Below, piece after piece: positions 1 to 64,000 of a DNA stretch of 64,000 bases. A program made the translations under genes and the position numbers. Each line of letters starts with the position of its first letter. The first letter of the stretch is position 1. Source of the stretch: Octopus vulgaris (Eukaryota); NCBI GenBank assembly GCA_951406725.2, contig OX597816.1, positions 66,464,001 to 66,528,000 on the forward strand, in the 5' to 3' direction. Below the pieces are notes generated by a model. That model had not been told where the DNA came from. It searched no databases and saw nothing but the letters and a program-made list of their open reading frames with translations.

Positions 1-392
1 TTTCATAAAGTCAAGAAAGAAAGAATAGAATAAAATAGAACAGTGGAATCAGTTATTAATAGAAACTGTATTCTGGCATTCTGAAAATGAAGCAGTGGGT
101 GGTAGCTCAGTTTAAAAGTAGTCCAAGAAAACAAAAACAATGACAAAGAAGATTAAAAAGAAAATGGACAACCTTTCTTGTATTCAGAATGTGTGTGGTG
201 GGGAGATGATGTGCATATATCTATTTTGTCTAATGCCCTTCTATGAATTTTATACGTAAATCACACACACGCAGTGGTCTAAAAGCCTTCATAAAGGCAA
301 CAAGGGTTTAATGTCAAATCAAATTTAATGAACCATATGCCAATGACTAGAATTATTTTTAAATCAAAGCTTGTCTTCTCATTATTTACAAT

Positions 393-628
393 AAGGCAGT
401 AAGCTTGCAGAAATGTTAGCACGCTGGGCGAAATATGTAGCATTATTTTGTCTATTGTTACGTTCCGAGTTCAAATTCCGCCAAGGTCGACTTTGCCTTT
501 CATCATTTCGGGGTCGATAAATTAAATACCAGTTATGCACTCGGGTTGATATAATCGACCAATCCCTTTGTCTGTCCTTGTTTGTCCCCTCTATGTTTAG
601 CCCCTTGTAGGTAGTAAAGAAAAAAGAA
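393..628 (+). mobile_element. SINE family B (tRNA-like head, Nin-type central domain)
   Basis: Head with B-box-like gagttcaaattcc, central gcctttcatc..ggggtcgataaa motif, tail gccccttgtaggtagtaaagaaa; many homologous copies in the window. Confidence 0.8.
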
Positions 629-1061
629 TATTTACAATAAGTGTTTACGAAAAGTTAGATGGATGTGTGAGCAAATGGATGGCTGGATGGGCAAATAAGT
701 GGATGAGTGTATGGATGGGTTAGTGTTTGCATGCACATCCACACTATACTCAATGAACTTAAGTGAGTGCAGATTCATCCATTTGGAGTTTTCATTATAA
801 AAAAAAGGGGGGGGGTTACACTGCTTGCACACAAACATGTACACTCTCACATACACACTATGATGCAGAAGACACAATCATAATGTTAACAGGTCCACTT
901 CATAATTATATGGTTTTGTATTCAATCCCACTTTGTAGCAACCAGAGCAACTGACTTTTGCTTAGGCTTCTTGAAACATCTGAAGCATTGTGAAAGAAGC
1001 TTGAGAGACGGAGAAGCACAGAAGCTAATTGGATACATAAATACATATAAATATACATAAA

Positions 1062-1096
<35 letters not shown>

Positions 1097-1098
<2 letters not shown>

Positions 1099-1598
1099 TT
1101 TATTCTTTTATTTGTTTCAAGTCACTTGACTGCGGCCATGCTGGAGCACCACCTTTAGTCGAGCGAATCGATCCCAGGACTTATTCTTCATAAGCCTAGT
1201 ACTTATTCTATCGGTCTCTTTTTGCCAAACCGCTAAGTTACGGGGACGTAAACACACCACCATCGGTTGTCAAGCGATGTTGGGGGGGTCAAACACATAC
1301 ACAAACATATACACACACATACATATATAATTTAGTTTCAGATGAATATCGCACTTAAGTTGAAGCACAAGAATTTAGTACAGTATTATCCATACAATTT
1401 CAAAATAAGGTGATTAAAATCACATTTTAAATTGATGTAATGAAATGATTGCATTGTTCAATGAAATGGAGTTGCATGAAACGATCATACTGCATTACCT
1501 CTGGATATCCTTGTTGCTTATTTTGATTTTATATATATATACACGACAGGCTTCTTTCAGTTTCTGTCTACCAAATCCACTCACAAGGCTTTGGTCAG

Positions 1599-1600
<2 letters not shown>
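1097..1600 (-). mobile_element. SINE family A, interrupted in its central microsatellite by a Penelope-like insert
   Basis: Matches the full copy at 20868-21250; foreign sequence at about 1329-1530. Confidence 0.75.
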
Positions 1601-1653
<53 letters not shown>

Positions 1654-1989
1654 GATGGCAGAATCAATAGAGCATCAAACAAATCACCTTGTAGTATTTG
1701 GATATATTTCTTTCCTTTATGTTCCAAGCTGAAGTATCACTATGGCTGACTTATCCTTTCTGCCATCCAGAGTCAACAAATTAAGTGCCAGACCAAGTCC
1801 TGGAGTTGATATAATTGAGTAAAACCCTTGAAGAAAGTGTCCTAGCATGGCCACAGTCTAAATTTTAGTTCTTTCATAGGTTTCAGTCGCAGACTAAAAG
1901 AATACGCTCTCTCTCATACACACATTTTATACACAGGCACACAAACAGTCCAACCGATGCCAGCATGGAAAACAGATGTTAAATGATGG

Positions 1990-2027
<38 letters not shown>

Positions 2028-2299
2028 AAGTGTATGGTTAAATGAAGAGTAGCTGGCCAAAATTTTTTAATTAGTCACCCCACATCTTGATATGGCTGGT
2101 TTAAAAGCACTTAAACTAGCCATATCTGGCCTAAATATTCTACCTGTTTCATGTTCAAACTGACCACATCTCACCTCTCAATCAACCCTACAACATTATT
2201 CTAAAATTTAAACAATTATCTCTTCACAATCTGAAAGCTACATGATAATGCATGGTTAATACAAAACAGTGAGAATAAATAAGCATCACTTCTGACAAG

Positions 2300-2910
2300 G
2301 TAAAGAGCCTTTTGGTCATGAATGACCACAAGATTACAACTAGAAAGTTCCTCTCCAAGGCACAAGTTTGGGCAATGTTGTTTATGGAAGACCAGCAGTC
2401 ACCCATGCATACCAGCCTTCCCTATCACTCCACTGATGTTAGCCAAGGGAAAGGCAAAGGATGATACAGCTAGGCACTAGTGATGTTGCAACTCATTTCA
2501 ACAGCTGAGTGAACTGGAGCAATATGAAAGTGTCATGCTCAAGAACACAACACACAACCCAGCTTGAGAATTGAACTCACTACCTCATGACTGTGAGCCC
2601 AATGTTCCAACCACTGAGCCATGTATCTTCACCAGGCTGTATGTTGTGTTCTTGAGCAAGACACTTTATTTCACATTGCTCCAGTTCAACCAGCTGTAGA
2701 AATGGGTTGTAACATCACTGGTGCCAAGCTGTATCAATTGGTCTTTGCCTTTCCCTTGGATAACATTGGTGCCACAGAGAAGAGAGGCTGGTATGCATGG
2801 GCAACTACTAGTCTTCCATAAAAATAACCTTGCCCGGACTTGTGCTTCAGAGGGAACTTTCTAGGTGCAATCCCATAGTAATTCGTGATAGAAGGGGGTC
2901 CTTACCTTTT
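2300..2910. mobile_element. Head-to-head inverted pair of SINE family D, nested in a decayed piggyBac-like MITE (about 2100-2946)
   Basis: 2300-2630 is the reverse complement of 2633-2910; both match 57972-58306; host element ends aatgctgaagggttaa. Confidence 0.7.
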
Positions 2911-4730
2911 AGTTTTGAGAGTATAATGTGAATGCTGAAGGGTTAACAAACATACTCTACTATAAAATATTGGGTAATTCTTTGGTTTAATGTTAAATGG
3001 TTTTATGCATAACTTGACATAAAAACAATTTATATATATTACATGCACACATACACACAGTGTACTTAAGTTGGTATTTAGTATTGATTTGTAATTAAAG
3101 GCCAGGCAGGCTAGTAGGACATTTATTTATATTTGAGTATGTGTGTAAAAGTACATAATCATATTTTGATGCAATCAAATGGGTGCAAGCATGTGCCAGT
3201 GCATGCACACACACACACACTGCTTGATGACAAAGAAGCAGAATCCTCTTTTATATTTACAAATATCAAATCTAATGAAAAGGAAACTATGGACAAAATC
3301 ATCATCATATCTTATTTTCCACACAAAGAGCTTGACTTGTACTCAATACTGAATTGTTTTTTACACTGTAAGAAAATTTAAGAAATTATGGGTGTCTATC
3401 ATATACTTGATCTTCAGTCAATCTTTGTCATAACTGTATTTGCAGTAAACCCTATCAAAGTTGTCCCAATCACATTACTAAATCACTTCCATTCCCTGTC
3501 CATGTTTCACTGCTACCTAACAACATACATATGTAGCATTTAGTTTGACTTTCCCTCAGAGAGAAACTCTTATCTTTTTCACATTTCAGTGTGACCATGC
3601 TGGGACACCAGTTTTAAGGGTCTAGTCCAACAAATCGACCACAGTACTTTTTTTTTTTGTTTTTGAAGTCTGATACTTTATCGATCCCCTTCAATTTTAA
3701 ACTACTCATAAATTTAAACTGTTTTTTATAAAACAACCACAACCTTTTTATTTATTAATATGGTGTTTTGTCCACAACAAAAGATTCTCACATAAATGGA
3801 TTTTTTGTCTCATAAACAACTCTAAACATAGGTACCATCTGAACTACAAAGTTATTTTATTTTTGTTTAAATACCACCATATAAAATCAATTGTTAGTTA
3901 ATATTATATCATATAGCTTACCAAATGATTGCTGGTGTCAAAATGGCAGAGGATATCCAGCTTGCTACACAACTGAATGTTAGTCTATATGTACTGTCAA
4001 TCATGATTATCTAATTTTCTTCTTAGCTAGTGTTATTTCATATGAAATAAGTACTGCTTATAATGCATTTGCTACCTTAGAAAATACTTCCTAATAATTC
4101 TAGGAAGTAATTTGGGAAAAAAATATGTCTGTTGTTCATTTTATAGGGCACTGTTATATCTGAAGCACTACTTGCCACCCCAAACCCTGACCTTGCATTT
4201 ATAAGAAACAGGCAGGTTTTCTGGGGATTTTTTTTTGCTTTTGTTTTTAAATATGCATCTTAAAAGCCACCAAATATGATATATTTATTACCTAGATAAC
4301 AACATAACTATTACATAAACAGAGTAGTCCTACATCTTAAATACATTCCTTCTCTTTCAGCCAGCTATTTACTTATACACAAGGGTTTACCTAGCAAGTA
4401 TTACACTGTACCCATTGTGTACCCACTGACTACAGAGTATCACATTTCTGTCTCCTCCCTTCTCCTGCATACTAAGCATGGCAGCTCACTTTTCAAAAAC
4501 CCATCTTTTGTGATTCTTGATACTAATTAGTGGTTCTAATTATAGCAATGTTCATATTTCCATCTATTTTGATTCAATACTACTCTATCAGGCTTCTAAG
4601 TTCAACAGTTTTTTCAGCAAATGAGAATGAGGTTGTCAGTATACACAAATTCCCTTGAAAATCAGGTTCTCTTAAGAGCAAGACGATAGTGGTTCAGTGA
4701 CTAACCAGCAAGATACATGTGGATAACAGT

Positions 4731-5080
4731 TATAATAATAATAATAATATAATAATAATAATGAAATTATTGTATACAGTGCTCAGGTGCACCACAACTT
4801 GTCAAAAAGTGCGCATAAAGTATATGCAGTAATGTACAAATGTCTGGAAAGTGAACAGTGTATGAGTCAGATACATGCTTGCGTGTGTATGGAGGGGAGA
4901 AAATCAGATGTAGTGTTGGCGAATCTCAGGAAGCATGGAAGTTTTGAAGGATGCAGTGCTCCGACAACTAACAACTGATGCCGGCAGTCTGTTCCATGCT
5001 TCAGCAACTCTTAGCGTGAAAAAATGTTTCCAAAAGTCATGGAAGCTGTGCTGTTTTCTGACTTTGTAAACATGTCCAGA
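4731..5080 (-). mobile_element. CR1/L2-group LINE 3' end with (ATT)n tail
   Basis: ORF 4904-5104 contains FFTLRVAEAWNRLPASVVSCRSTASFK, the typical CR1/L2 ORF2 C-terminus, followed by a short UTR and (TAA)n at 4731-4762. Confidence 0.75.
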
Positions 5081-5699
5081 ATAACTGATAATATAGGAAA
5101 ACACAAAAGTCTGATGAAATTAGTGGTTTGTGTAGACAAAAATTTCTCTATAAATTTGGGATTTTGTGCTTGTTTCAGAAAGAATGACTTGTCTATTTTG
5201 GTAATGTTTGTAAGTTAATCTATAATATGGAAGAAGTGGCCCAAACATTTAAGACCATCTTAGATTAAGGCATTAAAGTAAATTGGTGAGACTAAAACAG
5301 TTAACATTAACTTTGAAAAGCTCTAGGTATCGGTTAAGAAGTTAATACTGGGTAGTGACAGTTTTAAGAGGAGGCATTGGATAAAGTGCTACAATGGAAA
5401 GAAATAGAGACATACAGTTGATGAGTGGCAGAGAAAAGGAGGCAAAATAAGTTGATAGGTTTTAAGTAGCAGTTAGACAGAATTATCATGTTTATATGGT
5501 ATTGTCATTAGAGACAGAACTGGTAGAGAAAAGATATAACAAAATGGTGGATCAGTGTTTTGATTCATTTTTATTGAACACAGTTACCCCAGATGTGTGG
5601 AAAGATATCTGCTACAAAGACCATGTTTGGGACTTGTAAAGGATTTAGCAGCTACCAAAAGTTGAAAGAGAGACCATTTTACATTGGGTTGGTATTTAT

Positions 5700-6085
5700 C
5701 AAGTGCTAGTAGGGTGCCAAGAGCACTATCCGAGCGTGATCATTGCCAGAGGAGCCAACTGGCTTCCGTGCCAGTGGGCACGTAAAAAGGGCACCATTCG
5801 AGCGTGATCGTTACCAAAATTGCCTTCTGGCACCTGTGCTGGTGGCATGTATAAAAGGATTTGAGCAAGGTCATTGCCAGTACCGCCTGACTGGCCCCTG
5901 TGCCGGTGGCACGTAAAAGCACCCACTACACTCTCGGAGTGGTTGGCGTTAGGAAGGGCATCCAGCTGTAGAAACTCTGCCAAATCAAGACTGGAGCTTG
6001 GTGCAGCCATCTGGTTCGCCAGCCCTCAGTCAAAATCATCCAACCCATGCTAGCATGGAAAGTAGACGTTAAACGATGATGTGAT
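5700..6085 (+). mobile_element. RTE-derived non-autonomous repeat, 3' module ending (GAT)n
   Basis: gtggttggcgttaggaagggcatccagctgtagaaa...gacgttaaacgatgat; other copies near 12308-12690(-), 33380-33560(+), 50517-50715(-), 56855-57450(+). Confidence 0.7.
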
Positions 6086-7104
6086 TTTCAGACAGAGTGC
6101 TTTCTTGTGGATATAGAGCAAAATGTGTTTGTGTCTGAGAGAGAGAAAGAGAGAGACAATAAAGTGCATAAACAATATTCTAATGTATAAACAGTATTCT
6201 AATGTAACCTTTACAGCAGAAATGAAATATTCTATGCAGAGTAGTGAACTAAATATTTTCAGCTAAGTACACTGTTGAAATGGTAAGAAAAAAAATGAGT
6301 CCCAGATTTCTTTGATACAAAAATGGAAACATTTCAGTAGCATCCTCTTCCATTCCAATATCTCAAAGGTTAGGAAGAGTTATAATAAACAGACAGCATG
6401 CCACAATTGTAGAATGCAACCTGCTCTATAGTAACCAACAATGCAACAGTTAATGTAACAACTTAAATCAATTTTCTTTATATATTATATGCAACGTTGT
6501 AAAGAAAATAAATGAAACCATATCCATTAGGCTCTAGGGATTAAAAAGACGAGAGAGAAAGAAAAACACTAAGATACTCAGTCTTTATATTGCAACTATT
6601 ATGCAAATACCTACATAATTTTTAGATATTACTTATAGAGCTGAGAAATAAAGGTTTCTATGTACAAAGATTGTCACTTCAACAGAAAATTCAACAACTG
6701 GATTATTTGACATTAAAATGACTTGGCTATAGAGGCAATGGACTATTTCACACAAACTATTTTCTACTCATAAATATTTCAGATGACAGCTCAGAAATAG
6801 TACTATGTTAATTACCAGCTTGTATTACTCCATTACTAAAAACTTAGCTACTAAATAAAAAACACATTTGCTATATATTTGTCTACTTCAGTATTATTAG
6901 CTTCAAGGCATATTTACATTCACGCTTAATGTCATTACAGTGATTTTAGCCAACTATATGCCTCCAAATCCTAAACTGCATGAAATTGCCATTCCAAATG
7001 GTGTTTGGAGTTGAAAACTAGAACTAAGCACTCTTCAGTGAGAGAAACAATATTTAGCTTTAAAAAAAAAAATTCCTGTTTCTACCATATGTTTATTTTT
7101 CAGA

Positions 7105-7495
7105 GCCATCTATGGCTGTGTGGAAAAAAGCTTACTTTCCAACCACATGATTCCAGGTTCAGTCCCACTGAGTGGCACTTTGGGTAAGTGTCTTCTGTAG
7201 CCTCGAAACCAAAACTTTGTGAGTGGATACGATAGACAGAAACAGTAAGAAGCTCATCATTTATGTGTGTGCGAGTGTCTTTGTGTCTGTGTTTGTGCAC
7301 CCCACCCATTACTGCTTGACAACTGGCGTTGGTGTGTGTTTACATCGCCATAACTTAGCAGTTTGGCAAAAAAGGTCGATAGAATAAGTACCAGACATAA
7401 AAGATAAGTTCTGGAGTCAATTTGTTCAACTAGAACATTTCAAGGTACTGCTCCAGCATGGCCATAGTCGAATGACTAAAACAAGAATAAAAGAA
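7105..7495 (+). mobile_element. SINE family A (older copy)
   Basis: Homology to 20868-21250 over the full length. Confidence 0.75.
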
Positions 7496-7749
7496 TCTAT
7501 GCATGATACTTAATGTAAATGCATCATTGAAACGCAAACTTGCACTCATCTACAGATAACATCTCTTATGGACACATGTCCATAAAAGATATTGCCTATG
7601 GACAAACACTGCAATAAATTTGCCTTTCAACAATGTATTTACATGAAGATTGACATGTATATGGTCACTGGCACTATAGTGCTAGTGCATGCATCTACAG
7701 CTGCGTGCGTGCGCACATACACGCGAGTACTGTCCAAATATACGACCAA

Positions 7750-8024
7750 TCACATACAGCTAGCTGGCATTCAATTGGCGTATCAAGTTTCGGTCATTTT
7801 GATTGGGTTTTGGATAGAAAATTCACAAAAAAGTCACTTCTATTGATTTTTTTAATGGCTTTGCAAGGTGACTGGGGAAATGAAAAGATGTGCACGACCA
7901 CCCATGGACGGTTTTGAACGACCATAGAAAGTGCGAGCCCTCTAACTGAAAAATTGTGGATTTGTATAAAGGACACACACACACACACACAGACAGACAT
8001 TTTGCCGTTTATATATATATAGAT
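7750..8024 (-). mobile_element. Non-autonomous Helitron-like 5' end
   Basis: Minus strand begins a|TCTATATATATATAAACGGC followed by (TCTG)/(TG)n, typical of small Helitron derivatives. Confidence 0.5.
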
Positions 8025-8802
8025 TTCAATTTAATATTGCCTAAACTGTATATAATTTTTTCATTTTATTATCAAGCGAATTTCTCAGGATTTCTGTCTT
8101 CCTTAAATTTCTGAGCATAATGGCAGTTAATATGCGATGACACCTTTCTCTTCAGTCAAGCTCTCATCAACTTTTAAGTTCCACTTAGAATGGAAAGTGA
8201 AGGTGGAGAGAGAAGTACTACCTCCAAATGAATTTGCAAAAAGAAAAGTGACTGTGCCAAAATGGTTAGAATGAATGGTCCAATTCTAAGCATACACCTG
8301 TAGACTAGAGAGCAACAGTTGGGAGAGCACTCAAGCCTTCAGCGATCAGGGTAATCTTGGGTCTGTAGGGTTCCTTCATTGGCCCTAGTTGGAATTTCCC
8401 CTATATAAGGGAAATTGCATCATTCAGGTTATGACATACTTTATATACTATGTATCTTTTATTGAATTTCACTGCCCTTTCCATTTCTTTCTCATCTTTT
8501 ATGTAAAATTCCCACACAAACAGTTAACTGTCATTGTGATGTCCCCCTCATCTATGCCTCTGTGGCAAATAAAAAAAAAATCATTATTAATGATTTATTT
8601 ATTACTTATATACTAGCATACCTGTGTCGTCAAAAATGCCAACAGTTTTATTAATGATAGAAAATGGCACATCAATGCAATGGAAGAAACCATTGTTAAA
8701 TGTCAACAATCACATAAGTATATGTACATAGACAGAACTGAAGCACTTGGACAATCAGATATGTTTGTGACATCTAGTTTGAAAATATCATCCATGTAAT
8801 AC

Positions 8803-9020
8803 ATACAGGGGAGGGGGTGAGAAGTTCTTGGCTTTGGGTAAAAGAAGATACAAGAGAATCAGTTAATTATGATTCTATTCAACATATTTTCCCTCTCAGA
8901 TTCACATAATTATTGCAGCAGCCCTTCAATTTTTCTAAGCCCTGTAAAAGAACTTGGAAGATTGGGAATCCAGCCAAGCCTTTCACAATACCCTTAAAGC
9001 CAAGAACTTTACTGCACCCC

Positions 9021-9024
<4 letters not shown>
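8803..9024. mobile_element. Decayed mariner-derived MITE
   Basis: Imperfect TIRs agggggtgagaagttcttggcttt / aaagccaagaactttactgcacccct. Confidence 0.55.
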
Positions 9025-9060
<36 letters not shown>

Positions 9061-9149
9061 ATGCATGGCAGTGACACAGTTATCACCCAATGTCAAGACA
9101 AGGAGACAGTAAAACACACACACATATGTATAGATAACGTGTGTGTGTG

Positions 9150-10140
9150 TACCTCTACTGGCAACAAAGGGCCTTTCTCACAGAGTGCAAAGCAGATTGC
9201 TTGATGCCTGTGGGCAAACAGCTATGCTGCATGGCAGGGAAACATGAGCTATGACAGCCAAGGACATGCGTACGCATGAGAGAAGTGAAGCCAGTATGTT
9301 TCACTGGATGTGCAATGTCAGTGTGCATGTTCGACAGAGTGTAAGCATCTTGAGAGAAAAGTTAGGCATGAGAAGCATCAGGTGTGGTGTGCAAGAGGGA
9401 CAGCTGCACTGGTATGGTCATGTGATGCATATGGACGAGGACAGTTGTGTATAGAGGTACCGATCTCTAACTGTGGAGGGGACCTGTGGTAGAGGTAGAT
9501 CCAGGAAGACATAGGATGAGGCAGTGAAGCATGACTTTCAAACTTTGAAACTCACAAAGGCAATGATTAGTGACCAAGACCTTTGGTGATGTACTCTACT
9601 TAAGGGGACCCATCAAACCAAGTGTACCTGTGCTGGTGGCTTGTAAAAAAATCAATCCTGAATGTCAGGCCTCACAGAGGCAAATTAGCTGAGCAGCTTT
9701 CAAGCATCGGACCTGTCGGAGGCAATGTGGTTGAGTTGCTTTCGAACGGGCCCCACGGAGGCTAGATGGTCGAGTTCCTTTCAAGCGTTGGGCCTCATGG
9801 ATGCAAAGTGGCCAAGCACCTTTCCAGTGTTGGGCGTCACGGAGGCAACGATCAAGACTTCTGGCATTATGTTGCGCCTGAGAAGAAGACCCATCAAACC
9901 GAGCAAAGTTGCAGTCGTGGTAGATACCAGTGTCATGCAAATGGCACCTGTGCTGGTGGCACATAAAAACACCCATTACACTCTTGGAGTGGTTGGTGTT
10001 AGGAAGGGCCTCCAGCTGTAGAAAACCATGCTAAATCAGACTGTATCCTGGCACAGCCTTCCAGCATGCCAGCCCAGTCAAATCATCCAACCCATGCCAA
10101 CATGGACAATGGACGCTAAATAATGATAATGATGATGATA
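9150..10140 (+). mobile_element. RTE-clade LINE 3' fragment plus repeated 3' module and (GAT)n tail
   Basis: ORF 9251-9454 MFHWMCNVSV..LREKLGMRSI..QLHWYGHVMHMDEDS continuing to VEGTCGRGRSRKT: RTE ORF C-terminus with stops. Confidence 0.75.
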
Positions 10141-10559
10141 CATATATTAATCTTTTTACTTAGTATCAACTCACAACAATTAAAAGTAAACATCATTTTT
10201 ATCAATCCCAACTATATTTAGCTTTATGAAAAAGTCTAAGAAGTTTACATGATACTATGTCTCTTAGGATTATTAATAAAAAAAAAAGTGCAAATTTCCA
10301 ATTGATTACTAACATTGTCGGTGTCGGACACTTTTACTGATTAAGCTGAAATAAGAATTCAGAATTGACATTTGCAACAAAATTCATAAAGTCAGTTTAT
10401 AAGTATAGCTTCATTAAATGTCATCTTATTCACTAACTTTAACAGCACCTAGTGGATAAAAGACATAGTAAAGAGAAGCTATGTATGTATATGTGTGTGT
10501 GTGTGTGTGTTTGTTTTCATTTCTCATTGTGTTCAATGCTTTTTTGATGTCCTGTACCC

Positions 10560-10700
10560 ATATATGCATGTATATACACATATTATATATATATTATTTA
10601 TATATATATAAATAACATATGTATATATGCATATATAGATATACATATGTAGGTATGTAACATATGTATATATGCATATATTTATATATCATTTATGTTT

Positions 10701-10744
<44 letters not shown>

Positions 10745-11094
10745 CATATGTATATATGCATATATAGATATACATATGTAGGTATGTAACATATGTATAT
10801 ATGCATATATAGATATACATATGTAGGTATGTAACATATGTATATATGCATATATTTATATATCATTTATGTTTTATATATATATATATATATATAAATA
10901 ACATATGTATATATGCATATATAGATATACATATGTAGGTATGTAACATATGTATATATGCATATATTTATATATCATTTATGTTTTATATATATATATA
11001 TATATATATAAATAACATATGTATATATGCATATATAGATATACATATGTAGGTATGTAACATATGTATATATGCATATATTTATATATCATTT

Positions 11095-11136
<42 letters not shown>

Positions 11137-11183
11137 TATATGTAGGTATGTAACATATGTATATATGCATATATTTTATATTT

Positions 11184-11219
<36 letters not shown>

Positions 11220-11240
11220 CACACACATACATACATACTT
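10560..11240. repeat. Compound AT-rich minisatellite
   Basis: Repeated taacatatgtatatatgcatatat(agatatacatatgtaggtatg / ttatatatcatttatgtttt(ta)n) units. Confidence 0.9.
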
Positions 11241-12994
11241 ACAACAAAGGACTTCATATTTTCAACATATCAAATTAAATTAGATTTATTGATTAAATGT
11301 TAACAGAGTACTGTTTTGAAAAGGAAAAGTTTTCCAATAGAGATAGTTTATGTTACACAACAGAGATGAAAAATACACCAAGAATTCAAATAGTGTTCAG
11401 AATACTATATAAAAACAATATCACTAATAAAAAAAATGTAACAAAATGTAATTTTGTAGTATTTTCTGAGGGTCATTATGTCAATAATATATACATGCAC
11501 TGGTTTTATTCCACTTCTTTTATTATTATTAATTAACCAATTAACTAACCAATAGTTTGATTAATCTTTCATTCAATCAATCAGTCAGCTAGGTTTGTTA
11601 GAGTCCTATTGTCGCCATTTGTAACCTTACCTTGTGGCTATTTGTATTCTGTACTCCAAGTTTGCTTTGGATTTGTTTATCAGGCAGATTTGAAGCAGAG
11701 CTGGAGTAGAGAGGACATGTCATTGATGGGGTCATGAATGGCAACAAAAGGACTCTGACAAATGTGACTGATTGACTGAACGATTAATCAAGCAAGTGAT
11801 TATTTAAATCGTTAACTGGTTGTCATATAATATTCCTTTCTACTATACATACAAAGCCTGAAATTTGTGAGGTGGGGGACAGTCAATCATATTGATCCCA
11901 CTACTTGACTAGTACTTAATTTATCGACCCCTGAAAGGATGAAAGTCAAAGTCAACCTTGGTGGAATTTGAACACAGAACATACAGGCAGACGAAATGCT
12001 ACTAAGCATTTTGCCCAGCATGCTAATGATTCTGTCAGCTCACAGCCATTCATCCTTTCATGGTCGCTAAATTAAGTACCAGTTGTGTACTGGGGTCAAT
12101 CTAATCGACTGGCAACCCCCCACCAAATTTCAGACCCTGTGCCCAGAGTAGAAAAGAAACGAATAATAAAAGTGAAACAGAACCAGTGTGTTTAATTACT
12201 GACGTAAATACCCTCCTGAGATACAACAAAATGTGTTTCAACATAAGGAGTTCATATCAAGAATCTTGCAAACCAAATACAAAAATAAAGTAATTTGGAA
12301 AATTCCACATCATCATCATCATCATCATCGTTTAACGTCTGCTTTCCATGCTAGCAAGGGTTGGACGATTTGACTGAGGTATGACGAATGAGATGGCTGC
12401 ACCAGGCTCCAATCTGATCTGGCAGAGTTTCTACAGCTGGATGCCATTCCTAATGCCAACCACTCCAAGAGTGTAGTGGGTGCTTTACGTACCACTGGCA
12501 TGAGGGCCAGTCAGGCGGTACTGGCAACAGCCATGTTCAAATTGTGCTTTTTATGTGCCACCTGCACAGGAGCCAGTCCAGTGGTACTGGCAACGACCTC
12601 GCTCGGATGTTTTTTTCACATGCCACCAGCACAAGTACCAGTAAGGCGATGCAGGTAACGATCACACTCGAATGGTGCTTTTTACGTGCCACAGTTTATT
12701 TTAATTGAAACATAAGCTTCTATAAGTAATAGCAAGGAGTTTAGAAATACTTTTGAAAAGTTTACTACCATACAAGAAAACACTGGATAGTTTTGTTTTT
12801 TTAAATTAAAAATTACATTGGAAATCAAGTAAAGGTATTACATTACTAACTGTATGACCAGGATGTCAGAGCTTACTTTAGTCATTGAAATATAACCAGA
12901 CATGGTACATGAATCTCTTAATCGACCTTCCTACCTGAGAAGTACTGTTCCTACTTCTTTGTTGCAGATTTTAGACACAGATCCCACACAACCA

Positions 12995-13360
12995 TTTACT
13001 CATTTACTTGTTTCAGACATTTGACTGTGGCCATGCTGGACACCACCTTTAGTCGAGGAAATCGACCCCAGGACTTATTCTATCGGTCTCTTTTGCCAAA
13101 CTGCTAAGTTACTAGGGCATAAACATACCAGCATCAGTTGTCAAGCGATGTTGGGGGGGGGGGGGGACAAACACAACACACAAACATACACATATATATA
13201 TAAATATATACGATGGGCTTCTTTCAGTTTCCGTCTACCAAATCCACTCACAAGGCTTTGGTTGGCCCGAGGCTATAGTAGAAGACACTTGCCCAAGGTG
13301 CCATGTGACTGAACCTGGAACCATGTGGTTCGTAAGCAAGCTACTTACCACACAGCCACA
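12995..13360 (-). mobile_element. SINE family A
   Basis: Reverse-complement match to 20868-21250. Confidence 0.8.
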
Positions 13361-13612
13361 AAAAAAAAAACACACATTCAACAACACAGTTTAGATACTT
13401 AAACAGATGAAAAGGTCATAGGTGTGCTTTATAAGGGTTGACCAGTGGGATGACCCGGTAAGAGATGATAAGAACTAGTATGGCTAGACAATTTAAGCTG
13501 GGTGGGAAGAAAAAAAAAAAAAAAAAGGATTGCAAACTGATGACAAAGACATGAAGGAACAGGTAGATGAGAGAGGACAATACAAATCAGTCATAAAAAA
13601 GGGGTTTCTCAC

Positions 13613-13709
13613 CAGCCAGGAGACCAACGTAGACGCTGTCTCGGTTTAAATTTTCCACATATTCTCCAATATAGTTGTTTACTATCCATGCCGCCAGTCG
13701 GTTCAACAT
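13613..13709 (-). CDS. VPS13D: First coding exon of VPS13D (N-terminal chorein domain, bridge-like lipid transfer protein)
   Basis: Translates MLNRLAAWIVNNYIGEYVENLNRDSVYVGLLA-G, collinear with the human VPS13D start as recalled ([33 protein letters not shown]). Acceptor ttttctctgtcactcatctag ends at 13718, ATG 13709-13707, phase-1 donor G|gtgaga at 13612. Confidence 0.9.
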
Positions 13710-14521
13710 CTTGCGATCTAGATGAGTGACAGAGAAAAATGATTAAACAACAATCAACTTTCTTGTTAAAAGTTTTTGCATTAAACAAAACAAAAAAAAA
13801 AAACAAATTAAAAACCACAATAGCTATTTTTACATGATTAAATTACAAACTAAGATATTACAGATTAAGACAGACTTAAATATAAATTAATAAATAAAAA
13901 TATAATTAATGCTAGGTTTTCCCAATTCAAATAGACATAAGAATTAATGAAATCTTTTAATTTATCTTTTCCAAGTGGTTCCAAATGTCTGTCATTCAAA
14001 TTTCCTCTACATTTTCAATATTTAATACAATCAAATTAAATTTGGATATTCATGAATATTTATTAAAAAAAACATACTTCCTAATACTAACTACCATATT
14101 TAATGGCATAATAAAAAATGCACAGAGATATTAGATGCACTCCAATTTCAGTAGTATATATTCAGATAGTTTCAGTGCATTAAGCATGTAATATAGACCT
14201 AACTTCACATATAGGACCCAGGGCAATTTTTTGATACATATTTGGGGGGGGGGTGCATGTTTTGTGCTATGAAATCCAGTAGTATAACCATTACAGTGGT
14301 TGACAAATTTGGGATTACTTAACAGAGTGTTATAAATAAAGGTATTCCCAAGGGAGTACTGGGTATACTATTAATTCCTTGAAATTTCCTTGGGCTGTTA
14401 CTTCTTCGAGGTAATGTTATAAATACAGTTAATGTGTGCAGCCAAAGAGGTAGCAGACTGGAAAAGGATGAAAGTCAGGCAAGTGAGGATATTTACTTTT
14501 CCCACATACAAGTTCTTTATA

Positions 14522-15087
14522 GAGCGGTTGTATACTGTCAACTTAACGTGATAGTCCTGTAAAGGGAATCACACCACCGCTATTTAGCCCTAGGATGCAT
14601 CGATGCTTCCTGTCGGCTTTGACACATTTCCTGTGATTAGCTTTACGGGACTGTCAAGTTAAGTTGACAGTATACAACCGCTCTATCATTCCACCACTGC
14701 TCATATCTCTCTGAGATATTTAGAAATTTAATATTTCTAATTTTGGTGATCCGTGAATAAACTTCACTGAAAATATATTTGCGAAGGCTTTACAAGCATC
14801 TTCAGCTAGTAGGCCATGCTACTCCAGACTGATGACGAGCAAGACTCAGAAACATGCATGTCTCTGGATTCAGGCCTAGCTGTTGGGGTTGCTTGTCTCC
14901 CCTTCGTAAATATAAGGACACAGGAAATGTGTCAAAGCCGACAGGAAGCGTCAATGCTTCCTAGGGCTAAATAGCAGTGATGTGATTCCCTTTACGGGAC
15001 TGTCACATTAAGTTGACAGTATACAACCGCTCTATCGTTCCACCACTGCTCATATCTCTCTGAGATATTTAGAAATTTAATAATTCT
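14522..15087 (+). mobile_element. Penelope-like / retrozyme-like non-autonomous element
   Basis: 12-bp TSD aagttctttata (14510-14521, 15088-15099); 5' inverted copy 14519-14635 = revcomp of 14919-15035; direct repeat 14641-14740 / 14990-15089; contains a hammerhead. Confidence 0.8.
14823..14868 (+). ncRNA. Type I hammerhead ribozyme (minimal, palindromic stem III)
   Basis: tccaga CTGATGA cgag-caaga-ctca GAAA catgcatg TC tctgga: 6-bp stem I, intact core, GUC cleavage triplet. Confidence 0.85.
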
Positions 15088-15844
15088 AAGTTCTTTATAA
15101 TTTATGAAGAATTTTTTTTTAATATCAGAAACAAACAAAATAAACTTTACCATTAAATGTCTTTTGTGTGTGTGTGGTGTTAAAGTTTTGATGACTATGC
15201 ATAGTTATGACAATAACCATCACCAATATTAAATATCTGTCTTACAAACCAACAAGGGAATTTCCACTCAATCACCCAACTGCTAGAAATAGTAGCAAAA
15301 ATTCTTTCCATTCTCCCAAAATTCTCTTCAAGAAAACTCACATTAGACAACATAGACCTACACACCTCTAAAATAACAGGATGGTTACAATTAGGAAATT
15401 CAATCAAGGTTGAACTGAAGCTAAACAACAAAAGCAATCATCCATTTTATGTAACTAAAGCACAGTTTTGGAAGTCAATAACGTAAGTAGAAGTTATTAT
15501 ATACAAGGCCAACTCAGTCGACCATACCCCTTACTTTGCCTTTGTGCTAAGATTAGAAATCTTCATTATTATTAAGCACATCAGACAAAACACTTGGCAG
15601 CATTTTTTCTAGTTCTTTATAATCTGAGCTCAAATTCTGCTGAGGTTAACTTTGCCTTTCATTCTTTCAGGGTTGATAAAATAAGTACCAATTGAGTACT
15701 GGGGTCAATGCAATCGACTAGTCCCCTTCTCTGAAATGTAACAAAGGCCTTGTACCTATAGTAGAAAGAATTAACTTTTATTATCATCATGGTGAATATT
15801 ATAATTGGTACAATGCTGGATGGACAAAATACTCGGGAGTGTTA

Positions 15845-16022
15845 TTCTTTAACTTGTTTCAGTCATGTGACTGTGGCCATGCTGGAGCACCGCCGTTAGT
15901 CGAGCAAATCGACCCCAGGACTTATTCTATTGGTCTCTTTTGCCGACCCGCTAAGTTACGGGGACATAAACACACCAGCATCAGTTGTCAAGCAACGTTA
16001 GGGGGACAAACACTGATACACA

Positions 16023-16053
<31 letters not shown>

Positions 16054-16210
16054 GACAGGCTTCTTTCAGTTTCTGTCTAACAAATCCACTCATAAAGCTT
16101 TGGTCTGCCCAAGGCTATAGTGGAAGACATGCCCAAGGTGCCACACAGTGGGACTGAACCTGGAACCATGTGGTTCGTAAGCAAGCTACTTCCCACATAG
16201 CCACTCCTAC
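15845..16210 (-). mobile_element. SINE family A
   Basis: Reverse-complement match to 20868-21250. Confidence 0.8.
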
Positions 16211-17201
16211 ACCTTCTTTCTATTTTTGATCCTGAATTCAAATCCTTTTAGTTTCATCTTTAATTTCTGTCTTTCTAGATTCAAAAGAATAAATACTAGT
16301 CTAGTACTGGTTGCAATCCAATTGATTATACTCTTAGCCAAACAAAATTATGAATTTATGGCAATGTTAGAAATTAGCTGATGTTGCTTAGCTCCAAGTC
16401 AATCCTGATTGAGTAGACCTATGATCAAAAGCATTTCAAATGGGATCATCCTGTGATTTTTCTTTCCTCTTTTTATATACATTAAGATTATATTGGCCAA
16501 TGTGTCTCTTTTTTTTAAGAATGGTGGGGTCTGGGAATGAAAGAATTTGGCCACCATTTCTAATAGGTGAAACAATTATATAGAAATTCTCATGCTGGTT
16601 TGTATTGCTTTTTATTAATAGTTTTCAAGATTCGAATGAGTACATACATACATATGTACATATATACATACATACACACCTCTTTTAATCACCATGCAAA
16701 TTCACATCTTTCAAGTACACTAATTGCCATACAAAGTTATCTTTAATACTCTTATATCCATCCTAATCTCTGTCAGCACAATTTGAGGTTCTTAAGTTTA
16801 GTGTTTTTCAGATTACCATAAACACTTCCAACACAATATGCTACTGTTATTCATTTCTGTTTTTAACTGTTCTCTGTTTATATTAACCTAACTTTATTTT
16901 AATGCTATAAAACAATTCTAATTCAAGTGTGTATTTTTTTTCCTCCCCACCCCAGGTGGATTAAATTCTTGAACTGACAGAATAGACAAAAAGTTGTGTA
17001 GAAGTCATGTAGCTGATCTTGATAATCTCATGATACTGTTGCTACATGCAACATTCTATTTGCTTATGTGTTTAGAAAGTAACAGATCAGTTTCATTACT
17101 CAAGATTATATTCTGAAACTGAAAGTGGAAGCAGTCTGCAGATACTCACAGATCTAGGAATCAAAACAACACTGCAAATGCAGCTTCCTAGGAGCTTACT
17201 T

Positions 17202-18338
17202 TACAGTATTTTTGCAGTACTAAAACTAAAAAAAAAAAACTAGTGTAGAAACACTAGATTTTTTTTCTTCTTTTTAATATATATTATTTCATAACATGTA
17301 TAATACCTTCTATTTCATAATTAATAATTACCACTGTAGTTAAGGTTTCAAACTGACAGAATCGTTAGCACACCAGGCAAAGTGTTTAGCAGCATTTTGT
17401 CTCCACTGAAGTCAACAATGCCTTTCATCCTTTTGGGGTCAATAAAATAAGTACCAGTTGAACACTGGGATTGGTGTAGTCAACTTACATCTTGCCCCAT
17501 ATTTAATTTAAGTGTTTAATCAAAATATCTATATTTATTGAATGAACCATCGACTGTTGCCCTGGATACTCTTATGTACTATTAATACATCAATTATATT
17601 AACAGGAAAAATTTTTTAATCAGTTTGAAAAATTGTCAAAGTATAATTTCAAAAAGCAATTTCAAAAAAGAACTAATAACTAAATAGAAACCTTAAATTC
17701 TATACGCTACAGAAACACCACTACTGGTAACACAAATTGGAAAGAGAGGAACTACTTTATCCAAGCATTTTTTACTCATATAAATATATTTTCTTTCTAA
17801 TATCCACTTAAGGATGATATGGCTAATAGAGTAACAGCAAACATGCAAAGCAGTGTTTCAATATCTAAATTTTTGAGTGCAAAAAGTAATAATCATAAGA
17901 AATACCGACAGAGTAATTGACTACAGCTATATATATTTCTTTACTACCCACAAGGGGCTAAACACAGAGGGGAAAAACAAGGACAGACAAACGGATTAAG
18001 TCGATTACATCGACCCCAGTGCGTACAGTATTTTTGCAGTACTAAAACTAAAAAAAAAACTAGTAGATTTTTTTTTCTTCTTTTTAATATATATTATTTC
18101 ATAACATGTATAATACCTTCTATTTCATAATTAATAATTATCACTGTATTTAAGGTGGCAAACTGACAGAATCGTTAGCACACTAGGCAAAGTGTTTAGC
18201 AGCATTTTGTCCGTCTTTACACTTGGAGTTCAAATTCCGCTGAAGTCAACATTGCCTTTCATCCTTTTGGAGTCAATAAAATAAGTACCAGTTGAACACT
18301 GGGATTGGTGTAGTCAACTTACACCTTGCCCCATATTT
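17202..18338. repeat. Local ~300-bp direct duplication (17202-17503 and 18024-18338)
   Basis: Both start tacagtatttttgcagtactaaaactaaaa and run through unique sequence plus a SINE B to cccatattt. Confidence 0.9.
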
Positions 18339-19508
18339 GCTGGCCTTGTGCCAAAATCTGAAACCAATTACTGTCTTACTTTTAATTAAAATTTTATGCT
18401 CCATAAGCTAACAAGGAATTTAGCATTATTCATTTAACCCACGTCATTTTCTAAATCCTCAGTTTATCACAACTATATAAACTATTTCAGAATTAAGAAT
18501 TTTTATCCAGATTCTGAATATAAACTATTTCAGAATCTGAGCTTATAAATTCATCGATATCATAACATGAAGTATACTGTAAGGAAACTATTCACTCTAA
18601 GATAAAATTAAAGAGAAAGAAAATAGTTACATAGGGGACATAGCAAACATTCAGTAAAAATTATGCCTACATTATCAAATAAAGAAACTAACTAGGGACA
18701 CTTGTGCAGAACAGACTTTCTACCTAGACATAATATTGTTGGCTAGTTTAACATCCTCTCCTAGCCATTTGGTGTCTTTAGTAAGCTTAACTCTGTTGCA
18801 AGTATTTGGGGTCCAGTTTGAGGATAACTTCCTCCCACAAGTCTCAGAGACCTTGAAATAATTCTAAAGGTGCTACCCATCCTCCTCTGAATAACACTAC
18901 TTGCTTCAATATGTCGAACCAGGTGTTACAAATAATTTTAAAATAACAGAACTATACAAAATTGGCAAAAATCTCATTCTTTACCAGACTAGAAAACTAC
19001 CACAGAATGTCTTAGAAAAGTGTAATTCTGTAATTTGTTTTGTTTGCTTTTATGACCTTTTGTTTTTAAATGTATGTTTACAGAGCACAGACATGGCCAA
19101 ATGGTTAAAAAGTTTGTTTTGCAATTATGAGGTCCTAGGTTCAATCTCTTAGCCCACCACTGCCTAAGGCCAACATCATTTACCAAAGCCTTGAATCAAC
19201 CCAAGGCTTTTGAATGAAATTGGACTAATAGAAACCGTTTGAAATCCCACTGGATGGTCTATACTTGTAAGTGAAAGGGTCAGCCTTGCCTTGTCATACT
19301 GACAGTGCAGGAAAATTAATTATCTTTTATCGTTTCAGCCATTAGACTATGGCCATGCTGGAGTGCCACATTGAAGGGTTTACTCAATCGCAGTATTTAT
19401 TTACTTCTTTTTCTAAGCTTGATATTTATTCTATCAGTCTCTTTTTGCTGAACTGCTAAGCTCATTGCTCGTCAAGTGGTACTGGAGTATAAACAAAACT
19501 ACAAAGAT

Positions 19509-19539
<31 letters not shown>

Positions 19540-20217
19540 AGATCCATTTACTGAATACTACCAAACCCACAAAGACAGGCCTATAAAAAACATAAACCCA
19601 CTACATACATTTATGTTACTGTTGGAAATTGGAAATATAGATTCAATTCAAAGAATGAAAGAAATTTCTGCTTCCATGGCAATTCTTATTATAGCTATAC
19701 ACTAAACAGTGTTAAAATACCAACAGACAACCAGAATAGCAGAATACAATGCAAACACTGAAGTCAATGGATTTTCTTTCCATTATTGAAACTACATATT
19801 ATTCAAATTACAATGGATTCTGAAGAAACGTTAAAATTCCATGCATCACATGGTCTTATTTAGTCATCTTAATTGCGACAAGCACATATTGCCTCCGGTG
19901 AAAAGCAATGGTACCAGTTCTAATGATGGAATGCATGTAAAAGCATAAATATATCCTTTTCCTCGTTACTCATTGATCCAAATTATTTCACTCCGTATAT
20001 AAACATAGTAGAAAGAATTTGGGGAAACTGCAAGATACAGGCTATGCACGGTACCTTAGATTGGTCTTTTTTAAGAGTTATAAGCCTATCTTATTCCTCT
20101 GTGTGTACAAGAACAATCCAGTAGAGCCACTGCTATACTAAATTAAGCTATACTACTCTTGTTTAGACAACTACATGTTTTCTACTAAAAATAAGAAAAC
20201 AAAAGAAATTGTTAAAC

Positions 20218-21510
20218 AGGCCCAGGCATGTGTGTGTGGCAAGAAATTTGCTTCCTAATTACATGGTCCATGGTTCAGTTCCTCTGTGCAGCACCTTGAG
20301 CAAGTGTCTTCTACTATAGCCTTGGGTCAACCAAGAACCTTGTATGTGGATTTCAGAGACAGGGACTGAAAGAAGCCTGTAGTACACATACACATCTTTT
20401 AAATTTGTTTATGAGAAATGTTTTGAATATGCAAATAAAGCCTCTGTTCTATTATGCTGATCATGGTCTAATGATTCTGACTGGTAAACCAGTTTTTTGG
20501 GGTTGCATCGAGCTGTACCGATATAATGTAGGATAAATAGAATAATAATAACAATAATCCTTGGATGGAATTTATAAACATGTAATTGTGGAAATGTGTG
20601 TAGTAATGCATTGAATGTTTATAAATTCCATCCAAAGATTATTGTTATTATGTGTGTTTGTGTGTGTTGTTTGTCCCCCACTACCACTTGACAACCAATG
20701 TTGTTGTGTTTACATCCCCACAATTTGGCAAAAAGAGACCAGTAGAATAAGAACTAGGCTTGAAAAGAGAAAAAGTAATGGGGTCAATTCAATCGACTAA
20801 AATTTCTTCAAGGCAGTGCCCCATCATGGCCGCAGTCTAATAACTGAAAAAAGATAAAAGATACATATAGGCACAGGAGTGGCTATGTGGTAAGTAGCTT
20901 GCTTACCAACCACATGGTTCCCAGTTCAGTCCCACTGCGTAGCACCTTGGGCAAGTGTCTTCTACTATAGCCTCGGGCCGACCAAAGCCTTGTGAGTGGA
21001 TTTGGTAGACGGAAACTGAAAGGAACCCGTCGTATATATGTACATGTATATATATATGCGTTTGTCCCCCCAACATCGCTTGACAACCGATGCTGGTGTG
21101 TTTACGTCCCCGTAACTTAGCGGTTTAGCAAAAGAAACCGATAGAATAAGTACTAGGCTGACAAAGAATAAGTCCTGGGGCTGATTTGCTCAACTAAAGG
21201 CGGTGCTCCAGCATGGCCACAGTCAAATGACTGAAACAAGTAAAAGAGTTAAGATACATATAGGCACAGGCATGGCTGTGTGGTTAAGAAGCTCACTTTG
21301 CAACCATGAGGTTTTGGGTTCAGTCACACTGTACAGCATGTGCCTCACACAGGGCCAACTAATGCCTTGTGAGTGAATCAGGTTGACTGTGTATTGAAAC
21401 TCATGTATGTGTTTGTGTGTCTGCCCTTGTGAACGTCTGTCCCACCACTTGACAATAGGTGATGGTTTGTTTACATCTTCATAATTTAATGGTTCAGTAA
21501 AAGAAACCAA
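20218..21510 (+). mobile_element. Three head-to-tail SINE family A copies; 20868-21250 is full length and young
   Basis: tRNA-like head (gtggct..tggtaag A-box, gttcagtccc B-box), ccttgggcaagtgtctt core, central microsatellite, tail tgactgaaacaagtaaaag. Confidence 0.85.
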
Positions 21511-22611
21511 GAGACCAATAGAAAAAGGACCAAACCCATACTTGAAGCATTGTTGCTTGTTTGTGTTCTCTTTTATTCTGATTTCTATTTGTATTATATC
21601 TTTTTTTTTTTTTAGTTTTTTTAGTTTACAGTTATAAAGGATCATCACTGTTATTTAGTTAGTATTCAGAGTCAAAACAAACAAAATATTTTGTTAGTAA
21701 CCAAAATGTTTCCAAACAAAATAAAGGGTAATAAGTAGTTAACAAAAGCAAATAAAAAACAGAGTTAGAAAAACAAACAAACAAACAAAAAAATGCAAAT
21801 AACCAAAGTAAATTAAAATAAAATAAAATGGTAGAAGCCGCCAAGCAGGAGGAGACGGGAGAAGGGTAGTGGAAAGTGAGAGTATGAGAAGCAGCTAAAT
21901 AAGTGTAAAGTTTTAACAGAAGATACTCACATATTGAAAGAATCATTGGGTGCGATTTAGGTTAAACCTGGCACCCAGTAAATACACAGAGATAATAAAA
22001 GAGAGAAAGACAGCTTCAAGTGACAAGAATCTCTTCCCAGAATTGATGTACACCAGCTAGCCAGTAAGGCAGAGATAAATCAGAGATTGTTGACCAACAG
22101 CACCACATGGTAGCAGAGTAGCTGGACATTGTACACCTGTGGAGTTACAATGTGAGGGGAACAAGACATCAACAAGGTGTGGTTACTGTTATAAATATAT
22201 TTGTAAATATGGTGTACTACGTAAGTTGTTTCAGTGAGCAATGGTAGTTAATTCATCATTGATGCATTATACACACACACACACACACATGCATGCATAC
22301 ACAAACTCATATAATACACAGTGGGGGATTAAGAGGAGAAAAGAAGGAAAGAGGAATAGTGTGTGTATGTAAGTTGGAGGGTGGGGGGAATCCAACAATA
22401 AATAACATAATTAACGGAAAATACTCTGAAAATTTTTTTAATATTCTGATGAAATATAGACATAAATATTTGTTAGTTGGGTGTGTGGATGCTTAGTATT
22501 TGATACAAAAACAACAAAAACATTAAAACAAACAAATCACATAGTTCATAAAAGATAAGCCAGTTTTCATAGTGTGTGTGTATGTGTATGCATATATACG
22601 CATACATACAT

Positions 22612-22642
<31 letters not shown>

Positions 22643-23416
22643 AAGAGAGCATTTACACAAAACCTCTGGATAGTGTAAACAAACATTAAGATTCTACTGT
22701 CCTGATAACCCTAATAGATATTTAACAATCGTTCCAAGATAAAACCAGAAGTAATAATCAATCATCATCTTCAATACTCATCACTTGCTTTTTTTCGTGG
22801 TGGAATAGGGTTAGAAAAAGTGGTGAGCTGGCAGAATCGTTAGTGCATCAGACAAAATGCTTAGTAGCATATCTCCCGACCCTTTACATTCTGAGTTCAA
22901 ATCCCATCAATGCCTGCTTTGCCTTTCATCTCTTGGAGACTGATGAAATAAAGTGCCAGTCAAATACTGGAATCAGTGTCCCCTGCTGTCGTGATTATTG
23001 GATTTGGACCCTACAACAGACCAGCGTTTCATTCAGGGCAATGTTGTGGTCTCAGTCACTCAATCATGACAGAAACTGAGTAACCAGCTTTATGAGTCCT
23101 AGGGATCAAAGGGTAAAGAATAGGGTTGGAAAGGCATGTATCAACACTTGTCTTGATTCTGTATCATCTCAATCTTGAGATCCAACATCTTTAGCTCTGA
23201 CCTCAACACACCGTCCCAGGTTTCCAGTCAGTCATCCTCTGTTGTGTTTTCACCCTTGTATTTACCTTCAATTGCCAGCACACAATACTCTCTTATCCAG
23301 CACTCATTACCCATTCATAACAAATGTTCATAAGTCTCTGCATATACCTCAGCTGATACCTGTAACAAGCAGTTACACTCACAGTTACCCTGTATGCTGC
23401 ATTACATACCAATTAA

Positions 23417-24073
23417 TATTCTTTTCTACTCTAAGCACAAGGACCGAAATTTGGGGGGAGGTGGTGGGGCCAGTCAATTAGAGCGACCCCAGTACACAAC
23501 TGGTACTTAATTCGTCAACCCTGAAAGTATGAAAGGTAAAGTTGACCTCAGTGAAATTTGAACTCAGAACATAAAGACAGATGAAATATCTATTTCTTTA
23601 CTACCCATAAGGGACTAAACACAGAGGGGACAAACAAGGACAGACAAATGGAGTAAGTCGATTACATCGACCCCAGCATAACTGGTGCTTTAATTTATCG
23701 ACCCCGAAAGGATGAAAGCAAAGTCGACCTCGGCAGAATTTGAACTCAGAACATAACGGCAGACGAAATACCACTAAGCATTTTGCCCGGTGCACTAATG
23801 TCTCTGCCAGCTCGCCACCTTGACAGATGAAATATCGCTAAGCTTTTCACCCGGCATACTAACGATTCTTATTTCTTTATTGCCCACAAGGGGCTAAACA
23901 TAGAGGGGACAGACGAAGGAATTAAGTCGATTACATCAACCCTAGTATATAACTGGTACTTTAATTTATCGACCCCGAAAGGATGAAAAGCAAAGTCAAC
24001 CTCGGCTGAATTTGAACTCAAAATGTAAAGACAGACGAAATACCGCTAAGCATTTCGCCCAGCTCGCCACCTT
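23417..24073 (-). mobile_element. Nested cluster of three SINE family B copies
   Basis: Copy 23591-23821 is flanked by a 15-bp TSD gacagatgaaatatc inside an older copy; third copy from about 23870. Confidence 0.85.
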
Positions 24074-24337
24074 CATACAATTAATATTATACACACAACA
24101 GACTATATCTGACCCATTTCTCTTTCAAATGAACTTTATGAAACATACTTTATGACCAACAGAAGTTATTGGATTTAAACTCTTAACTACTGACTATTGT
24201 TATTCATCTTATCTCATCAAACTGTTACACCATATGTAATCGAGTTAATTTCACAGATGTCTTGTATCAATATGTATAAATAAACAGGAAGCAGATTTTC
24301 CCAATATTTATGTTTAAATCATAGCTAAACTAAGTGA

Positions 24338-24475
24338 AGGCATGGCTTTGTGGTAAGAAGTTGGCTTCCCAACCAAATGGCATCTTGGGCAAGTATCTTC
24401 TGCTATAACCCCAGGTTGACCAAAACCTCATGAGCAGATTTGGTAGACAGAAACCGAAGGAAGCCTGTCATGTGC

Positions 24476-24524
<49 letters not shown>

Positions 24525-24720
24525 TTCATGTATGTGTGTATGAGTCTTTGTGCTTGTCCCCCACCACTGTTTGGCAAGTGTTGGTTTGTTTACATTCCTT
24601 TAACTTAGCAATTTGGAAGAAGAGTAAGAATAAGTATTGGGTTGATCTGCTCCACTAAACTCTTCAAGGCAGTGCCCCAGCATGGCTATAGTACAATGAC
24701 TGAAGCAAGTAAAAGATAAA
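24338..24720 (+). mobile_element. SINE family A (older copy)
   Basis: Homology to 20868-21250. Confidence 0.7.
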
Positions 24721-25111
24721 CTACAGCCAGTATACCAAGTTGGTGGGAACAGTGATAACACAAGACTAAATACTTTTTATTATTTAGTTTCATCAAAGTG
24801 ACTGAGCTGGCCAAATTGTTAGCATCACACCAGACAAAATGCATGGCAGCATTTCACGTGTTTTTACGTTCTGAGTTCATATACCATTTAGGTTGACTTT
24901 GCCTTTCATCCTTTCAGGGTCGATAAAATAAGTACCAGTTGAACAAGAGTCGAGGTAATAAACTAAACCCCTCGCCCAAAATTTCAGACTTTGTGCCTAT
25001 AATGGAAAGGATTGTTTAGTTTCATTACTGGACGTTCTGAGTTTAAAGTAAATCTTTCTTAACTTTGCCTTTCAACTCTCTGGATTTGATATCTATTATA
25101 TTAAAGTGTTA

Positions 25112-25410
25112 TGTGGAGGCACATGGCCTAGTGGTTAGAGCAGCAGACTCACGGTCGAGGGATTGCAGGTTCAAATCTCAGACCGGACGATGTGTGTGTT
25201 TATGAGTGAAACACCTAAGCTCCATGCGGCTCCGGCAGAAGGGGTGAACTTCTGCTGACTCTTTCACCACAACTTTCTCTCACTCTTTCCTCCTGCATCT
25301 TGCAGCTCACCTGTGATGGACTGGCATTCTATCCAGGTGGGGAACCTATACGCCAAGGAAACCGGGAAACCGGCCCTACGAGCCAGGCGTGGCTTGAGAA
25401 GGAACAAAAG
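25112..25410 (+). mobile_element. SINE family C (tRNA-derived)
   Basis: tggcctagtggttagagcagcagactc..ggttcaaatc A/B boxes; homologous to 55826-56125(+) and 52765-52950(-). Confidence 0.75.
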
Positions 25411-26589
25411 AGAGAGAATATTAAAGTGTTAATGATAAATTCCTATGTTGTAAAAATCTGTCATGCTGTGAAAAGGGAATGGTACATTTGTGTGAGTGAG
25501 AGAGAGATCCAAATGAATGTTACTAGCCTGCGCACATACACATAAACACACAGTGATGCTAGTTAGCTGTGTGCATGTCTGTGAGAGAGAAAGGGTATAT
25601 GCATATGTGTCCATGCCATTAACATTTATTTGAGAGGTAACTAAAAGAGGACTTTTATTAAAAATATAGTTTATCCTCAAGTTAATTATTCAAGTTATTT
25701 GTTGTATATATGTAGTTTGTATATATTATGTGTGTAAGTGTGTGTGTGTATATATAGTTTATGAATATAACATTTAAAATGTCATATAGATCTATAATAC
25801 TTGGTGGTTGTTTCTAATTAAACTTTAGGATATCCATGGGGGTCAATTAGTATCATATAATCTTCGACACACCTTTGTAAATAGTTACAAGAAATCATTT
25901 TATAGATAAACTTAGTCATATATCTGCACAATATTACTAAAACAAGGATGAACATGAATTTTTTAATGAATAGAACCTTATCAGCAATAGTTTAAGATTT
26001 TGACCTCTTCACAAAAAAAAACAATAAAATAAAAGAATTCACTATTATAAAAGTTAAGCTTGTGATATGAGTAACATCTACCAATGCCTAGTACCAGAAG
26101 TCAAAGTAAAGTACTCAGTCCTACTGAGTGGCACTTTGGGCAAGTGTCTTCTACAACAGCCCTGGGCTGAGCAAAACCTCATGAGTGGATCTGGTAGACA
26201 GAAACTGGAAGAAGCCTGTCATATATTTGTATATGAGTGTGTGTGTCTGACTGTCTGTATTTTTGTGTTTGTTACACACCACAACTTGACAACTGGTGCT
26301 AGTTTATTTATATCCCCTTAACTTAGTGGTCCAGCAAAAGGGATCGCTAAAACAATGTCAGGCTTCAAAAAAAATAGTACTAGGGTCAATTTATTTGACT
26401 AAGCCCTTTGAGGTGGTGCCCAATTATGGCTGCAGTTCAACAACTGAAACAAGTAAAATATAAAAAAAGATCTGCAATATACCATGAAATATTTTTCCTA
26501 AGCTCTAATGTTTCTCCTAATAATAATAATTTTTTAGTCATAAAGATGATAATAGTAATAATAAAAATTACTAGCAATCTCCAAGGCAT

Positions 26590-26845
26590 AAGTCCAGGCA
26601 AGGTTGTTTATGGAAGACCAGCAGTCACCCATGCATACCAGCCTCCCCTCTTTATGCCAATGATGTTATCCAAGGGAAAGGCAAAGACCAATACAGCTTG
26701 GCACCAGTGACGTTGCAACTCATTTCTACAGCTGAGTGAACTGAAGCAATGTGAAATAAAATGTGTTGCTCAAGAACACAACACAGCCTGGTCTGGGAAT
26801 CAAACTCACTACCTCATGATTGTGAGACCGACACTCTAACCACCA
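26590..26845 (-). mobile_element. SINE family D
   Basis: Reverse-complement match to 57972-58306. Confidence 0.75.
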
Positions 26846-29662
26846 GTAAATAAAACAAACTGGGGTCAAAACAGAAGTACCCTGGCATGGCTGCAATCCA
26901 AGAAACCAGTACAAAATAAAATATTTATCAGTGGGGAAAAATTTCAAGGCAAATATGTATTAAGTATTAATAGCTCACCCAAACACTATTTTTAGCTTAA
27001 GGGAAGACAGATCTTAGCAAACACAGTTTAATACTAAGATTTGATTCCTAGTTGAAAGCCTTTACTTAAAACACAAATGCCCTCCTAAAAAAGGGACTCT
27101 GGATCCCTCAAGCTTGAAATTTGAAGATTGTCTCCCCTGCCCATCTTTTATTTATTTTACCAGAACTAGGCATTTAAATAATGGATGTGTGTATAACTGA
27201 TTAAATTTTTTTTGTTTATTATATCAAATATATAGCACTCACTTTACTATTATGGTAAAATACTTCTCCAAACTGCCTAAGTAAGATTGAAACCAAAACT
27301 GAATGACTGAAGTTAACTTAACTACAAGAGCACATTTCCTCAAAGTTCTTTTACTTGCTTTATCTTATCACTACCATTTCATAAGAGATCAGAATGCAGG
27401 CTCACAAGATTGGAGTCAGCAACAATCAACCTATGATACTTAAAATAGGACTGTATAATTACAAGACTTTTTCAGCTTCAAAAGAATTAAAAATCAAATA
27501 CCAGAAATATCAGATGGAAAAATTTAAATATACATCCATTAAATAGAGAGTAACTTAAGCTAATATTTGTCTATGTATAATTGTGTGTTTTTTGTTTAAA
27601 ACACGAATACAAAGTATATTAGTGAATATATACTCATATATCAAGTCATCACAAGACATTTTAAAATTTTTGGCTTTAAATTAGAAATGTTAAAAGGAAA
27701 GGATAAAACACACACACACACACACAAAGTAAAAACAAAAAAATTTCAGGAATTTCATTCATGTACACAAAACCAGAGAATTGGAACACAGTTTATTAAA
27801 AGACTGCAAAGGAAAATTAGAAAAGAGAGAAGGATGAGAAGCAAAATTATAGTAGCCTAGTAGATAAGGGAAAAATTTAAATTTTAGTTTGCTATTATAG
27901 AGTAACTTGCTATAGAAACCTTGCCAAAAATGGAACAGACAAGCATAACATGGCCCTCGAACCTATCTAGGAGGGCAGTAACTCCAAATAAGAATTGACT
28001 TAGATTATTATGACCCATCCAGCCTATGTCAGTATGGAAAGTAGATATAATGATGATGACATATACACACATGTAAATACACAGACATAATACACATATG
28101 CAATACACAAACACACTCGCCTTCTAAGACAAGTGCTTTCCACATTAAAGTACTCACATATCTAGAACAATGCCTTTATACAAGGCCACCTACTGAAAGA
28201 AAAACCATAAATCACTGCCACCACCACCTGTTACAGCCAAGTGTCCACAACACTTTATACTATTATGAAATAAGAAGCTCTGTACCATTCTTACCAAAGC
28301 CAACTTGATACACTTCAACCTCCTTTCTCATTTCTATAATCCTAGCTAAATACACCTGAGTTTAGCAATGAATTTAGCAACAATGCAGGTAAGAGTCCTC
28401 AGGGACAATTCCATAAATCCCACCCCTCATGTCAATGGTACTCTTACAGACCATAACATGGGGCTTTAAGATCTTGTACTAAACACAATAGGCAATCCTA
28501 CCTCTGCAGAACAGCAGTCCATGAGTTTTCCCTCTCAGCCTAACTTGAAGCTCAATTCCAAAGACCCTTAATCAAAGATCTTGTAGGGTCATGGGAGGCA
28601 AGACACAACAGGTACAATGAAATGAGTGTGTGGGGTGAGCCTACTTGAAGTGAATAGGTACAAGCTAATTCAGAGGAATCAATGCCATAACAATAGTGAT
28701 AGAAGAGGCAAAACAATATCTGTTGTGAATGTAGCATATGAGTCAGTGAGCCTTTTTTTTTTAACCTTTTTGCCAATCAGCGAGATAGCTTTCTTTTAAA
28801 TGCAATGGTTGAAACAAGAGATTGAAAACAAGTTGTAGTTTTTAAATAATAATAAAACTGACATGTATAATATCCATTTAGCAGTTGATCTAATGACTAA
28901 GGTTCACAGAATAGGTTTGTAACTAATGTATATAAATCTATAGAGAAACACCCAAATTTGTACTATTAATAATCATAAATGGGTTCTAGTTGTTAGAATA
29001 TAACCAAGAGGTCTAGCATGAAAAAACAAGAAATGACTAACCAACCAAACTTTGAACATTCAAGGGGGAATGAAACAAATTCATAGTTAACTGATAAAGA
29101 ACAAAGGGCAAACAGTCATTAAATGTACTTAATGTCTATGCCATATCTTTAAATATTGAAAATGTAAACATATGATGTCAAATATGAATAAAAAAAATAA
29201 ACAACATAACTCTACACTTGAAATGTTTAAGAGAAAACAAAACAACAAAAACAGTAATGGCAACAACCAACAACAACAACAACCATCCTTGACAGAAGTC
29301 AGTAAAATGATTTTATGTCATCACTTTCTCAGTTAAAGCTGTGATTGAAACTTATAATTTCAAATTATGATTGAAATTACTTTTTGCTAATTATATTAAA
29401 TAGAAACATTCAATGTTATACATGAGGATAAAAGACATCTACAAAGAGTAACAAAAAAAATCAATATTGTTCATAAATTAATGTCCCTATGCCGACAACA
29501 GTCTCTCACGGTGTCTAAGCTAATAATCTTTCATGCACTTAGTCTTAACTCCCCACCACCACCACCATATAAATATATCGCCACAAATTGAAAACCAAAT
29601 CACTAACTGTAACACCAAAATCAAAGCCTTAACATTAAATCAAAGTTCTGCATTTATACAAA

Positions 29663-30060
29663 ACTAGCAGAGGTACCTAGCATTACTCGGGGTTAAAACG
29701 GCATAGTTTGTATGTATATTACAGTTACGTTGAAACAGGTGATGACAAAACATTTGTGAAGTAAATGATGGACTAATTCGACTAGGTGGCATGTCATGTG
29801 TCCATTTGGAGTATTCCAGGCCCTAACTTGTCATGGAAAATTGGCGGTTGGGGGTATGTGCATACCTTTGCTGATCTTGAGAAAGTCTCATCTCGCTTCT
29901 GTATTGAAACTCCATTTGACATGCTGTGTTATGCCTTTGCTGATCTTGGGAAAGTCTCATCTCCTTTCTCTCTTGAGACTCCATTTGACATGCTGCAGCA
30001 TGGATTTGCTGATCATGGGAAAGTCTCAATCTCCCTTCTCTATTGAAACTCCATTAATTT
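29663..30060 (-). mobile_element. Helitron-like 3' end carrying a 69-bp minisatellite
   Basis: Minus strand ends with decayed hairpin cccgagtaatgctaggt then CTAG|t at 29664; tttgctgatc recurs at 29867, 29936, 30005. Confidence 0.55.
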
Positions 30061-31934
30061 AAAGGTAAATATATAATTGTAAATACCTTTTGAGAATACA
30101 TATATGGTGAGTAAAAATTACTCCCCTAAAATCCAAATTATTTTCCTTAACTAACAAATTGTTGCTCTTTTCTGCTTCAAACTAGTACTTATAATATTTT
30201 ACATATACACACACACACTCATTATACATAAGTGTGTTTCACCACTTTACTGGTGGTACATAGCCTATTCAAATATAAGAGTGGATATCATTAAATATTA
30301 CAACAACAGATGTGTGTTGGTTATATATGGTTAATAATCCCTAAGTAGACATGAAAGTAGATACGGATGTACATAGAGCTCACTGCTACAAACAGTAGTT
30401 GGAATAATGTATTCCGTCAAGAAACCATGAAATACCTGCAGTGATTTGAACTTGCAGGCTTAAAGTAAGCAGTCCCAACTTTACTGTCTATCTGTCCTCT
30501 ACAGAACAACTAATTTGAGTGTAAAAGTTCAACAGAAAAATCTCGCAATAAGAAACAGCCAATAGAATAAAATCGTTTTACTTGGCTAAGATGCTCAACT
30601 TCAAGAGCAAATGCATTTGTTTTGTTTTTTTTGTTTTTGTTTTTTTTTGCAAATTGCTTCCAACCAGAGTAAACCATGATGCACTGGAACAAGAAGTTGC
30701 AATGATGATTACATGGCATTTCTCAGTGCTTTGAAAATCTAATCCAGGGATTCCAGTACCCATGAGGGCATAAGTGCAACCATCTTATTGTGGGTGCTGG
30801 AAGGAAGGAGGCAACAAGGAGGACATTGGAAGACAAGTTGAGGCAGATGAAAAGAATACAAATTAGTAGTTTAACCACAGGCTGACAGGGTCGCGGGACT
30901 GGCCAGTTTGGAGGGTAGTAGGGGTTCGCTCCCCCTGCTAGCAATGTATTGTACATAAAGGGTGCAGAGCTTGCACCGAAAAACCAGCTGGTGGAGAATC
31001 TGCCTGGGGTTAAACTAGTAGTAACATTCATTTGTCACTTTGCTTTATTATATAGTATATGTTACTACTCTATCTCTTCTTGAGATTTTATAACTAGCTG
31101 TAGACATATTTATTTCAACCTTTGCAGGTAGTTGTAATTAGTTTCAATTACTTGTTGCAACAGGAATTATAGTTTATATAATCTATATATTAATCCAATA
31201 GTACTTTCCTACCTACCTACCTTTTGTGTATTGCTAAGGGAAATAACTCAAAGTAAAATTCAAAAAGATGGTAATTATGGAAATGATGGTGGTGACGGCA
31301 ACAATGGTAACAGTCATGTTAATAGAAAGACAGGGGGAGAGAGGGAAGAGAGAAGAGATGAGATGAGGTAAGCCTTCACATAAGATAGAGAAAATGTAAG
31401 AGAAAAAAGTAATACAGAAAAACTAGAGAAAAAACAAAAGAAAATAAGAGATGATGATGGTAAAAAGTAGTAGCGGTAGTGATGATGCTTTTTGCTGTTT
31501 GTGATGGCTTGCTTGTTGTTGGTAGTCATAGGAATGGTGGTGACAATGTTGCTCAATGACAATTGCTTGCATTAAAGCACATGCATTTAATCACATTTAA
31601 AAAAAATATATAACTTGTTGCAATCAACTCTTCACTACTTACAATCACCATCTCCATTAACTAATGCACTCGCCATCATCACCACAGCAAGCCATTATAA
31701 TTTCCAGTATATAAGTATGCTTATATGCCTGAAGTTTATTCCTCAGTGCTGCCTTTTTTCCTCCTATCTACAGTTCTCAGTTTTCACCAGTGGAATTTTC
31801 ATGGAATTTTCACAGGTTTCATTAGTTTATAATAATAATTGTGAAGAGACAGCTTTAATTGTTACTGCATTTATATGATAAAGGTTCTGGACCTGTACTA
31901 TAACTCATTACATTTGCAATATGTCAGCCTTCAA

Positions 31935-32530
31935 TGCTTAGAAAAAAATATTAATATATACTATATACAGGAATATTTGAAATTTGATTTTCGTTTTTCG
32001 ATCACTAATGAGACAATACTTATGTGTGTAACATGAAAAGACACAAGATGTTGCATTGAAGCTTTTGAAGATAAAAGATCAGAATAAGAAGACACTAACA
32101 CATACTGACATTGCAGAGAGGGAATGAAGGCCTATTACAATATTTAAACACACCAAAAGAAAAGCAATGTCACATACAATTAGATAAGATATTATAAAAG
32201 AAACCATAGAAACTACTACAAAGAATAACTCTGATGTTATTCTTAAGGTTATTCTTTCAGTAGCAATACTTTATGACACATTGATGAAATGGCAAAAGAT
32301 TTTGAAAGAACCTCAACAGTGTAAATTTTGTATCCACTGGATAAACCAAAGTATGGAAGTTCTAATACTTTCATAGTCTATGTAATGTACTTTAGTCCTA
32401 GTAAATGAATTTTGCTTTGCTAAATATCTTAAGGCACTCAAAAAGTCAAAATGAGGAAAATATAACCATATCATAGCATTTGCTTCTGATGGTACCCCAG
32501 CTCTGATGAGTAGGTAAAGTTTTTCATTTT
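31935..32530 (+). pseudogene. Heavily decayed hAT (Charlie/Buster-like) transposase fragment
   Basis: Motif remnants in order: QEYLKF, KAMSHTI..IIK (KPHTIGE), SSNT..HIDEMAKD, IAFASDGTPALM; many frameshifts. Confidence 0.6.
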
Positions 32531-32839
32531 TCCTAAAGAAAACAGTTTCTATTGTATGCAAATGTGAATCTTGTGAAAGAGAGAAAAAAAACCTGAGAAC
32601 ATCACAATGCTTTGAAACAAATATCACGTTTATAAACATGATAAAAAAAAACTGACTTAGTTCAGACATTTTGTATTTGTTCTGATACCAATGACGTATC
32701 AATACTTTATACCTAATGGTATTAACATATTCAGTGAGAGAGTTGGGAATATTCTGCAAAATGAACTTGATATGATGAGGGCTGCTGCTTGGTTGAGTCA
32801 TTTCTTCTGACACCTTATCAAAAGTGCACTAGGATATTA

Positions 32840-33270
32840 TTTGAGGCAGATCCAGCTGGTTACATTTCCTAACCTAGATGTGTTGAGTTCATCACTTTGA
32901 GCCAGAGATAAAAATACGATCCATGAAGTGGAAACACCTATCCTTACCTGCTCCAAAGAAGGCCAAAGTCATTTCATCTTCAAAGAAAGTGAAGGTCTGT
33001 CTTTTGGAATGTAAAAGGCATTTATTGATTATCTTCAAAAGGGCCACACCATCAATGTAGAGTACCATGCCAACTTGCTGAGGCAGTTATGAAAGGATAT
33101 CAAAACCAAATGCCCAGAAAAACTGACAAAAGGGGTCTTGTTTCATCAGGACAATGCTCCAGCACACAAACCTTTCATTTCAATGGCTGCTGATTTGATT
33201 CCATGAAAAAAACCCACTTGGCTGAGAACCATTATCACAGTGCTGATGTCTTTGTTGATCAACAGGATGC
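32840..33270 (+). pseudogene. Decayed mariner transposase catalytic fragment
   Basis: VHHFEPE..SMKWKH..PAPKKAKV..IDYLQKGHTIN.EY.ANLLRQL..KGVLFHQDNAPAH. Confidence 0.8.
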
Positions 33271-35756
33271 AGCAATGAGGATGAATGAAGCCAGCTCAAC
33301 CCACTCCGGGTGAATGCTGTCTCAAGACAAGAGAAGATTCTAGGGCCTTAGCCTGGCTAGTTACAAGGTGATCATCACAAGTGCTGGTGCCATGATAAAA
33401 GCACTCAGTACACTATGTAAAGTGGTTGGTATCAGGAAGGGCATCCAGCAGTAGGAACCAGCTAGAAACATTGGCGCATGATGCAATCCTCTAGCTGGTT
33501 AGATGCTGTGGTGCCATCAAGCCCATGCTAGTATAAAAGCTGAATGTCAGATGATCATGCTTACCTATTTTCAGGCAAACTGTAAAATAAATTAACTCCC
33601 TTTGATTTCTAATGTCGCAAGGTATGAACATTTAAAATATTCATAATCACTGGGGAAAATAGGTCACCATTGATAACAAAGAGATTAAATGAGTATAAAT
33701 ATTGTGTAAACACTATTTCTGAATTCACTCTACCTAACTCCAGTATTACCATATGATTTTACTGAGTGTGTGACTGGGGGCAGTGACAATAAAGATTCTT
33801 AAAGCATGTGAAGGGAGTGACAGATTTGAAAAATCAGACAAGTGTACTCTACATACTCCATGCTACTTTATAGGCTATATAGTCTTACAATCAATTTTTT
33901 AAAATCACGAGTACATTGTTTATCGGACTCAATTTCTTAAATCCCATGACTGCACTGTTTGTTGCTGCAACTAGAAATAATTGAAAACTGTAATTACAAT
34001 TTACAATATAGATTTTTCAGTGTCATCATAAGTAGGATGGTCCATTTGCTAGGGTAGTTTTAAACAGCTGAATACAAGTATGTTCTGAACTGCGATGTTG
34101 ATCGGGAGGGGGGGGTGAAATCTGTTTTCTTTATATGTCAGTCAAGCACAGTGGGAGAAGTGCAGTTAGCTTACAAGCTTATTTATAATGAACAGTGCAA
34201 TGACAGCAGTAAGATCTGACCATCCAGTCACTAAAACAGTTCAGAACTTCAACTACACAGCCATTTGAAAACAACAACAATGACAAGGGAAAAAAAATTA
34301 TTCTGTACAAATGTTGATAAATCGAAATCAGCCTGGATTGAGCAGACCTTTGATCCAACTGTTTTCCAGCCATAGCCATCATATTTCTGCATATCAGATC
34401 CCACAACTGTCATTGCCAAATGTATATTTAATTTCTGACAAATGGTTGTAACTTAAATTTGGTTGCTATTTCTAGCAGGTCAGGCAATAGCACAGAGGAT
34501 CACTTGTTGGCTTGTACAGATCACATTTATTATATGCTGGTACTGAATATTGTTGCTAGGTAATCACATATGTTCAATTTTCTAGGTATTAGCGATCTAT
34601 AATATATACCACTGTGCTGAGATTTTCATCAGATAATCTTTTGTTACTATTTTTAGCAATCTTTCATTTTGTTGCTATTTTCAGCAATCTTTCATGTTAG
34701 GCATAGAACACTATTCATTTATTAAAAATAACGTATTGATGCATTAGGCAACATTTTAAAGTACGTTGCCTCACAAAATGACCCAGTTAACTACATGTGC
34801 AATGTAGCAGATAACTGGCATTCTCTTGGTTACAATGACAGGAGTTCTGCTTGATGTGATCAACAGAAAAGCCCAGTCATGAAACTAATGCCTGCTCAGC
34901 AGGCAAGAAACACGTAGGCCCTTGATGTAGTTCTTAGGGAGACTCAGCATGACACAAAATGTTACAAGGCTGACCCTTTGAAATACAAGTATCACTCATT
35001 TTTGCCAGCTGAGTGAGCTGAAGCAAGATTTAATAAAGTGTCTTGTTCAAGGACGCAATGCACATCCAGGAGTCGAACCCATGACCTTACAATCATGAGC
35101 CAAATACATTAACCACTAAGCCACAGGACTTTGCTAACAAAGCAGATATCTCTCTTACTTGTTTCAGTCATTTGACAGTGGCCATGCTGGAGCACCGCCT
35201 TTAGTCGAACAAATCAACCCCAGGACTTATTCTTCATAAGCCTAGTACTTATTCTATCGATCTCTTTTGGCAAACCGCTAAGTTACAGGGATGTAAACAC
35301 ACCAGCATCAGTTGTCAAGCGATGTTGGGGGGACAAAACACAGACACACAAACATACACACACACATATATATTATACATATATATACATATATAAGATG
35401 GACTTCTTTCAGTTTCCATCCACCAAATCCACTCACGAGGCTTTGGTCAGCCCGAGGCTATAATAGAAGACACTTGCCCAAGGTGCCACGCAGTGGGACT
35501 GAACCCGGAACCATGTGGTTCGTAAGCAAGCTACTTTATTTTATATAATTTGCCACTAGAGCAGCACACAGAGTAGTAGCTACAGGCTGGACAAGGACAT
35601 TAATGGATGATGGTGGTGGTGGATGAAGATGGTGATGGGAGAAGTCGAAAGTGCCCGCCGACTTTCGCTTCTCTAAAACAATGTTTCAATAAATACATTT
35701 AATAAAATGTTCACAATGATTCAAATTACATAAAAAATGTTCAACAATTCTCCTCG

Positions 35757-37003
35757 TCAGGTCCCCGAAGCAAATTGCCTTGCCGCCTGCAGACAACTCT
35801 GCGACGACAAGTCGGGGCCTGCAAAGAGAAAAGTAAAATCATTCCTTTCAAAGGTCTCTGCGACCCTTGACAAAGTATCTTCCGTTACTTTTTCCGCAGC
35901 TACCCGCGGAGGCCATAACGGACTCCTTGAGCCAACCGTGCCCTTACGTTCTCGGTCACCCAAGCCATTCAAAAATCTTTCCACCTCCTCTCCCTTGTGG
36001 TAAAGGAGGAGAAGCATCTCCTCTTCACAGGAAGGGACCTCACACTGCTCCGTCAGTGGCACACTTCCTACTGGCGGAGCCTTGTCCGCGGGTGACATAC
36101 ATCCCACCCGCGGCTCCGTCGGCGACACAGAAACGTCAGTCGTCCGACCTCTCTTTTTTCTCCTCCTTCTTTTGGGGGAGACTGCTGACCCAGGGGACTC
36201 CGTCACCAGACACGGGGGATTGCTATCCCCCTCCACCCCCTGAGCGTTCTTTGGCGGGCAACCATTGTTGCTCGCCTGTCTCTTTCTTTTCGTGGAGGCA
36301 ACCTCCTCCACGACTTCCACCGTCTCCCCCTCCAATGAGGGGCGGCGGGCGCCTTTTCCCCTTTCTGCTCCGGGGCACCACCACGGCCCCCGGGACAATT
36401 CTTCCTGATATGTCCGGGCTTCAGGCACAGGTGACACTTGGGGGGGCGACCCTCGAGTATCACTGGGTACCTGTGCCCAGCCATTCTCAGGAAGTCCGGG
36501 AAGTTCATTTCTCCCACGGCCACCGGTGTCCACAGGGTCAAAGTTGCTTTTGACCCCTCCCAGGCGACCGCGGGAGCCATTTTCACACTCAGTAGTCTGG
36601 GTCCGCTATCCCCCAGGCCTCGCCGGATGGTCTTCTCGATCCATTCCGCCTCCGTGCCCGGGGGCAGCCCACACACCCAGGCTCTTTTTACTTTCCTGCC
36701 ACAATACGAGGGGAGGAACAAAATTTCCTCTCCCTCCAGTGGCTCGCTAGCAAATCTGCTAGCTTCCTCGGGGGTACCAAACAGCAACCACACCGTTGCA
36801 AATTTAGTCCCCTGAGAAATAAATTTTATAGTTGGCAGGTGGTCCCCCAACTCTTTCTCTATAGTATTCCTGTCGAAGAGGGCAATGGCTCCACGCAACC
36901 TAGAATAGGTTCGTAGGACCACCGTCCTCTTCTCAAGACTTTCAATCCACTGCTTGGGTGGGGCAACCTCCCATTCCAAAGCGGTGGTTTCTTTTGTTGC
37001 CAT
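35757..37003 (-). CDS. Gag-like ORF1 protein with CCHC zinc knuckle, split by one frameshift near 36340
   Basis: ORF 36203-37003 has RRM-like segments and YPVILEGRPPK-CHLCLKPGHIRKNC; ORF 35757-36533 supplies a plausible C-terminus with NLS-like PKRRRRKKR; joined length about 415 aa. Confidence 0.75.
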
Positions 37004-37097
37004 GTTTTGTTTTTTTTTAAATAAATGTATTCAGAATAAAACTAAAAAACGAGAAGAAAAGGAAATCCGAAGAAAGTCACAATGAAAAAAGGAGAGA

Positions 37098-37165
37098 GTC
37101 AAAGTTAAAAAGAAAGTCAAATAAAGTTAAAAAGAAAGTCAAATAAAGTTAAAAAGAAAGTCAAT
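37098..37165. repeat. 22-bp tandem repeat (about 3 copies) in the element 5' UTR
   Basis: gtcaaataaagttaaaaagaaa repeated. Confidence 0.85.
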
Positions 37166-38656
37166 AACACAGCAAAATCCTTTTGGCCATTTGGTACTCC
37201 CGGCCTAAATCAAACCAGGATCGCACAACTTCCACAAAAATTGGTGTAAAATTGGTAGTTCTTCACAGCACAATACAATTCTCACAATTACGTGAGAAAA
37301 ATATTTACTCACTTTATCGAAGACGGATACGCCCCAAAAAATTTTCTCAGCGAGAAAAATATATTTGCCACATGTCGGCAGAATCAGAATTCTGAATCCA
37401 GTAGGACTTCCTGCATGTAAAAAATAATTCTCAACAAAAACTCCCACTGGACCCAGAAAACAGAATCTTACCTTACATGGGGCTTCCAAAGTTTTCAATT
37501 CAAGACGGCTTCAAAAGCACATCCTCACCGCTTCAGTGTCAAACACAACACTGACTCGCACATGCGCAGTAAGCAAGCTACTTACCACACAGCCACTCCT
37601 ACACCAACAGTAAAAAAAAAAAATCAGTGCTGTTTACATGTCTTCTATTATAGCCTCAGGCTAACCAAAGCCTTGTGAGTGGATTTGGTAGATGGAAACT
37701 AAAAGAAGCCCGTCTTATATATGTATATATATAATATATATATATGCGTGTGTGTGTGTGTTTGTGTGTCTGTGTTTGTCCCCCCAACATCGTTTGACAA
37801 CTGATGCTGGTGTGTAACTTATGGTGGCTGTTCTTTAGGTTCAGCTCAACTTTGGTCAAGCAGACGTAGTCGAAAGTATCTTGTCAGTAACTACACAATC
37901 GTATTTTCAGGTAGTATAGCTACATTCTTCAATGAGTTTTTTCTTTTTTTTTTAAGCAACAGAATAGACAGGAGGATATTAGTGTCTCAAGTCCTAGGAT
38001 TCATAAGGCTGGTTACCTGATTTCCATGGAGTAAAAGTGACCAAAATCACAACATTACCCCTGAGCAGGACATCAGTCCAATGCAGAGTAACTCAATTAT
38101 AGCGAACTGAAGTAACATGCAATGAAGTATATTGCTCAAGAACACAATGCTCTGCCCTGTCCATGAACAGAAACCACAATCTTGAGACCATGAGTGCAAC
38201 CAGCTAACCACTAAGCCTTCACTGACAGAATGTAACTTGAGAAATATTTGGCTCTTGTCTCAAGCAACTTTTCTTTCATTGAATCATTTTCTATTTGGTG
38301 TTCTTGCTACATTATAAATTAAGACAAGAGCAAGTTAAAAATTCTGTGGACTGCCCACTACTTTGATTCTATGTCAGTCTAATTACTTTCAGCAAAATAC
38401 TTTTAGGACCAGCAGAGTGGATAGAATTTAGAGTGCGATTAACAAAAATGATTCTGTAATTGCTTGTAAGTTTTCCTGCCACCGGTAATAATTCTCATTT
38501 CTGCCAATATATTTTGCTGGACTAAGAAAAGGAGATTATATAGCAACAGACAGATCAGGTAAAAGGGGTAAAAAGATAATTTCTAATACTTTGCTCCATC
38601 AAAAATTCTGTTAAATCATTCTAATATATGATGACAGTTTTTCTTGTAGAAATTAA

Positions 38657-38877
38657 CCCATTTGTTACCATATTTCTGTTGAGATGCTCTCTGTTTCCTT
38701 CAGTTACTTTAAATATAACAAAGAATTTAGTAAAATAACTTAGTTATCATTCAGCTAGCATTAGGAACATAAATTGTGACTAAGGTTTGGTGGAAGATTT
38801 TCATTCAGAACTTATGAAAACAAGACATTTGTACTACAGAGCCAGAGGCGGTTTCAGCCAGGTTGGTAACGAAAGAG
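38657..38877. mobile_element. piggyBac-type MITE
   Basis: TTAA on both sides, ccc..ttgttacca / tggtaacgaaagag ends; homologous to 56544-56764. Confidence 0.75.
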
Positions 38878-39344
38878 TTAACATGCAAAGGTTTGTTAGT
38901 GTGTGTGTGTGCGTGCGTGCATACACATGCGTATGCTTCTGTAACAAATGTTTAATAAAAATTGCTTTGGACTATTTACCCAGAGAAATCAGATAACAAA
39001 AACATTCTAAGGAATAAAACTGTTGTAAAATAGTACAGTAAGAATGAAAGAAAAAAGTGAAATAAAAAGAATATAAAGAAGGCGAAAATGAAAAGATGAT
39101 GATGTCTGAGGAATTATATGCTTTGTCGCACACATCAGAGAGTTAGCATCATAATTATTTGAACATCCATTTTCTGTGCTTGCATGGAATTTATTGAGAT
39201 TGATCTTCTATGGCCAGAAAGCCTTCTCACGAGTTTTCAAGCAAAGTAAGATTCCATGAACAGAGGTCTTGAAGATATCTTTGAATGGGAACAAACTAGT
39301 TATCCATCCACATTTCAAGGATATAACACCATACATATATATGG

Positions 39345-40153
39345 TACGATCAATAAGTATCCGGACTATAACAATAGTCCGGATAATGAGCACTAAGTTT
39401 TCATGTTCTAGCTCACATCCGCTGTTTACAGCAGTGCTTAGAAGGAAGGTGAGTAGTGTGTGATCATCACATTGACCATGACAGAGAAAGTTGAGCAGAG
39501 AATCTACATCAAATTTTGCCAAAAGCTTGGCAATACCTGCTTAGAGGCCTATACAAAGTTTTCATCATTCTCAACACAATCAAGGAGATCTTGTGCAACT
39601 GAAACCCGAGTATCATTTTGGTCAGCTGAAAGCAGTTTCCGCACAATCTTGGCAGATATGCGTCTCATATCCAAATCTTCAGTGATAATGGACTGAACCA
39701 TAACTAATCTACACATCTGATAACTCACAGATGGTGACTATTTCCCTTCACAGCTGCATGCACATCTGGGATGCTTTTCTCAGTTCTGCTGGTTGCAGGT
39801 CTCCCAAAGCGTTCGTCAATATTGACGTTTTTCCGGCCAACTTGAAAATGTCTGAACCACTTGCACACTTATGTGTGGCTCATATACTCCTCTGCATACA
39901 CTTTCTGCAACTTTGCGGAGGCCTCTGAGTGAGTATCGCCATGACAACTTTCTGTCATGATCAATGCGACGATCACACACTACACACTTCCTTCAAAGCA
40001 CTGCTGTAAACAGCAGAAGTGAGATAAACCGTTAAAACTTAATGCGCATGCACAACAGAGTTCAAAGTCAACATTTCCCAAGTGGCTTCACTCTGCGTGC
40101 TTTACCTTCGTTACTATGGCAACAGTCCGGATACTTATTGATCAGACCTCGTA
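39345..40153. mobile_element. Mariner derivative built from two inverted 5' halves
   Basis: TIR gatcaataagtatccggact at 39348-39367 and 40124-40143; transposase N-terminus MTEKVEQRIYIKFCQKLG on +, homologous N-terminal remnants on -. Confidence 0.75.
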
Positions 40154-40447
40154 TTAACAAAATAGATAAACATATACCTCACCTGCTCTTCTCCAGAACA
40201 ACAGCCAATCAAAATTCCCACTCACTATAACTGTTAGGTCTCACAATCTTTCGTGATCTCTCATAGTTACCACACATAATCAAAACTATTTCACATTACT
40301 TCAGTTCACCTATTGGGCAAAAAGCTATTACGTTATATAGAATATTACTTTTGATAAACTGGTGTTCTATCCCGTGGAGATTTATTTCCCATCCACTTTG
40401 GGCAACAAAACAGCAATTAAGCACCAGCCTGAAACTTTCGTCTTGAG

Positions 40448-40641
40448 CAGTGGTTCCCAAACTATGAGTCGCGACCCACAGATGGGTCGCGAACGGAATC
40501 TTAGTGGGTCGCAAAAAGTTATAAAATTACGCATTAGCTTTGATTAACTGCTGTCTATCGAGATAGTTCAGTAGAGTTAAGTGGGTCGTCATAAACTGGT
40601 GTTATAGTGGGTCGCTACTCTAAAAATTTTGGGAAAAACAG
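40448..40641. mobile_element. hAT (Charlie-like) MITE
   Basis: TIR cagtggttcccaaa / tttgggaaaaacag, 8-bp TSD gtcttgag / gtctggag, internal gggtcgc subrepeats. Confidence 0.8.
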
Positions 40642-42452
40642 GTCTGGAGAATTAGCAGGCATTTTCATTTTACTTTACAAAATCACATTCGAGTCACTTG
40701 ATTCACCCCACCCTATTTCAACATCCTCCCCACGATGACAACCAGGTCATCTATTTAGATGCAATGCAATAAACATCTAGTCCCAAGAACAATATTTTAA
40801 TTATTAAGCAAGGACATACTATCATTAGATGGGTAGAACCCCAGTCTATTGTTCACACCTACAGTGGGACATAGCAAAGATTCATTGAAAAATTATCCAT
40901 GAAAATTAAATCCATGTTGAGCGTACGTTGTTGATAACTTCTACATTCTTTTATGCAAACCATTTCGTTTTGAGTAGTTATTTCTATTGCAAAATGTAAT
41001 AAAAACAACATGAGGAAATACTAGAATCCTGCGTTGGTGAACGATGGCCAACTCGGACCAAACATTGTTGTCATATAACTAAAGCGAGATAAACTTCATA
41101 TTTATAGTTAAGATTCCTATCATACACTGGTAAAGAGAAAGATAAAACTTTATTCCATTATGCGCTTTAAAAATTAGTTTATGAAAATATTTAAGAAAAG
41201 AATCAAAAGACACAAGCTGTCGCTATGTGTAATTGTCACAACAAATTCCAATAATCACATGCTACATGTTTTACATGAAGACGAAAAAAAAAAAAAACAA
41301 CTAACATAAACACAGTCGTGTTATGTCTTTCAGTCGCAGTTCGACCCGTTTTTATTTTATCAGTCACGCACATTTTTAGGAGACGAAAGCGAATAATAAA
41401 ATGAGAGAAAAAAGAAAAGAATAAGATTATAGTCCATAAAATGACGCTTATCTGTAACTTTGGGTGGTGAGTATAACGAAAACATGCAGCTACAATTAAG
41501 ACCGTTAAATGTTTTGGGTTGTTATTTTTGTGCTAGTATTTTTCACAGACACAGATTATTTACTACGGTATCTTGAAATAAACAACTTGCGTGCGACCGC
41601 ATTCTACCAAGTTGGGATATACTAGAGGAAACCAAAAATAAACACACGCAATAAACTTGCGATATTCACGAAACAACTACCTGCTAGAAATATCAGTCTA
41701 ATTAATCGCCCTCAAACCTCACCCTAACATCTTAAAAAAAAAAAAAGGACATAAATAATGGCCTAGATACACTAGATAAAAAGTCGAGACGGTTACGGTT
41801 GCAGTGTGCTTGATCAAAGGTCTGGCCAAAAGATAAACAATAACAACAAGAACACAATGGATAATGTATTCCTTGATACACTATGCCAAAAGAAAAAAAT
41901 TATTAAGACTGGAACACCTGTGATTATCTCTGCTTGATGGGGAGGGTCTACCCAAATATATATATAAGTTCAGCAAAATTTAGATTCAGATGAATATGGT
42001 ACTTAAGTTAAAGGCACCAGAATTTTGTATGGTATTATCCATATAAATCAAATGGGGTGATTATAATCAAAATAAGCAACAAGTGTGTGTGTGCATGTAT
42101 GTATGTATGTATTTACGAGGCAATGCAATAACCTCAACGCGGTCGGTCGACTTGCTCGTAATAGAAGTCAAATTTCCTCAAACCACACCCACACGTATTA
42201 AAACTGAGAGGGACGCTTTGGACAACGTCGTAGATAAACAAAATAACGAGGGGGTAACGCCTGGTTACAGCTTCCACTCATAGACCTACTCATTTAGTTT
42301 CTGGACATGCCATAATAATTTACACCTATACACGCGCAGATACGGACATATAAGAATATATTTTAATTATTATACACCCTGATTTTACATGGATGAACGA
42401 ATGAGTATTAAATGGCAAGAACACGATGATATATTAATAATTCTGCAACCCG

Positions 42453-42499
<47 letters not shown>

Positions 42500-43973
42500 G
42501 GACAATCTCAATGATAAAGTAGATTTTCCATTGAATTATTCCGAAGGTCATTATTTCACATGTACATAACACGACACAATAATTGAAAACAAAAGAAAGA
42601 AGTTGACGAATAAATTGAGAGAGAACGTGTCAAAAACAGAGAAAATGATAAAAGGAAAAGGCAACAAAAGAACAAAGGTTTCTTCAACCTGTTAGCACCA
42701 AAATCTCCTTGAAATCATTTCCGGTCGTCATAAAAACTAACATGTATCATTAAGAGATGGCCACGGTTGAAATATTTCTGAACATAGGTATATACTTAAT
42801 CAGAGTTGACCTAGGAATAAACAACATTTTTCTTTTCCCTAATTGTGTGAATTTTTTAGTAATGTTTCTTTTTTTTTTCTTTTAAGACATGATAAGGTAA
42901 ACTATCAAGACACTCAGCTGATGTCTAGCATCTGGGCAATCTTGAAGACCTGTTATCACAGGCGTTCCATACCGCCTTCGATGAAAGAAGCGGCCTTCTT
43001 TTCACACAAAGTACACCTGGGACTAAGCTATACAATGTGCTATTCACCCATTTTTTAATATAGCTACGTTATAATTTAAGGGAGATTTTATTGTTATTCT
43101 TAGCTGGTCGGACGACAAGCACTTTCGTTGATTCCATACTATACTAACGGACAGAAAGACAATGTCGACCTAGGTGAGCTTTGAATTCAGGACCGAGAGG
43201 TATCAAACAAGAGAATTACTGGTTTGTCTGGGAAATGATGGGGTGGGGCATTCGTGTTTCTTGTAAAAGCGGTAACGCTGTAAAAGGAAACGGTTTAGAA
43301 AGGAATCGAAACAGAGTCGATTCAATTCAATAAGAACTACACCACGATATTAAACAGTAGTAATAGAAGGATTCTTTCGATTAATGCGTGGCTTCATTAA
43401 TAAGTTCGAGCAAGTGGCATGTTATTTTCATACCTACCCCCAAAGCATTAGCAAACGGCATAAGGTGAGTGAATTGTTTGCAGACAGGAACAGAAACCGT
43501 ATCGACTGTCGCTTACTCACAACAGCAATTCTATATTAATAGCCTCCTATGAAGGCACAAGACTAGAAATTTTTAAAAAACCGAAATACTTCACAACTAT
43601 TTATTTTATGGAACCCCAAAAGGTGGAGAGGTAAATTTGACCTCGACGGGATGCGAACTCGGAACTAAAGCGCTGTAACTAAAAACTGCAAGGCATTTTA
43701 GTCTGACGCTCCAAGCGATATTTCCAAAGTCAACATATTTTGTAGGGAGAGGTGCACAGTCAATGAAATCGACCCAATAGGGGTGAAAGCTAAGTCAACA
43801 ACCCTCAACGGGATCTTCACTCAGAACGTAACTGAATACAATTAAAAAGCTTTGTCTGCTGTCCTTAATCAGCCATCCGTAATAAACAAAACAAAACAAA
43901 AAAAGCATCTGCTTTGGGTATGAGTGTCGGAGAGTATGGCCAATGCGGTAGATACAAAGTATCAAGGATATTA

Positions 43974-44058
43974 AGCGGAGGTAAAGAATACGCACACCAC
44001 CCGTTTTCGGTGTAACCCTAACCCTAAACACCAAACGTGCGTATTCTTTACCTTCGCT
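43974..44058. mobile_element. 85-bp MITE with 9-bp TSD and central (TAACCC)2
   Basis: TIR agcggaggtaaagaatacgcac / gtgcgtattctttaccttcgct; TSD aggatatta at 43965-43973 and 44059-44067. Confidence 0.8.
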
Positions 44059-44622
44059 AGGATATTATTTAATCTTTGATGGACAAATTGAGGTTTTCCC
44101 TTTTCCCGTCGATATATCTAGTTTTTTTATGAAATTGTAAATTATAAATAAAATTCTGAGATAAGTGTCAGGTTTTAAACACATTTCAACTTTAAAACAA
44201 AAATGTGTCAAGTATTGTAATTCCGAGAATTAATGAGGTTGGCTTCATAGCAAGTAGCTGGACCTTAGTAGCGCGTTGGATATATACCAATATTCATATA
44301 AAATTACTACAAGTTATAATGAGAACAAAGGAGGGGGGATAATTTAAACAACAAAAATTAATTTGTACTTTTGCAGAACATTATTGCACTGTATTTACAA
44401 CTGACCAAGCTATTGTCGATGTATTTTGGTCATTCGACCCTGGGTAGAGTGAAAGGTAAAGTTGACTCCATCGAGAGTTGAACTCACAACGTAAAGGGAC
44501 GTAACTAAATACAAAACATTCTATCCACCGCTCTAACAAATCTGCAAACCACCACTCTTATATAACATATAACAATACAATAACAACAAAATATATATTG
44601 AATGACTTACTGTTTGCCTGTG

Positions 44623-44671
<49 letters not shown>

Positions 44672-45960
44672 CTATTGGAGGCTGGTTGGTTGATCGGCTG
44701 ATTGGTTGGTATAAAAATCACAGGTTTAATAATGCGAGGTGGCGATAGTACTGAGGACAATTTTAGGTAAGCAAAAAAGGTAATGCCAATCACGGTGACC
44801 GTGCAAAAAATGTACTTTGTTCATGTGATGAGATCTTCGCACAGCAATGTAGTACTTAGGTTTGCACATCATGCCTAAGCACGATAATCCTCGTTTTTAA
44901 TTATTAACAATAATGATGGTTAATAAATAAACATATTCCGGAATAACAGGTGAGGAGGGCGGGTTTTATAAATCAAACAACAAAACAAATAACAGGTCAA
45001 GAAATAGTCTGATGTTGATACAGTTCTTCCAATGACGTCCTTATCAGTGTTGTGGGTAAATTTTGAAGTATGAAGTAGGGTATAATGAAAATATCGCTAA
45101 CAGTTTTCATAACTATCTATCAACATTAATTCTTAATCCAAGTAGCACAATTACAAACAGCCTTCCTAGTTTGAATTCAAATTAGACTGATTATTTTTCT
45201 GCTCTTCTGACAAGTTTGCTTTGGTGTTTAGTTTCATTTATTAAACATGAATGGGTGTATGTTTTTTCTCTTTCAAACAAAAGTTTATCTCCGGTAATAA
45301 GTCTTTTTTCTATCACGTTTGAGTCAAAATCTACAACATAGTGTGTACATAAAGAGCTAGCGTACACGCACACACACAAAGATATTTTTAATAAGATAAA
45401 TGAAAATTAAAAAAACTAAGCTATTGAATTGCATAACATACCAATACAGGTTTGTTGTTGCCTTTTTCTTTTTTTTAAGAACACAGAAGCAGACAAAAAT
45501 CCACACTTTTCTTTAAATCATTACAAGACCTTTTCTCATTATACTTGGAAGACATTCATCGCAGAACACGGTCAACACACTTGTAACACTGGCTTTAGTA
45601 AATAACAGATAAATAAAGGGGGAGAGCTTTACGAAATCGATACAAGGAAACAAAATCAAAGATGAAAGTATTTTGTTCATTGAAACTGTAAAGTTTCTCT
45701 TTGTTTTTCCACTTTTTGATTGAAACAAACGCTTGCCTTAATCAGCCTCCGTTATTCTCGGCCCGCTACTTAAGAGCCATTTATCCTCAGATTCGTCCAA
45801 GTGGCGACACTGAACGGCAAAACTCGAGAGTAATCAAGGGAGGTTATGCGAACGCCTAGTTTTTTTTTTATCATTAATATTAATTGGCTTTACCTCCCTT
45901 TATTTCCGTGGCGATCTTACTTATCTTTACTCAACGTTCACTGCTCGTGAATGTTTACAC

Positions 45961-46248
45961 CAGTGGGTCTCAACCTTTTTTTTCTCTATTTTTTTGCCTG
46001 TGGACCTCCTTCGTTTCATTTTTCAATCGGATGGATCGCCGTAACCATTTGATGTTTAAAAATTCTATTATATGTTTATAATTTAATATTATTAGAAGGA
46101 AGTTGTTTTACACCTATTACACTACTTTTTGCTTTTGTGCCCGGATCAAACGCTTTAGTTTAACCCCAATTTTATTCCGCATAAATTTTAAAAACAAAAT
46201 CTTACATGGACCTCCAAGGGCTATATGGACTCCGTTTGAGAACCACTG
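45961..46248. mobile_element. hAT-like MITE
   Basis: TIR cagtgggtctcaac / tttgagaaccactg; no clear TSD. Confidence 0.6.
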
Positions 46249-46476
46249 CACACGGTCTTTTGACTTGCTAGAAACAAAAGTCAAATGTCTTTCAATTAGG
46301 AATTATGGATACATTGGATATTCTGATCCGGATAGCACAGAAGGTGGTTGATGAAAGAATCGTTAGAATCTTTCGGTTTTTCTTATGGCTCTTTACTTTC
46401 TGTGTTAAATTCTGCCTGGGTCAACTTGGTCTTTCGTCCTTCCTGGGTCAATAAAAAAAGTATTAATACCAATCAA

Positions 46477-47100
46477 GGGATCTTTACCTTTTGACCGACA
46501 GATTTTAAAAAATAATTTTTTGTAACTAATTACTTTCAAACTTCGGACACTGGTAGAATGTGTCATATAAAACTTAGCATTTTTGAGGAAAACTTATATT
46601 TATGAAGTTATTTCACGTTAAAGTTGTCCTATTTCGGTAATTTCAACCAATCAATGACGTATTCAGCTGAATAAAATTACTGCTGTTTGTCAATAAGAAC
46701 TTCCGGCAGTGTATGTTTCGTTTGTCACTGTTATTTATGACAACCCTAACCCTGACTCTAAAACCCTACACTAACCCTAAAACCCAAACCCTAATACCTT
46801 AAAACTAGTACAAACACACGAACGACGTCGTAAATAACAGTGACAAACGAAAAATACACCTCCGATAGTTGTTGACAAACAACAGCAGTAATTTTATTCA
46901 GCTAAATACACATTGATTGGTTGAAATTACTGAAATAGGACAACTTTAACATGAAGTAACTTCGTAAATATAAGTTTTTCTCAAAAATGCTAAGAGTAAA
47001 AGATGTTTTATAAGACACATTCTACCAGTGTCCGAAGTTTGAACGTGTTTAGTAACAAAAAATTATTTTTTAAATCTGTAGGTCAAAAGGTAAAGATCCG
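46477..47100. mobile_element. Long palindromic MITE with 6-bp TSD and degenerate (TAACCC)n centre
   Basis: About 265-bp inverted arms starting gggatctttaccttttgacc; TSD aatcaa at 46471-46476 and 47101-47106; inserted in a decayed SINE B. Confidence 0.85.
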
Positions 47101-47644
47101 AATCAAGTCTTGGGACCAATTTCTTCGACTCCAAATCAGGAGCTGGGGCCCTTAAATCTTCAAGTTCGTTCTGGCACCTCCTGCCACAACACTGATACCA
47201 AGATGTATCAATTCTTCATTTGAATGACATTGGTGGTATGGAGAAAAGAGATTTGATGCATAGGTCACTGCTGGTCTTTCATACAATCTTGGCATGGACC
47301 ACACCCCAGAATGGTACATTATTGATGCTTTACCGTGCTCCTGCAACACAAACTGAAGCAAGACTGTCCAGGTGCAGAACCATGTGCTCATGAAACTTAC
47401 AATTATGAAGAAGAAAAAAAGAGTGGAGGTGCTCAGCCAGGGCTGACCTGGGGCTAAATAATAACAGCAACATTTACGGTACACACCAACGGAGGAGCCT
47501 CTACACTGTCAGGACACCAGCTAGAAACAGTAGTCAAATGGTCCATAAATTACACTCTGCTATCTTAAAAGGGAAGGGTGCATCAGGTAATCTAGTTCGA
47601 GATATAGCATGCTAGTCAAGACAAAAATGGCGGGACAGTCACAT

Positions 47645-47870
47645 CTCTTTTACTCTTTTTACATGTTTCAGTCATTTGACTGTGGCCATGTAGGAGTACC
47701 GCCTTTAGTCGAGCAAATTGACCCCAGGGATTATTCTTTGTAAGCCTAATACTTATTCTATTGGTCTCTTTTGCCTAAGTTACTGGGACGTAAACACACC
47801 AGCATCGGTTGTCAAGCGATGTTGGAGGACAAACACAGACACACAAACGTATACACACACACACACATAC

Positions 47871-47927
<57 letters not shown>

Positions 47928-48095
47928 CATACATATATACGACGGGCTTCTTTCAGTTTCCGTCTACCAAATCTACTCACAAGGCTTTGGTCAGCCCGAG
48001 GTTATAGTAGAAGACACTTACCCAAAGTGCCACGCAGTAGGACTGAACCCAGGACCATGTGGTTGGTAAGCAAGCTACTTACCACGCAGCCACTT
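47645..48095 (-). mobile_element. SINE family A
   Basis: Reverse-complement match to 20868-21250 with expanded (CA)/(TA) centre. Confidence 0.85.
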
Positions 48096-48977
48096 CTACA
48101 TCTGGAAAACTTATGGTCATAATTCTACAGCACTTCAAGGTTTATCTTGGTCTAGACAAAATATTCACACCATTCATGGTTAAGAAAGCAAAGCGATACA
48201 CAAACACACTTAGAGTGCCATGCGTTCTCTTGAGTCACATCTTCACTTCAGTCAGACGAGACGCTGAAAAGAAAAACAAGAAAAAAAAAGGGACATTAAT
48301 AGGTTCAGCTCTTTCAAATATTTCAAATGCCATAAGTTGAAAGAATGCAATTTGCCTGCACTTGGCGATATTTCTACAGTGTACTTTATTCAGCCGCAGA
48401 CTTAGTAGCCCCTAGCTATACTGAAGCATCTTGGATATGTGAGTGAGAGAAAAACATTACTTTCTTTAGCGTCTGGTATAAGGTATCCTCCACTGGTCCA
48501 AGAACAAAGAATAAACCTATTGGGCTTCTTCATACCATCTACAGACAATCCCGCTCTGGTTCTGAGGGATGTGTGTGTGTATAATGAATAACTTCCTAGA
48601 TTCCAAGGCAGGATTTGAAACCAAATCTACACTGTTCTGCAAATTCCTTTCCTATTGTTCTCGGTTTTTATACTTACAAATTTATGAGAGTCAACTGTCA
48701 CACTTGGGTTCTATTGTTTAAGTGAATATTTTTCAGTTAAATACTGTTCAAGAGAGATAAACTCGTTATGTGTGTGTGTGTGTGTGTGTAACTAATTGGA
48801 CTTTGGGTGTATGTCTATTAGTATAACGATCAAAGCACATTCACCATTTGGACTGCTTGATGTCATCCATGGCTACTCTATAATTTTCACTGGATCTACG
48901 TCTGGAAATTTGCAATGTTTGTTAAGTTTATAATTGATGAAGGAAACGGAAGAAAGATTTAGTATGAGTCTTTATTC

Positions 48978-49084
48978 AGCATGACTATCGTTTCTACCCA
49001 TTCTGCATCTGTCCCATAGGTGTAGGATATTGTGCATCTAGTTGTGTCGCATCAATCAGTGCAGGCTGTGTCTCTTCAGGTGCT
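48978..49084 (-). ncRNA. Partly decayed type I hammerhead with long stem II, in a Penelope-like inverted-arm element (48929-49217)
   Basis: Minus: agcac CTGAAGA [78 nt] GAAA cgatag TC atgct; inverted arms 48929-48981 / 49164-49217. Confidence 0.55.
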
Positions 49085-49399
49085 TAGATGTAAAAAAAGC
49101 ACCCATCCTGCATCTGTCCCCTATGGGGAGGGGCAAATGCAAGATGGGTGGAACCGATTGTTGTGCTGAATAAAGATGCATACTAAATCCATTCTCCATT
49201 TCCTTCATCAATTTTATATATGTACTAGATGTACCCATTGGGTCACAATCACTCCAAGTTGAAAATGTTGATGTGCAGCTGGAAAGGAAAATCTACTATG
49301 TCAAGCTTCATGCAATAAAATTCTTAAATAACACAGTTCTCCTGCCCTTGGTGTGACAATATAAACGCGATCAAGTGTTACTTCTTTGAAAACGTTTAA

Positions 49400-49925
49400 A
49401 TGGCCTTCAGCATTTTTCCTCGTCTTCTTCTTTGCCATTTTTTGCTGCTACTGTTAGCGTAAAGCAATGTTTTTGCAAAGTCATCATTGATGCACAATGA
49501 AAAGAATTCTGTCAATGTTGTTCTTATACGTCATTCAATGACAGCCGTATGTATCCTCATTGTTTCTGAGCAATATTCTTTGTTCATCTGGTAGATGAAC
49601 TTGCAGTCTTACTATTACAGGTGCTCTTTCATGAAAGGAAAATCCTAAAATGGATGCAACTGCTTCGGATGGTCCAATATGCCTACCCATTTGATATTAA
49701 GTAATTTCGTTATCATTCTTTATTTGAACAGCAGCTTGGCCATTTCCTTTCAGCGTGTACTTGATGACGTACTTAATTGACCTCACTGTTGCAACGATTT
49801 CAACGTTGCTGTGGCATTTGAATGCTGTTAAAAGAGTTTCATTATAAGGTACAACCCATTTATTGTTTGTTTTTCCGTTCTTATGAGATTCAATTTCTCT
49901 CATTGCAACTGATCTTCGTCTATAA
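49400..49925 (-). pseudogene. Helitron RepHel fragment
   Basis: NKWVVPYNETLLTAFKCHSNVEIVATVRSIKYVIKYTLKG (Rep motif 3 YxxKY) continuing past a stop to GRHIGPSEA..FHERAPVIVRLQVHLP. Confidence 0.85.
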
Positions 49926-50719
49926 AGAGATAGTCTCTCTGTCTGCTTTTCTGCCTTTTGATTAAGATGATAAAGATTAATATTTTATTTAAAATTATAG
50001 TAATTTTCCCCTTTAAGAAAAAAACAAACAAGTACCCATGATTAAAAAAATATCTCATAAAAATATAGGGAGAATTTCTCTTTCAGTCCAATGATTAAGG
50101 GAAGAAAAAAGAAAATAAGAAAAGGACAGATGGTTCTAGCTTTTTGAAGTGTTGACATTTTCAACTTGGAGGAAATAACTATTTTATCTGTAATCTTTAT
50201 CATCTTAATCAAATGGCAGGAAAACAGACAGAAAAAAATGAAGGCCGACATGGTACAGTGAACATGTTTAGTTACAAGTGCCTTGAATGTAAGTAAACAT
50301 GTTCACTCAACCATGTCGGCCTTCATTTTGGGTGCAAAATATACTACTACATGACACTAACACACAGGGAAGCATTCATTCTCCACAAACACTTTACAGA
50401 AAATATTCAAAGCATTGTTTAGTACTACCACAAGACTTGATCAGTCGACCATGTCAACTTTAACTTACACTAAACATTGTCACTTGATACTAACACACTG
50501 AGTAAAACTTTACCTATCATCATCATCATCATCATTTAATGTCTGCTTTCCGTGCTGGCATGGGTTAGATGGTTTGACTGGAACTCATAAGCCAGAGAGC
50601 GGCACCAAGTACCAGTTTGATTTGGCATGGTTTCTACTACTGGATGCCCTTCCTAACGCCAATGACTCCGAGATTGTAATGAATCCTTTTTACATGACAC
50701 CCGTAACGGCCATGACTAA

Positions 50720-51267
50720 AAGCCGATTTATAGTAGCTTACCTTTCGACATATTTTAGAACATGGTTGAGTCCATAAAATAGGATTTGACTACACCTCCA
50801 TTTAGAGCACAGTTTAAGCTATCTTTTCATGGAAGAAGGTTTATGTTCCTATAACTTGTGTTAATTTTGTAACCCTATAAAATGGAAGATAAGAAAGTTC
50901 ATTTTCGGCACTTGATGCTTTGGGAACCAGACAAAAATTGCTGCAGCTCAGCTGGGATGTGTTACCCCACCCTCCATATTCACCAGATATTGCTTCTTCG
51001 GATTTCCACTTATTCAGGTCTCTGCAGAATAGTCTTAATGGTAAAAATTTAAATTCCTTGGATGATGTAAAAAGATACCTTGATGAATTATTTGCCATGA
51101 AACCCCCTCAATTCTAGGAAGAGGGTATTTTCAAGTTAAAGGAAAGATGGAAACGCATTGTGCAACAAAATGGTTCATAGTTGGTTGATTAAAAATGTAA
51201 TGGCAAGTATTTATTGGCTTTTTTCTTTCCTTTAAAAATTCGTATGAACTTTTCGGACAACCCAATA
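50720..51267 (+). mobile_element. Internally deleted mariner (DD34D)
   Basis: MEDKKVHFRHLMLW fused to WDVLPHPPYSPDIASSDFHLFRSLQN; right TIR gaacttttcggacaacccaata. Confidence 0.85.
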
Positions 51268-51529
51268 TTTTCTCACTCAAAATGTAAAGTGATGTCATCA
51301 AATACAAGGAAGCAGTTTGACATGTTTTTACTGATTCTGTTGTCCATCAATTCTGTCTCTCATCTGCTTAGTGTCTCAGAAAACAAAGATACACACAAGA
51401 GAAGCTTACATTTTGGATCAGCTACACAGACATAGCAGGAGTAAATAGGCACCTCTATAATCATTAAAATTTGTTTAAATCTGAAATTATACATTCAAAT
51501 TATTTATTAATAGTTATAAAGTGAATATT

Positions 51530-51850
51530 TAATATTTAGTAGAAATGACTTTTGCCTATTTCAATACAAGGACCCTACTGGGCATGTTACTGATCGAATG
51601 AATATTCTTTTGCGGAATTTCTTGCCAAGTTTCATGCAATAATCTCAAAAGATCTGGCTTTGAAGATGCTCTCTCCTTTTTATGAAGTGCCCTATCCATT
51701 ATGTCCCAGAAGTGTTCAATAAGGTTCACATCTGGTCACTGGCTTGGCCATGGAAGCTTTTTAATGCCATTCTCATCCAACAAATCTTGGGTCATTTTAG
51801 CTATATGACAAGGAGCCCCATCTTTCATAAATAAAGAGTCTTCTTTAATC
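51530..51850 (-). pseudogene. Tc1 (DD34E) transposase C-terminal fragment
   Basis: Minus translation KDGAPCHIAKMTQDLLDENGIKKLPWPSQ*PDVNLIEHFWDIM, D-34-E spacing. Confidence 0.8.
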
Positions 51851-52964
51851 AAATATGCTGTGATTAATTTTGCTTTTCATCCTTCCAGACGAGATCAATA
51901 TAGTTGATTTAACTAAAATTATCACTGATCCGAATTGAGAGTAACCTGAGAATCTAGATGCCTACATCAGCATTGAAAAAAATCCTGCGAAAAGGTATCA
52001 GAAACAAACCAAAACAAAAATGGTTATACAAAAGCAATAGCAGGAGAACACAGTTTATAGTAATGGTTTACTTATTGTCCATTAATCTCAAACATTTTGT
52101 CGTCTCAATACGAACTCCCAGATATTTGTGTTTTTATCTGGGATCACTTTTTCTTCTTTTTCTTTTCTCAATGGTTTTCTTCTGCAAGATCGAATTATTC
52201 CACATAATCCCAAGATAGGTGGTATTTGTTTACATTAGTATTATCACCACTTCAGTGAAGGCGTGTGGCTTAGCAGTTAGGATATTCACCTCACAATTGT
52301 AAGGTGGTGAGTTTGATTTCTACAAATGCCCAGATATTTGTGTTTTGAAACTTTTCAATGTGGTACCTATTGTCGCCTCACCTTTTCATAATTTTTATGA
52401 ACTGGATTGACATGGATAGCTGTTGTGGAAGTGGTATCACAATCAGTCGGTGTCTTCTTTCTTCTTCTTCCAATCAGGATTCACGCCATTAGCCACAAAG
52501 AATAATCTCTAATTCGAGCCTACTCTAAACTACTAAGAATGTGTGTGGCAACTTGAAGATCCACCCACCACACACGATAGACTGGCAGTTGCACGGGCGC
52601 GAAAGCTACGTTGTTATCTTCATTCCATAAATGGTGGCTTTTAATGGGTGGAGAGCTGAACCATCCTGGGGTACAGAGTATTGGCAATCTCACCTAGGGT
52701 CTGAAAGTTTACCACACCATAGTGGGTTACACCATGGTTCCTCTGCTTTGTGGCAGAAGTAGGAAGAAAGAGTGAGAGAAAGTTGTGGTGAAAGAGTACA
52801 GTGGGGTGTCCCCTCCACCCCAGGCCAGAGTCTCGTGGAGCTTAGGTGTTTTTGCTCAATAAACACTCACAATGCCTGGTCTGGGAATCAAAACCACATT
52901 CTTACAACCGCGAGTCCACTGCCCTAACCACTGGGCCATTGCGCCTCCACATCAGTCGGTGTTG

Positions 52965-53703
52965 GCTCGGTTGGCTGATATTTTCAGACAATATGGTGCT
53001 AGAAGGTTCATCTGAAGGAGATTTCCTGTATACACTGAATATATTTGCTGCTGAGTGCTGCAAGGCAGGGCTGAGAATTGGTGTTGCAAAGATTGAAACA
53101 TTGGTCCTCTTAAGAAAGTCTTTCCAGTCCACTCTGCATGCTAGTGAAACATCACTGAGACAAATGAAATTAAAGCAACTCCGGGCTGAATTGCTGGCAT
53201 GGCAATGTGCCAGTTCCCGTATTCGATCTTCTGATAAGAAAGCCAAACTTGTTATCCACAATTCGGTCTTTGTTCCCAGCCTCAACTATAGTCATGAATG
53301 TTGATTAATAATTGAAAGGGTGCAATTATGAATACAAGTGGTCGAAATGAAGTTCCTCTGAAAGATCTCCGGAGTAACATTACTTGATAAGATGCATGCA
53401 TGTCTTGGAGATGAGGGACTCTCCCCTGGTTGAGCCACTACTTCTCTGTATTGAGAGGTTACAGGAAAAAGTCACAAGATAGATTCTTCAAGCCAAACCA
53501 ACTGGCAGGAAGTTTTGGAATAGACGAAGACCAAGATGGTTGGATAATGTCCTTAGTCTCAGAGGTCACACTTGGGAATCCAGCCGGTAAGTCTAATGTC
53601 AGATGCTTCTGATAAGACCCAATGGAGGAGATGCCAGAGGACTCCACCCCAACAGCCTTCCCAGGAGTATTTGATGGTGGAGATAGATGAATGGATAGAT
53701 GGA
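52965..53703 (+). mobile_element. RTE-clade (Expander-like) LINE RT/C-terminal fragment
   Basis: LIFSDNMVL (FADD-like)..FAAECCKAGLRIGVAK..KAKLVIHNSVFVPSLNYSHEC; degenerate (GATG)n tail. Confidence 0.7.
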
Positions 53704-54101
53704 GTATATTGTCAGAAGTATGACTTTAAACTGTATCCAGTAGTGAAGCCCTAATTTAAGAGTTCCAAGGAATTTAGGACTGTAGAACCACTTCTTCACC
53801 TCTATTCTTCCCAGGTCTTCTCTGAAATGGAGTGGTATTATCTGTTAGGCTCCCAGCTATGGTTTAATTAGCATATCACGGGATTGTCTTTAAAAGAAGG
53901 TCACTCACAGAACCCTGCTGACGAACCTAGGGAAGATGAGGACCTTCAGCTCTTTAATTGATCGTCTAAGAAAAGCTAACTCCATATAAATCCTGCATCC
54001 TGATAATTAATGGCCTCAAGGTACTTGTTGCACCAAAGAGATCTATAGTGTTATGAGTATGTATGTCAACGAGTAAATCTGCTATCTAATAAAATTTGAA
54101 A

Positions 54102-54447
54102 TGTTCCACATCAAATCATGTGACAAGTCAGAACACCATGCGACCCTCTTGTCTCCTCTGTCTCGCCCCACTTCTGTTCTTCACCCTGCTCCCCAATTTT
54201 GGAAGTGACATCTCCTGCTCGCTTTCTCTCTTTGCTACCAGGTTTTCACGTTTTTAGTTGAATTCACTTTTGTCTGGGTTGTTCAGTCAATATGACAGCC
54301 CCAGAGTTTAGTACCTCAGGCAATGGCCTAATTTATCTAGAACGCAACTGACCATTAATGTTATCTAGAACACTCTGGTCATTAATATGTTAACCACGCT
54401 AGATTTCCTGTTTTGTACCTCTATACTAATATAAGACATCCTTAACA
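54102..54447. mobile_element. Possible solo LTR
   Basis: TGTT...AACA termini, flanks gaaa/gaat, internal short repeats, higher GC. Confidence 0.3.
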
Positions 54448-55825
54448 GAATATTGTACAACAGTGAGTATTGGACAAAATACCTTTCATTTTTTATTTAT
54501 AACTTTCTACGGTCCTGCGTTCAAGTTCAAAGAAGGCTGAGATTGACTTCAACTTTTGTCCTCATGTTCATAAAATATCGAGAAAAAAAATCAAGTACGG
54601 GAGTAAATCGAAATGAATATAACACTCCCTGTGAATATGTTGCCTTGTCCCAATGTCAAAAAGTATCTTTTATATATTCAAAAATATAAAATATAAAATA
54701 AAAACAAATATTACTTAAAATATCTCCATTAAAAGTATATCGCTCAGTCCCCCGTTGATTAGCAATTAAATACTAATCTGGTATATTCATACATTAACTT
54801 GTTCCCTTTTTACAAAAATTTCCCGATTCCGAAGATGGTCACACGGGTTAATGTCAAGACGCAACGAAAATTTTAGGAAAATAAAAATAATAAGTGGAAA
54901 TTTTACCGGTGAGTGTGTTACATTATAAGGCACAAAAAGAAAATGACTCTCCCCAGACACAACAGAATATGCTTCAACACACGAACTCATATAAAGAATC
55001 TTGCAAACCAAATCCAAAAACGAAATGTTGTACAAAGTTAAATGCAAATTTGTTATTTAGGGACATCACTCTACCATTAGTTTTGCTAGAGTTATCGCCC
55101 ATAAAATATTACTATCTATTAAGAGTTTTCAATTAACGTTCCCAAAATAGTTTTGATTAATAAACAACGTTCGAAGACAAAATTATGCTGCATACCAGAT
55201 AACTCACAAAATCCACTTCCTGTTTCTGTTACCCGCCCACTTAAACGATGACATTGTGATAATTCACCACATTACTGACTTGAAACATCAGCATGTTTAA
55301 TCCATTTTCCAATTGCTATGTTGTTTAATGCCGTAACAAATATGATCAGTTTACCGCAATTAAACAAAGTTTTATATATTCAAAAATATAAAATAAAAAC
55401 AAATTTTAGTGATTTTGTTTAGAAAAGACACATTTTTTAAAAATCTAAATCTTTCATGACAGAATCGTAAGAGCGTCGGATAAAATGCTTTGCGAGTTCA
55501 AATCTCGCAGAAGTCAATTTTGCATTTCATCCTTAAAGTGTCGCTGAAATAAAGTAATAGGCAAGTACTGGGATTGCTTTAATTGACTAAATCTCTTCTC
55601 AAAAATTCTAGCTTTAACATTCAAAAATTTTTAAAGTGTAACTCAGCTATAAAGAAGTTTGCCAGAACATTCTGTAGAGCATCTCAGTCTGTGTTACGAA
55701 CATCCAAACTGGTCTTATGCGACTCATAGCTAACTAATATACCCCAATGTGGACGCACAGTACCCACGTAAATAAAATGAATGTGACTGATGTTCGTTAC
55801 TATTAAATCGACATCTTTGTCCTGG

Positions 55826-56125
55826 CTGGAGATGCAATGGCCCAGTGGTTAGGGCAGCGGACTCGCAGTTGGAGGATCGCGGTTTCAATTCCCAGACCGG
55901 GCGTTGTGTGTGTTTATTGAGCGGAAGCACCTTAAAGTCCCACGAGGATCTAGCAGCGGGTGGTGGTGACTCCTGTTGTACTCTTTCGCTGCAACTTTCT
56001 CTCACTTCCTGTTTCTTGAGTAACACTGCAATGGACTGGTGTCCCGTCCAGCTGGGGGGAACACATATGCCTCAAAAACCGGGAAACCAGGCCCATGAGC
56101 CTGGCTAGGCTTGAAAAGGCGACGT
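55826..56125 (+). mobile_element. SINE family C
   Basis: tggcccagtggttagggcagcggactcgc..ggtttcaattccc tRNA-like head. Confidence 0.8.
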
Positions 56126-56543
56126 TTATCGTTTTTTTTTTTTTTGTTCTGGCTACCAATAATAAGTATGATTGCTCCACCTCTCTTCTACAGAGAAATA
56201 ACCACTCAAAAGCAATACCACCGTATCAGAAAAATAATTATTGTCACACATTAAAAACAAATAACCAACACAACACTCATCATCTCAAAATTAAATCAAC
56301 ATATTTGTACAAATTTGTAAAAGAAAACTTTGACATTAACAAAGCCAGAAGAGATGAACAAAAGATGACTCCAGAGGTTTGCCTGATTTCCATTCAATAC
56401 GGAAGTAATGAATTGTAGGTAATGGTGTAGTTGTGACAGGCATAGATGTGACTGTGTTATAGGAAATAGTGTGGATGTGTGCTTAATAAGTTTGCTTCCA
56501 AACCATGTTGTTTGGGGTTCACTCCCACTGTACCACACTTTAA

Positions 56544-56764
56544 CCCTTTCATTACTGTATTTACTTTGAGATGCTCTGTGTTTCTTTCAGTTAATTTTAA
56601 ATATAACAAAGAATTTAGTAAAATAACTTAGTTATCATTAAGCTAGAGTTAGGAACATAAATTGTGACTAAGGTTTGGTGAAAGATTTTAATTCAAAACT
56701 TATGAAAACAAAACATTTGTACTCAGAGCCAAAGCCGGTTTCAGCCAAGTTGATATCAAAAGGG
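56544..56764. mobile_element. piggyBac-type MITE inside a SINE A head
   Basis: TTAA-CCCTTT...AAAGGG-TTAA; SINE sequence resumes at 56769. Confidence 0.85.
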
Positions 56765-57446
56765 TTAAGCAAGTGTCTTCTACTATAATCCCAGGGACAA
56801 CCAAAGCTTTTGAGTGGATTTGGTTGACAGCTACTGAAAGAAGCTTGTCATGTAGTGAAGCATGATTTTCAAATGCTAGGCCTCATGGAGGCAATGACTA
56901 GCAACTGAGACATTTAGTGATATGTTGTGCTTGCAAAGACCCATCAAGCCAAATGAAATCATAATTGTGGCCACTGTCAGTGTCATGTAACAGGCACCTG
57001 TGCCAGTGGCATGTAAAAAGCACCTTCCAAGAGGTGGGCCTTACAGAGGCAATATCACCAATGCTGGTGTCGCGGACTAGCAACCGTACTGGTGGCACAT
57101 AAAAAGCACCTCTCAAGCGCTGGACCTCATGGAGGTAATGACAAATGACTGAGACCTTTGGCAACATACTGTGCTTAGAAGGAAGATCCATCAAGCCAAG
57201 TGCAATCATAGTCATCACTCAACTGGCATCTGAGCTGGTGGCATGTAAAAGCTCCCATTACACTCTGAGTGTTCGGCATTAGGAAGGACATCCAGCTGTA
57301 GAAACCATGCCAAATCAGACTGGAATCTAGCATCGCCTGTCAGCTTACCAGCCTGGTCAAATGGTCCAACCTATGCCAGCATGGACAACAGATGTTAAAT
57401 GATGATGATAATGATGATGGTGATGGTGGTGGTGGTGGTGATGATG

Positions 57447-57483
<37 letters not shown>

Positions 57484-57580
57484 TACATGTATATATATAT
57501 ATATATATATGTACACACATACATATATACATATATATGCATATATATACACGAGAAAGAAGCAACAAGAATGGATTAGT

Positions 57581-57671
57581 TTTTAGTACAATTGTTTCAT
57601 ACAAAGACAGGCTTTATTAAAAGTTGCAAATATTGCAGCAGATAAAAGTGTCCCGTACTCATCAGCTAAAA
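57581..57671 (-). ncRNA. Type I hammerhead ribozyme with extended stem II, in a Penelope-like element (57551-57950)
   Basis: Minus: ttttag CTGATGA gtacgggaca..tgtctttgtat GAAA caattg TA ctaaaa; 26-bp perfect inverted arms 57551-57576 / 57801-57826. Confidence 0.8.
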
Positions 57672-57971
57672 CACATATGAGTTCTCCAAACATCTTAGTG
57701 GGTGAGGCTACACTCATGAAGTATTGGAGATAATTTCATTAAAAGCAGATTTAGGTTGTAAACAGACTTCCGAAGTTCTTTAATGATGATGCACAGTCTT
57801 ATCCATTCTTGTTGCTTCTTTCTCGTTTATAATCACCCCACATTACTGTATGGTTAACACCATATAGTTTTCTGGTGCATCTAAGTTAAGTACCGCATTC
57901 AAGTAAATTCATTAGAATTGACTTGAATCTTAATTGCTTTTATTGCATATATATACATATATTACTCAAAG

Positions 57972-58306
57972 TGAAGGCACATGGCTCAGTGGTTAGAGCA
58001 TCAAGCTTACGATCCTGAGGTTGTGAGTTCAAATCCCAGACCGGGCTGTGTATTGTGTTCTTGAGCATGACACTTTATTTCACATTGCTCCAGATCACTC
58101 AGCTGTAGAAATGAGTTGTTATGTTGCTGGTGCCAAGCTGTATTGGCCTTTGCCTTTCCCTTGGATAACACTGGTGGCATGAAGAGGGGAAGCTGGTATG
58201 CATGGGCAACTGCTGGTCTTCCATAAACAACCTTGCCCGGACTTGTGCCTGAGAGGGTAACTTTCTAGATGCAATCCCATGGTCAGTCATGACCGAAGGG
58301 GGTCTC
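57972..58306 (+). mobile_element. SINE family D, full length
   Basis: tggctcagtggttagagc A-box, gagttcaaatccc B-box, ttgtgttcttgagca core. Confidence 0.85.
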
Positions 58307-60264
58307 AGAATTACTCAAAGAAATTCCAACTTTGTCAGATTTTCACATTTTATTTACAATCTTAAAATAATATAATATAAGATAAATACTGAATAGTATA
58401 TATAAAGGATAAAATCCTTTTAAGAGCAAATCTAGGACTCAACTAAACTGATTTGTCCAGTTTGCATAATAGCATACAGGCTGGCAACATGAAGAATTAA
58501 TTAATTGAAGACCAGAAAGTGGTTAGATTGATAAAACCTGCACTGTATCTGCTTGGTTTACTTGATTTACTTTTTGCAGTGAGGTTAAAATTATATGATT
58601 TTCTCCATTGGCCATATGTCCTTCCCTGTTTGCCGTTCACTACATCGGCTATATTCCTATATTCACTACATCAGCTATATTCCTATATTCCTATATTCAC
58701 TATGATGGGCTTCTTTCCGTTTCCAACTACCAAATCCACTCACGAGGCTTTGGTCAGCCTGCGGCTATAGTAGAAGACACTCGCCCAAGGTGCCACACAG
58801 TGGGACTGAACCCAGAACCATGTGGTTGGTAAGCAAACTACTTACCACACAGCCACTCCTGACGATGTTTAATTAAGACAAGTATACTCAACATTTTAAA
58901 GTATCCAAAAACACTGTGTTCTATGAACTAAAGAATTTATTATAAATCTGTGTTACTATCACCTACACTGTTATGTGAATTAAAGAGACCTGTTTAACAG
59001 AGTCCCAGTTTGTATATACAATATAAGTAATTATAAGTTATTAATCTCAAAATTTGCAACGTCTTACCACCCTGCAGCAGTAGCTTACAACCAGGTGGTG
59101 TGAGCTCAACCATTGAGAGTGAAGTGAATTAGTTATAGACAGAACTCTAAGTGGTGGAGGAGGGATACAAAGTGCTGGCCTCTCAGCTGGATACACTATC
59201 CTATTGATTCAGTCACTAGCTCTGTCTTATCTAGATGAACTGTCGTCACCATGATCACTATCATTAACCCATGTTTGTTTGGGTTGGATAGTTTGTCTGT
59301 TCAAGACATCACCGTTAACGACTTTATGTTCAAATAACAGAAAAATCTGTTGAGTATACAGGATGTAGAAAATGAATATAAGCTAGTTCATTCCAAGTCA
59401 CTTTGTTCAGATCACTGGCATACATAAAAAAAATACATGAATATTGCACAATCTATTGTTAAATTGAGACGCTCCCTATGTAGGGAGTCAAGGTAGCATA
59501 ATGAAAAGACATGATATTAAAGCTGTGACTGTTTCTGATATTTAGGTTAAGGTCAAGTTATTAAATAGCACCAGGGTCATATAAACACACACATGCATAC
59601 AACCCTCACACATGCACACACATGCATGCACATGCACATGGACGTGTGTACACATGCACACACACCCATACATTTGTATATGCAGTTTAATAATTAATCA
59701 GTTTATAGTTAGAAAAGTATGTATTAAATACAGTAAAATCATTCAGGATTTATCTTGAAATCATTGACTTAAAACTGATATTTACAAGCCTCTAAGTGCA
59801 TACAGTAGCAGCCGAATCTCCCTTCCATCACATTCTTAAAAAGGAAAAAGACATTGGATTGTCTTGAAAACATCCTGGAGGTAGACTGCATGACAAAAGA
59901 AAAGAGAGAGAGAAAAAGAACAAGATAGAACAACCAAAGTTTGAATCACTTTGATCAAGGACTGTTCAAAAAAGCTCTTCTGACACCAGGCATACATTGC
60001 TTCTGTGGCAAATTACCTTGAGAATATAATTTAACTTGGACATGATTACCTGGTTTCTTTCAACCTTACAAATATACAGTCACTATACATACCAAGAAAC
60101 TGGGCTTGTATATCACTTTACTAGTCATGAACAACACAACTAAATACTCAAAGCTATTGTATATTCTCTCTCTGTTTGGCAATAGGCAGGACAGATTTGG
60201 TTGAAACCCTTTTCATCTATTCATGAATCCGTTCTCAGAACAAACTTTACAAGAACCTGGATCC

Positions 60265-60850
60265 ATGGCTGTGTAAGGGAGAAGTTTGCTTCCCAACCAC
60301 ATAATTCTGGGTTCAGTCCCACTGCATGGCACCTTGGGCAAATGTTTTCTTCTATAGCCTCAGGCTGACTAAAACCTTAAGTGGATTTAGTAGACAGAAG
60401 GCATTGAGCTGGCAGAATAGTTAGCATGCCGGGCAAAATGCTTAGGAGTATTTCGTCTGTTTTTACATTCTGAGTTCAAATTCCACCGAGGTTGACTTTT
60501 CCTTTCATCCTTTCGGGGTCAATAAATTAAGTACCAGTTGCAAACTAGGGTCAATCTAATCGACTAGCCCACTCCCCCAAAATTTCTGGCCTTGTGCCTA
60601 GAATAAAAAAGGATTTGATAGACAGAAACTGAAGGTACCTCATCATGTGTGTGTGTGTGACCACCACTTGACAACCGATGTTGGTTTGTTTATGTTCCCA
60701 TAATTAGCAGTTCAGTGAAAGTGACCAATAAAATAAGTACCAGGCTTATAAGAAAAGTACTGGGGCCAATACATTCAACTAAAAATTTTTCAAGGTGGTA
60801 CCCCAGCATGGCTGCAGTCTAATGACTGAGACAAGTAAAAGATAAAAGAT
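60265..60850 (+). mobile_element. SINE A with a nested SINE B (60399-60610)
   Basis: Imperfect ~16-bp TSD ggatttagtagacaga / ggatttgatagacaga. Confidence 0.75.
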
Positions 60851-61149
60851 ATATGAATAACCAAATTGTTCCTGCAAACATTGACAATAGATGCTAGTTC
60901 ACCTTAGAAAGTCGGCAAAAATTATACACACTGCTTTTCATCACCTAACAAACTTCAGTAATATCATAATTTCACGCCCACTTTTCCATGCTCATATGAA
61001 GCCAGACAGAATTTGCTGAAGCAAATTTTTCTATACCCAGATATCCTTCCTCTTTCCACTCTTCAGCTATTTCCAAGCAAGGTAAATATTTCTCATGGCC
61101 AGATATGTTTTCCATAGAAAACTGGAAATGAAAAATATTGCTTATATAC

Positions 61150-61555
61150 TTTTTTACTCTTTTACTTGCTTCAGTCATTTGACTGTGGCCATGCCGGAGC
61201 ACCGCCTTTAGTTGAGCAAATCAAGCCCAGGACTTATTCTTTGTAAGCCTAGTACTTATTCTATTGGTCTCTTTTGCCGAACCGCTAAGTTACGGAGACG
61301 CAAACACACCAGCATAGGTTGTCAAGCGATGTTAGGGGGACAAACACAGACACACAAACATACACACACACACACACACATATATACATATATACGACGG
61401 GCTTCTTTCAGTTTCCGCCTACCAAATCCACTCACAAGGCTTCGGTTGGCCCGAGGCTATAGTAGAAGACACTTGCCCAAGGTGCCACGCAGTGGGACTG
61501 AACCCGGAACCATGTGGTTGGTAAGCAAGCTACTTACCACACAGCCATACCTACA
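61150..61555 (-). mobile_element. SINE family A, young full-length copy
   Basis: Reverse-complement match to 20868-21250. Confidence 0.85.
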
Positions 61556-62105
61556 CCTATATAATAGTGATGCTCATTTACAACTATCATGTGATGTCAA
61601 GACAAGGGTACACACACACACACACACACAATAATGTATATATGATGAGCTTCTTTCAGTTTCTAGCTACCATATCCATTCACAAGAATGTTATTTACTT
61701 AGGGACCACAATGAAGTTAACTGAACTCTGTCAAGGGGTTTTAAAGAGCTTCAAACTGTAGTAAGATTTATATCTGTGTTGTGCTATAGAGAAAACGAGA
61801 TACATTTTCTGATTTACATTCCACAGTTAAGCTATATGTATTAAAATGTGCAAATACATTTTCACATACCAAATTTTAAATGTCTTTGAGATCATGAAGT
61901 ACGTTTTTAAAATTCATATATAATTAATATGCTAATTATCATTATTCTACTTGCATTTCTTTCTCTTTTATTATTTTGGCATGTATTTTATTTAATGTAT
62001 TTTTAATTAAAAACTAATTACAAAAATATGCAAATTTACTTACCTACACATGCAAATACTAAACACACACACACATTTACACATACACATTCACACACAC
62101 ACATT

Positions 62106-62140
<35 letters not shown>

Positions 62141-62355
62141 TCATATATAGGTATGGGCATGGTAAATTGTAGGCATGGCCTATTGTGGATACAGTTATTT
62201 GTTACCACGTAGTCTTGAGTTCTGTATTTCTTTGTTGCACATTGGGCAAAGGTCATCCACTTGTAGCCTCTGACCAACCACTGCCATGGGAATGGATTTA
62301 GTAGGCAGAAACTGTATGGAAACTCATCAAAGTGTGTATATTTATGTATACATTG

Positions 62356-62459
62356 TCATCATCATTATCATCATCATCGTCATCAACATCACCACCACCA
62401 CTACCACCAAAACTACCACCACCAACAACACCACCATCACCAACACCACCACCACCACC

Positions 62460-62493
<34 letters not shown>

Positions 62494-62495
62494 TT
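62356..62495. repeat. Compound (CAT)n/(CAC)n microsatellite
   Basis: Direct inspection. Confidence 0.95.
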
Positions 62496-62554
62496 CGCTG
62501 ATTGCATATGTCAGACAGAATTTGTTCAGGTACATACACACACACACATTATAT

Positions 62555-62843
62555 ATTAGGTTGTCAAGAAAGTTCTTGTGGAATTTTTGATTTTGGTTTT
62601 AAATGAAGTATTTTCAAATTAATTGTCGTTAAATTACTTTGACTTTAGATATCATTTTAAAGCCCATTTTTCGCTCTATCATGTTACTCTTTTTCTTTTT
62701 GAATAATTAGGCCATTTCTTCCGGAACGTTGAATACATGGACAAAAAGCAAATTTGCACAATTTTCTTATTTCAGTTCAAGCTAGGCAGAAAAGCTGCTG
62801 AAACAGCTTGTAATATCAACGATGTTTGGCCCAGGAACCACTG
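62555..62843 (+). mobile_element. Mariner (Hsmar1/cecropia-like) 5' end
   Basis: TIR-like tattaggttgtcaagaaagttc and MDKKQICTIFLFQFKLGRKAAETACNIN. Confidence 0.8.
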
Positions 62844-63612
62844 GGCAAAAACAACACCAAGATGCAATTCACTCTACCAGAAATTTGGAAACAACATGCT
62901 ATACAGCTTGGCATTCATGCCAGAAACTCTCAGTATGAACATTTCAGAGTGTTTGGGTGTGAATCTGAGGATAGTGCAGTCTGAAGACATGTACTGAGAG
63001 TGAGAAAAATCAAACATCAAGGCAACATCATGGTGCTTGGAGTGATCACTAATGATGGTGATGTTATGCCTCCATTCATCTTCCCACATGGCCTCAGACT
63101 CAACAAAGAGGCCTACATCAAGTGTCTGGAGGAGGTAGTGCTGCCCTGGATCAAGAAGGTGGATGCTGGTAGACCCTATGTCTAGCAACAGGACTCTGCA
63201 CCATGCCACTCAAGCAAGAGAACCTAGTTATGGCTGTCAGACAATTTCTGTGGCCACATCACTCCTAACATCTGGCCACCTAACTCCCCAGACTGCAACC
63301 TCCTTGATTATTATGTGTATAGTTGAGCAAGAGACCAACAAAATTCTTTGTAACACCTAAGATAAACTGAAGACAAGGATTATGGCAGCATTCACCAACT
63401 TAAACAAAGAGATCATTCAGAAGAGTTGCAGGAGATTCCAAAGTCATCTGGAGGCCATGGTTGAAGCCAATGGCAATTTCATTGAATAAAATTGCTCTTT
63501 AGTATTTCAAGATATTTTTATGTAATTTTGGTAAATATATCTGTTAAAATGAGAAGTCAGTGTTATTTTCATTTTTGTGTAATTTAGATGACAATTTATT
63601 CACTACACTTGA
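62844..63612 (+). mobile_element. Internally deleted maT-like (DD37D) transposon
   Basis: IMVLGVITNDGDVMPPFIFPHGLRLN..QQDSAPCH..IWPPNSPDCNLLDYY with D-37-D spacing; stops present. Confidence 0.75.
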
Positions 63613-64000
63613 CCACTAAATCTACAAATATTTTTCTTCTCTCCGCTTGTTTCTTCGTGTTCATTTCTGTTGAAGAGTGTAAGTTTGAAACATAAAGACT
63701 TTCTCACCTACCCGAGCATCAAACTAATAAACCTGCTTGTTGTTTATACACTTATCTTCGTCTTTTGTTTTTCTGTAAATTTCAACTATACACACACACA
63801 TACACACAGATATATATATATATATATATATAAAATATATATATGTAGACAATGGGCTTGCTTCCACACAGGTTTTGTTTACCAAATCCACTCATAAGAC
63901 ACTGGGTCAGCCCAGGGTTATAGTAGACACTTACACAAGGTGCCATGCAATGGGATTGAGCCCTAAACCTCACAGTTGCAAAGCAAGCTTCTTAATTATG

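What the first reader, a model, noticed from the sequence alone, without database searches (positions are those of the whole stretch)
35537..37568. Young ORF1-only (HAL1-like) retroelement with no endonuclease or reverse transcriptase
Seen: a 2032-bp CpG-rich island bounded by a perfect 15-bp TSD, made of a 565-nt 5' UTR, one ~415-aa gag-like ORF (RRM-like region, CX2CX4HX4C knuckle, basic NLS-like tract), a ~220-nt 3' UTR and an A-rich end. Ordinary LINE truncation removes the 5' end and keeps ORF2; here the reverse is seen with both termini intact. Known: HAL1 elements are ORF1-only derivatives of L1-clade LINEs. Inferred: a non-autonomous family that packages its own RNA and borrows ORF2 in trans.
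Basis: partly seen in the sequence, partly recalled or inferred. Interest (0 to 1): 0.78.

Follow-up and report, generated by a model that had tools for sequence, protein, structure and literature searches.

The report
ORF1-only LINE riders targeting one SINE
In what is likely an octopus genome, this 2-kb jumping element carries only a predicted RNA-binding protein and is one of several such families that sit at the same spot inside an abundant short repeat, where they are likely pasted in by a full-length LINE that shares that spot and their tail.

Summary
The 2032-bp element (minus strand) belongs to a family: 19 more full-length copies, none with ORF2. Its ORF1 (open for 414-415 aa in 5 of 27 copies; one base short in the window copy) models as two RRMs plus a CCHC knuckle, so it is not L1/HAL1-type. 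dN/dS between related ORF1-only families is about 0.1-0.3. All 20 full-length copies sit at one 15-nt site between the A and B boxes of a tRNA-like SINE head (67,718 exact empty sites; 1,091 filled junctions). At least five ORF1-only families and a young 5.4-kb LINE with intact ORF1 and APE-RT-zf ORF2 share this site and a 40-nt 3' end without poly(A). That LINE is the likely helper, but its ORF1 is only 28% identical, so the ORF1-only lineage is old. Family A is stacked upstream of other units at 27 of 34 ends (helper: 2 of 20), and part of the 'TSD' is element-carried. Verdict: a new variant of a known kind (works like HeT-A/HAL1, on a Tx1-like site-specific LINE). Tx1 membership and the mechanism are untested.

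The parts
37584..37605 (-). 5' part of the host SINE head, with A-box-like motif at 37585-37595
   Evidence: 1 mismatch to the A-box consensus, which is recalled; Rfam gave no tRNA match
37569..37583 (-). Upstream copy of the 15-nt target repeat; its 3' part is likely carried by the element
   Evidence: D14
35537..37568 (-). ORF1-only retroelement, family A (subfamily shared with L002 and L005)
37004..37568 (-). 5' UTR, 565 nt; swapped between related families
35757..37003 (-). ORF1 (414-415 aa in open copies); 1-bp deletion near 36343 in this copy
36443..36964 (-). Two predicted RRM domains (aa about 14-103 and 101-187)
   Evidence: (pLDDT 84, modelled on copy L011)
36392..36439 (-). CX2CX4HX4C zinc knuckle
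36144..36173 (-). Basic tract, possible nuclear localisation or nucleic-acid-binding signal (untested)
   Evidence: sequence
35537..35756 (-). 3' UTR, 220 nt; the last 40 nt or so are shared with the 5.4-kb LINE and the other ORF1-only families; no poly(A)
35522..35536 (-). Downstream copy of the 15-nt target repeat
35150..35521 (-). Rest of the host SINE, with B-box-like motif at 35495-35505; far end approximate

Best explanation
This is a copy of a non-autonomous retrotransposon family that encodes only ORF1 and sits at one fixed site in the head of an abundant SINE, and it is likely copied there in trans by the endonuclease and reverse transcriptase of a 5.4-kb L1/Tx1-group LINE (family X) that shares the site and the 3' end. 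Shown: family structure, absence of ORF2, the fixed site, the shared tail, intact X copies, purifying selection on the RRM-RRM-CCHC half of ORF1. Inferred: the element is transcribed from its CpG-rich 5' UTR; its ORF1p coats its own RNA; X ORF2p recognises the shared 40-nt tail, nicks the SINE 15-mer and primes reverse transcription there; a short target-like leader on the RNA anneals to form the 5' junction and rebuilds a full target, so further units can stack head to tail. The insertion separates the SINE's A- and B-box-like motifs by kilobases and would disable that SINE copy's internal promoter, while a target present in tens of thousands of copies would give the guild a safe niche.
For: 20 of 20 full-length copies flanked by the same repeat; 58 of 58 exact family-A 3' ends followed by the first 6 nt of the target; 1,091 end-plus-target junctions, control 0; 67,718 exact empty sites. 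X: Exo_endo_phos E=5e-13, RVT_1 E=5e-27, zf-RVT E=7e-9; human L1 ORF2p E=3e-67; 11 of 11 catalytic and domain motifs looked for are present in L067; ORF1 and ORF2 both open in L062 and L067; 14 of 14 top X copies have the SINE head at the 5' junction and 13 of 13 read to the end have the SINE on both sides. Shared tail across 8 of 8 unit types aligned. 60 of the 150 listed ORF1 hits were read: 59 have a target junction, 58 have no ORF2 in the unit. dN/dS of A against 14 measurable relatives 0.09-0.39 by NG86, 0.14-0.55 by YN00. Host SINE halves at 13 X loci differ by 4.8% where X differs by 0.9%, as expected of separate insertions into older SINE copies.
Against: No biochemical or transposition test. 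X ORF1 is only 28-29% identical to A ORF1, and outside the last 40 nt or so there is no DNA likeness, so X is tied to A by target and tail alone. Only the best candidates were scored in the genome searches (150 of 11,773; 150 of 8,594), so a closer helper could be missed. Only 5 of 27 A copies have an open ORF, one with an altered start codon. The C-terminal half of ORF1 is weakly constrained (NG86 0.38-0.86). The first 6 nt after the 3' end may belong to the element itself (L025), which weakens the 58 of 58 count as a test of targeting. 5 of 5 older ORF2 relatives at 61-67% showed no clear target junction.
Confidence: 0.85

Rival explanations
1. The helper is not X but another, unseen or extinct autonomous LINE with an A-type ORF1; A is a recent deletion product of it.
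For: A and X share only the last 40 nt or so and 28% ORF1 identity; genome searches were capped.
Against: 58 of 60 ORF1-hit loci at 62-100% identity lack ORF2 in the unit; the exceptions are one Y-X chimera and one decayed array. The 13 A-clade rows form one group on a long branch apart from the 4 ORF2-bearing ORF1s. 49 of the 51 best database relatives examined are nearer X or Z than the A clade. X is young and intact at the same site.
Confidence: 0.08
2. SINE and insert move together as one composite, or filled sites spread by segmental copying, so no sequence-specific endonuclease is needed.
For: 10 of 13 young X copies lie in one SINE subfamily; the upstream repeat follows the family.
Against: Downstream SINE halves are five times more diverged than the X inserts (4.8% against 0.9%, 78 pairs); the 13 upstream flanks beyond the SINE head differ; many unrelated unit types use the same site.
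Confidence: 0.04
3. The family is real, but the head-to-tail arrays come from unequal crossing-over or gene conversion after a single insertion, not from repeated insertion or template jumping.
For: L006 and L010 in one array differ by 0.08%; A copies are mosaics of haplotype blocks; a run of 7 exact A ends at 2-kb spacing on C1.
Against: 11 of 12 within-array pairs differ by 0.4-1.2%; array members group with copies on other contigs; arrays mix families that share no DNA but the tail. This rival concerns the arrays only and is compatible with the main reading.
Confidence: 0.25
4. One-off internal deletion or assembly collapse of a LINE.
For: The assembly shows many homopolymer indels.
Against: 19 other full-length copies on 9 contigs; contigs of 4 of 4 other runs under four organism labels cover all 30 bins.
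Confidence: 0.01

Closest known systems
HAL1 (half-L1) elements
   Same: Non-autonomous LINE derivative that encodes only ORF1p (PMC5753468, passages).
   Different: HAL1 derives from the L1 clade of mammals; here ORF1 is type I (RRM plus CCHC) with no Transposase_22 match, there is no poly(A), and insertion is at one fixed sequence.
Drosophila HeT-A and other ORF1-only telomeric Jockey elements; Ag-Sponge (CR1)
   Same: ORF1-only, CCHC-bearing, long-lived beside an ORF2-bearing partner in head-to-tail arrays at a special niche; about 40% of telomeric families are ORF1-only (PMC13534243, PMC5786205, passages).
   Different: Other clades (Jockey, CR1); HeT-A's niche is the chromosome end and serves the host. 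Here the niche is an internal sequence of a SINE, dispersed over more than 1,000 junctions.
Target-specific Tx1-clade LINEs (Tx1L in Tx1D, Keno in U2, Kibi/Koshi, Tx1-Mar) and SINEU-3
   Same: APE-RT LINEs with sequence-specific insertion, some into another transposon; a non-autonomous rider shares the target and forms tandems that sandwich a TSD (PMC4494074, passages and section 15). Type I ORF1 is described as consistent with Tx1 (PMC5203782, passages).
   Different: Targets named there are DNA transposons, LTR elements, snRNA and 5S genes, satellites and microsatellites, not a SINE head; the rider there (SINEU) is non-coding. Tx1 is not among the clades listed as giving ORF1-only derivatives (PMC5786205).

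Membership tests
HAL1 | Encodes ORF1p only, both ends intact, multicopy | tested here: met
HAL1 | ORF1p of mammalian L1 type (Transposase_22, type II) | tested here: not met
   No Transposase_22 hit in the two window frames, the full open copy or 17 aligned members; a CCHC knuckle and a two-RRM model instead
HAL1 | Poly(A) tail and dispersed L1-type insertion (feature recalled) | tested here: not met
   Fixed 3' end and one target
ORF1-present bipartite non-autonomous LINE (HeT-A/HAL1/Ag-Sponge kind) | ORF1 homologous to that of an autonomous LINE, ORF2 absent | tested here: met
   tblastn A against X ORF1 29%, E=8e-21; no ORF2 in 58 of 60 units
ORF1-present bipartite non-autonomous LINE (HeT-A/HAL1/Ag-Sponge kind) | 3' end shared with the partner LINE | tested here: met
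   Last 40 nt or so aligned across 8 unit types; short, and not found by blastn between A and X
ORF1-present bipartite non-autonomous LINE (HeT-A/HAL1/Ag-Sponge kind) | ORF1 kept under purifying selection | tested here: met
ORF1-present bipartite non-autonomous LINE (HeT-A/HAL1/Ag-Sponge kind) | Mobilised in trans by the partner's ORF2p | not testable with these tools
   Inferred from shared target, tail and age
Tx1 clade (partner X) | Two ORFs; APE endonuclease, RT and C-terminal zinc motif, L1 group | tested here: met
Tx1 clade (partner X) | Type I ORF1 with RRM and CCHC | tested here: met
   zf-CCHC E=1e-5 in X ORF1; homology to the modelled two-RRM domain
Tx1 clade (partner X) | Sequence-specific insertion (common in the clade, not universal) | tested here: met
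Tx1 clade (partner X) | RT groups with named Tx1 elements in a tree | not testable with these tools
   No named Tx1 sequence came back; no RT tree was built
Octopus tRNA-derived CORE SINE (host repeat) | tRNA-like head with A and B boxes | tested here: inconclusive
   Each box 1 mismatch from the recalled consensus; no Rfam tRNA match; ARAGORN none in the window
Octopus tRNA-derived CORE SINE (host repeat) | Sequence match to OR1/OR2/OK or the CORE domain | not tested
   No reference sequence held; OR2 as a CORE SINE is from PMC4758252

The most novel reading that the evidence does not exclude
A guild of protein-coding parasites lives on one SINE-targeting LINE, and family A has become a passenger that seldom starts an insertion itself: it is added upstream of an X or Y unit in the same event, by the reverse transcriptase jumping between RNAs whose ends carry halves of the target, or by read-through transcripts. 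Each event knocks apart a SINE's promoter boxes and rebuilds the target, giving ordered, mixed arrays: HeT-A-like behaviour away from telomeres, and a three-level system (SINE as target, LINE as engine, ORF1-only riders).
Probability: 0.4. Interest if true: 0.85.

Novelty: new variant of a known kind. Interest (0 to 1): 0.7.

Why it matters
Why ORF1-only LINE derivatives keep their ORF1 is open. Here many such families, diverged to synonymous saturation, live beside an intact helper at one defined site, so the cis role of ORF1p, tail recognition and target choice can each be tested with clean read-outs. A LINE endonuclease that is strict for a 15-nt site in a SINE head adds a new target class to site-specific APE retrotransposons and may act as a brake on the genome's commonest SINE. 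The polar stacking and the target-like leader bear on how 5' junctions and tandem arrays form. These copies are also taken for host genes: an Octopus sinensis RefSeq protein falls inside the A clade.

Tried and rejected
Expression: no RNA holder listed; four runs guessed to be RNA gave contigs over 20-30 of 30 bins at mostly low depth, which shows neither transcription nor silence. Naming the clade of X by database labels failed. Rfam and ARAGORN did not call the SINE head a tRNA. A test of whether the start of the downstream repeat is element-carried was inconclusive (mismatches at positions 1-6: right 6 of 564, left 10 of 582, empty 12 of 228). A test of whether A-X pairs move as one unit was inconclusive: 2 of the 5 X units directly downstream of an A copy share a distinct 5' variant and their A partners group together, but the solo X set was picked by likeness to a young copy. 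Folding of three 3' tails gave a small hairpin in X and Y and another fold in A, with no shuffle control. Fold searches did not list L1 ORF1p among the rows shown, which does not exclude likeness. Three look-ups of earlier findings returned nothing. Bao and Jurka 2010 and Christensen 2000 were not held. Literature searches found no report of an ORF1-only Tx1-type family or of SINE-head targeting in octopus; Repbase, Dfam, subscription journals and the Zenodo library and supplement of PMC13282606 were not seen and may hold these families. Pfam found nothing in the frame at 52846-53304.
Full report
OBSERVATION. The insert spans 35537-37568 on the minus strand between two identical 15-mers. It has a 565-nt 5' UTR, an ATG at 37003, a stop ending at 35757 and a 220-nt 3' UTR; CpG o/e is 0.72 against 0.40 for the window. 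The ORF is split by a 1-bp deletion in a C run near 36343. Of 27 full-length copies compared, 5 are open for 414-415 aa (one with an altered start codon); 23 of 33 single-base deletions lie in runs of 4 or more, and one G run is short in 10 copies. Contigs of 7 of 8 other runs show the extra base at the window's break, and none of the four DNA-like runs lists the G-run deletion at the 25% level. Many breaks may therefore be assembly errors; contigs cannot settle this for one copy. The 3' end is A/T-rich but fixed, with no poly(A).

FAMILY. A DNA search of the own genome (2.8 Gb) gave 56 matches, 20 of them full length at 91-100% including the window (37 of 2,263 candidates scored). Median pairwise distance in the ORF is 1.6%; the window copy is 1.8-5% from the others. 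Contigs of four runs under four organism labels cover all 30 bins. Named relatives come from Octopus sinensis, O. vulgaris, O. bimaculoides and Argonauta, so the host is likely an octopus.

PROTEIN. Pfam sees only a weak zinc knuckle (13 of 17 members). AlphaFold2 on a 17-row alignment gave pLDDT 84 for aa 1-210 of copy L011. The best Foldseek hits are tandem-RRM proteins (hnRNP A1, E=3e-4, TM about 0.3), and VIA-align matches aa 14-103 and 101-187 each to RRMs at Z 7-8, a level that a common fold can reach. The ESM Atlas gave CCHC and ZCCHC3-like RBD clusters at 0.91-0.93. Together this is a type I ORF1 (RRM plus CCHC) as defined in PMC5203782 (passages), not the mammalian L1 type. Using single open copies, dN/dS over about 195 codons of this half is 0.09-0.39 (NG86) for A against 14 measurable relatives, with dS up to 2.2; the 0.39 row has an internally shifted frame, and two further pairs (Z, X) are saturated. 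The C-terminal half is looser (0.38-0.86).

TARGET. All 20 full-length copies have the same repeat on both sides. Outside the outermost repeats lie the two halves of one SINE: a head with an A-box-like motif before and a B-box-like motif after (consensus recalled; Rfam found no tRNA). The exact empty 29-mer occurs 67,718 times and an element end plus target 1,091 times, controls 0, about 1.6% by these exact patterns. All 58 exact family-A 3' ends are followed by the target's first 6 nt; one 5'-truncated copy (L025) has only those 6 nt and lies outside a SINE, so they may belong to the element.

THE GUILD AND ITS ENGINE. Cutting 20 fetched stretches at the repeat showed arrays of distinct units: A (2.0 kb), W/U (2.3-2.5 kb), Y (2.2 kb), V (2.1 kb), Z (1.5 kb) and X (5.4 kb). 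X carries ORF1 plus APE endonuclease, RT and zf-RVT, is nearest to L1 ORF2p among solved structures (E=3e-67; R2 1e-19), and is young: 75 listed endonuclease hits over 240 or more of the 243 query residues at 95% or more (read from the table), with both ORFs open in L062 and L067. 14 of 14 sampled top X copies start at the SINE site and 13 of 13 read through are solo; one 85% relative is also at the site, while 5 of 5 at 61-67% showed no clear junction. All 8 unit types aligned share the last 40 nt or so. Of the first 30 junctions on contig 1, 7 end in X-like ORF2, 14 show an A-type ORF1 hit, and 9 are short, Z-like or unplaced within 1.5 kb. I read 60 of the 150 listed ORF1 hits (62-100% identity): 59 have a target junction and 58 have no ORF2 in the unit; L131 is a Y body joined to the end of X ORF1, and L083 is a decayed array. 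In a 19-row tree, 13 A-clade ORF1s and the O. sinensis protein form one group (100/100) on a long branch from Z and from 4 ORF2-bearing ORF1s; 2 frame-disturbed rows were left out, the root is by midpoint, and long branches meet. 49 of 51 top database relatives are nearer X or Z. So the copies are young, but the ORF1-only lineage is old and is not a fresh deletion of X.

SEPARATE INSERTIONS. At 13 X loci the inserts differ by 0.9% and the downstream SINE halves by 4.8%, with unrelated flanks. This fits insertion into existing SINE copies, not movement of a composite.

JUNCTIONS AND STACKING. Left and right repeats are identical at only 20 of 38 complete sites (read from the table). In family B, 18 of 18 upstream repeats carry the same 1-nt-short variant and 0 of the 14 downstream repeats recovered do; the variant pattern occurs 67 times in the genome. 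The 3' part of the upstream repeat is therefore carried by the element, and the true duplication is likely shorter than 15 nt (inferred). Family A has another unit directly downstream at 27 of 34 distinct ends, against 2 of 20 for X, 2 of 29 for Y/B and 0 of 12 for V (Fisher p under 1e-6, but array members are not independent and some X and Y ends were fetched because they follow A). By locus it is 15 of 18 for full-length A against 0 of 13 for independently sampled X. With about 1.6% of sites filled, chance re-insertion cannot give this. Copies within an array mostly differ by 0.4-1.2% and group with copies elsewhere. Template jumping, read-through co-transposition and later recombination all remain open; end-to-end jumping by R2 RT is recalled and seen here only as a reference title.

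MECHANISM. Shown: structure, family, target, shared tail, intact partner, selection. Inferred: transcription from the 5' UTR, ORF1p binding its own RNA, X ORF2p binding the tail, nicking the 15-mer and priming there, and a leader-guided 5' junction that rebuilds the target. Confidence 0.85 for trans-mobilisation by X at a fixed site; 0.4 for the passenger model of A.

COMPARISON. ORF1-bearing non-autonomous LINEs are known from the L1 (HAL1), Jockey (HeT-A) and CR1 (Ag-Sponge) clades (PMC5786205, passages; PMC5753468, passages; PMC13534243, passages). Tx1-clade LINEs often target fixed sequences, including other transposons, and SINEU-3 forms tandems around a TSD (PMC4494074, passages and section 15). 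It works like HeT-A or HAL1 on a Tx1-like engine; it fails two HAL1 features, and Tx1 membership rests on architecture, not a tree. A 2026 octopus repeat annotation lists 13 recently active L1-Tx1 families but, in the two of three parts that I read, says nothing of targets or ORF1-only forms (PMC13282606; supplement and library not seen). PMC4758252, PMC8967140 and PMC8869645 were seen as passages. Eight searches found no description of this system; Repbase and Dfam could not be searched.

VERDICT. Real, and richer than reported: a new variant of a known kind. Interest 0.70.

Noticed in passing
window 37639-37815 (+) and 35297-35472 (-): A second, 5'-clipped copy of the same SINE lies head to head with the target SINE and makes a 146-nt inverted repeat around the insert; likely chance given the SINE's abundance.
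   Followed up: partly
L131 (G000:C4:127351000-127359000): Chimera: most of a Y unit joined over a few shared bases to X from the end of ORF1 onward, with no target repeat between; a template switch or a deletion in an array.
   Followed up: partly
L050, L022, L023, L024, L154: 5' UTRs are swapped between families (A UTR on Y ORF, Y UTR on A ORF; L154 begins with X's first 16 nt or so), and A copies are haplotype mosaics.
   Followed up: partly
L106, L120, L090: Very short units (about 50-90 nt) between target repeats that keep only the two ends or the tail; possible seeds of non-coding riders.
   Followed up: no
G000:C1:223694773-223706786; C5:78746217-78756159; C10:101175583-101186106: Long arrays with 6-7 exact family-A ends each; the C1 array ends in an X unit with a long open ORF2.
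   Followed up: partly
L061-L074: Young X copies favour one SINE subfamily: 11 of 13 downstream repeats have the A variant at position 13 unchanged in its last four bases, against 48 of the first 100 empty sites listed (hand count).
   Followed up: partly
P0001, P0210, P0212, P0337: ORF1 relatives are annotated as octopus genes, one as 'EPM2A-interacting 1-like' and one fused to WD40 repeats in a gene model.
   Followed up: no
window 9001-10000: GC-rich kilobase (48%) with only a short TG repeat found; not identified.
   Followed up: partly
window 52846-53304 (+): 152-aa open frame that reads like a decayed LINE RT C-terminal piece by eye; no Pfam match.
   Followed up: partly
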